Shown here: positions 1 to 64,000 of the stretch, piece by piece | How the letters are laid out: every line of letters starts with the position of its first letter | How positions within the stretch are numbered: the stretch's first letter is position 1 | Source: Parachlamydiales bacterium | GTDB taxonomy: Bacteria; Chlamydiota; Chlamydiia; Chlamydiales; Rhabdochlamydiaceae | DNA length: 64,000 nt | NCBI GenBank assembly: GCA_020053915.1 | Contig: JAGVMG010000043.1 | Location: 7,184 to 71,183, forward strand | Direction: 5' to 3' | Position numbers and translations under genes: made by a program | The notes under the pieces: model-generated | The model's input: only the letters and a program-made list of their open reading frames with translations | The model's database searches: none | Told to the model about the DNA's origin: nothing

Positions 1-8
1 GTGGCAGA

Positions 9-1220
9 ATGAGGTTGTTTAGTATTTTCGCAACTATCGCAATCATGTGTTTTGAATTTGCGAATTGCTTGGCATCTACCTCTGCTCCACATCTTAAGGA
101 CTCTCGATTGTATGAACTGGCCAATGAGGTTACGGTTAAGGTTGGACAGAAGTTGAAGAAGGATCGGCCCATCTATTTAATTGGAATGGGAGGGGACACG
201 ACGTCAGATATAAAAATGATGACAGCATGTTTTCAATATTATCAAGAAGTCGATCTTCAACAAGCGAGAGAACTTGTTTTAGGAGTAGTGGGTGACTACT
301 TAGCGGTCATCAACAATAGTGCTGAAATACGGCCATACTTACATGAATATCCCTTTACTGCAAAAAATCTGCTAATCCAAATTTGGACCTATAAATCGGA
401 TGGACATCGACTTCCTCCTGATCAAATTCAAGCAATTGATGTTATTGATGGAGTCATAACATATTACCAGCATCTTCCAGAGACGTACGTTCGTAAAGCT
501 GTTTGTAAGGAGTCTTATGAACAAGCAGTGCAGTTGATTGCTGCGTCAAATAATGCAGAAACGGATCAAAATCCAAAAAAACGCAAGATGCTCCCTCGTT
601 CTGAAATCTTTTCTTCGGAAGATTGTAAATTTATAACTTTGCAAGGGGAGATTTCTGATGGGCGTTATTATGCTCCGCAGGGCGTTTTTTCTTGTCAGGC
701 CTTTGATTTCGGTGAAGGCGAATATAAGTCGCAAGATGTGCTTTTTGATGAAGCTGCGTGTGTTGGATTTTATGACTCTGAAGGGAATTTTAAAAAGGCT
801 GAGGTAATTTTTGATCCAGGACTTGAAAAGAGGCGTTTAGACGAGGCCGCACTTAAGATTGTATTTAACAATTTTGGTATTGGGATTCTTGAAAATGTAG
901 ATGATGCTGAAGGGATAGAGATTTTGGAGGAAGAAATGATTAACGGCTATATGTATTTTGTGGCGATTTCGATTAAGAAGATGTCGGTTTTAATAGCCTC
1001 AAACGGAGAGCATATGTCTTCAACTAGAGGGTACTTAGTCTTCCAGGATAAAGATAAGTATGTTTTGCTGAGCAATCAAGAAGTCACTCTTCCAGAGCAA
1101 CTCCATAATCCTAAAAAACATCTCAAAAAACTTAAGCGTGAAATTCTTGAATTTAGAAAGACTTTTGAATTCGGCTCTAGCCCTGCTGTTTTATCGGAGG
1201 ATAAAAAAGAAACGGCGTAG
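9..1220 (+). CDS. hypothetical protein, probable signal peptide
   Basis: 403-aa ORF with ATG at 9. The N-terminus MRLFSIFATIAIMCFEFANCLAS is signal-peptide-like. No family recognised. Confidence 0.55.
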   Translation: MRLFSIFATIAIMCFEFANCLASTSAPHLKDSRLYELANEVTVKVGQKLKKDRPIYLIGMGGDTTSDIKMMTACFQYYQEVDLQQARELVLGVVGDYLAVINNSAEIRPYLHEYPFTAKNLLIQIWTYKSDGHRLPPDQIQAIDVIDGVITYYQHLPETYVRKAVCKESYEQAVQLIAASNNAETDQNPKKRKMLPRSEIFSSEDCKFITLQGEISDGRYYAPQGVFSCQAFDFGEGEYKSQDVLFDEAACVGFYDSEGNFKKAEVIFDPGLEKRRLDEAALKIVFNNFGIGILENVDDAEGIEILEEEMINGYMYFVAISIKKMSVLIASNGEHMSSTRGYLVFQDKDKYVLLSNQEVTLPEQLHNPKKHLKKLKREILEFRKTFEFGSSPAVLSEDKKETA

Positions 1221-1267
1221 AGATCAATTGATTATGCCGAACATGCTTAAAAATTAAATTGAGTGAT

Positions 1268-2341
1268 ATGATGAAAAAGAAAGTTTTTGTTTTAGTTATG
1301 TCTGTTCTCGCCATTATCAATAGTGGGCTACATGCTCTTGAATCGTTAGGTGATTTTCCTCTTGAAACCGTTATTCTGAAATTACCTGACAATAGCGAAT
1401 CAAATTGGAAAGAAATTGCTCGGCGTGTTGAAAAAAAAAGTGGGATAATTGAGACCATTCCTTTGAGCCAAACAGTTAAGAATTGGTTGGAATTAATTTG
1501 TATTCAGTATTTTGACAGCTCTGAGTGGGATAAGAAAGCGAGAAATTCGATTAGTTGTATTCTTGATAAGCTCCGAAAAGAAACTTTGAGATCATATCCT
1601 GAAAATACGGTGACTTGGAAAATCATTGAAAAAGACAAGCGCAGTGCCATTTATGAATGGATCTTACTTAAACCCTATAATAATATTCCAGTGCAACATG
1701 AGATAGCGCGAGGATTTTTAACAAAAACTGGCTTTCACCGCGTGGGGTATACAAAGAAAAATGAGCAGATGAATTCTGAAGAAAGAGAAAAATGGATTAA
1801 ATTGCTAAAAAATAATGCTTCCGTTGTCCCTTTTCGAGAAGGGGCCTGCATTGAGGGGTTATCAATGGTCGATAAACTTAAAGATTCGGTAGCTTTAGGC
1901 GCTAATTTTCAAAATTGGAAAATAATTGATAGCTTTGTCAACGCAAATGGATGTGCACTTAACACCTATATTCCTCCCATGGAAGATTGTCCAAGTGTAA
2001 CAGAAGGTCTTGAGACTTTTACAATGCCAACCACTGTTATTTCTTCTGTTACTAAATTCTTTGAGATAGAAAAAGAAGGCCTTAGAAGCAAAGTGGGGGT
2101 AGATGTTGAATGTCATGTCCTTGAACAATCTCCATCGGAAATAATCTATAGCTATTGTCACCCTAAAGATCATCTCCAGTGCAACGCTGTAGTTAGAACA
2201 TTTCTTACGGATCGTGGGTATTATTCCATAAGCTACAAACATGGTCTTATGGGGGAAATGTCGAAAGAGGAAATCTTAGAATGGAAAGAGAAGCTGAAAA
2301 CAATCTTGGTGGAGGTTCCTTCGATTAAAGACCGAGGTTAG
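1268..2341 (+). CDS. hypothetical protein, probable signal peptide
   Basis: Long ORF. ATG ATG at 1268/1271 is more likely than TTG at 1259. N-terminus MMKKKVFVLVMSVLAIINSGLHA. The stop overlaps the convergent ATPase stop (TTAG at 2338-2341). Confidence 0.55.
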   Translation: MMKKKVFVLVMSVLAIINSGLHALESLGDFPLETVILKLPDNSESNWKEIARRVEKKSGIIETIPLSQTVKNWLELICIQYFDSSEWDKKARNSISCILDKLRKETLRSYPENTVTWKIIEKDKRSAIYEWILLKPYNNIPVQHEIARGFLTKTGFHRVGYTKKNEQMNSEEREKWIKLLKNNASVVPFREGACIEGLSMVDKLKDSVALGANFQNWKIIDSFVNANGCALNTYIPPMEDCPSVTEGLETFTMPTTVISSVTKFFEIEKEGLRSKVGVDVECHVLEQSPSEIIYSYCHPKDHLQCNAVVRTFLTDRGYYSISYKHGLMGEMSKEEILEWKEKLKTILVEVPSIKDRG

Positions 2342-3790
2342 CGCTGTTTAAACAGGTCTTTTAGTTCTACTTGGTTTGAAACGAGTTCTTCGCTCCACAG
2401 ATTTTTTTTCACGCCATTGACTGTGATGAGTGCCAAGGATAATTGCTTGGATGTTATTGTCTTGGATTGGAAAACATCCAGTTTGCTTTTGAGGTCTTTC
2501 GCATAGCTCTTATCGATCTCATATTTATTTGTGCTGTATTTGATTTCGCATAGAGTTACAGCATCGTCTTGTCGGTCAAAAAGGAGATCAATCTGCGCTC
2601 TTGATTCTTTACTTCCCTTTGAAGGAATATATCGCCAGTTTCCGATCTCACAGGCTATCGATTCTAAACGGAGGGCGCGAAGGATTTGGGGAAGGTGTTT
2701 CAGGCAGATACTTTCAAAAGCATAGCCCGACCAAGCAAGCCAACGGGGATTTCGGGTGCAAAGTTTCCAATAATTCGTTTGCGGGAAGCCTTTTTCGGCA
2801 ACAGGATCGATCCATGTAAGGTAATAGGATGAGTACTCGTCGATAACGCGGAAATATTGCTCTTTCTTTTTGTGTCGATAGGGGATAAAACCTTGGATGA
2901 ATCCGGCGGTCTGTAGCTCGTTTAATCGTTTGTTAAATGTTCCTCCTGAGGAAGCATTAAGTTTTCTGAGAAGCTCTTCTCTAGAAATGCCCTCTCTTTT
3001 GCTGGCAATTTCACGGACAATTCGTAAGTTGAGCTCTGCATTTTGGAAAAGGGATTCAAACAGACGCTTAAATTCTGTAAATAAAACGCCGTTCATGTCA
3101 AAACAGATTTCCTGAATATTCTGTTCTGCAGACTTTCCCGCTTCGACGTAGTTTAAGTAATAAGGGATGCCTCCTATGCTCATATAGAGATCGAGGAGCT
3201 GTTTTTCACTGAGCCGTACTTTTCGAGACAGGAGATATTCTTGAGTTTCGTAGAGATTGAGTGGCATAAGCTGAATTGTGCGTGTCAGACGATTATGAAG
3301 CCCCCCTCGGGCATTAATTAAGTGTTCTAGCATCCAGCTAGCCGCAGAACCGCATAAAATGACCTTAATATTTGGCATGCGGCTCCAATAGGAATTCCAG
3401 AAATAATCGAGGGCTTGGATAAATCCGGATTTATGTGTCGCTAGCCAGGGGAGTTCATCAAAAAAAAGAAGGTGTTTTTTGGTAGGGCTTTTTTCTATTT
3501 CTCGCGTGAGGAGCGTGAGAGCATCTCGCCAACTTTTGAGAGGGAGTAATTCGACCCCTGAGTAGAAGGTTCTAGAGAAGCTCTCAGCAAAGTTTTTTAA
3601 TTGTTCAGTTGGAGAGGAGTTTTTTTTTCCAGTGAGTTCAAAGTAGTTACCTTGAGACTCGAAAAATTCCCGGACCAAAAACGTTTTTCCGACCCGCCGT
3701 CTGCCGTAAACGGCAACGAGTTCAGCTTTTTTGGAGGCCTAAATTTTTTGGAGACGCTAGCTCTTTTTTTCGATCGATGATTTTTTTCAT
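2338..3790 (-). pseudogene. AAA+ ATPase of the DUF234 / archaeal-ATPase type, interrupted by a 1-nt frameshift near the 5' end
   Basis: The Walker A motif VAVYGRRRVGKTFLV is encoded in frame upstream of the tracked ORF start (3678), but that frame is closed by TAG with no start codon. A separate frame starts at ATG 3790 (MKKIIDRKKELASPKNLGLQKS*) and ends just where the Walker A frame begins. The two frames join across the T6/A6 run at 3727-3732. Confidence 0.7.
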
Positions 3791-3804
3791 AGAGGAGCCT
3801 GTGC

Positions 3805-3897
3805 GATTTGGCTGAGTATTACTGGTCTATTCTCAGCCAAATCTTTTTGGCGACAGAGATTTGGCTGATTATAGCTGGTCTATACTCAGCCAAATCT
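3805..3897. repeat. two tandem ~40-nt palindromic (hairpin) units
   Basis: Unit 1 (3805-3843): GATTTGGCTGAG-N15-CTCAGCCAAATC. Unit 2 (3857-3897): AGATTTGGCTGA-N17-TCAGCCAAATCT. The units are near-identical, separated by a 13-nt spacer, and lie immediately upstream of the ATPase ATG. Confidence 0.75.
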
Positions 3898-4057
3898 CTG
3901 GTAGACATGATATAGATGCTCATTTTCTTATGCACTGTTGTTAACCATGCTTTGTCTTCAGATGGGGATATCCGCGTCTTGAATTTTTCTCAGTATTTGG
4001 ATAAATTGGTTCAGTTGAGCCACTGTTTTTTTTTGGTTTTTTATGAAAGGTATATAG

Positions 4058-5107
4058 ATGCTGCAAAAAAAAGTTTGTCTGGCAAGTGATAATTGGCCTC
4101 CCGCTCATCCTTTAATCTTGAAGGCTGTCGTTGAGGCGAATGAGGGACATGCCCCTTCATATGGTTCTGATCCGTGGACTGAGGAGGCTCAACGGTTAAT
4201 TCAAGAAGCGTTTAAACGGCCGTGCAAGGTGTTCATGGTGCCAATTGGGACTGGAGCTAATGTTTTTGCGCTTAAACTCTCTTGTCGTGCCTATGAATCG
4301 ATTATTTGTACGGATATTGCCCATATTCATTATCAAGAATCTGGCGCTGCCGAAGCGGTTGTTGGTTGTAAGCTGTTAACTGTTCCTCATCAAGCGGGGA
4401 AGTTGACTGTAGATAGCGTGGTAAAAAAATTAAAATCTGAGAGGGCTTTTGGAAAACATTCTACCTCTCCTCGGGTTTTATCCATTACGCAGCCTACCGA
4501 AGTGGGAACTGTCTATAGTCTTGAAGAACTTAGGTCCTTATCCAAATTATGTAAGGAGGAGGGGTTGCTTCTTCATATTGACGGAAGTCGTCTGTATAAT
4601 GCAGCGGTAAGTCTGAATGTCAATTTGAGTGAGATTGTCGATGCTTCATCTGCTGATATTCTCTCGTTGGGAGGGACTAAAAATGGGTTGCTAGGCGCTG
4701 AATCCCTTGTCATTTTCAATTCTGATTTGCAAGAGGGGAGTGATCATCTACAAAAACAAACGCTGCAGTTACTCTCAAAAATGCGTTATCTTTCTGCGCA
4801 ATACATTCCCTTCTTCAAAACTGATTTGTGGCGGACCCTTGCTAGTGCAGCAAATAAAAAAGCACAAGAAATTGCATCTATCATAGAAACCATTCCTCAG
4901 CTTTCTTTAAGCTATCCCGTTGAAACCAATCAGATTTTTTTCAAAGTGCCAGCTTCTTGGATTCCACTCATCCAGGAGAACATTTTTTGCTACCTCTGGG
5001 ATAAGGAGAAAAATGAAATTCGATTCATTGCCTCATGGAATACCTCGGAGCAGGATGTGATCGATGTAAAATCGGCTCTTTTGGAGATCTCTCAAACTTT
5101 AGCTTAA
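4058..5107 (+). CDS. ltaE: low-specificity threonine aldolase / beta-eliminating lyase family (PLP enzyme)
   Basis: 349 aa. The overall pattern fits the family (SDNWPPAHP, SITQPTEVGTVYS, HIDGSRL, GGTKNG with the putative PLP lysine). Confidence 0.75.
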   Translation: MLQKKVCLASDNWPPAHPLILKAVVEANEGHAPSYGSDPWTEEAQRLIQEAFKRPCKVFMVPIGTGANVFALKLSCRAYESIICTDIAHIHYQESGAAEAVVGCKLLTVPHQAGKLTVDSVVKKLKSERAFGKHSTSPRVLSITQPTEVGTVYSLEELRSLSKLCKEEGLLLHIDGSRLYNAAVSLNVNLSEIVDASSADILSLGGTKNGLLGAESLVIFNSDLQEGSDHLQKQTLQLLSKMRYLSAQYIPFFKTDLWRTLASAANKKAQEIASIIETIPQLSLSYPVETNQIFFKVPASWIPLIQENIFCYLWDKEKNEIRFIASWNTSEQDVIDVKSALLEISQTLA

Positions 5108-5153
5108 GTCCCTTTCTTTTGAGGGCTATTGGTATCCATGCACAAAATCTAAC

Positions 5154-5924
5154 TTAGGACGACATCTCGCATAGGATATTGAAGATGAAGTGCAGGTTGA
5201 TCGTGTGGACCAGATTGGCAGGGTTTAAATCTACGAGGCTGCCGTATAAGAGTCCTCCGATCAAATGTGAAATGAGATCTTTGCTGTTGCAATTGAGAGC
5301 ATCATGATGGATTGCAGCGAAAAATAGAGCCACTACGGCGACGCGGGCGATGCGTGAGAGGGCTGAGTTGACCATTTTTGCGTGTGTGGGCGAGATTGTT
5401 TCGATGATCTTTTGGGGTATTTTTTTTAAGAGGCAGTGTTGGATGATTCCTCGAAAAAAGATCTCTTCCCAAACAGGTGTTCCTATTTCAGAGCGCGCAA
5501 AATTTTTTGCTCCTGGAATGTAGGTGATGATTTTTGACTCTGCTGAGAGGATCGCATTTCTTGCTATTGTGATGCTTTGGGTAGGTAGCCATTTCACTAA
5601 ACAGATTTCCGAACGTGCCACCAGGGCGCCAATCTTAGGCGATAAGTAATAGTCGCAAAAACTGGCTCCTATCGTTAGCGCTGCTGTAGATAGAAAACTC
5701 AATGCTGGGGAGAGTTTGCGTGTTTTGGAGGTTAGAGGGGGTTCGTCAAAGGGGTTATGCGTTACGTCTGCAAAAGGGTTTTCAGGATATTCTTCAAATT
5801 GGGATGTGTCGGTCGGTGCATCAAAGGGGTTTGAAGAGAGATCTTCGAATTCTGCGTCCCATGGCGTATTGAGCCAATCTGTGGGTAAATGTGCTGATGT
5901 TGCAGATGTTTTTATAGCGGACAT
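5154..5924 (-). CDS. CPBP (CAAX/Abi) family intramembrane glutamic endopeptidase with an acidic N-terminal extension
   Basis: EEIFFRG (EExxxR) and FAAIHH motifs within multiple hydrophobic segments. The first ~65 aa are acidic and contain 3 NPF motifs. Confidence 0.8.
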   Translation of the reverse strand: MSAIKTSATSAHLPTDWLNTPWDAEFEDLSSNPFDAPTDTSQFEEYPENPFADVTHNPFDEPPLTSKTRKLSPALSFLSTAALTIGASFCDYYLSPKIGALVARSEICLVKWLPTQSITIARNAILSAESKIITYIPGAKNFARSEIGTPVWEEIFFRGIIQHCLLKKIPQKIIETISPTHAKMVNSALSRIARVAVVALFFAAIHHDALNCNSKDLISHLIGGLLYGSLVDLNPANLVHTINLHFIFNILCEMSS

Positions 5925-6209
5925 TATTTGCCTATTTTTCTGTATTTATTTTTACTATTTTACGTAAAATGTAATTAAAAATATATGCAAATCATAATTC
6001 TATATTAATACTTTCCGATTGTTTTTATAACAAAGGCTGTCTGTTGAAGAATTTGGACTTATCATTTTAAAAATCAGTTGCTTAAGAAGTGTTATTTATT
6101 TGCCTTGTAACATAAGTCGTTGTGCTTTTAAGGCTTGCGTCTAGCCTCCTAGGAAGTCTACCAAGGGCTGGAGACCGCGCTAGTGTCTGGAAATCTTGCA
6201 ATCCACTTT

Positions 6210-6683
6210 CTAAAGATCTTTCATGTCGAGTTTCATTTGATAATGAAGGACGGGATGCCAGGGAGCGATAAACTCTTCGATAATGCGGAATCCTGCCTTT
6301 TTGTACACATGGATGGCGCGGGAATTGCTGGCTTCTGGATCGATAAAGACTTCTTTTTTATGAGGGAATTGGATGGTGAGAAATTGTTGGATCAATGGGA
6401 CTGCTAATCCTTTGCCCAAGTGGGAGATCTCGCAGATAAACAGGTCTAGAGTGAGAGCATCCTCTCCTTTATCTGAGGTGAGTAGATAGGCAAAGGGGGT
6501 GTTGTGTTCGTAGGCGATCCAATGTTGTCCCCATGAAGTGCCTTCAAAAAAATGACCTAGATCTTCTAAGAGGTTTGTTAAGCCTTGGCCATGGAGCCAT
6601 TCTTTAATGTGGTCTTGGGTCAGCCAGCGATGGACGAGTGGAAGTTGTGCATGTTCTATGGGTTTGAATGTGAAGTTTGTCAT
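6210..6683 (-). CDS. GNAT family N-acetyltransferase
   Basis: 157 aa. The C-terminal A..VYKKAGF pattern and overall size are typical of GNAT. 4-nt overlap with the upstream NUDIX gene. Confidence 0.75.
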   Translation of the reverse strand: MTNFTFKPIEHAQLPLVHRWLTQDHIKEWLHGQGLTNLLEDLGHFFEGTSWGQHWIAYEHNTPFAYLLTSDKGEDALTLDLFICEISHLGKGLAVPLIQQFLTIQFPHKKEVFIDPEASNSRAIHVYKKAGFRIIEEFIAPWHPVLHYQMKLDMKDL

Positions 6684-7138
6684 TTCAGTTTTATCCGTTT
6701 GTCATAGAATTTCAGTGCTTCTATACCTCCCAGGATGAGGGGGAGTTGAAGTGCTTGGTCAAATTGTAACCATTTTTCTTCTACATGTTCATCTAAAGCA
6801 ACATTCAGAAGAGGCTTTTCTTCAAACCGGAAGCGGAAGATGTGAAAGACATACTCAATATGAGTAAGTCGGATAAAGAGTTTTCCCACTTCTAGGAGCT
6901 CGGGAGTGTCGATTGCAAGGCCGATTTCTTCTTGTACTTCGCGGATAACCGCATCGCGTGGGCTTTCGCCTTTTTCTAACTTGCCGCCGGGAATTCCCCA
7001 CGTATTGCCCTGTGGTTTGTTAGGATGTCTTTTAAGAAAAAGAAGTTTCTCTTCCCATTCACAATAGCAACCGGCGCCTTGAGTCTCTTGAGAAAAATCA
7101 CTGGGGGGAGTTTCGTAAATGGTATAGTTTTTTGTCAT
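6680..7138 (-). CDS. NUDIX hydrolase
   Basis: Nudix box GGKLEKGESPRDAVIREVQEEIGL. 4-nt overlaps on both sides. Confidence 0.85.
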   Translation of the reverse strand: MTKNYTIYETPPSDFSQETQGAGCYCEWEEKLLFLKRHPNKPQGNTWGIPGGKLEKGESPRDAVIREVQEEIGLAIDTPELLEVGKLFIRLTHIEYVFHIFRFRFEEKPLLNVALDEHVEEKWLQFDQALQLPLILGGIEALKFYDKRIKLK

Positions 7139-7788
7139 TTATAGCTCGTGACTTTAAGAAAATCGAGGAGGCTTGGGAGATGAGGGATGGCTGTAGCGGT
7201 GTGTTTTTCGAATTCTTCGAGGGTAATGAGGCCAGTAGCGACGCCGATGAAATGGAAGCCTGCACCTCGTGCTGCGAGGAGGTCATTGAGGTGGTCTCCG
7301 ACATAGAGGACTTCGTGGGGGAGGATGTTCTGGGTGGAAAGCCAGTTAAGGGTGGGGGTGAAGACTTGAGGGTCGGGTTTGTGGACGGGTGTATCGTCTT
7401 CTGTTTGGAGGTAATCAAAGAGGGAGGAGGAGATGCCGAGGGTTTCGAAGTCGTGGAGGAGATTGGATCTAGTGGAGCCGGTGACAAGTCCGATGCGGAG
7501 GTGGGTAGTGCGGAGTGTGGTGAGGGTTTCTAACGTGCCGGTAAAGAGTTGTTTGGGAAATTGGGTGCGGTGTGCGGTGTTGTAGACGAAGGCTTGGTCC
7601 ATGTCGTCTGTTTCATAGAGGGCTTGCATGATGGAGCCGAGGGATCTTCCCCAGTGGGCGCGGAGTTGATCGTCTGTGATGGTTTTGTTGTAGAAGGTCT
7701 TTGCGACGTGTTTGTGCTGTGCCCATTTTGCTTGGATGGTGCCGACGAGGGTGTCATCGTGGTCGAAGAAGATGGCTTTTAGGGTCAT
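7135..7788 (-). CDS. HAD superfamily hydrolase (phosphatase-like)
   Basis: N-terminal FFDHDDTLV (DxDxT-type motif), LVTGS, and C-terminal YVGDHLND. First gene of an overlapping three-gene unit. Confidence 0.8.
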   Translation of the reverse strand: MTLKAIFFDHDDTLVGTIQAKWAQHKHVAKTFYNKTITDDQLRAHWGRSLGSIMQALYETDDMDQAFVYNTAHRTQFPKQLFTGTLETLTTLRTTHLRIGLVTGSTRSNLLHDFETLGISSSLFDYLQTEDDTPVHKPDPQVFTPTLNWLSTQNILPHEVLYVGDHLNDLLAARGAGFHFIGVATGLITLEEFEKHTATAIPHLPSLLDFLKVTSYK

Positions 7789-7790
7789 GG

Positions 7791-8346
7791 TTAAACTTTA
7801 TGCTCCGCGTAGAAGACTTCAGTCATGTTTTTGATGAAAGGAACTTCGTGGTTAGCGAGATGGAGTTGATAGAGGTGTCCATCTAGTGCGATTTTTGCAG
7901 CGCCTTTCTGTTCTTTATAAACTCGAACTTCAACTTCTCCCTGTAGATAAAAAGGATCCACTCCTTTCTCTTGGAGATAGACGGATAGGGGGTGTGGGCT
8001 TGGGGAGGTCATGGCATTATAGCATGCACGTGGGAAAAGAGTGAGGAGTCGTAAGGGAATGAGTCCCACATCTCCAACGAATGCGATAAGAGCTGTGAAA
8101 TGAAAGAGGTTTTTTGTTGGGGAGTATTCCATGTGGGATAAGGGGAACAAGACGTCGGAGATAAAATGTGTCAAATCTGTACGGATGGGCATCAGTGCCG
8201 CTTGCCAAATTCCGGCCATGTTTTTTTTGTCTCTGCATAGAAGATTGGCGCGTCTGTATTCTTCTGGATCGGAAAGAGGGAGAACATGATGGGCGCGTTC
8301 GTCACTGCCGATTTTAATTTTGCTAATCGAAAGATTGTAGCTCATG
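7791..8346 (-). CDS. hypothetical protein
   Basis: ORF. Preferred start is ATG 8346, preceded by AAGGAG (MSYNLSISKIK...). No family recognised. Confidence 0.5.
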
Positions 8347-8582
8347 TAAATCTCCTTTTTAAAAGAGATAGTATAACATGAAAAGAAGAGTAGATGCAAC
8401 CGGTTTGATTGACAAAAAACGTGCAGAAACAAAATCATGCTCTCGTTTTAGATTTGTTTCGTGTTAATAATCAGTAGTTTATGATTGGATTGCACAAAAG
8501 TTATGGAAACTATAACATTTGTGTATGGACTGAACTTGTACTCGTGGGGTGCCAAGTCTGGTTATTTAAAGGAGGGACCTCC

Positions 8583-9164
8583 ATGGATCAACTTCAAGAT
8601 GCGCTTTTTGCGGTAGCAGACCGTCAGCAGGGGTATTTTACTTCTCAGCAAGCGCAAGAGTGCGGGTTTGCACGTTCTAATTTTCACTATCGATTGCGCT
8701 CTGGAGAATGGGAAAAGGCCCAAAGGGGGATTTATAGACTTGCGCGATATCCAGTTACCGAACGAGGCGAATTAGTCCTTTGGATGCTGTGGAGTCGGGA
8801 TAAAGGAGGCAATTCTCAAGGAGTATGGTCTCATGAAACTGCTCTAGATATTCACGAGCTCAGTGATGTCATGCCTTCTAAAATGCATATGACGGTTCCT
8901 CTGCGTTTTCGCAAGCGAATCGAGATTCCAAAAATTCTAAAATTGCATTTTGAAGATCTTTTTAAGGAGGACGTTGAAATTCGTCAAGGTTATCGAGTAA
9001 CGACTCCTTTAAGAACTTTACTCGATATCATTAAAGCAGAAAGCGTTTCTCAAGATCATATTATTCAGGCTATAAAAGAAGGGATTCAAAGAGGAATTCT
9101 AATTTTACAGGATATGGCTAAACACCCAGAATTCGAAAAGTACACACATGGATACAAAATTTAA
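8583..9164 (+). CDS. AbiEi-like antitoxin / transcriptional regulator (type IV TA)
   Basis: Start ATG 8583 after GGAGG. The N-terminus DALFAVADRQQGYFTSQQAQECGFARSNFHYRLRSGEWEKAQRGIYRL matches my memory of the AbiEi_4 winged-helix domain. Overlaps the downstream gene by 17 nt. Confidence 0.7.
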   Translation: MDQLQDALFAVADRQQGYFTSQQAQECGFARSNFHYRLRSGEWEKAQRGIYRLARYPVTERGELVLWMLWSRDKGGNSQGVWSHETALDIHELSDVMPSKMHMTVPLRFRKRIEIPKILKLHFEDLFKEDVEIRQGYRVTTPLRTLLDIIKAESVSQDHIIQAIKEGIQRGILILQDMAKHPEFEKYTHGYKI

Positions 9165-9936
9165 GTCAGCAACAGATTTTCGAAAAAGCCTAGAGGCAAG
9201 ACTTCAATTGCTAGCGACTAAAAAAGGAGAAGACTTACAACGTTTGCGTCGCAAGGTTGCCTTTGATCGATTTTTGGCTAGAGTCTTTGCTCAAGAAAAA
9301 CCGGAGTTTTACCTTAAAGGCGGCTATGCAATGGAATTACGCATCGCTGCTGCACGGGCAACAAAAGACATCGACCTAACATGCATTCGCCGTGCTAGAG
9401 CTCCAGATCAGATTTTAAGTCACATGATCTTAAAGGATTTGCAATCTTTTACACGTATCGATCTTAATGACCATTTTGTCTATCAAGTTGGAGCAGCACA
9501 AATGGATCTTGAAAATGCTCCCTATGGAGGTGCTAGATATCCTGTTTCCAGTTTAATTGATGGCAAGGTCTTTGTTCGATTTCAATTAGATGTCGGCGCC
9601 GACTTTTTGCTAGATCAGGTTGAAACCATTCAGGGAGAGAGCTGGCTGGCATTTTGCGGAATTGCAGCCCCAATCATCCCGATGATCTCGATCGAGCAAC
9701 AATTTGCTGAAAAGTTTCATGCTTACACCTTTCCACGTGCTGATAGGGTTAATACTCGTGTAAAAGATCTGGTCGATATGCTGCTTCTTTTAAAAATGAG
9801 AGCTCCTAAGGTTCAAGTTATGATTCAAACAGTGAAAAACGTTTTTGAAAGACGTGGATCTCACTTTATTCCGCAAAAATTAGAACCCCCGCCAGAGGAA
9901 TGGCAAACTCAATTTCTCATACTCGCAACCGAATGA
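9148..9936 (+). CDS. AbiEii/AbiGii family nucleotidyltransferase toxin
   Basis: 262 aa. FRKSLEARL...LRRKVAFDRFLARVF...YLKGGYAMELR...TKDIDL is the typical N-terminal NTase pattern of this family. Confidence 0.75.
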   Translation: MDTKFKSATDFRKSLEARLQLLATKKGEDLQRLRRKVAFDRFLARVFAQEKPEFYLKGGYAMELRIAAARATKDIDLTCIRRARAPDQILSHMILKDLQSFTRIDLNDHFVYQVGAAQMDLENAPYGGARYPVSSLIDGKVFVRFQLDVGADFLLDQVETIQGESWLAFCGIAAPIIPMISIEQQFAEKFHAYTFPRADRVNTRVKDLVDMLLLLKMRAPKVQVMIQTVKNVFERRGSHFIPQKLEPPPEEWQTQFLILATE

Positions 9937-10007
9937 GGTCTTTCCCAGGATATGCAAATGAGTTTCGAACAAATTTCAGAATTCTATTCCAACCTTCAAA
10001 CATCGTC

Positions 10008-11792
10008 TTAGATTAGCGGTTGGTCGGGGAGGAAGCCGCCGGCTTGCATTTGCCACATGCGGGCGTAGTGGCCGTTTTGGGAGAGGAGGTTTTGGTGGGT
10101 GCCTTCTTCGACGATTTTTCCTTGGTCGAAGACGAGGATCCGATCCATTTTGGAGAGGGTGGAGAGGCGGTGGGCGATGACAATGGTGGTTCGATTCTGC
10201 ATGAGTTTTTCTAAACTGTCTTGGATGTAATTTTCTGTAACAGAATCGAGAGCGGATGTGGCTTCGTCGAGGATGAGGATGGGAGATGCTGTTAGCATGG
10301 CACGAGCGATGGCGATTCTTTGTCTTTCTCCGCCGGAGAGTTTTGTGCCGCGTTCTCCAACGAGGGAGTCGTAGCCTGCGGGGCATTTTTTGATGAATTC
10401 ATCGCAGTGAGCGAGTTTTGCGGCTTGGATGATTTCGTTGTCAGTGACGTCGGGGCGTCCGTATTTGATATTGTCTTTGAGGGTGCGATGGAAGAGGATG
10501 GGATCTTGCGGGATGAGGGCGAGCTGTGTGCGCAGGGATGCGAGGGTAGTTTGGGCGATGTCTTGTCCATCGATGAGGATCTTTCCTTTTTCGAGGGAGT
10601 GAAAGCGGAGGATGAGGTTAACGAAGGTGGATTTTCCAGCGCCGGAGTAGCCGACAAGGCCAACTTTTTCGCCTCCTTTGATCTGGACGTTTTTGTTTTC
10701 GAAAAGGTTTTTTGCGCCGTAGCGGAAGGAGACATTTTCAAAGAGGATTTCCCCTTTTGAGAGAATGAGGGGTTTTGCATCGGGGAGATCAAGGATGTCT
10801 TGGGGGTCTTGCATGACGGTGAGGGCTTGTGTGGCAAGACCGACCGATTTAAAAAATTGGGGGATTTGTTCTCCAGAAAACCAGATGGAAAAAACAACGT
10901 ACCAGGTGGTGTTGAAGATTTGAATCACCTCGCCGGTCGAGATTTTATTTTGTAGCCAATAGAGGATCATGAATCCGTTGATGGCGATGATGCCGATGAG
11001 GAAGGCGACGGAGAGGAAGGTGAACATCAGCGCGATGATGTACTGGGCATGGCCGTTTTTTTGTTGTTCTTCTTTTTGATAGGGAACAAGCCGTTGTTTT
11101 TCAAACTGAAAGCGGAAGAAGAGATTAACGGCAAAGTTGTTGGTGAGGCTGTCGACGAGTTTTCCTGCTAATGTGCTTCTGGCTTCTCCATGGGCGTTCG
11201 AGTACTGGATGCATTTGGGTGTGAAGGCAAAGCAGAGGGAGAAATGGAAGACAATCATTGCAGCAAGAAGAAGTGCGAACAGGGTGTTCACTTGAAAAAA
11301 GAAAATGACGGCGAGAATACAGGTGACAAAAGCGGGTAGGAACATCAAAAGGTTTTGAATCATGGACGTGACTTGCGTTGTCATGTCGCTGATTTTATTG
11401 GCTAAGTCGCCGGCAAAATGTTCGTTGAAGTACTTGGGGGAATGGGCTTGGATGTGATCAAACATGGCCATCCGTATGTCGGCTTCTAGCTTTGGAAAGG
11501 CTTTCGCCTGGATAAAACTTCTGGTTCGAAATCCTGCTTCAACAAAGACCCATAAAGAGACTCCAGCGACGAGCAGCCATTTTAATGCAGGTAGAGCGCT
11601 TTCTCGATGGGTGTCGTATTGGGTGAAGACATCCACAATGCGTCGGAGTATGTACGGCCAGATCGTGGCGTCGCACGACCAGGTCAGTGTAAGCAAGAAC
11701 ATAAAGAAAAACTTCCAACGCTGAAGTTTGGCGTATTTCCAGATGAACTGGATCAGGAGTTTTGTTTGCATGAGCTTTGTGGAGTTGCGCAA
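10008..11792 (-). CDS. ABC transporter, fused permease/ATPase (MsbA-like exporter)
   Basis: Six hydrophobic segments, then Walker A GYSGAGKST, signature LSGGERQR and Walker B ILILDEATS. Confidence 0.9.
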   Translation of the reverse strand: MRNSTKLMQTKLLIQFIWKYAKLQRWKFFFMFLLTLTWSCDATIWPYILRRIVDVFTQYDTHRESALPALKWLLVAGVSLWVFVEAGFRTRSFIQAKAFPKLEADIRMAMFDHIQAHSPKYFNEHFAGDLANKISDMTTQVTSMIQNLLMFLPAFVTCILAVIFFFQVNTLFALLLAAMIVFHFSLCFAFTPKCIQYSNAHGEARSTLAGKLVDSLTNNFAVNLFFRFQFEKQRLVPYQKEEQQKNGHAQYIIALMFTFLSVAFLIGIIAINGFMILYWLQNKISTGEVIQIFNTTWYVVFSIWFSGEQIPQFFKSVGLATQALTVMQDPQDILDLPDAKPLILSKGEILFENVSFRYGAKNLFENKNVQIKGGEKVGLVGYSGAGKSTFVNLILRFHSLEKGKILIDGQDIAQTTLASLRTQLALIPQDPILFHRTLKDNIKYGRPDVTDNEIIQAAKLAHCDEFIKKCPAGYDSLVGERGTKLSGGERQRIAIARAMLTASPILILDEATSALDSVTENYIQDSLEKLMQNRTTIVIAHRLSTLSKMDRILVFDQGKIVEEGTHQNLLSQNGHYARMWQMQAGGFLPDQPLI

Positions 11793-11860
11793 TATTCAGG
11801 TGGTTTTTTTGATACCTGAATAGTGTGTCAGTTGCGGTGTTTTTTTGCTATGACACTTTC

Positions 11861-12862
11861 TCATTCTTGAGCGATGACAAAAGTGCATGTTGCCAAAGTG
11901 TGTTTTTCTATAGAACCGTCGTTGAGTTTTTTGATAACGCAGATATCCCCGGTTCTCCAGGTGCTGTTATATCTGGAAGGTCTATCTCCAACAGGGACAA
12001 TAAGGATTCCGCCGGGCGCCAGTTGCTCGACCAATGCTTGGGGGATTTCTTTGCACATAAAGCCGACGTTGATGATGTTATAGGGGGCGTTTTTTGTGCA
12101 GCCGTCTAGCCCATTTCCACGAAGGAAAGTCATCTTATTTTTAAGATCTTCTGACAAACTGTCTATGTTATCTTGAGATTGGTCGACGAGCTGTTGAAAC
12201 CACTCGATCCCTGTGACAGATGCGTTGGGCGCTAGCTGGGCAAATAAAGCGGTGAGATGACCGCTGCCGGAGCCGACATCTAGAATTGCTGTGGCATTTT
12301 CAAGCCAGTCGCTGCAAAGCTCTAGCATTAGGATATGGATGTGGGGTGATGAAATGATCATCCCAGATCCGATGTCACAAGGGCCGTCCCAATAGGGGTT
12401 TTCCGGGCAGAATAGTTCCCGTTTTACTGTGCGGAATGCCTCTTCAATGCGTTCTGTTTTTAGGATGGCATTTGTTTTAAGGGCGTCGATGAGATCTCTT
12501 AAGCTGGCATGTTTCCCACAGGTTGTGGGTTTTAGTTCGCTGATAGAAAGCCGATATTCGGGCCACTCAAATGATGCGTCCGTATCGAAAATGCGCACGA
12601 GAGCTTCGTCTTTTTCGAGCTTGAGAACTTCTCCACAATAGGTCTTTCCGTCCAGAGAGACTTGGCACCAGCCAGAGACTCTGGGAAACTCACTGCGCAT
12701 TTCAAGCTGTTGTTCTACAGAAGGAGGTGGGGTTTCATCCATTTGGAGGATAACTTGAGTGTTCCCCGGAATTAAAATGAAAACTAAGTAAAGGACGAAA
12801 AATGGAATGTATTTTAGCATAAGCGATAATAGTATCAATTTCCTGAGATTTTGAAAATGCAA
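11861..12862 (-). CDS. pcm: protein-L-isoaspartate O-methyltransferase with N-terminal TM segment and an extra ~100-aa domain
   Basis: ISSPHIHILMLE...ILDVGSGSGHLTALFAQL...GGILIVPVG. N-terminal hydrophobic LILLSLMLKYIPFFVLYLVFILI. Confidence 0.8.
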   Translation of the reverse strand: MHFQNLRKLILLSLMLKYIPFFVLYLVFILIPGNTQVILQMDETPPPSVEQQLEMRSEFPRVSGWCQVSLDGKTYCGEVLKLEKDEALVRIFDTDASFEWPEYRLSISELKPTTCGKHASLRDLIDALKTNAILKTERIEEAFRTVKRELFCPENPYWDGPCDIGSGMIISSPHIHILMLELCSDWLENATAILDVGSGSGHLTALFAQLAPNASVTGIEWFQQLVDQSQDNIDSLSEDLKNKMTFLRGNGLDGCTKNAPYNIINVGFMCKEIPQALVEQLAPGGILIVPVGDRPSRYNSTWRTGDICVIKKLNDGSIEKHTLATCTFVIAQE

Positions 12863-12896
12863 TAGAATTGTTTAAGAATGGTGTTTGGATAGATTG

Positions 12897-13433
12897 CTAT
12901 GACAGTTTTTTTCCAATCCATCTGTTGTTTTCTGTTTTTACGAAATGCACGAGTGTGCAGTTATCGATGATCCAGGAGTGGTCTTGGATGTCGAGGAGCC
13001 AAGAGAGGGCTAAGTGGACGCCTCCGTGAGAGACGATGAGAGCGGGGCCGGGGAGGGTAAGGACGTGTTCGATCCCTTGTTTCACTTGGGCGAGAAAGGC
13101 GGCGGTACTTGTTTCTGTGGGAAAGGGGCATCCTCTGTCGAGTTGAGTTAATGCGCGCCAAATGGGAGCTGTGCATTCGCCTAGAGCGGGGATGATGTGG
13201 TGGTGGGCTTCAAGATCTTTTGTGAGAATTTCCTTGGTCTCAAGTGCGCGCTGGAGAGGACTGCAGCAGATGGTCCGGATGGGGAGCTTTGAGATTGTGG
13301 GAGCGATCCATTCTGCTTGGCGTCTTCCTGTCTCGTTTATGGAGAGGTCGTCGGGATGTTCTCCTTTATATGTCCCTTCTAGAAGGTTGAGTGCTGTTTG
13401 TCCATGGCGGACGAAATAGAATTCTTGACTCAT
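12897..13433 (-). CDS. histidine phosphatase (phosphoglycerate mutase-like) family protein
   Basis: Start ATG 13433 (MSQEFYFVRHGQT, RHG motif), later SHGG. ATGA overlap with the upstream NUDIX stop. Confidence 0.8.
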   Translation of the reverse strand: MSQEFYFVRHGQTALNLLEGTYKGEHPDDLSINETGRRQAEWIAPTISKLPIRTICCSPLQRALETKEILTKDLEAHHHIIPALGECTAPIWRALTQLDRGCPFPTETSTAAFLAQVKQGIEHVLTLPGPALIVSHGGVHLALSWLLDIQDHSWIIDNCTLVHFVKTENNRWIGKKLS

Positions 13434-13882
13434 GAGTTGAAATAGTAGGTGAAGGCCTCTTTGGCGCCGGCCATGAGGGGGAGGTGTTCGAGGTCTTGGA
13501 GACTTGCCCATGTGTAGGCTTGGTGCTCGTTGGAGATGCGGACGTCGGGGAGGTTGTCAATGGGGACGCTGTACATGTGGAAGACAAAGTCTACGGGGGG
13601 CTTGCGCACGTAGAGGGATTTGATGTGATGAATGGGTAGGGATGTAGGCACTGCGATGCCGGTTTCTTCGAAGAGCTCACGTCGTGCAGTGGCTTCAAAT
13701 GTTTCATTGGCTTCTTGTTTCCCCGCAGGAAGACCCCAGGTGCCAGGTTCTAGTTTTCCATGGGCTCTTTGGAGCAGGAGGATTTTTCGATCGATTTCTA
13801 AGAAGCACGCGGAGACGTGAACATGGGGTTCAAATCCTTGAGGTTCTTGTTCATGGACTTCGATGTCTACGCTCATGGGCAT
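13430..13882 (-). CDS. NUDIX hydrolase (paralog of 6680-7138)
   Basis: Nudix box AGKQEANETFEATARRELFEETGI. Collinear by eye with the 152-aa NUDIX at 6680. Confidence 0.85.
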   Translation of the reverse strand: MPMSVDIEVHEQEPQGFEPHVHVSACFLEIDRKILLLQRAHGKLEPGTWGLPAGKQEANETFEATARRELFEETGIAVPTSLPIHHIKSLYVRKPPVDFVFHMYSVPIDNLPDVRISNEHQAYTWASLQDLEHLPLMAGAKEAFTYYFNS

Positions 13883-14059
13883 TCCTTGTGATGTTCATTT
13901 GATTCTAACACAAATATCTTAAAAATGCAATGGTTGCAATCTGTGTGATTTTTTGAATTCGTAAAGAGATATCTTTGTATGTCATATGAATTGTTTGCTT
14001 GTTGCTTATTATTTTTGTTTCGGCGTATTTTTTTTCGGCAACCAAGTAGGAGTTTTTTT

Positions 14060-16762
14060 ATGGCGTCGGGATCAAGTGGTGTGTGTGTATTTTCTCCTTT
14101 TCCTGTGGCCGGGGTATGGGAGGCGGATCGGAGGTGGCTTGTTGAAGTGGATTCGATAATAATGAAGGATGTTTCTCGTTATTTAGATGCAATAGATCCT
14201 GAAAAGGAATTGAGTCCAGAAGAACACCAAAAATATCTCAAAAAGTTCCACAAGTTAAAAACTGTATTGCAGGTGCGTGTTATCCGATGTGAAACCGAAG
14301 GTTCGCATTCTTTTCGCTTAATGGTTTTGGAAAGGCTTCAACATATCACAGCTCGCCATAAAGAGATGAAAAAAAAGATCCCTCATTTTTCTTATGTGCC
14401 TTCTAAAATGCCACTGGAATCAGACGTGGCTTGTATCAATGAAAATCAAACTACTTATAAAAATTTAGTTAATGATCCTAAAGCTCGTCCCTATTATTTA
14501 CTAAAGGAGTACGCACGTTTAAAAGGTTCTTTGTTGACATTGTATCATTCGTTAGCTGATGCCAATCCTTATCGCGAAGTAGTTAAGAATATGTGGGATG
14601 AGGTTCGAAAGATTCATCGTGCTCTGCCCTTTGTCGAACAGATGAAATTAAGGAAATCGATTCCGGATGTTACTTCTTACGGGATGCTGGTTTATTTTTG
14701 CAAAAACAATAAGATAAAAGGTTATGTTCCAAGAACAATTGAAGGATTAAAATCTCAAGTTGCTAAAATTGCAGCTTATGTTTTTACACATGCAGAAGCT
14801 GTGGAATGTGATTTTATTTATAACTCATCTTTCGAGGAGGCGGCAAGAAAATGGGAGGTTCTTAGGAATTTGTCTGAAGCTCAAGGGTTGTGTTTTTCTA
14901 TGGATGAAGATTCTTCTAAACGTTTGATTCAAAGAGGTTCAAGTTCTCAATTGTGTACAGAAAAGTTTGCTTTGGAAGATGGAGTTCTCAAAGGGAGCCG
15001 CATTTATTTAGATCGCAGAGAGGAGTCGGGAATCTTTGATCCGAAATGGGGGTGTTTGAAACGGGGCTTTAGAAAGGATGTGGCAGGGGATATCGAGTTT
15101 GTCGATCCAGTGGAGATCTTTCGTTGGGATTTTGATCGTGAAGGGTCGATGCGTGTGATTGAATTTGGTGATGAGCTTCGTTTGATGGAGCGTTATTTTG
15201 TACAGGGATATGGAAGGCTGAGACTTGCTGAAGGAACGTTAATTGATTTTTTACTGAATGCGAGCTTACGTTCAAGTGGTAACTTTTCGATTAAAGCGGT
15301 TTTGCAGCACCCTTTATTTAAGGCTAAGAAGGAGGAATTCATTTCGAGAGCAATTGGATTAAATGGTTGGGGATCGGTGAGGCTGCTTGATTTCTCTAAC
15401 CAGGGACTTTCGGATTTTCTCGATGAAATCGATGTGCATACAACCAATCCTCTGAAAATTCTTAAGGAGAGGGGCTCTCCTAACTTGATTATTCAAGTGG
15501 CGTATTTTGCTACATCGGAGAATGGGGGCAGGGAAATCATGGGCAAGTTAAGTGCATTATTTCCCGAGGCTTTCCAAGAGCTGGGTCCTGAGGTAATTAC
15601 TTCTGTATTAAGAGGGGGAATCACACATGGATATGATTTGTTGTTATTAAGAGAAGTTGTAGATCAATATGAGGCAAGTGGTAATAGCCTTTCTAGCTTT
15701 CATAGAGCTTGGATTGAAACGGCATTCGGTCAAAGACCGCATTGTGAGGTGACAGCATTTTCCGGAGACGAGCAGGGACTGATCGAGGAAACGGCGTACG
15801 TTGTCGGTAATCCCTACATCCATATTCCTCCGCGCACCAGGGTCACACCTGATCAATACACTGTCAACTTTTTGTGTTTAGAAGAGGAGCTTAAGGCTTC
15901 TGAATCATTCAATCGAATCGCAAGTTGGATTCTAGCCCATCCAGGAACAACAATCCATGTGTGGTATGATGGTGTTTTTCTAGTGCCTGATCTTGTTAAA
16001 AGTGCTCAAGGAAAAGTGTTAGAAAAATTAGGGTTAGAGACTTATGAGAACTTGCTATTTAAGGATGTCCGTGAGTTTGGCATTCTTCAAGAGGCGGACC
16101 AATTGTTTCCTCAGACAATCCCTTTAGCCTCTCGCTTACAACTGATACGCGCTTTAATTGCGGATCAAGTTTTGGAACAATGTAAAAGTGAATATTATGT
16201 GAGTACTACTCTCGATCGACAGCCTCTTTCTTCTCTCGAATTATTCGACCGCAAAACTGTGAGTTTATTAAATACGTGGGGGTTTGTCATTCCTGGACGA
16301 AAAGGGGAGTATGATAAGAGGGATACAAGTTTTCAGATTTGGAAGAGGAAGAAGAAGTTTTTGAATTCCAATTTTGACATTTTCGTTAATGGTTCCGTTA
16401 GGAGATGGCGTCGTCAACTTGAGGAGACAGAACAAACGAATGAATATTTGTTTCAAGCCATGTTAGCTGGTTTGTGTTTCAAACTCAGAATGTATCGAGG
16501 TTGTGATCTGCCTTATTCCGATCGACTCATTCCAGACCACAGTGGTTCGGCAGAAGAGAAAAAAGAACTTTTCGAGAGGTTGAGTGTGAGGAAAAAACTG
16601 AAATATATTACGTCTAATGATTTACCCAGCATAACAAAAACTATCGTTTTAAGACGGAACTTGAAAAACCTAGCTTTAGGCGAATTTTTAAAACAGGAAG
16701 CTCCAAAAAAGGCTTTGCCTGCCATTATGTCTAGCTCGACAGCGTCTTGTTCTAGCACATAG
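14060..16762 (+). CDS. large hypothetical protein, member of a local paralog family (shared N-terminal module)
   Basis: Long ORF. Preferred start is ATG 14060, 7 nt after GGAG (MASGSSGV). The N-terminal ~200 aa resemble those of the 18861 and 24750 genes (YLKKFHKLKTVL motif and others). Confidence 0.7.
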   Translation: MASGSSGVCVFSPFPVAGVWEADRRWLVEVDSIIMKDVSRYLDAIDPEKELSPEEHQKYLKKFHKLKTVLQVRVIRCETEGSHSFRLMVLERLQHITARHKEMKKKIPHFSYVPSKMPLESDVACINENQTTYKNLVNDPKARPYYLLKEYARLKGSLLTLYHSLADANPYREVVKNMWDEVRKIHRALPFVEQMKLRKSIPDVTSYGMLVYFCKNNKIKGYVPRTIEGLKSQVAKIAAYVFTHAEAVECDFIYNSSFEEAARKWEVLRNLSEAQGLCFSMDEDSSKRLIQRGSSSQLCTEKFALEDGVLKGSRIYLDRREESGIFDPKWGCLKRGFRKDVAGDIEFVDPVEIFRWDFDREGSMRVIEFGDELRLMERYFVQGYGRLRLAEGTLIDFLLNASLRSSGNFSIKAVLQHPLFKAKKEEFISRAIGLNGWGSVRLLDFSNQGLSDFLDEIDVHTTNPLKILKERGSPNLIIQVAYFATSENGGREIMGKLSALFPEAFQELGPEVITSVLRGGITHGYDLLLLREVVDQYEASGNSLSSFHRAWIETAFGQRPHCEVTAFSGDEQGLIEETAYVVGNPYIHIPPRTRVTPDQYTVNFLCLEEELKASESFNRIASWILAHPGTTIHVWYDGVFLVPDLVKSAQGKVLEKLGLETYENLLFKDVREFGILQEADQLFPQTIPLASRLQLIRALIADQVLEQCKSEYYVSTTLDRQPLSSLELFDRKTVSLLNTWGFVIPGRKGEYDKRDTSFQIWKRKKKFLNSNFDIFVNGSVRRWRRQLEETEQTNEYLFQAMLAGLCFKLRMYRGCDLPYSDRLIPDHSGSAEEKKELFERLSVRKKLKYITSNDLPSITKTIVLRRNLKNLALGEFLKQEAPKKALPAIMSSSTASCSST

Positions 16763-16917
16763 TTAAGAAAGTTTTTGCTCTTTCGGCTGTGTCAAAGCCC
16801 CGGGGCTAAACGATCGTAAAGTTAGCTGTGTGTCTGCACACAGAGGCCTTTACGATCGCTTAGCCGCGGGAGCTTTCACATCAGCCCAAAGAGCAAAAAC
16901 TTTTTTAACTATGTGCT
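16754..16917. repeat. 164-bp near-perfect inverted repeat (long hairpin) between convergent genes
   Basis: The left arm AGCACATAGTTAAGAAAGTTTTTGCTCTTT... pairs with the right arm ...AAAGAGCAAAAACTTTTTTAACTATGTGCT. Arms are ~80 nt with a few mismatches. The left arm includes the TAG stop of the upstream gene. Confidence 0.85.
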
Positions 16918-16934
16918 AGTAGTTTATAGTCGAC

Positions 16935-34714: not shown

Positions 34715-35308
34715 TTAAACCACACCGGCTAGATGAAGAGCTTTGTAGTGCTTAGGACGGCATTGAATAAGATAGGCGGTAAGTTTCGCACAAGGTTTTT
34801 TTGAAGTGTCAATTTGAAGTTTCTTCAACAATTCATTAATCTGCAATTCAGCTTTAGGAATTTCATCTTCGTTTTCGACCAGGCATTCAATTTCGGCAAT
34901 TTGATAGGTGAAATCTCCAAAATCTGCAACGTCAACGTCAATAGTAAACTCTTGCAGTTGATATTTTTCTCGATGTGTCACAAACGTAGCAAAGGGACCA
35001 ATACCGGCCTGGCTGAGAGAGGATGTAAAATCTCCCATGTCGTTAATTCCTAGTACTTCCAAAATGGCTTCAAGATTAGTAATTTCTTCATAACGGTCGA
35101 TTGTTAGGTCAGCTCTTTTGATCGCTTTTTTTAATTCGAAAGTGCGTCGCTCGCGTTCTCTTAGCCAAATGTTCTGTGTCGTATAACGATAGTCAGAAGT
35201 GTCGAAGTAGGTGTCTTCAATTGTTTTTTTACTGACAAAACTCCCATGTCGAGCCAGATAATTTAAAAATTCTGGGCCTACTTCAATTTTTCTCTCGACT
35301 TCGATCAT
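34715..35308 (-). CDS. CYTH-domain protein (triphosphate tunnel metalloenzyme)
   Basis: N-terminal MIEVERKIEV (ExExK signature). 197 aa. Confidence 0.8.
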   Translation of the reverse strand: MIEVERKIEVGPEFLNYLARHGSFVSKKTIEDTYFDTSDYRYTTQNIWLRERERRTFELKKAIKRADLTIDRYEEITNLEAILEVLGINDMGDFTSSLSQAGIGPFATFVTHREKYQLQEFTIDVDVADFGDFTYQIAEIECLVENEDEIPKAELQINELLKKLQIDTSKKPCAKLTAYLIQCRPKHYKALHLAGVV

Positions 35309-35393
35309 CGAACGCCCCGTTCTATAGTAAACTTATAGACTTTTTTTGGTTGACATAGTACAACAGTTCTCCTTTAAACGCGAGGATGTCTGT

Positions 35394-35696
35394 ATGGTTC
35401 AAACAAATGGATCAATCTCATTGCATTTCCCTTCGCATGAAGTGATGTTTTCCTTTTTGCATAGCCATCCTGCATTGGTTACAGAGGCTAATCTTAAGGA
35501 AAAGGGAGTTCTCGCAAAAACGGCTCAAGTCTTTGAAAATACAACAAAAACACCTACAGAAATCAAGTGGGAACTTATCTCAATTCTGCAGAACATAGGA
35601 TTGGTGCGTCCAGGTGCACTTCCTAGTTTGATGAATCTTTCGGCGGCAGTTGAAGACTGCGCACTAGAAAAAGTATTAGCATCTTCTGAAGCTTAA
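35394..35696 (+). CDS. hypothetical protein
   Basis: Short ORF with ATG 35394 preferred. Its TAA stop overlaps the TAA stop of the convergent regulator (TTAA at 35693-35696). Confidence 0.35.
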   Translation: MVQTNGSISLHFPSHEVMFSFLHSHPALVTEANLKEKGVLAKTAQVFENTTKTPTEIKWELISILQNIGLVRPGALPSLMNLSAAVEDCALEKVLASSEA

Positions 35697-37054
35697 AGCG
35701 AAGCCGAATACAGGTTCAGCTTATTGCGCAAGGTTCGGATGCTGATGCCTAGGGTATGCGCTGCTCTCGTGCGGTTGTTGTTGTGTGAGGCGAGTGTTTG
35801 GAGGATGAGCCTCTTTTCCATCTCAGCAAGGGTGATTCCGACGGAGTACGGAGTTTCTAATGGAGCTACGGGAGAGGGCTTCGAGAGATCGAGGCCGATA
35901 TGATCGGGATGGATCGTATCTGAGGGGGTCATCACAATTGTGCGCTCGATCACATTGGCAAGTTCGCGGATATTGCCTGGCCAATGATAGGCGAGGAGTT
36001 TTTGGCGCGCATGGGCGGAGAGCTGTTTGCGGGTCTTGTGGTTCTCTAAACACATCCGTTCGAGAAAGTATTCGGCAAGGGGCAAGATGTCTTCTGGACG
36101 CTCCCGTAAAGGAGGCAGATGGATAGGAACGACGTTGAGGCGGTAATAGAGGTCTTCGCGAAAGAGTTTTTGTTCAACTGTGTCTTTCATGCAGCGATTG
36201 GATGTGGAGATCAAGCGGACATCGACGCATAAGGGGCGGACTCCGCCAACCCGCTCAAATTCCATCTCTTGCACTGCGCGCAACAGTTTAGGCTGTAATT
36301 CCAGAGGAATTTCAGAAATCTCATCGAGGAGGAGCGTTCCCTTGTCTGCGAGCTCAAATCTGCCGAGACGTTTATGGATGGCGCCCGTAAAAGCCCCTTT
36401 TTCATGGCCAAAGAACTCAGATTCGAGAAGGGGAGCTGGGATCGCAGCGCAGTTGACTTTGATGAACGGCTGATGAGAGCGTTGAGATTGGAAATGGATC
36501 GCATGGGCGATCACTTCCTTTCCTGTGCCCGATTCTCCGCTGATGAAGACGCTGGCATTGCTTTGTGCGATCTTCTCAACGTCGCATAAGATCTTTTTCA
36601 TTAAGTCGCTTTCCGCAATCAGTTGCTCTTTAATTCCATGATGTGTCGAGATCTCCTGGCGCAAGAAGTGGTTCTCTTCGAGAAGAGAGGCATGCTCTTG
36701 GGCTTTTTCAATCATCGCTTCGAGAGTTTCTTGAGAAAAGGGCTTGATGAGGTAATTGAAGGCTCCCAAACGCATCGCCTCGACGGCAATCTCGACGTTG
36801 TTGTAGGAGGTGGTGAGGATGACGATGATCTCGGGATGAATCTGTTTGGCGTATTTGAGTACGTCTACCCCGGAGAGATCTGAGGTCTTTGTATCTGTGA
36901 GGATGAGATCGAACGCTTGTTCGCGGAGCATCTCAAGAGCGCTACCGCCGCTTTCTGCTAAAGACACCTCAATTTTTTTCGCTTTGAGCCCATTTACAAG
37001 TGCGCTGCGGAGGATAGGATCATTTTCAATGACGAGGGCTTTTTCCAAGGCCAT
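35693..37054 (-). CDS. sigma-54-dependent response regulator, NtrC family (chlamydial CtcC/AtoC-like)
   Basis: Receiver domain (DLILTD), AAA+ domain with GESGTGKE and GAFTGA, and a C-terminal Fis-type HTH (RTRAAHTLGISIRTLRNKL). Confidence 0.9.
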   Translation of the reverse strand: MALEKALVIENDPILRSALVNGLKAKKIEVSLAESGGSALEMLREQAFDLILTDTKTSDLSGVDVLKYAKQIHPEIIVILTTSYNNVEIAVEAMRLGAFNYLIKPFSQETLEAMIEKAQEHASLLEENHFLRQEISTHHGIKEQLIAESDLMKKILCDVEKIAQSNASVFISGESGTGKEVIAHAIHFQSQRSHQPFIKVNCAAIPAPLLESEFFGHEKGAFTGAIHKRLGRFELADKGTLLLDEISEIPLELQPKLLRAVQEMEFERVGGVRPLCVDVRLISTSNRCMKDTVEQKLFREDLYYRLNVVPIHLPPLRERPEDILPLAEYFLERMCLENHKTRKQLSAHARQKLLAYHWPGNIRELANVIERTIVMTPSDTIHPDHIGLDLSKPSPVAPLETPYSVGITLAEMEKRLILQTLASHNNNRTRAAHTLGISIRTLRNKLNLYSASL

Positions 37055-37181
37055 AAGTATCTTTACCTTTTGTGAGGAAGTGAGTTGACGGCATTGATGT
37101 GCTCCTGTAAAAACAGAAGGAAAAAAGGAACAGTGTGCATAATCTCTTTTTGTTATGGTCTCTTAAGGCGGATTATAGGAA

Positions 37182-38042
37182 ATGGCGAGTTTAACGAAAG
37201 TTTTTAAATCATTCTTTCTCTTTCTTTTGGTAAGTGCTTTTGTTTTAGGGTGTTCCGGATTGGAGCAGTCGGAGCAAGAGAAGCTGCGCCGAATGAATGC
37301 TAAGGGGGAGTTTGTGTTGCGCACCCAAGATGAGAGTGCGTACGCCCTTACAACGCCCGCTCAGCGCGTGCGGGAGAGGTACCCTTGGGAGACCGTTTAT
37401 TCAGGGCAATTCCCTAAGATCTCCAAAGAGTTTTTCCGCTGCCGCGGCAGCAGTGTCAATCCACCCCATGCTGACCATAAAGACCCGACAAGACCGGTTA
37501 ACTATTTTGATTGCGGCGGGTTTCAGAAACACAGCCTTCCGATGAAAGGGGATAAGGAATTTGTTTATCCGATCCTCATCGATCTTTTGAACTACATTCA
37601 GGAAAAAACGCGCGCCAAGGTTGTTATTACCTGTGGCCATAGATGTCCTGTGCACAATGCTTATGCAGACAGTTCAACATATAATCAGAACTCGAAGCAC
37701 ATGATCGGAGCTGAGGTCGATTTTTACGTTCAGGGCTGGGAGAGTAGATCCGAAGAGGTGATCCAGATCGTGATGCAGTACTATCAAGACAATGCCAGCA
37801 TCTACAGAGACAAGAAATCTCAAGAATTTCTTCGCTTAGAGACGGGCAAGCTCAATGTCTCCACCCCTCCCTGGTATAATAAAGAGATCCTCATCAAGCT
37901 CTACAAGAAAACAGAAGGCAGAGACTTTGATAACCGCCATCCTTACCCCTACATTTCCCTGCAAGTGCGCCACGACAAGGAGATCAATGAGCAGGTGATT
38001 TGCAGCTGGGAAAGGGCATTCCATTGCTTCCGTAGGTACTAA
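37182..38042 (+). CDS. lipoprotein, peptidase M15A / YcbK(DUF882)-like metallopeptidase
   Basis: Lipobox LVSAFVLGCSG. ITCGHRCPVHNAY...SKHMIGAEVDF resembles the zinc-binding H..D motif of M15A. Confidence 0.65.
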   Translation: MASLTKVFKSFFLFLLVSAFVLGCSGLEQSEQEKLRRMNAKGEFVLRTQDESAYALTTPAQRVRERYPWETVYSGQFPKISKEFFRCRGSSVNPPHADHKDPTRPVNYFDCGGFQKHSLPMKGDKEFVYPILIDLLNYIQEKTRAKVVITCGHRCPVHNAYADSSTYNQNSKHMIGAEVDFYVQGWESRSEEVIQIVMQYYQDNASIYRDKKSQEFLRLETGKLNVSTPPWYNKEILIKLYKKTEGRDFDNRHPYPYISLQVRHDKEINEQVICSWERAFHCFRRY

Positions 38043-38098
38043 TTTTTTTGAAGTTGCCTTTTTTTCTTTCGATGGAGTACTCTGTTCTTTCTTTCTGT

Positions 38099-38182
38099 GC
38101 CGATGTGGCGGAATTGGTAGACGCGGTAGATTCAAAATCTTCTTCTAGCAATAGAGTGCTGGTTCGAGTCCAGTCTTCGGCA
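38099..38182 (+). tRNA. tRNA-Leu (anticodon CAA)
   Basis: Hand fold. GCCGATG...CTTCGGC acceptor, D arm GGCGGAATTGGTAGACGCG, loop TTCAAAA, long variable arm, T arm GCTGG-TTCGAGT-CCAGT. There are U-U mismatches at acceptor pair 6:67 and in the anticodon stem. Confidence 0.85.
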
Positions 38183-38189
38183 TCCTTAA

Positions 38190-38226
38190 CCGAATGGTTC
38201 GCAAGAGCTATTCGGTTGTTTTTTTT
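38190..38226 (+). terminator. intrinsic terminator after tRNA-Leu (repeat copy 1)
   Basis: CCGAATGGTT-cgcaag-AGCTATTCGG followed by TTGTTTTTTTT. 27 nt (38191-38217) are identical to copy 2. Confidence 0.7.
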
Positions 38227-38239
38227 GGAGGGGCAGCCT

Positions 38240-38839
38240 ATGAAGCTAAACGAATTAGAAGTAAAGATCTCCATTTGCTCTGATGAGCATTTTAAGAAAG
38301 TACATGACATCTGCAATCAATTGTTTGGCCCGCCGTCTTTTCATCTCTTGCAGCTCGATGAATACTTTGATACTCCAGATGGGCAGCTAAAGAAGCAAGA
38401 TCTCGTTATACGTCTGCGTTCTTGTGGCGAAAAGAAAGCCATCGCTCTTAAAAGCCCTAGAGTAAAATTGCCTAGCGGCATGACGAATAGAATTGAGCTT
38501 GAATTTTTGTCTGCTGATGGAGAAAAAGTTCGCGAGCAATTACTGAGTCAGGGGTTAAATGCCAACGAAGTTGCCGAGAAAGAACGGTGGACATTCGGTT
38601 ACAAAGATTGCGAGATTGCACTTGATAAGCTTCCCTTTATTGGCTGTTTTGTTGAAATTGAAGGGCCATCAGAGGCAGCAATTCATGAAATTGTTGCTTT
38701 GCTAGAGATAACCTCTTGCACCGTTGTTCGTCAAAACTACGGTGAGCTGATCAGAGAAAAATTTCGTGATCTCCAGTTGCCATCAGCTAATATATGTGCA
38801 ACTTTTGCGAAGGAAAACGAACTGAAGCATTTATACTGA
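38240..38839 (+). CDS. CYTH-domain protein (class IV adenylate cyclase / triphosphatase-like)
   Basis: Start ATG 38240 after GGAGG. N-terminal MKLNELEVKI (ExExK). The tracked ORF's upstream extension runs across the tRNA and is rejected. Confidence 0.8.
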   Translation: MKLNELEVKISICSDEHFKKVHDICNQLFGPPSFHLLQLDEYFDTPDGQLKKQDLVIRLRSCGEKKAIALKSPRVKLPSGMTNRIELEFLSADGEKVREQLLSQGLNANEVAEKERWTFGYKDCEIALDKLPFIGCFVEIEGPSEAAIHEIVALLEITSCTVVRQNYGELIREKFRDLQLPSANICATFAKENELKHLY

Positions 38840-38854
38840 GCTCACACAGCTTGT

Positions 38855-38887
38855 TCGAATGGTTCGCAAGAGCTATTCGGTTTTTTT
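38855..38887 (+). terminator. intrinsic terminator after the CYTH gene (repeat copy 2)
   Basis: TCGAATGGTT-cgcaag-AGCTATTCGG followed by TTTTTTT. 38856-38882 is identical to 38191-38217. Confidence 0.7.
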
Positions 38888-38916
38888 AACTCATCCATTT
38901 ACCTTATGCTGGGAAT

Positions 38917-39255
38917 ATGACCATCCATAAAATTCATTGTGAAGACCCCTGGTTTTCGTATATTCGTCAAGGTGTCAAACCGGTCGAAGGTCGAAAAAAA
39001 ACACATTCCTATAGAAAAATTAAAGTGGGCGACCAAATCAATTTCATCAATGGAGATGAGAGTTTTTTTGCAAATGTCACGGAGATTCGAGAGTACCCGA
39101 CGCTTGAGCAGTATTTTGAAGATGTCTCCCTGGAGAAGGCTTTGCCTGGAATTACAACTCTTGAAGAGGGCTTGAAGATCTATGCCGAGTGGAGTACGGA
39201 AGCGCAAATCAGGCAGTACGGTTTTCTGGGAATATTTGTGGAGCCTATTTCATGA
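38917..39255 (+). CDS. ASCH-domain protein
   Basis: 112 aa. MTIHKIHCEDPWFSYIRQGVKPVEGRKK...KVGDQINF fits the ASCH beta-barrel pattern. Confidence 0.7.
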   Translation: MTIHKIHCEDPWFSYIRQGVKPVEGRKKTHSYRKIKVGDQINFINGDESFFANVTEIREYPTLEQYFEDVSLEKALPGITTLEEGLKIYAEWSTEAQIRQYGFLGIFVEPIS

Positions 39256-39620
39256 TCCTCTATCTCTATAGCAAATGCTCGACTTGTCAAACGGCACTTC
39301 AATTCTTAAAAAAATGCGATGTTGACATTGCGGTTAAAGAGATTGTCCAAGAGCCTCCGACCGTTGCTGAACTGCAACAGATGTTACAATTCCAAAAAGG
39401 GAATCTCAAAAAACTGCTCAATACCTCAGGATTGCTTTATCGAGAGATGCAGCTCTCTCTCAAGCTAAAGGACATGTCTGTAGAAGAAGTGCTTGTCTTA
39501 CTGAGCCAACACGGCATGCTCGTGAAGCGTCCTTTCTTGATAGCCGATCATTTCGGACTGACAGGTTTTAACGAAGCGGAGTGGGCGCAATTCTTAGTCA
39601 AGTCTGCACTCGTGGACTAA
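39252..39620 (+). CDS. ArsC/Spx/YffB family protein
   Basis: Start ATG 39252 (ATGA overlap). MILYLYSKCSTCQTALQFLKK and later MLVKRPFL. Confidence 0.8.
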   Translation: MILYLYSKCSTCQTALQFLKKCDVDIAVKEIVQEPPTVAELQQMLQFQKGNLKKLLNTSGLLYREMQLSLKLKDMSVEEVLVLLSQHGMLVKRPFLIADHFGLTGFNEAEWAQFLVKSALVD

Positions 39621-39667
39621 AAATTTAATTCCTGTTAGCTTCGTGAACTTTACTTAAGGAGTTGACG

Positions 39668-40303
39668 ATGGCAATAACACAAGCAAAAAAATGGGCTGCA
39701 GTTTGGGTCCTAACGCTCGCTCTGATCCATGAGGGATCTGCTTTAGCAGGGGAGAGAAACGGTGGGCCTATTCTTTTAGATATCCAATCTGTGATTCCTC
39801 AGGTCCAAGTGGATCTGAAATATGCGACCACCGATAACTTCACGGGACAGATTGTCTATGATTTTGGTCAGTGCTTACTTATTGAAGAGGTGGCAGAGGC
39901 GCTCACTCATGTGCAAGCTGAGCTTGAGGCGATGGGTCTTGGATTGAAAATTTGGGATGGATTTCGTCCTGTAGCGGCTCAGTGGAAATTTTGGGAGCTA
40001 GTTCCCGATGAGCGCTATGTCAGCGATCCGAGGAAGGGTGGGCGGCATACACGGGGCACTGCCGTCGATTTAACGTTGATCACAACAGACGGAACAGAAT
40101 TACCGATGCCGTCTTTGTTTGATGATTTTAGCGAAAAAGCGCATCGGAATTATGTGGATGCTTCAGACGAAGAGATCCACAATCGCGAGCTATTGCAAGC
40201 GGTCATGGAAAAGCACGGATTTGTAGGACTTCCCACAGAATGGTGGCATTTCGATCTCATCGGCTGGGAAAATTATCCGCCGATTGGGCTTAGCACTCAA
40301 TGA
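39668..40303 (+). CDS. ddpX: D-alanyl-D-alanine dipeptidase (VanX/DdpX, peptidase M15D) with signal peptide
   Basis: IWDGFRP, GGRHTRGTAVDLTL, EWWHFD. N-terminal hydrophobic signal sequence. Confidence 0.85.
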   Translation: MAITQAKKWAAVWVLTLALIHEGSALAGERNGGPILLDIQSVIPQVQVDLKYATTDNFTGQIVYDFGQCLLIEEVAEALTHVQAELEAMGLGLKIWDGFRPVAAQWKFWELVPDERYVSDPRKGGRHTRGTAVDLTLITTDGTELPMPSLFDDFSEKAHRNYVDASDEEIHNRELLQAVMEKHGFVGLPTEWWHFDLIGWENYPPIGLSTQ

Positions 40304-40310
40304 AGTATTT

Positions 40311-40336
40311 TGCCCAAGCATTTGCTTGGGCATTTT
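40311..40336. terminator. intrinsic terminator between convergent genes
   Basis: TGCCCAAGC-attt-GCTTGGGCA followed by TTTT. Confidence 0.65.
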
Positions 40337-40340
40337 AATT

Positions 40341-41387
40341 TTAAGGCCCTGAAGCTTTGACCGCGCGGAAGATCGCCATTTCATCGGAGTTGATGTGCAG
40401 TGTCATGACGTAGGTGGAGCCTGAGTCGATCTGGACCACCCAATGGGCGCTTGCTTGATTGGCGTGTGCGTTGAAATTTGAGTTGGGCACAGCATCGAAG
40501 CTATTGTAGCGGTAGAGATTATAGATGACGCCAGGTTCGAGGTCCGTCATGGTGAGTGTCAGCGTGAGGGGGATAGGGGATGGCCGTGTGTTCGATCCGT
40601 CTTGGATATCGGGACGCTCAAAGTTGGGATTAGTTTCCAAGCGAACGCGGACTGTTTCGTTATTTAGATCGAGAACGCCGCGGATGGCGATCCCGTAATT
40701 GTGTCCTTCAACGGGAAGGGAATAAACAGGGCCGTGTTTTGTGTTGGCTTGCTGCCGAGTGGCTTGGAATGCGTCGAATTCGTAACTGAATTTGTAATGC
40801 GGATTGCAGGGATCTCCCCAGAGGCCGTTGTCAGAAAAGTAGAGGATGTCATCGCCATCATAGCATGTGTTTGTGAAAGGGAGGTTGGTGCCTATCCCTG
40901 TCACGGGAACGATGTGGTCATAGGTCGGATCTCCGGCATTCGGATGGGAATCGTGATAAAAGCGGTATTGATTCATGTAGATGCCGATCGCAACAGGGAA
41001 GCCGTTAATGAGGTTCTCTTTTACCCATGAGAGAAAATCATCTGTACTCTCATTTTGGAAGGAGGACCATTCGTGTGATTCTAAATGCATTTTAGCCGCT
41101 GCATAGTGGGCGTTCATGCCTAGAAGAAGCTGGCAAGAGTTCTGGTCTTTGCCTTGGCACGCAATCGCGCGTGCGTCGTATTGGGAAATATACTGTCCAA
41201 AATACAGTCCTGCGCTAATGAGGGCGACCTCTCCGCAGTAGCCGGAATTTTCATTCCATTGAAGACGAGGTGGAGTGTGGAGAATGCGGATGTGTTCATT
41301 CGCGACATTGTAGGCATGCATTGCCATGCCTGAGATGGGCATGAAGGCGGTCAATGCGCCAAGGAGAAGAGCGAGGATAGTTAGCAT
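40341..41387 (-). CDS. secreted hypothetical protein, possible papain-like/C39-like cysteine peptidase fold
   Basis: Signal peptide MLTILALLLGALTAF. Candidate Cys in NSGYCGEVALISAGLYF and candidate His in YDHIVPVTG. The assignment is tentative. Confidence 0.6.
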   Translation of the reverse strand: MLTILALLLGALTAFMPISGMAMHAYNVANEHIRILHTPPRLQWNENSGYCGEVALISAGLYFGQYISQYDARAIACQGKDQNSCQLLLGMNAHYAAAKMHLESHEWSSFQNESTDDFLSWVKENLINGFPVAIGIYMNQYRFYHDSHPNAGDPTYDHIVPVTGIGTNLPFTNTCYDGDDILYFSDNGLWGDPCNPHYKFSYEFDAFQATRQQANTKHGPVYSLPVEGHNYGIAIRGVLDLNNETVRVRLETNPNFERPDIQDGSNTRPSPIPLTLTLTMTDLEPGVIYNLYRYNSFDAVPNSNFNAHANQASAHWVVQIDSGSTYVMTLHINSDEMAIFRAVKASGP

Positions 41388-41510
41388 AAAGAACCTCCTG
41401 AGAAAAAATTTATATCGATATTACTTTACGCAAGGACTGCTAGGCAAGAAGATTGTGCGATAAGATTGTTTCGGATATGGTTTTTTTTCTTCTTTCATTG
41501 GAGGTTGAAG

Positions 41511-41999
41511 ATGGGTTACTTAAAGCGATTTGTTCTCTTTGCGCTGTTATGGGTTTGCGCGTTACAAGCAGAAGATGTGGATAAAAAGCAGATCCGCGTT
41601 TATGTCGATGTGGTTGCAGACTTGATGCATCCGGGACATGTCGCATTTTTCAAAAATGCGAAGCAATTTGGCGATTATTTGATTGTCGGCGTGCATAACG
41701 ATGCGGATGTGGATTCTTATAAACGGGTGCCGATTTTAACCCTTGAGGAGAGAGTGGCGCTTGTGAGCTCGTGTCGCTATGTCGATGAGGTCTATGTCGG
41801 GGCTCCGTTACGCATCACAGAAGAGTTTGTCAAAAAGATGGGAATCGATGTGGTTGTTCACGGCGATGATTTTAATCCCGATACGCTTGTCGAGTGGTAT
41901 GGAGTGCCGATTCAGCTGGGGATCTTTAAGACGGTTCCCTACACAAAAGGTGTTTCGACGACCGAAATTATCCAGCGGATTAAAGATAGGTTCAAATAA
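41511..41999 (+). CDS. cytidylyltransferase (CCT/ECT/TagD-like) with N-terminal hydrophobic anchor
   Basis: Start ATG 41511 after GGAGG. VVADLMHPGHVAFF (HxGH motif), VGVHND, and a C-terminal RxSTT-like motif (GVSTTEII). Confidence 0.8.
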   Translation: MGYLKRFVLFALLWVCALQAEDVDKKQIRVYVDVVADLMHPGHVAFFKNAKQFGDYLIVGVHNDADVDSYKRVPILTLEERVALVSSCRYVDEVYVGAPLRITEEFVKKMGIDVVVHGDDFNPDTLVEWYGVPIQLGIFKTVPYTKGVSTTEIIQRIKDRFK

Positions 42000-42676
42000 T
42001 GGTTATTTTTTCTGAATTTGAGGTGTTTTTATTCGACCTCGATGGTCTTTTAGTAGATACAGAGCCGTTGCATTTTGCAGCGTATGTCGAATTGTGCCGC
42101 AATCATGGGTTTGATTTGAATTGGACCTTAAGTGAGTACTGTGTGGCCGCGCATTTCAAATCTCAAGGGATGAAGGATGCGCTATATGCTGCTTTTCCAG
42201 GATTGTTTGCCCAAGAGCCGCGTTGGGAAGTGCTCTATGTGGAAAAGAAAAAGATTTACGAGAGGATGCTTCAGGAAGGTCGTTTACAATTGATGCCTGG
42301 AGCTGAGGCGTTGCTTATGCGATTGCAGGACGAAGGGCGCAAACACTGCGTGGTGACCAATTCGCCGCGTGTGCAGATTGAGATCATTAAGAGCGCACTT
42401 CCTGTGCTTCAAAAGATTCCGTTATGGTTGACGCGTGAGGATTATGAGCTGCCGAAGCCGTCGCCCGATGGGTATTTAAAGGCGATTGAGCGTTTAGATG
42501 GTTGTGCAAGCCGCGTGGTAGGATTTGAAGATTCCATGAAGGGTCTTAAATCGCTACTCAGTGCAGAGACAACGGGTGTGCTTGTGTGTCCGAATGATCA
42601 TCCTCAACTGACCGAATGCGCTCAACTAGGAGCCTTTCATTTCGAATCACTCAGCTCCATAGTGGACATGTACTAA
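41999..42676 (+). CDS. HAD superfamily hydrolase (beta-phosphoglucomutase-like subfamily)
   Basis: FLFDLDGLLVDTE. TAATG overlap with the cytidylyltransferase gene. Confidence 0.8.
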   Translation: MVIFSEFEVFLFDLDGLLVDTEPLHFAAYVELCRNHGFDLNWTLSEYCVAAHFKSQGMKDALYAAFPGLFAQEPRWEVLYVEKKKIYERMLQEGRLQLMPGAEALLMRLQDEGRKHCVVTNSPRVQIEIIKSALPVLQKIPLWLTREDYELPKPSPDGYLKAIERLDGCASRVVGFEDSMKGLKSLLSAETTGVLVCPNDHPQLTECAQLGAFHFESLSSIVDMY

Positions 42677-43402
42677 GAAAAGACCGTGCGGCGGGGCGGC
42701 TCTGCCGGCCTGGGTGCGGTCTTTTGCTGCAAAGATGGCGGGTAGTTTCTCTAGCGGAATTTTTTCACAGCTGATGTCAAGCAAGGTGCCGACAATATTG
42801 CGCACCATTTTATATAAAAATCCATTGCCCTCGAATTCTAAGCGGAGCCCGCCAGGCTCACAGATAAGGTCAAGTCGTGTTAAGGTGCGCACGGGATCAT
42901 GTGCGGCAGATCCTTGCGCTGCTTGATTGGTAAACGAGGTAAAGTCATGCGTGCCGAGGAAGCCTTTTGCAGCTTCTTTCATCAATTCTAGATTCACAGG
43001 GTGGGGGACGTGATACCGATACAGTTTATCAAAAGGATTGAGGATGGGGTCGAGATGGAGATGGTAGTGGTAAATTTTTCCTGTCGCACTGTATCTGGCG
43101 TGAAACTCTTCTGCAACAGGTGTCAACGAGTGGATGCGGATGTCGGGAGGTAATAGACCATTGAGAGAAGCGAGGCAGCGGGACAAATCAACAGGCGTGG
43201 GATGGGTAAAATGGGCGCATTGGCCCAAAGCATGTACGCCGGCATCTGTACGTCCCGATCCTGAGAGATCAGTGGGAGTGCGCAATACGGTAGAAAGAGC
43301 GTTTTGGATCTGTTCTTGGATCGTGACTGCGTTGCGTTGCACTTGCCAACCGCCATACTGCGTTCCATCGTAGGAGATGAGAGCTTTATACTTGTAGGTC
43401 AT
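42647..43402 (-). CDS. truA: tRNA pseudouridine(38-40) synthase TruA
   Basis: YDGTQYGGWQVQ and GSGRTDAGVHALGQ (catalytic Asp). Confidence 0.9.
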   Translation of the reverse strand: MTYKYKALISYDGTQYGGWQVQRNAVTIQEQIQNALSTVLRTPTDLSGSGRTDAGVHALGQCAHFTHPTPVDLSRCLASLNGLLPPDIRIHSLTPVAEEFHARYSATGKIYHYHLHLDPILNPFDKLYRYHVPHPVNLELMKEAAKGFLGTHDFTSFTNQAAQGSAAHDPVRTLTRLDLICEPGGLRLEFEGNGFLYKMVRNIVGTLLDISCEKIPLEKLPAIFAAKDRTQAGRAAPPHGLFLVHVHYGAE

Positions 43403-44088
43403 AATGTGCGGGAAGGAGCAAGGAATGTTTCTGCAAGTGGCCAGTCTTCCGATGTCGTAATTTTGATATTGCGGTAGGAGTCTGGAACGAGTTTTACGGG
43501 ATGACCCGTGAGCTCAACAATCGAGGCATCATCGGTCACTTCGATGTTATAGTCGTGGATAATTTCAAATCCTTTTTTTAGCAAATGAGCGGCTGCAACC
43601 TGAGGGGTGTGCATTTCCCATAGGGTAGAGCGGTCAAGTGTGCGTCGAATAAAAAGATTGGGGTCTGCTTCTTTAACTGTGTTTTTTGCGGGAACGGCAA
43701 GGGCTGCGGCTCCATAGCACTGAGCTTGGGCAAAGAGGGCGTCAAGGCTAGCTTCGCTAAGCAGGGGGCGCGCGCTGTCATGGACGCAAATGAGTCCCGT
43801 TTCCTGGGTTTTCTCAAATCCGTTAAACACAGAATCTTGACGTCTTGGTCCCGGAAGTGCGAAGTCGATTTTTGGAGACGTGGAGGCGGGAAAGAGGGAT
43901 TGGTATTCGGGGGCGCAGACGACGATGATTTCGGTCACTTGAGGGTGATTTAAGAATAATTCAAAACTGTATAAGGCGAGGGGTTTTCCGTAAATGGGAA
44001 CAAATTGCTTCGGAACAGGGGAGCGCATACGCGTTCCTTGGCCGCCGGCTAGTAGGATTACAGAAACTGGAAGGGATTTTGACGTCAT
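43399..44088 (-). CDS. ispD: 2-C-methyl-D-erythritol 4-phosphate cytidylyltransferase
   Basis: VILLAGGQGTRM, VHDSARP. Start ATG 44088 preferred. Confidence 0.85.
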   Translation of the reverse strand: MTSKSLPVSVILLAGGQGTRMRSPVPKQFVPIYGKPLALYSFELFLNHPQVTEIIVVCAPEYQSLFPASTSPKIDFALPGPRRQDSVFNGFEKTQETGLICVHDSARPLLSEASLDALFAQAQCYGAAALAVPAKNTVKEADPNLFIRRTLDRSTLWEMHTPQVAAAHLLKKGFEIIHDYNIEVTDDASIVELTGHPVKLVPDSYRNIKITTSEDWPLAETFLAPSRTL

Positions 44089-44143
44089 AGGGCATTTATA
44101 TTCGCAGAATGCAGGGGTAAGCTGCATTCTGCAAAAAGTAACT

Positions 44144-44398
44144 TTATTTCAAGTGCTTGCTTACAAGCTTGGTCATTTCGAACATGTTTACAGCTTTTTT
44201 GCCCAGAACTTTTGCGAGTTTATCATCTGGGTTGATGTTGCGTTTGTTTTTTGCATCTTGGCACTTGTTTGCTTTGATATAGGCCCACAATTTCTTTGTC
44301 ACTTCAGTGCGAGGCATAGGTCCTCGTCCGACGATAGCAGCAAGCTCTTCGCTGATTTGCATCGGTTGCATGAACTTGGATTGTTTTTCTTTTGCCAT
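44144..44398 (-). CDS. SWIB/MDM2-domain protein
   Basis: 84 aa. ISEELAAIVGRGPMPRTEVTKKLWAYIKANKCQD is typical of the chlamydial SWIB domain. Confidence 0.85.
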   Translation of the reverse strand: MAKEKQSKFMQPMQISEELAAIVGRGPMPRTEVTKKLWAYIKANKCQDAKNKRNINPDDKLAKVLGKKAVNMFEMTKLVSKHLK

Positions 44399-44790
44399 GT
44401 GCGTTCTCCTTTAAAAATACTGCGTTTGGCCTATCCTCACATTGTTTTTATGGATAGACAGGTCGAGGGTTGGTACGATTGTTACCTCGAATGACATGTT
44501 GTATCGCTCCCGTGATTTAATAGTCAAAAAAAATCGTAGTAGAAGCTCTGGGTGTTTCGAGGGAGCTCTGGGGAAGTTGTTTTTAAGTCTCTTATTTTAA
44601 TTGTGTTATGGATGTGTTTGAGTTTTGTTGCTTTCTCGAGGATTTTTTCTTGAAGATGAGCTCTGTCCCACAGGGGAATTATTAGTAAATTTTACTTTAA
44701 GCGCCCTCTGATGATTACAAAACCACTTGAACTTTTCATCGAGAAGGGACAACCTAAGGATCAAGCCAGAAAAATACCCCCTGAACATCG

Positions 44791-46917
44791 ATGATAACGA
44801 CAACAGAATGTAATTCTATGCGGTTAAAGGCTCTAGCTTTCGCTTTAAAGAACAGCTCCTCACTGCAAGACAAATTGGATCTTTTGAACAAGGATTCTCT
44901 TGTCCGCGCATTTTTGGATTCTCCGACTCCGTTGATGGCGTCTCTTTCTTTGGAATGCGAGCTAGTGCTTAAATCTTTAATTGCCATTGGACAGATAGAC
45001 AGATTGATCAATGGCTTAGAGGGATCTTGCGCCAGCGAGCGGTTGCGTGCGCTGATTTTCTCTTTGCTTCCTGTCGAGCACTTTTACAAAGAGATGGGAG
45101 GGATTGTCGGGTATCAGTCGATGATGATGCAGCTTCTTTCCGAGGAGGGGCATGCGCTTTTTGAAGAACGGGGCGTGTATCTTCAGCCAGTGGGGATTGA
45201 TCTTGTCCGTGAAACACCTCTAGTTAAAGAAGCGATCGTAGCGGGAATTCAGTTGTTGCCGATGCTTGCAGAAATTTATCCCGTTGGAGGTGCTGCGGAT
45301 CGGCTGCGTTTATGCGATCCGGAAACCCAGATGCCTCTTCCTGCTGCTAAACTGAAATTTTGCGGTAGGACGCTTTTAGAGCGCCTCGTTGTCGATCTTC
45401 AAGCGCGGGAATATTTGTACTACAAGGTATTTAAACAGCAGCTCATTACGCCAATTGCGATGATGACGTCGCAAGAAAAGGACAACCACGCTCAGATTTT
45501 AGCGATGTGCCAAGAACAGCGTTGGTTTGGTCGTCCCGCATCTAGTTTTGCCTTTTTTTGCCAGCCGACGGTGCCCACGATGAACAAAGAAGGGCAATGG
45601 TGCCTGATTGGCCCCTGCAAGCCATTAATGAAGCCGGGGGGGCATGGAGTGTTGTGGAAAGTGGCAAAGGATCAGGGAGTGTTTGAATGGCTTCAACGTC
45701 AGGCGCGGAAGAAAATTCTGGTACGGCAGATCAATAACCCGATCGCGGGATGTGACTATGGACTTCTCGCTTTTACAGGCATTGGTTGTGCAGGGGATAA
45801 GTCATTTGGATTTGCTTCCTGCTTTCGGCAAGTGCAATCAGCTGAAGGGGTCAATGTTCTGATTGCCAAAGAGAGAGAAAATCAGACGGAATACTGTCTT
45901 ACAAATATCGAGTATTGTGATTTTACGAAGTTTGGTATTCACGATGAATCTGTTCATGCGGGCAGTGCGTATTCAAAGTTTCCATCGAATACGAACATTT
46001 TGTTTGCCGACATCGAGAGAGTTCTTGAGAAAATTGAGGTGTGCCCCATTCCAGGAATGCTCGTGAATTTCAAAAAAATGGCCTATTCTGACGAAAATGG
46101 GATGTTGAAGGAAGAAGAGGTCGCCCGTTTAGAGTCGACGATGCAAAATATTGCCGATTGCTTTGTCGAACGTTTTGATTCGAATTCTCCGTTGCCTCCG
46201 CTCAAGACATTTTTAACGTTTAATCATCGTCGTAAAACGATTTCCACAGCAAAAAAAGAGTTTCAAGATGGGGGATCTCTTTTGGAAACGCCCGAAGGAT
46301 GCTATTATGATCATATGCACAATGTGCACGATCTCTTGAGTAATTATTGTCATTTTACGATTCCAGACGCTTCAGCGTTTGATTTTGTCTATCATCCCGC
46401 TTTAGGGCCTCTTTATCAAATCATCGCTCAGAAATTGCGTGGCGGATCTATTAAACAGGGAAGCGAATGCTTGCTTGAGATTGCAGAGCTTTCTATTGAA
46501 ACCCTAGATCTCAATGGAAGTTTGCAGATCATTGCAGAACGGGTGATGGGACATGAAGATGAGGGGCAGCTTGTGTACTCTGAGCAGGTAGGACGTTGCG
46601 TGTTAACCCGTGTGCGCGTTTGCAATTTAGGAATCGACCGAACTGTCTCAGGTCGCTACTGGAAATCAGAGGTGCATCGCTTAGAGACTTGTGAAATTCG
46701 CCTTTTGGGTAATAGTGAATTCATCGCTGAAGATGTTTCCTTCGAGGGTCCAGTGCAGATCGTTGTGAAAGATGGATTCCGCATGATTGCATTCATGGAG
46801 AACCAAAAGCTGCAGTTTAAGTGTGAGCCCATCGGAGATTCAGCATCTTATTGGGCATATGAGGCGAGCGAAGAGGGGCTGAAACTATTCTCTAACAACT
46901 CTTTCGATGTAAAATGA
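44791..46917 (+). CDS. UDPGP (UTP-sugar-1-phosphate uridylyltransferase) family-like protein, large
   Basis: YPVGGAADRL and MKPGGHGVLW resemble the nucleotide-binding and sugar-phosphate loops of UDP-sugar pyrophosphorylases. The start is uncertain (ATG 44791 or 44818). Confidence 0.6.
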   Translation: MITTTECNSMRLKALAFALKNSSSLQDKLDLLNKDSLVRAFLDSPTPLMASLSLECELVLKSLIAIGQIDRLINGLEGSCASERLRALIFSLLPVEHFYKEMGGIVGYQSMMMQLLSEEGHALFEERGVYLQPVGIDLVRETPLVKEAIVAGIQLLPMLAEIYPVGGAADRLRLCDPETQMPLPAAKLKFCGRTLLERLVVDLQAREYLYYKVFKQQLITPIAMMTSQEKDNHAQILAMCQEQRWFGRPASSFAFFCQPTVPTMNKEGQWCLIGPCKPLMKPGGHGVLWKVAKDQGVFEWLQRQARKKILVRQINNPIAGCDYGLLAFTGIGCAGDKSFGFASCFRQVQSAEGVNVLIAKERENQTEYCLTNIEYCDFTKFGIHDESVHAGSAYSKFPSNTNILFADIERVLEKIEVCPIPGMLVNFKKMAYSDENGMLKEEEVARLESTMQNIADCFVERFDSNSPLPPLKTFLTFNHRRKTISTAKKEFQDGGSLLETPEGCYYDHMHNVHDLLSNYCHFTIPDASAFDFVYHPALGPLYQIIAQKLRGGSIKQGSECLLEIAELSIETLDLNGSLQIIAERVMGHEDEGQLVYSEQVGRCVLTRVRVCNLGIDRTVSGRYWKSEVHRLETCEIRLLGNSEFIAEDVSFEGPVQIVVKDGFRMIAFMENQKLQFKCEPIGDSASYWAYEASEEGLKLFSNNSFDVK

Positions 46918-46951
46918 AAAAAGCTACATGGGAAACCCCATGTAGCTTTTT
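46917..46951. terminator. bidirectional intrinsic terminator
   Basis: AAAAA-AGCTACATGGG-aaac-CCCATGTAGCT-TTTT between convergent genes. Confidence 0.75.
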
Positions 46952-46974
46952 AGATAACATACACGAACTATCGC

Positions 46975-47568
46975 TTAGGCTGCTGCTGCTGCAGGTGTAG
47001 CCGGAGCTGGAGCTGGTGCCGCAGCTTTTTTTGCATCGCTAACTTTTTCAAACGCTTTTGTAAAAGTCTTCCCTAGGATCTCTTTTTTCAGAGCATCTTT
47101 AGCTTTAAAGCTGCTTTTTTTTCTGTTTGGATGAGCTGCTTTAAAAGCAGTTTTTAACTCGTCTTGATCTTTTGCATTGAGCTTAGCGTAAGCTGCAGCT
47201 GCATCAGCTTTTGTTGGTTTTGCTTCCATTACTGCTTTGAATGCTTCAAAAGAATCTGCGGCAGGAGCAGCTGGTGCTGCTGGAGCTGCTGGAGTTTCTG
47301 GTTGCTTGTTGAAGCAGCATCTAAAGATTGCAAATGCAACTGCTGTTAAGGTAACAGAAACCGTAGCGATGATCACGCCGGTTTGATTTTCTTGAACAAA
47401 GTTGGAGAGGCTTTGGAAATAAGGTTGAGCGAATGCGTAGACTTTTTGACCTAAATCTGAAAGATAAGCGCCGGTTGCAGTGACTGTTCTTCCGATCCAG
47501 TCCCCTGCGTTAGATGCAAAGGTACCGATTGATTGGCAGCAGTTGGAAAGAGTTTCTTGAATTCTCAT
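46975..47568 (-). CDS. membrane protein with Ala/Pro-rich low-complexity and Lys-rich C-terminal region
   Basis: Start ATG 47568 after AGGAGG. One TM (GVIIATVSVTLTAVAFAIF), then PAAPAAPAAPAA and a C-terminal AAPAPAPATPAAAAA. Confidence 0.6.
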   Translation of the reverse strand: MRIQETLSNCCQSIGTFASNAGDWIGRTVTATGAYLSDLGQKVYAFAQPYFQSLSNFVQENQTGVIIATVSVTLTAVAFAIFRCCFNKQPETPAAPAAPAAPAADSFEAFKAVMEAKPTKADAAAAYAKLNAKDQDELKTAFKAAHPNRKKSSFKAKDALKKEILGKTFTKAFEKVSDAKKAAAPAPAPATPAAAAA

Positions 47569-47714
47569 AGTGACCTCCTGAATAGAGTTAAATTTCTCAA
47601 GGGGACTTCCCTGTTTTGAAAACATTTATGTATTATACTGGTATCCTTTTTTTTATAAAGACCTGATTAAGTTTTTATAAATTAAAAATTATTTTCTTTA
47701 TGCCTTTCCGAGAG

Positions 47715-47743
47715 GAGAGACCGGTTTTGCGTCTCTTTTTTTT
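47715..47743 (+). terminator. orphan terminator-like hairpin, plus-strand orientation
   Basis: AGAGAC-cggttttgc-GTCTCT followed by T7. There is no plus-strand gene upstream. Confidence 0.4.
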
Positions 47744-47758
47744 CTGACAAGTTGATTG

Positions 47759-47788
47759 AAAATTCGCGCGAATTTTATCGTTTTTTTT
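47759..47788 (+). terminator. second orphan palindrome plus T-tract
   Basis: Perfect 18-nt palindrome AAAATTCGCGCGAATTTT, then atcg and T8. Confidence 0.35.
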
Positions 47789-47902
47789 CAATTCAAACGC
47801 TGTTTTGCGCGTTTTGGACACAGAATCATTAAGATTTTCTTGCGTCGCAGGAAGCGATGTCTTAACATGGGGGCCTCTCTTTACTAAAGAAGGATAAATA
47901 AT

Positions 47903-48998
47903 ATGAACGACAACGCTCAAGATTTGTTAAAAAGCATTGAAAATCGCCTGCTTCACATGTGGAGGTATCTTTAGCTTAGAGGAAAAAGAGAAACGCGTAT
48001 CAGAGCTAGAGCAAAAGATGGAGCATCCCGGTTTCTGGGATGATAATACAGCTGCGCAGAAAGTGATTTCTGAGGTCAACCAGCTTAAAGAGTGGACTCA
48101 TTCCTATCGAGATTTGAAAAATCGGTTTGAAAGTGTCAAAGAACTGTTGCCCGAAGTAGATGAGGCAAGCGATCAACTCTTTTTTCACCAGTTGATCGAT
48201 GAGCTGCACAAAGTGGACAAGGCTCTTTCTGAGATCGAAATGCGCAAGATGCTTTCCGGAGAACTGGATCCGAAAAATTGCTTTTTGAGTATCAATGCGG
48301 GCGCCGGGGGAACAGAGGCGTGCGATTGGGCGCTTATGCTCTCGCGTATGTATCAGCGCTGGGCTGCCAAGCGGAACTGGAAAGTCGAAATTCTCGATTC
48401 TGTGGATGGAGATGTGGCTGGGTTTAAGAGCATCACGTTCAAAATCTCGGGACCGTATGCTTATGGGTATTGTAAGGTAGAGAGGGGCGTGCATCGGTTG
48501 GTGCGTATTTCTCCTTTTGATAGCAATGCCAAGCGCCACACGAGCTTTGCCTCCGTAGACATCACCCCGGAAATTGACGATGATATTTTAATCGATATTC
48601 GTCCTGAAGATGTGCGTGTGGACACCTATCGCGCATCGGGAGCCGGTGGTCAGCACGTGAACAAAACCGATTCGGCTGTTCGCGTGACTCATGAATCTTC
48701 AGGGATCATTGTCTCCTGTCAAAGTGAACGCAGTCAGATCCAAAACAGGGAAACTTGCTTTAAAATGTTGCGCGCTAAACTTTATGAAAAAGAGCTAATG
48801 GAGCGAGAATCGAAGCTCAAAGAAATTTCCGGCGAGAAGAAAGAAATCGCATGGGGATCACAAATTCGGAACTATGTTTTCCAGCCCTATACTCTTGTCA
48901 AAGATACGCGAACGAAGTATGAAGTGGGAAATGTGGAAGATGTGATGGATGGAAATTTAGATGGCTTTATCAATGCATATTTAAAGGAGTTTGGTTAA
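47903..48998 (+). CDS. prfB: peptide chain release factor 2, programmed +1 ribosomal frameshift
   Basis: ORF0 runs from ATG 47903 to TAG 47972-47974 ([23 protein letters not shown]). The +1 frame continues SLEEKEKRV.... It carries the RF2-specific SPF motif (RISPFDS) and GGQ (GAGGQHVN). The site GGAGG-TAT-CTT-TAG-C mirrors the E. coli site AGGGGG-TAT-CTT-TGA-C. Confidence 0.9.
47961..47975 (+). promoter_or_regulatory. prfB recoding site (internal SD-like GGAGG, slippery CTT, in-frame TAG)
   Basis: GGAGG at 47961-47965, 3-nt spacer, CTT at 47969-47971, TAG at 47972-47974, then C. Confidence 0.85.
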
Positions 48999-49003
48999 CC
49001 GCT

Positions 49004-49501
49004 ATGTCAGAACCTTTAGGCTTTGATATCCGCTATACGCATATTAGTGATGCGCCCTATGTTCTCGAATGGCTGAAAGAGCCCGCAGTGCAACAGTGGT
49101 TTCCTGTCAGTTTGGATAAAGAAATTGAAGATGCAGTGCAATGCTGGGTGGGCTTTTGTAAGTTTAATTCGAGCTTAACGGCGACGATCGATGGAGTTCC
49201 TGTGGGCATCGGCACCCTTTTTCTCATGCCCTATCGCAAGGTTTCCCACCATTGCTTATTTAAACTGCTCGTCGATCCTGCACACCAGAGAAAAGGAGTA
49301 GGAAGAGCGCTGCTAAAAAATTTGAAGCATTTAGCAAAAAATGGATTTCGCCTTGAGCTCATGCATATCGAGATTTTTGATGGTAACCCGATCGAGTCGT
49401 TGCTTTTGCAATTCGATTTTCATGAATATGGCCGGCAAGCTCACTTTGTCAAAGACAAAGAGCAGTACCTCGGTCGGATTCTTTACGAAAGCTATTTATA
49501 G
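49004..49501 (+). CDS. GNAT family N-acetyltransferase
   Basis: QRKGVGRALLKNL (motif A). 165 aa. Confidence 0.8.
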   Translation: MSEPLGFDIRYTHISDAPYVLEWLKEPAVQQWFPVSLDKEIEDAVQCWVGFCKFNSSLTATIDGVPVGIGTLFLMPYRKVSHHCLFKLLVDPAHQRKGVGRALLKNLKHLAKNGFRLELMHIEIFDGNPIESLLLQFDFHEYGRQAHFVKDKEQYLGRILYESYL

Positions 49502-49511
49502 AGGCCTTAAG

Positions 49512-50033
49512 ATGGCAGAACATAGACCTGAATTGGCGTTTCGCATTTCTTCTCCTGAGGATGCTCCTCATCTCATTAAGTGGCTTTCTGACCCCAGCAT
49601 TTTGCGCTGGTTTCCGATGTTCGATGCGAGAGAGATTGAGGATTCTGTACGGATTTGGCTCGGCTATGCGCGCATTGGAGCAAATCTGACCGTGGAATAC
49701 AATGGAGTCCCGTGCGGCATGGCAAATCTCTACATCCAGCCTTACAAAAAACTAGCGCATACGTGTTTATTTGCCATCATTGTCCAAGACGAGTATCGAG
49801 GCAAAGGGATTGGCAGAGCGTTATTAGAGGAGCTCATTAAACTTGCGCAGAACAAATTTCAGATTGAGGTGTTGCATTTGGAAGTTTATGAGGGCAACCC
49901 TGCAAAAAAACTCTATGAGCGTTTTGGATTTACAGAGTTTGGACGACAGAGCCGTTTCATTAAAGACGGTGGAAAATATACAGCTAAAATTTTAATGCAG
50001 AAAAAGTTAGGGACATATGGCAGGACACAGTAA
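49512..50033 (+). CDS. GNAT family N-acetyltransferase (tandem paralog)
   Basis: Start ATG 49512. YRGKGIGRALLEEL and LYERFGF. Collinear with the preceding gene (APYVLEWLKEPAVQQWFPV versus APHLIKWLSDPSILRWFPM). Confidence 0.8.
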   Translation: MAEHRPELAFRISSPEDAPHLIKWLSDPSILRWFPMFDAREIEDSVRIWLGYARIGANLTVEYNGVPCGMANLYIQPYKKLAHTCLFAIIVQDEYRGKGIGRALLEELIKLAQNKFQIEVLHLEVYEGNPAKKLYERFGFTEFGRQSRFIKDGGKYTAKILMQKKLGTYGRTQ

Positions 50034-50736
50034 ATGGGCCAACATTAAGCATCGAAAAGGACGGGCAGATGCAGTCAAAGGCAAGATGTTTTCCCGCATC
50101 ACAAAAGAGATCATCAGCGCGGTTAAACAAGGCGGACCGGATCCCAAATCCAACTCTAAACTTCGTCTCGTGCTGCAAAAAGCGCGCATTGCAAACATGC
50201 CGAACGATAATATTGAGCGCAATATCAAGAAAGCAAGTAGTGCAGACCAGGCAGATTTCACTGAAACGACCTATGAGCTTTACGGATATGGCGGAGTAGG
50301 AATTCTTGTCGAAATAATGACCGATAATCGCAATCGAGCGTCATCGGACATGCGCATTGCGACAAATAAAAAAGGGGGAACTATTGCAACCCCTGGTGCT
50401 GTCGCTTTTAATTTTGATCGGAAAGGGGTCATTCAAGTTTTGAAAAAAAATGCGGTGGAAGACGAGCTTTTTTTAATTGCTACAGAAGCGGGCGCCGAAG
50501 ATTTTGATGTCGCAGACGATCTTTATATCATTACGACGCCGTCTGATCAGCTCTTTCAAGTAAAAGATAAATTGGATGAAAAGGGGATTGTCAGCGAAGA
50601 GGCAGAGCTCCAAATGATTCCTAAAGTGTATGTCGAATGCGATCCAGAAGCTCAGAAATCGAATCTAGAGCTGATAGACTACCTCGAGGCATTAGATGAT
50701 GTCGATGTCGTCTATCACAACATGAAAATGGAGTGA
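50017..50736 (+). CDS. yebC: YebC/PmpR family DNA-binding regulator
   Basis: MAGHSKWANIKHRKG N-terminus. 17-nt overlap with the upstream GNAT gene. Confidence 0.9.
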   Translation: MAGHSKWANIKHRKGRADAVKGKMFSRITKEIISAVKQGGPDPKSNSKLRLVLQKARIANMPNDNIERNIKKASSADQADFTETTYELYGYGGVGILVEIMTDNRNRASSDMRIATNKKGGTIATPGAVAFNFDRKGVIQVLKKNAVEDELFLIATEAGAEDFDVADDLYIITTPSDQLFQVKDKLDEKGIVSEEAELQMIPKVYVECDPEAQKSNLELIDYLEALDDVDVVYHNMKME

Positions 50737-50899
50737 ACGGGGGTGTGAACCTGCTCGAATAAAAATTTTAGTTGCTTTTTATGTGTCTGATGATTAAAGC
50801 TTTCAGTTGTAGTTTTGTTTGTTAGTTAGTTTTATTAGTTTAGTTTGATTTAATATGCGTTAATGTTGTATTATTTGCGCAATTAAATTAAGGTTAATT

Positions 50900-52399
50900 A
50901 TGACTGCAATATCAAAGTTTTCTGATTTTGTGCGCATCAGTGAACAAGTCCTTAACTCTCCGCAGAAACAACGCTTGGTCCTGGATAGCACGGGCAAAGT
51001 TGTGACTTCGGGAACTTCTCGGTATTTTCGCCCAGATAGCCAAGCTATTGAAGAGAACCGGCGTGTTTGGAGTTCTTTTCTCAATTGTCTAAGGACGACG
51101 CTCGGTGATCAGAAGCTTCAGCGTATTGCCGAAAGATATCAAATTAACTTTCATGAAATCCAACGCAAGGGAGATCCTCTCTTACCCGAGCTTGTCGAAA
51201 AAATTTCTATTGGAGCAACCCGCACGCTCTCAACCGACTTAAAAGCCAATAAGTTCCAGCGTTTAAAACGGCTGACGACAGAGCAGATTAACAATCTTTT
51301 TGCTCAGAAGACTTGCCCTATCGTGGGCGACCCCATGAATCCCTATTATGTCTATGGCGGTCCAACACAAAAACGCGCTTGGCTCATTCATAATCCTCTA
51401 TTGATGGACAAAGAGCTTCACTTTCTTAGTACGCAGATCGATAAAATTTCTTTTTCCGCCTGGCGAGAACGTCTATGTAAGACGATGATCAATAAAGAGC
51501 TGATGGAAAAACAGATTCTTCCTGCTCCGGGAGCCAATGGACGTGTAGAATACTACAAGGTCTATCGCAAAATCTCCGGAGATGGGCTTGTCGCCTACGC
51601 TTTAAAACCTGTTGGTTCTGATTCAACACTCCCACCTCTTGTTGTGTTTAGACCTACGCAAGTGGCTCTCTCTTACGAAGACATGATCGATTCTCTGATG
51701 AACGATCTGCAGTTGAGAATTGGGGAAATGGGATATGCTCCAGCTAAGCCTAAGTTAGATGCTTTGATGAAAGATCCTCATTTCTGTCGTCCAGGCAAAA
51801 AAGTAGCGGTTGCAGGCTATAGCTTAGGCGGAACTCACGCGCAGTGGTTTACATATGATCACTGGAAAAGAATTTCGAAGGCTTGCTTTTATAATGCTCC
51901 TAGCGTGCATGAGGAAATGGCGGAAGATTTTGCAAGACAAGTGAATGCTTCACCTTTAACGAAGTTGAAAATCAGAATCAAGCGTGTGGTCGCAGGTGTT
52001 CAAGGGGATTGGGCTCACTTTCTCGGAGGCAAGCACCTCGGATGGGGACTCAAACGCAAAAATCTGGTTAAGCTTACAGAGTATAACTGTGTTTCAAGAA
52101 CGATTTCCTCGTTATTCGATCGCATCTGGTTGCACACTCGAAGAGTGGTCGACAATGATAATAATCATTTCTCTCCGACTGTTGTAGACCCGAAGGTTTT
52201 AGATGAGCATTTAGACAACGAAAGCCGTGGTCCTGCGATTTACTGGTATGAGAAAATGCGCCGCGTTTGGGGAGGAACTCTTTTACTTGTCCTTTCGGGA
52301 TTAAAGGTTTTCGCAAGGTGTGTTTACAAATGCACAGGGATCTCCCTCATTCGCAGCAGCCAGCCTTTCAAAAGTTCGGTATCGGTTACTTCACAGTGA
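50900..52399 (+). CDS. hypothetical protein with lipase-type alpha/beta-hydrolase nucleophile elbow
   Basis: 499 aa. KVAVAGYSLGGTHAQW (GxSxG). No signal peptide is evident. C-terminal hydrophobic segment GGTLLLVLSGLKVF. Confidence 0.6.
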   Translation: MTAISKFSDFVRISEQVLNSPQKQRLVLDSTGKVVTSGTSRYFRPDSQAIEENRRVWSSFLNCLRTTLGDQKLQRIAERYQINFHEIQRKGDPLLPELVEKISIGATRTLSTDLKANKFQRLKRLTTEQINNLFAQKTCPIVGDPMNPYYVYGGPTQKRAWLIHNPLLMDKELHFLSTQIDKISFSAWRERLCKTMINKELMEKQILPAPGANGRVEYYKVYRKISGDGLVAYALKPVGSDSTLPPLVVFRPTQVALSYEDMIDSLMNDLQLRIGEMGYAPAKPKLDALMKDPHFCRPGKKVAVAGYSLGGTHAQWFTYDHWKRISKACFYNAPSVHEEMAEDFARQVNASPLTKLKIRIKRVVAGVQGDWAHFLGGKHLGWGLKRKNLVKLTEYNCVSRTISSLFDRIWLHTRRVVDNDNNHFSPTVVDPKVLDEHLDNESRGPAIYWYEKMRRVWGGTLLLVLSGLKVFARCVYKCTGISLIRSSQPFKSSVSVTSQ

Positions 52400-55304
52400 C
52401 AAACGATCCTAAGTTTCGGACATCTTCCTTAGAAATGCGCTCATAGCGAAAATCGTTTTCCGGCGCTAAAACTCCTTCGACTAACACTGCTAAGCGACGG
52501 GCATTTTCTCGGGAGAGATATTCCGCTGCCAACGTGCAGAATTGATCGTAGGTTAAATTTTTTGCACTTTGAACGCGTTGATTGATCCAATCGAAGTCTT
52601 GATAGTCAAAGGCAAGTTTATTCAATCTAGCTGCCATACCCGGCATATTTTCAGGAGGCATTTGCAGCAACGTGATCACATTCGTGCGGATTTTTTCAAA
52701 GCGCTCTTCAGGAATTTTCATTTTGAGATTTTTATGGAAGTCCTCAATGAACAGCTCAAACCGAGCGAGAAGCTCTGGTGGCTGGTGTGTGCTGGATTGC
52801 ACGGCAAAATATTGAAGCAGTTGCCGCTCTTCCTCCGCTTCCCAGGCTTTAGCGATGTAGGCTGTTTGCTGTTTGGTGCGCAGAGCGTCAAAAAAAGCAT
52901 CGCTTAATGCAGCGCCGAGAATCTGCTGCGCCGCGCGTTTTTCAAAGGAGAATCCTCCCTCTTCGATGAGCAGCATGACAGCATTTCCTTGCCTGTCGGT
53001 ATCGTGCACAAGCATGTAGGGTCCATACTTTTCAGAAAGGACGAGCACTTGTTTTTGGTGTTGTTTATCGGTTGGATAAGGAGAGGTGTCTAAAGCGGAT
53101 TTTAACTGACTCCACAGAGTTTCAACTTCAGTTTGAGAGAGATTGCCAACGAGCATTCCATTGACATAGGTGGAGGAGAACAAGTTTTTAGAAAAAGCCA
53201 TGAAATCATCATAGGAGACTTGCTTGATTGTCTTAAGTAGGTCTGTGCTTGTCGGTGCATTAAAGATAATGCTGCTTAAAAGCTCAGAGGCTTGACGGAC
53301 GGGTAGCTCTTTCGAGGCGTTATCGTAATCCGCGGCAAGAGAGGTGCGGTAGATCTCAAACTGCTCTACGGAAGGCGCGACAAATTTTAAAGCTCCAAAA
53401 ACTGTTGTCAATAGCAAGGGGGCTTTATCACTGTATCCTTGCATGGAGATTTTCAAAGCGAGGTCTGAAGAAGAAAATCCGGCAGAGATTCCGGCATTAC
53501 GCGCAAAAAAGAGGGTAGAGGAGAGTTTTTCTTTGAGCGCACGGATATAGAGGGCAGTGAGCACTTGAGACTTGGCTGTGTTGTCGATCAAGGGAGTTTT
53601 AAGCGTTAAGATGGATGCGATTTCTGGAACGTGGTACCGCGTGTCCTCTGCGTAATAGATCTCTCCAAAAGCATCTTGCGAAAGCAGCTGGGGATTGAGG
53701 TTGCTTCCTGTTTCAGATTTTGAAACAAGAGCGAGTTGTGTGGGAACAAACGGGTTTTTAGGTGGGAGCTGAATTTTTGGTGAGGGTTGAGCTTCTGTCC
53801 AGGCTGTCATCCGCGAAGGAGAGATCTCTTTGATCGCATATTGCGCACTCATCCATTTTTCTGTTGCATCTGGGAGCACGCCTGTTTTGGAAGGATCTGC
53901 TAAGACAAAATACACACAAGAGTTTGGTGTGAGCGTTGCGATGAAAGCTTCGATGAATTTGGGATCGTAAACACTTGGAATTTTGGTTTTTTCTGGGAAT
54001 GTGGCGATCTCTTCATAGACCAAATCATCTGTTAATGCGACCACTGTATCGAAAGCATCATCGCGCGATTGGTATTGGTAGTTGAGCTGGTCCATCGTAC
54101 GCAGTTCATCAAAGAGGTATTGAGGCACTCCTTCTTTTTGCAGACGGGCGATGGCTTGATAGGTGCGTGTGATGATTGTATCTAAATGGGTCAATCCATA
54201 GTCTGTTAAAGAAAAATCAATCGAAAAGAGCTGGGTTTGATGGGAGAAGCGATCTGCAGAGACTTTGATCCCTTCTGCAAGTTTTCCCCGTTTTAGATCT
54301 GCGATCAAACTATTATCTCCCTCTTGACCGAGCGCATAAGCAACCATCTCCGCAGCTTTACGATCCATATCGGAAGCAAAGTCTCCTTCTACTTCCCATG
54401 TTAACGAAAGTTGTTTGATGTCCTTAATCGGCTTAATAAAGATCATATGTCCCCGCTGCTCCATTGACGTCATCTCAGTGGGGATATTGCGCTCTGTAAC
54501 GGGGACGTTGAGGACTCGAGAGAAGTCTTCGACCGCAAGCGCGCGCATTTGTTCGATCGGAAGAGGAGAGAGCATCACGAGATGCATCCTCTGGGCGCTA
54601 TACTCGCTGTGATACCAACTTTTTAATGCTGCTTGAGGAATTCCGGAAAGGGTTTGGGCGTTGCCTGTAGAAAAACCGCTGTTGGGGTGATTCGGATTTC
54701 CGGTTTCTTTAAACACCATGTATTGGCGCCAGCCATCATGCTCGATATTTTTCGCATGTTCTTGATCCACTGCATGTAGTTCTCTGTTGATGCAATTGGG
54801 CTGAAAGAGAGGATCGATGAAAAAGTGGGAAAATCGGTCTAAGGCTTGTGCAAAAGCATCGTTATTGATGGAAAACATGTAGACAGTGCGGTCAGAGGCG
54901 GTATAGGCGTTGACATTGCCCCCGTGATCCTTAATGAATTGCATGTATTCAAATTCTTTTGGATACGCTGCCGTTCCCATAAATAACATGTGCTCTAAAA
55001 AATGGGCCATCCCTGGATATTCTTTCGGATCTTGCCAAGAACCCGCTTCAACTGCAAGACCTGCCGCCGATTGCTCAAATCCAGGATCGGAAACGAGATA
55101 AGCCTCTAAGCCATTATCGAGAATGATTTTTTCGATTGTTCTCCCTGAGAGAGCGGGATTCAGAAGGGGCAAGGTTGCTTGATCTTTGACGATAGTATAG
55201 CCAGTCTTTTGAGAGGCTAGCTCTTCTTCAGAAGAGTTAAGGGAAGTTAAGGCCAGTAGTAAAAATGGGAAGCTAAATTTTGAAACGCGTTCTGTATATT
55301 TCAT
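52386..55304 (-). CDS. M16 (insulinase/pitrilysin) family zinc protease
   Basis: HFLEHMLF (HxxEH) plus downstream E. 972 aa with an N-terminal signal-like segment. Confidence 0.9.
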   Translation of the reverse strand: MKYTERVSKFSFPFLLLALTSLNSSEEELASQKTGYTIVKDQATLPLLNPALSGRTIEKIILDNGLEAYLVSDPGFEQSAAGLAVEAGSWQDPKEYPGMAHFLEHMLFMGTAAYPKEFEYMQFIKDHGGNVNAYTASDRTVYMFSINNDAFAQALDRFSHFFIDPLFQPNCINRELHAVDQEHAKNIEHDGWRQYMVFKETGNPNHPNSGFSTGNAQTLSGIPQAALKSWYHSEYSAQRMHLVMLSPLPIEQMRALAVEDFSRVLNVPVTERNIPTEMTSMEQRGHMIFIKPIKDIKQLSLTWEVEGDFASDMDRKAAEMVAYALGQEGDNSLIADLKRGKLAEGIKVSADRFSHQTQLFSIDFSLTDYGLTHLDTIITRTYQAIARLQKEGVPQYLFDELRTMDQLNYQYQSRDDAFDTVVALTDDLVYEEIATFPEKTKIPSVYDPKFIEAFIATLTPNSCVYFVLADPSKTGVLPDATEKWMSAQYAIKEISPSRMTAWTEAQPSPKIQLPPKNPFVPTQLALVSKSETGSNLNPQLLSQDAFGEIYYAEDTRYHVPEIASILTLKTPLIDNTAKSQVLTALYIRALKEKLSSTLFFARNAGISAGFSSSDLALKISMQGYSDKAPLLLTTVFGALKFVAPSVEQFEIYRTSLAADYDNASKELPVRQASELLSSIIFNAPTSTDLLKTIKQVSYDDFMAFSKNLFSSTYVNGMLVGNLSQTEVETLWSQLKSALDTSPYPTDKQHQKQVLVLSEKYGPYMLVHDTDRQGNAVMLLIEEGGFSFEKRAAQQILGAALSDAFFDALRTKQQTAYIAKAWEAEEERQLLQYFAVQSSTHQPPELLARFELFIEDFHKNLKMKIPEERFEKIRTNVITLLQMPPENMPGMAARLNKLAFDYQDFDWINQRVQSAKNLTYDQFCTLAAEYLSRENARRLAVLVEGVLAPENDFRYERISKEDVRNLGSFVTVK

Positions 55305-55327
55305 AGGTCAAACTCCCTGCCTCTATT

Positions 55328-56356
55328 TTATATCTTAAATGTATCATAAGCTTGCTTGACTAAATTGCAAATATAACTGGCTCGAGCTTGGCGCCGTTCT
55401 TGTTTAACAGGGATTTCAGCTCCTGGAAAATGCTCCATATCGATCCGTTCGCCGAAAGCGAGGTGGATGCCGCCGCGTTTTGCAATACGCGCCTCTCCCA
55501 GCTCGACTTGGACTGTCTGGGGAGGGGGGAGGAGATCATAGGTGCGCAATGCCAAAGGATAAAAGTGGGTCGGGTGTCCCGCTCTCTTTGCCATGAGGTA
55601 GAACATCTCAATACTTTGTGCATCAAAGGGTGCGATCTCGACAATTCCTTCCGCATTTGGGCGATCCCTTCCGCCGCTGGGAGCAACATAGATCGCTTTC
55701 CCTCCTTCACTTAACAGTTCGCTCATCAGTTCCATCGTCCGCTTGTTATGAAGCTGCTTATCGCGTTTAAGTTCAGGAGGATGATCAATATATCTTTTTG
55801 AATAAATGCACAAAAGATCGCATCCTTTACTAAATGGTACCGCAAGAGGATCTGTGATCACCCGTTCTCCCGCGACGAAGATCAATTTTTCTCCAAAGGA
55901 AGGGTCGATCTCTTCGAGTAGGATGCTAATTGCCTGCGGATCTGCTTCGATTTGGTGGTTGGCAAGAAAGATTGCATTTTCCCCTTTTTCTAAAGAAGAA
56001 CAAAGGGATTTAAAATGTTCGATTCCCTGAACTGTAGACTTTTCTTTTTCGACAAGAGGGCGGATAAAATCGAGCCCGAATGTATAGTAATCGATTGGGG
56101 AGCGGATCTTTTGGTGATAAGGCTGAAAGAGATGTGGCTCAATGCATTGCTCGCGGATCATGCGAGCAAGCGAAATAAAGAGATCAAGATGCGTCTCTGA
56201 GCTGCAGCCATGAGCTGTCAATGCCGCGACATATCCTTCGTAAAACTGCTTAAACAATTCCTGATACTTATCAGGAATGGAAGGATCTTGCACATAGGGT
56301 TTAATCTTTGTCCAATACGCGGCAAATGAAGAATTAGGTGTCGAGTTTTTTTCCAT
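55328..56356 (-). CDS. glycerol-3-phosphate acyltransferase, soluble plant-plastid (ATS1) type
   Basis: ANHQIEADPQ (HX4D), VAPSGGRDR. The size and N-terminal helical domain are typical of ATS1-like GPAT. Confidence 0.8.
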   Translation of the reverse strand: MEKNSTPNSSFAAYWTKIKPYVQDPSIPDKYQELFKQFYEGYVAALTAHGCSSETHLDLFISLARMIREQCIEPHLFQPYHQKIRSPIDYYTFGLDFIRPLVEKEKSTVQGIEHFKSLCSSLEKGENAIFLANHQIEADPQAISILLEEIDPSFGEKLIFVAGERVITDPLAVPFSKGCDLLCIYSKRYIDHPPELKRDKQLHNKRTMELMSELLSEGGKAIYVAPSGGRDRPNAEGIVEIAPFDAQSIEMFYLMAKRAGHPTHFYPLALRTYDLLPPPQTVQVELGEARIAKRGGIHLAFGERIDMEHFPGAEIPVKQERRQARASYICNLVKQAYDTFKI

Positions 56357-57863
56357 TGATTGTCGAGAAAAATTGGTACTCGTTTAAGTGCAGGGTATCA
56401 TTTGTATTAAAGCGAATTTGCGCATTGCTTTTTTCTGCAATTTTGCGGAAAAAATCTTTGTCGTGATGAGCTAGGAAGTGATCGAGGTCTGGGTGAGAAA
56501 TGAGTTCCAATCCAAACTGCTGGTGTTGGGAAATTAACTTTTTTAAAGCCCGTTCGATCTCAATAGCAATGCTCTCGTGGCTCTTAATCTGACCGCTGCC
56601 GCTGCAGTAAGGGCATTGAGTAAAGACTGTCTGTACTAAGGATTCCCGGTTGCGTTGACGTGTCATTTCCACGAGTCCAAATTCGCTCATTCCGAGGATT
56701 GTGCATTTGGCAGAATCATCCTTCATCGCCTCTTTCAGGCGATCGAGCACACGCCGTTGATTTTTACGCGAGCGCATATCGATAAAGTCGCAGATCACTA
56801 GACCCCCGATATTGCGGATTCTCAGCTGGCGAGCGATCTCTTCGGCAGCTTCCATGTTGATCCGCACGAGAGCTTCTTCCACATCGGTTGTCTGCGTGCT
56901 GCTTCTGCCTGAGTTCACGTCGATGGTGTACATCGCTTCTGTGCGATCGAGGAACAAATACCCGCCGCTATTGAGCCAAATTTTACGGCGCAGAGCGCGA
57001 TCGATATCCCGTTCGACGTTAAAGCGCTCGAACATGGGCGATTTGTCTCTGTATAGCTCGATTTTCAAAGGGTGTTCGTTAGCATATTTTTCATAGAGCT
57101 GTTTACATCTTTGGAAGGTGGCGTAATCATCGACTAAGATCCGGTCAAACTTTTTGTCGACAGCCGTGATCACTGCGCGTTTGATCAGATCCGATTCTTC
57201 AAATAAACAGGTGGGTCGCGATGCTTTTTGAAATTTATCCATGATCCCTTGCCATGTATTCAAGAGATCGGTTGCCTCAGCAATGAGCATGTCGGGAGAA
57301 GCGTTGACGCTCGCTGTGCGGCAGATCAATCCCATGTCTTTGGGCATTTCAAAGGCGCGGATCAGCTTCTTTAATCGATCGCGCGACGCGGGATCTTCAA
57401 TTTTACGCGAAACCCCGCGATGAGGCGTATTGGGAAGAAGAACTAAATATCTTCCAGCAATGGAGATGTTGGAGGTGAGTCGTGCTCCCTTAGTCCCAAT
57501 CGGTTCTTTCACAACCTGGACTAAAACGGGTTGGTCGTTTTTGAGTAGTTTTGAGATCTCAGTTTCTTTTTGTTGCTTTGTTTGAGAAGCGCCTTCCCAC
57601 TCAAAGTCCATCTCGAACATTTCCTGAAATTTCGCTGTGTTTTCCAGAATATCGGAGATGTGAATAAAACCGTTTTCTCCTTCATTGATGTCAACGAATG
57701 CCGATTGGATGTTGCGCAAGATGTTGGTCACTTTGCCGCGGTAGACATTGCCTGTGAGCTGCCGGTTCTTCTTTCGCTCAATGATCAGGTCGCTCAAAAT
57801 GCCATTTTTAAGGAGGGCGTAACGGATCTCTTTGGATTCGATGTTTAATAGGATTTCTTGCAT
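56334..57863 (-). CDS. ribonuclease G/E family (Rne/Rng)
   Basis: S1 domain (GNVYRGKVTNILRNIQSAFVDI), DNase I-like region (IDVNSG) and zinc link (CPYCSGSG). Confidence 0.9.
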   Translation of the reverse strand: MQEILLNIESKEIRYALLKNGILSDLIIERKKNRQLTGNVYRGKVTNILRNIQSAFVDINEGENGFIHISDILENTAKFQEMFEMDFEWEGASQTKQQKETEISKLLKNDQPVLVQVVKEPIGTKGARLTSNISIAGRYLVLLPNTPHRGVSRKIEDPASRDRLKKLIRAFEMPKDMGLICRTASVNASPDMLIAEATDLLNTWQGIMDKFQKASRPTCLFEESDLIKRAVITAVDKKFDRILVDDYATFQRCKQLYEKYANEHPLKIELYRDKSPMFERFNVERDIDRALRRKIWLNSGGYLFLDRTEAMYTIDVNSGRSSTQTTDVEEALVRINMEAAEEIARQLRIRNIGGLVICDFIDMRSRKNQRRVLDRLKEAMKDDSAKCTILGMSEFGLVEMTRQRNRESLVQTVFTQCPYCSGSGQIKSHESIAIEIERALKKLISQHQQFGLELISHPDLDHFLAHHDKDFFRKIAEKSNAQIRFNTNDTLHLNEYQFFSTINGKKLDT

Positions 57864-57983
57864 GGGGCCCTTATCAAATTTAAATTTTTCTGAGGATGGA
57901 AGCCTTCTGCTAAGAAGACGCCTAATTATGTCCCCGGGAAATAGGGGATCATAGCCAAGTGGCTAATCTTTTTCCATAAAAAA

Positions 57984-58988
57984 TTAAGAAAGTAATTGCC
58001 GCTTGACCCGCTCGAGAAAGCCGTGGTCTACGAGGCGGATGGCGCTCGTGATCGTGTGCTTCATGCTTTGAGGGGAAGAGTTTCCGTGGCACTTCATGAC
58101 AATTCCATCGACGCCGCACAAAAGGGCGCCAGGATATTCTGCGTAATGGAGACGATGCCGCATTTCAGCGAGGACCCCTTTGAGGTGGGGTGAGCATTCT
58201 TCTTGGGCGATTTCCTCCAGCTGATCGAGAATGACAGCTGCGATCCCTTCTGCGGTTTTCAAGAAAATGTTTCCGGTAAACCCATCAGTGACTAGCACAT
58301 CAATCTTTCCTTGAAAGACGTCGCGCGCTTCGATGTTGCCGACAAACGCATCCATTGTGGAGAGCAGGCCGTGTGCTTCACGCAGTTCGGGTGTTCCCTT
58401 TTGCGCTTCTGCTCCGATGTTGAGCAAGCCCACTTTTGGCGCCACAATCCCACGGTTTTTTTGATAGGCGATGCCCATCGCGGCAAATTGAAGGAGATGT
58501 TCCGATTTAAAGCAAGTGTTTGCTCCGACATCGAGAACGGCGATATCTTGCTCGCGGGTGGGAAGAAGGGTGAGAAGAGCCGGGCGTGCGATGCCAGGTA
58601 GCATAGAGAGCTGCAATTTAGCGCATGCCATTAGGGCTCCCGTATTTCCCGCAGAAACAAAGGCGTTCAGTTTGCCTTCTTTTAGCATCTTTATTCCGAT
58701 GCAAATTGAAGAATTTTTTTTACGACGGATTGCTTTTAGAGGGTCATCATCCATAGAGATCACTTCTGTGACCTCATGGAAGATGAGGTGAGGGGGCGGA
58801 GACGAATAACCAAAAAAAAGGCCATGCGCACCAAAAACATGCAGCTTCACATGAGTGGGAAGCGTTTGAGCAAACGGAACGATTTCCCGCAGTAAATCTT
58901 CTGGAGGCGTATCACTCCCTAGAAGATCCACGCCAATAGGGCAATCGGTCGTTCCTTGAGAAGGGAAGTGGTTATTCTTCCCTTGCAT
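57984..58988 (-). CDS. plsX: phosphate acyltransferase PlsX
   Basis: GVDLLGSD, SAGNTGA, VKCHGNS. Overlaps the rpmF end. Confidence 0.9.
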   Translation of the reverse strand: MQGKNNHFPSQGTTDCPIGVDLLGSDTPPEDLLREIVPFAQTLPTHVKLHVFGAHGLFFGYSSPPPHLIFHEVTEVISMDDDPLKAIRRKKNSSICIGIKMLKEGKLNAFVSAGNTGALMACAKLQLSMLPGIARPALLTLLPTREQDIAVLDVGANTCFKSEHLLQFAAMGIAYQKNRGIVAPKVGLLNIGAEAQKGTPELREAHGLLSTMDAFVGNIEARDVFQGKIDVLVTDGFTGNIFLKTAEGIAAVILDQLEEIAQEECSPHLKGVLAEMRHRLHYAEYPGALLCGVDGIVMKCHGNSSPQSMKHTITSAIRLVDHGFLERVKRQLLS

Positions 58989-59154
58989 GGACTACCGCTC
59001 TGCCAGCATAAAATCCACAATGGGGGCAAATGCGGTGCGCAATGCGCGGCTTGCTGCAGTTAGAGCACTCAGAAACGTTCTGAGGTTTTTTAGCATGGTG
59101 AGAGCGACGAGAGTTTTTACGCGCGTTAGAAGTGCGGTTACGAGGAACTGCCAT
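58972..59154 (-). CDS. rpmF: 50S ribosomal protein L32
   Basis: MAVPRNRTSNARKNSRRSHHAKK plus CxxC...CxxC. Confidence 0.9.
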   Translation of the reverse strand: MAVPRNRTSNARKNSRRSHHAKKPQNVSECSNCSKPRIAHRICPHCGFYAGRAVVHAREE

Positions 59155-59256
59155 AAGTAGAATCTCCTGAGAAAATTAATGCACCGGTTATACTGAAAAT
59201 ACCATTTTTGTGAAAGCTATTTTTTATCTATCCTGAAACAACTTCAAGAATCGGTT

Positions 59257-59727
59257 TCAAGATAAGTCTGCAAAAGGAAAATGAACGGGTTGAGCTTCTG
59301 TTTTAGGTTTCTCTGAAGCGGGTTTGCTTAAATAGTTTTTTAACGTTTCTCTCTCAGGGCAATTGCCGTCGTGGCATTCTACAAACTGGGGAACTTGCAG
59401 CAGTAGGATTTCGCGGACATCGGGAGTTAAATCGTAAATTGCAGAGCGCACTTCAGCAAGAGGTACCGTGATGTATTCATCTTTAATGTGAATTAAAACT
59501 TTAGTAATATTGTTGCAAATCGCACACGGCATAAGAGCTGTTGTTTGCGCGTTGAGATGACCGATCAGATGGTCGTCTGCGAGGTAGATCTCGCCTGTGA
59601 CTTGTACATCTTCGGGAAAGGTTAGCTCCTCTTCTTTGACATCTAAGATCAAAGAGGAGAGGGTCAGAGAGACTTTTTCTTTATCCCCACCCTTTAAACG
59701 GTCAATATATACTTTTAATTGTTCCAT
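59257..59727 (-). CDS. yceD: YceD/DUF177 family protein
   Basis: Position upstream of rpmF-plsX. Cys pairs CAIC and C..C with an acidic pattern. Confidence 0.75.
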   Translation of the reverse strand: MEQLKVYIDRLKGGDKEKVSLTLSSLILDVKEEELTFPEDVQVTGEIYLADDHLIGHLNAQTTALMPCAICNNITKVLIHIKDEYITVPLAEVRSAIYDLTPDVREILLLQVPQFVECHDGNCPERETLKNYLSKPASEKPKTEAQPVHFPFADLS

Positions 59728-59997
59728 AGAATCTCATTTTCTGAGTTGTATTTATTTTTTAGGCAGCGGAATGCGGCCAAATTGAGGTTAAGACATCTTT
59801 GTACTTCGGCAAAAAAGTCTGTTAGTCGGGCATTCATAAGAGGAGGGAGAAGCGATTCGAAATTTAATATTGGTCCCGCTGACATGTTCTCTCGCTTGTT
59901 TCGGTATCATCTTCTAAAATTCTAGAAAAAACTTGGCTTCAATGAGAGATATTATAAAGAATGGCGCTGTTTTAGAATAGGGGGATGTTTAGGAATT

Positions 59998-61077
59998 CTA
60001 TGATCTTTTGAGAATACCGAGCGCGCGGTTCGCATCCAGAGATGAAATACAGGCAGATAGAGTCGTGAGTGATTCTCGATCGAAGAGGTGCTCGTTTGCC
60101 CAATCAAAATCGGGTTCTCCAGCTATTTCCTTTTGATAGGCTGTTGCAAACTGAGCTAAAACGCACAATCGGGCATGCGAGGGCAATGTGTCTAGATGAT
60201 TGATAATTATATTTTTTTCATTCTTTAAGGATTCTTCGGAAAGCGTATCCCACTGATTTAGAAGGATGGTGAGGCTGTGTTCGCAGATTTTCTGGATACG
60301 TAAAAAGCTTAAGATGGGATTGTACTCAGCTAGAGAAGTGTCTTTTAGAGCTGTTCGAAATATTTTTAGCTGCTCGGAAGTGGTGTCGAATAATGTTTCG
60401 TACCATTTTAAGAGGGTCTCGTTAGTGCGCTTGCCGGGAAAGCGCGTTTGAATCACTTGTTGTACTATTCTCGAAGACGCGCGCATTCTTTGAGCAATTG
60501 TGCTTAAAACATTCTCAATGAGATCTTCAGGCGAATGATCGATACTCTCGATGATGGAAAGAATGAGGTCTCGTGTTTCATTGATGTGCGCTGGATCTGC
60601 TAACTTTATAAGCTCTTCGTTCTGGGGGTCAATGTGCAGTGCTCGGTACGCGTCGATGACCGATCTGCCGATCTTTGGCCAATGTGGGAGTGTGTTTAGG
60701 TGGGGCTTTAAAGAGAAGCATGCGCTGGAACGTGTTTGATGGAGTTTTGCGAAGAGGATGAGATTTAGTTCTTCATGGAAGATGCCAAATTTTTGTCGTT
60801 CTCGTTTTTTACATTCCTTAAACCGCGCCTTATATTCTGCAATGAAGGGGGAAGGAGATTCAAACGAGGCTTTGATCCCAGCTTTTTTATGCAAGAGCAG
60901 AGTAGAGAATTGCGTGTGCCATGTCGTTATTTCTTGTTGAAGTTCATCTGAGGGGAAATCATATTGCGATGCACGCGTAAGCAAGGTCTGCGTTTCTTGT
61001 TCTGCAGTGGAGAGAAGTGTATTATAGTTGGAAATCAATGTGCTTAAGGACTGACCTGATAATGCATCTAGCGCCAT
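59998..61077 (-). CDS. hypothetical protein
   Basis: 359-aa ORF, helical-looking, no signal peptide, no family recognised. Confidence 0.55.
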   Translation of the reverse strand: MALDALSGQSLSTLISNYNTLLSTAEQETQTLLTRASQYDFPSDELQQEITTWHTQFSTLLLHKKAGIKASFESPSPFIAEYKARFKECKKRERQKFGIFHEELNLILFAKLHQTRSSACFSLKPHLNTLPHWPKIGRSVIDAYRALHIDPQNEELIKLADPAHINETRDLILSIIESIDHSPEDLIENVLSTIAQRMRASSRIVQQVIQTRFPGKRTNETLLKWYETLFDTTSEQLKIFRTALKDTSLAEYNPILSFLRIQKICEHSLTILLNQWDTLSEESLKNEKNIIINHLDTLPSHARLCVLAQFATAYQKEIAGEPDFDWANEHLFDRESLTTLSACISSLDANRALGILKRS

Positions 61078-61085
61078 GACTTTGC

Positions 61086-64000: not shown

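Follow-up and report, generated by a model that had tools for sequence, protein, structure and literature searches.

The prfB gene in the window studied here (the whole stretch of 64,000 nucleotides of chlamydial DNA, with a G+C content of 45%) carries a +1 frameshift site of classical architecture in which the zero-frame stop codon is TAG. Autoregulation by recoding has its textbook case in the prfB frameshift, whose logic needs an internal stop codon that is read by RF2; UAG is read by RF1 only and not by RF2. As judged from its sequence, the site has all the structural marks of the prfB +1 frameshift family: ORF0 is short, its stop codon directly follows CUU (CUU U), and the RF2 body continues in the +1 frame with homology across the junction. 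It falls outside the definition of the autoregulatory loop, which has a zero-frame stop readable by RF2 (UGA or UAA) where this gene has TAG at 47972-47974. We consider it likely that the site works as a functional classical-type prfB +1 frameshift in competition with RF1, and that the self-feedback of RF2 has been lost or replaced by a dependence on RF1. The original prediction of a prfB +1 frameshift site with UAG was borne out, and the site recurs in independent assemblies.

Architecture of the shift site and of the encoded RF2

ORF0 of prfB lies on the forward strand at 47903-47974, extends over 23 sense codons from the ATG at 47903 to the in-frame TAG at 47972-47974, and encodes the N-terminal helix of RF2. 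Two Shine-Dalgarno (SD)-like elements can be read from the same strand: AAGGA at 47890-47894, 8 nt 5' of the ORF0 start codon, and an internal GGAGG at 47961-47965, the putative frameshift stimulator, 3 nt 5' of CUU. The 3' end of ORF0 reads ATG TGG AGG TAT CTT TAG C, and within it the shift cassette TAT CTT TAG C (47966-47975, forward strand) comprises the E-site UAU (47966-47968), the slippery P-site CUU (47969-47971), the zero-frame UAG and a +4 C (47975). The +1-frame body (47973-48998, forward strand) opens with AGC (Ser), reads on as SLEEKEKRV, and covers RF2 residues 24-364 and the TAA stop at 48996-48998; the last two bases of the TAG are the first two bases of the Ser codon. The +4 C, a weak termination context, is kept in all members of the TAG clade described below, although the third position of the Ser codon is free to vary. 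No stimulatory RNA structure was predicted at the shift site (fold z-score 0.84).

Joining ORF0 to the body yields a protein of 364 residues that has the features of a complete RF2. It scored 517.4 bits against the NCBIfam model TIGR00020 (prfB; curated cut-off 370 bits), with an alignment over residues 10-361 that spans the junction, and 270 and 265 bits against two RF1 models, below their cut-offs of 400 and 423. Solved RF2 chains align with the joined protein from residue 9, placing ...RYL-S-LEEKE opposite ...GSL-D-LESKE. The SPF motif (residues 203-205) is encoded at 48510-48518 and the GGQ motif (residues 248-250) at 48645-48653, both on the forward strand. The GGTEACDW segment, the SPF loop, RHTSFA and the neighbouring decoding segments are the same in the five TAG sequences as in 81 chlamydial TGA or TAA relatives, and only two substitutions are exclusive to the TAG clade: D to S at the junction, and A346D, which lies near the C-terminus and far from the decoding site. 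The E167K change in RF2 gives omnipotence; the residue that we take, by hand alignment, to be the counterpart of E. coli E167 is Asp and hence still acidic. Given the identity of the decoding segments with those of 81 relatives, nothing suggests a changed specificity, and the stop-codon specificity of RF2 in the TAG clade is probably unaltered. This agrees with the original statement, itself established knowledge, that RF2 should not read UAG.

Recurrence and distribution of the TAG site

Beyond the window, TAG stands at the prfB shift site in eight to nine further assemblies or contigs, which stem from several projects and SRA runs. Among them are the Logan contig L164 (SRR31513930), which is 99.97% identical to the window over 12.7 kb and has an identical prfB including the TAG; the MAGs L001 (JAIELY010000001.1) and L002 (CAYWSY010000035.1), both GTDB species representatives; the Logan contigs L155-L158, which come from four further SRA runs and belong to the L001 lineage; and the Logan contig L159, from a fifth further run. 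An exact look-up of the 326-aa and 353-aa RF2 products of the window returned no match, although L164 (prfB at 4002-4982) encodes an identical prfB, which indicates that the look-up index is incomplete for prfB; L164 itself was recovered through an exact look-up of the neighbouring YebC protein.

The frameshift site was found in 78 of 80 chlamydial prfB loci from GTDB representatives. The alignment of prfB 5' regions from related chlamydiae that the original prediction had proposed gives TGA in 76 of these 78 informative loci (ATG NNG AGG TAT CTT TGA C) and TAG in L001 and L002 only, with (G)GAGG invariant at the same spacing in all 78. Compared with the other 76 chlamydial prfB loci, the 19-nt cassette of the window is homologous and differs solely in the stop codon, so the site did not arise by chance. 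At the protein level, 24 sequences among the best 120 matches cover the junction, and all have Asp there (TGA) except P0001, which is the product of L001. The nearest further relatives, P0010 and P0018 (83% identity), were placed outside the TAG clade since they have TGA, and L160 and L161 likewise have TGA at the shift site. A metagenome scan with ATGNNGAGGTATCTTTARC gave 74 matches, of which 69 were chance matches outside prfB and five were TAA prfB sites; a TAG prfB site was found in none of the 74. The five TAA genes, all of them chlamydial (L089, L110, L112, L136 and L142), have CTT TAA C as their shift sequence.

A neighbour-joining tree built from 86 chlamydial RF2 sequences groups the TAG genes into a single clade, ((L002, L159), (window, (L001, L155))), whose sister group contains the TGA genes L020, L017, L008 and L019 together with the TAA genes L089 and L112; the remaining TAA genes are scattered across the tree. 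On this tree, the TAG genes represent a small clade of Rhabdochlamydiaceae-related environmental chlamydiae with four lineages. The simplest history of the stop codon is probably UGA to UAA to UAG, by two transitions, and the junction codon would probably have passed along that route from GAC (Asp) through AAC (Asn) to AGC (Ser). It is plausible that the TAA sites of L089 and L112, by their appearance, resemble the intermediate between TGA and TAG.

Between the four TAG lineages, identity in prfB DNA is only 74-84%, with differences at 40-56% of third codon positions. The two closest lineages show a dN of 0.03 and a dS of 1.7, while dS is saturated for the other pairs. This pattern shows strong purifying selection on prfB in the clade, unlike that of a pseudogene, and the fixation of TAG across a deep clade of four lineages points to an old state. 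The block ATGTGGAGGTATCTT-TAG-C is invariant throughout the clade, including the silent third positions of its Arg, Tyr and Leu codons, and the codons beside it vary at synonymous sites; the recoding signals, ATGTGGAGGTATCTT and the +4 C, are thus under selection. With four lineages, selection for TAG itself is inseparable from constraint on the junction residue.

As to the surroundings of the gene, two GNAT acetyltransferase genes and then a YebC/TACO1 gene lie 3' of prfB (49004-50736, forward strand), and the order prfB-GNAT-GNAT-YebC is kept in L155, L002, L160, L161 and L164. At 230 aa, the mechanical ORF 49341-50033 exceeds its orthologues in length (172-173 aa), which puts its true start probably near 49515. 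Divergent from prfB, at 46975-47625 on the reverse strand, lies a gene whose product, a low-complexity protein rich in Ala and Pro (PAAPAAPAAPAA..., ...APAPAPATPAAAAA), has no Pfam match and evolves fast: its identity is 87% in L155 and only 46% in L002. In one Parachlamydia-like MAG (L066), a short GGQ-domain match just upstream of prfB (1774-2022, reverse strand; 43% identity to RF1 residues 205-294) is probably an ArfB-like rescue factor.

UAG as an ordinary stop codon and the search for RF1

Among the window ORFs that reach 100 codons and do not overlap, TAG is the stop codon of 11 out of 61 (about 18%); in the other TAG-clade loci it ends 21% of such ORFs, against 22-23% in other chlamydial loci; the TAG stops at 1218-1220 and 16760-16762, cited in the original prediction, do end ORFs of the window. 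Between orthologues, TAG swaps with TAA and TGA at the identical C-terminal position. The stop of the YebC gene is TGA in the window and TAG in L155 and L002; that of the RNase E/G gene is TAA in the window and TAG in L155; and that of the first GNAT gene is TAG in the window and L155, TGA in L002 and TAA in L008. Reassignment of the UAG codon, already held to be unlikely on the strength of TAG stops in the window, was ruled out, since TAG ends conserved genes where their orthologues stop. Such ordinary use of TAG means that something terminates efficiently at UAG, and from this usage we infer that the factor is RF1, present and canonical in the clade.

Stop usage in the clade was calculated from the window genes and the loci L155, L002 and L159. 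UAA makes up about half of all stops. The TGA share is 34% (30/89) in the TAG clade vs. 26% (132/514) in other chlamydial loci, a difference that is not significant (Fisher p = 0.12); the direction of this non-significant excess would fit a higher demand for RF2 favouring the loss of RF2 self-repression. The difference in G+C between the TAG clade and its relatives is not significant either.

Searches for prfA were made along several routes. By tblastn with an approximate E. coli RF1 query, no prfA was detected in the window or in 160 loci. A C. trachomatis RF1 probe, 99% identical to P0121, matched chlamydial RF1s, none of them traceable to the TAG clade, and a search started from P0208 led to another family-level group, with no RF1 match on the complete chromosomes closest to the clade. 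The rpmE-prfA-prmC-ffh-rpsP-trmD-rplS neighbourhood is not in the window, and no prfA lies in the fetched loci. RF1 from other environmental chlamydiae has a normal PET motif and a conserved rpmE-prfA-prmC-ffh context. In a related environmental chlamydial MAG (L162, JAFEGL010000045.1, 9674-14710), the rpmE-prfA-prmC-ffh-rpsP-trmD-rplS cluster holds RF1, an order that is presumably the same in Chlamydia trachomatis.

Probable frameshifting in competition with RF1

In one Rhabdochlamydiaceae-related clade the zero-frame stop changed from UGA to UAG. If the site functions as proposed, the ribosome would still pause with tRNA-Leu(GAG) on the P-site CUU and UAG in the A site and slip to UUU, and the competitor of slippage would be RF1 instead of RF2. 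RF2 would then no longer repress its own synthesis at the shift step, and its yield would depend on how strong the shift signals are and on the activity of RF1 at the weak UAG-C, a context that would favour a high basal shift rate. A tRNA-Leu(GAG) that reads CUU, and would re-pair with UUU, was predicted by ARAGORN and Rfam at 21889-21974 on the forward strand, and the role of this tRNA at CUU has been described (PMC13245932). The Rfam scan of the window returned three tRNAs and nothing else, the other two being tRNA-Arg(TCG) at 26473-26546 and tRNA-Leu(CAA) at 38098-38185. With TAGA or TAGU in place of TGAC at the E. coli RF2 shift site, frameshifting continues; termination relative to frameshifting has a ratio of 1.3-1.4, which becomes about ten-fold lower in RF1 mutants; UAGC is a weak stop signal (PMC2680264). 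By analogy with these reporters, competition with RF1 would be the expected behaviour in the clade, and we infer that frameshifting occurs at the window site and that RF1 titrates it. Overproduction of RF2 is reported to be toxic in B. subtilis (PMC12421855), so that a loss of feedback should carry a cost, which speaks against the proposal.

Alternative explanations

A sequencing or assembly error, or a decaying pseudogene, has next to no chance of accounting for the TAG, as the same codon recurs in no fewer than nine other assemblies or contigs of separate projects and SRA runs, and prfB, with a dN/dS of about 0.02 that bespeaks strong purifying selection, contains no other disruptions; error and artefact appear excluded for practical purposes. 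RF2 could also be made without any frameshift, by initiation in the +1 frame at TTG 47937 or at ATG 48018 (Met39), ORF0 being a leader peptide or a vestige. In both the window and L001 the +1 frame is indeed open as far back as TTG 47937, and automatic gene callers give products of 326 and 353 aa, but we regard this explanation as highly improbable. The TTG, whose use as a frameshift-free start had been put forward as a possible refutation, is lacking in L002 and L159, whose +1 ORF does not open before Met39. TTG 47937 and ATG 48018 are not accompanied by an SD-like element, whereas the ORF0 ATG has one in all four lineages (AAGGA or GAGGA also in L001, L002 and L159). ORF0, homologous to the RF2 N-terminus, is kept as a frame-0 protein across the clade (it begins MND/E-N/Q) while its third codon positions vary, and the SD-UAU-CUU cassette does not vary even at positions that could change synonymously. 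The frame-0 conservation, the invariant cassette, the upstream SD and the loss of the TTG together suggest that ribosomes start at ORF0 and shift +1 at CUU-U as in the canonical system. Autoregulation might yet have been kept if the RF2 of the clade had come to read UAG, possibly once RF1 had been lost. The searches of the window, the fetched loci and the RF1 matches found no RF1 gene for the clade, which would suit this idea, but very little credence can be given to it: all the RF2 decoding segments are identical to those of TGA and TAA relatives, the position of E167 remains acidic, A346D is C-terminal and distant from the decoding site, and RF1 with a normal PET motif occurs in the rpmE-prfA-prmC cluster of other environmental chlamydiae. 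Engineered UAG-reading RF2 variants do exist, but omnipotent ones are reported to be toxic (PMC13245932, PMC7530605).

Frameshifting in competition with RF1 may have two outcomes, a regulatory use of the RF1 dependence or a tolerated loss of control. One possibility, which we put forward tentatively, is an adaptive rewiring in which RF1 activity governs RF2 synthesis, scarce RF1 leading to more shifting at UAG-C and thereby to more RF2. As RF1 and RF2 share UAA, total termination capacity would then be held steady, and this would be the first natural case of a recoding site by which one class-I release factor controls how much of its counterpart is translated; prfA might conceivably be under a reciprocal control. 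The site may instead be a neutral relic, a proposal that also deserves only a minority share of belief, in which UAG serves only as an A-site codon that is decoded slowly, shifting is in effect constitutive and regulation is lost. The frameshift would then persist only because its removal needs a precise 1-nt deletion, and RF1 would compete, but its variation would have no physiological role. About 30% of bacteria have no prfB frameshift, so that loss of autoregulation is tolerated (PMC12421855), and UAGC is a weak signal (PMC2680264); stop usage and G+C that do not differ significantly from those of relatives, and the lack of a predicted extra RNA structure at the site, fit a relic as well. 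Against it, the absence of TAG from 8,164 surveyed motifs and the 1.4% share of TAA imply that a stop not specific to RF2 is selected against in most bacteria, and in the four lineages TAG has outlasted a divergence that saturates synonymous sites. The relic has its mechanism in common with the RF1-competition explanation and differs from it only on adaptiveness.

Comparison with known systems

A natural prfB shift site with TAG has apparently not been reported before. In a 2025 mBio survey of 8,164 prfB motifs, TGA accounted for 98.6%, TAA for 1.4% and TAG for none, and the absence of TAG served as the main argument for universal RF2 autoregulation by the motif (PMC12421855); the GeneTack consensus from 428 prfB genes is YTT_TRA_C (PMC3711429). 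These two compilations agree with the earlier expectation that the site was not already catalogued, and no report of a natural TAG prfB site was found in the full-text literature on prfB or RF2 frameshifting with UAG or in chlamydiae. The TAG clade would thus be a natural counter-example to universal RF2 autoregulation, with the shift signals kept and an RF1-specific stop. It makes testable whether RF2 self-feedback is dispensable while the frameshift is retained, and whether release-factor balance can be achieved by cross-control, RF1 setting RF2. Search patterns that demand CTTTGA or YTT_TRA miss TAG-site genes or annotate them as truncated. The NCBI pipeline annotated the L001 gene as a joined RF2 of 364 aa (P0001), leaving the UAG unremarked, and most other gene callers give a product of 326 aa starting at Met39.

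The canonical E. coli site, CUU AGG GGG UAU CUU UGA C, has the same short ORF0, SD element 3 nt before UAU CUU, stop codon followed by C, and RF2 body in the +1 frame, and each of the 5,426 complete E. coli genomes has its DNA form CTT AGG GGG TAT CTT TGA C in prfB. The window shares its spacing with E. coli and with the 76 chlamydial relatives, and the match to E. coli foreseen in the original prediction is exact. The window differs from the canonical site in having UAG, which is RF1-specific, instead of UGA, and Ser instead of Asp at the junction, and the sensing step would be unavailable to RF2. The canonical frameshift occurs in about 70-80% of bacteria.

Natural TAA variants of prfB depart from TGA at the same position as the TAG clade and are sporadic in several lineages. 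They are still readable by RF2 and keep autoregulation at least partly, and in chlamydiae they are scattered tips, whereas TAG is fixed in a deep clade. RF2 frameshift sites with UAG were reportedly used as in vivo RF1 termination assays by Curran and Yarus in 1989 and by Poole et al. in 1995. Engineered E. coli RF2 sites with UAG, as employed in such assays, share this architecture, and their +1 shift continues and competes with RF1 (PMC2680264), but they are laboratory reporters carrying TAGA or TAGU, whereas here TAGC stands in a native essential gene of a chlamydia. Frameshift-free prfB genes, as in Actinomycetota and Mycoplasmatota (PMC12421855), resemble those of the TAG clade in that RF2 would not be limited by RF2-dependent termination in its own mRNA. 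Those lineages have dropped the recoding site, whereas the TAG clade keeps every signal and has changed the stop codon alone.
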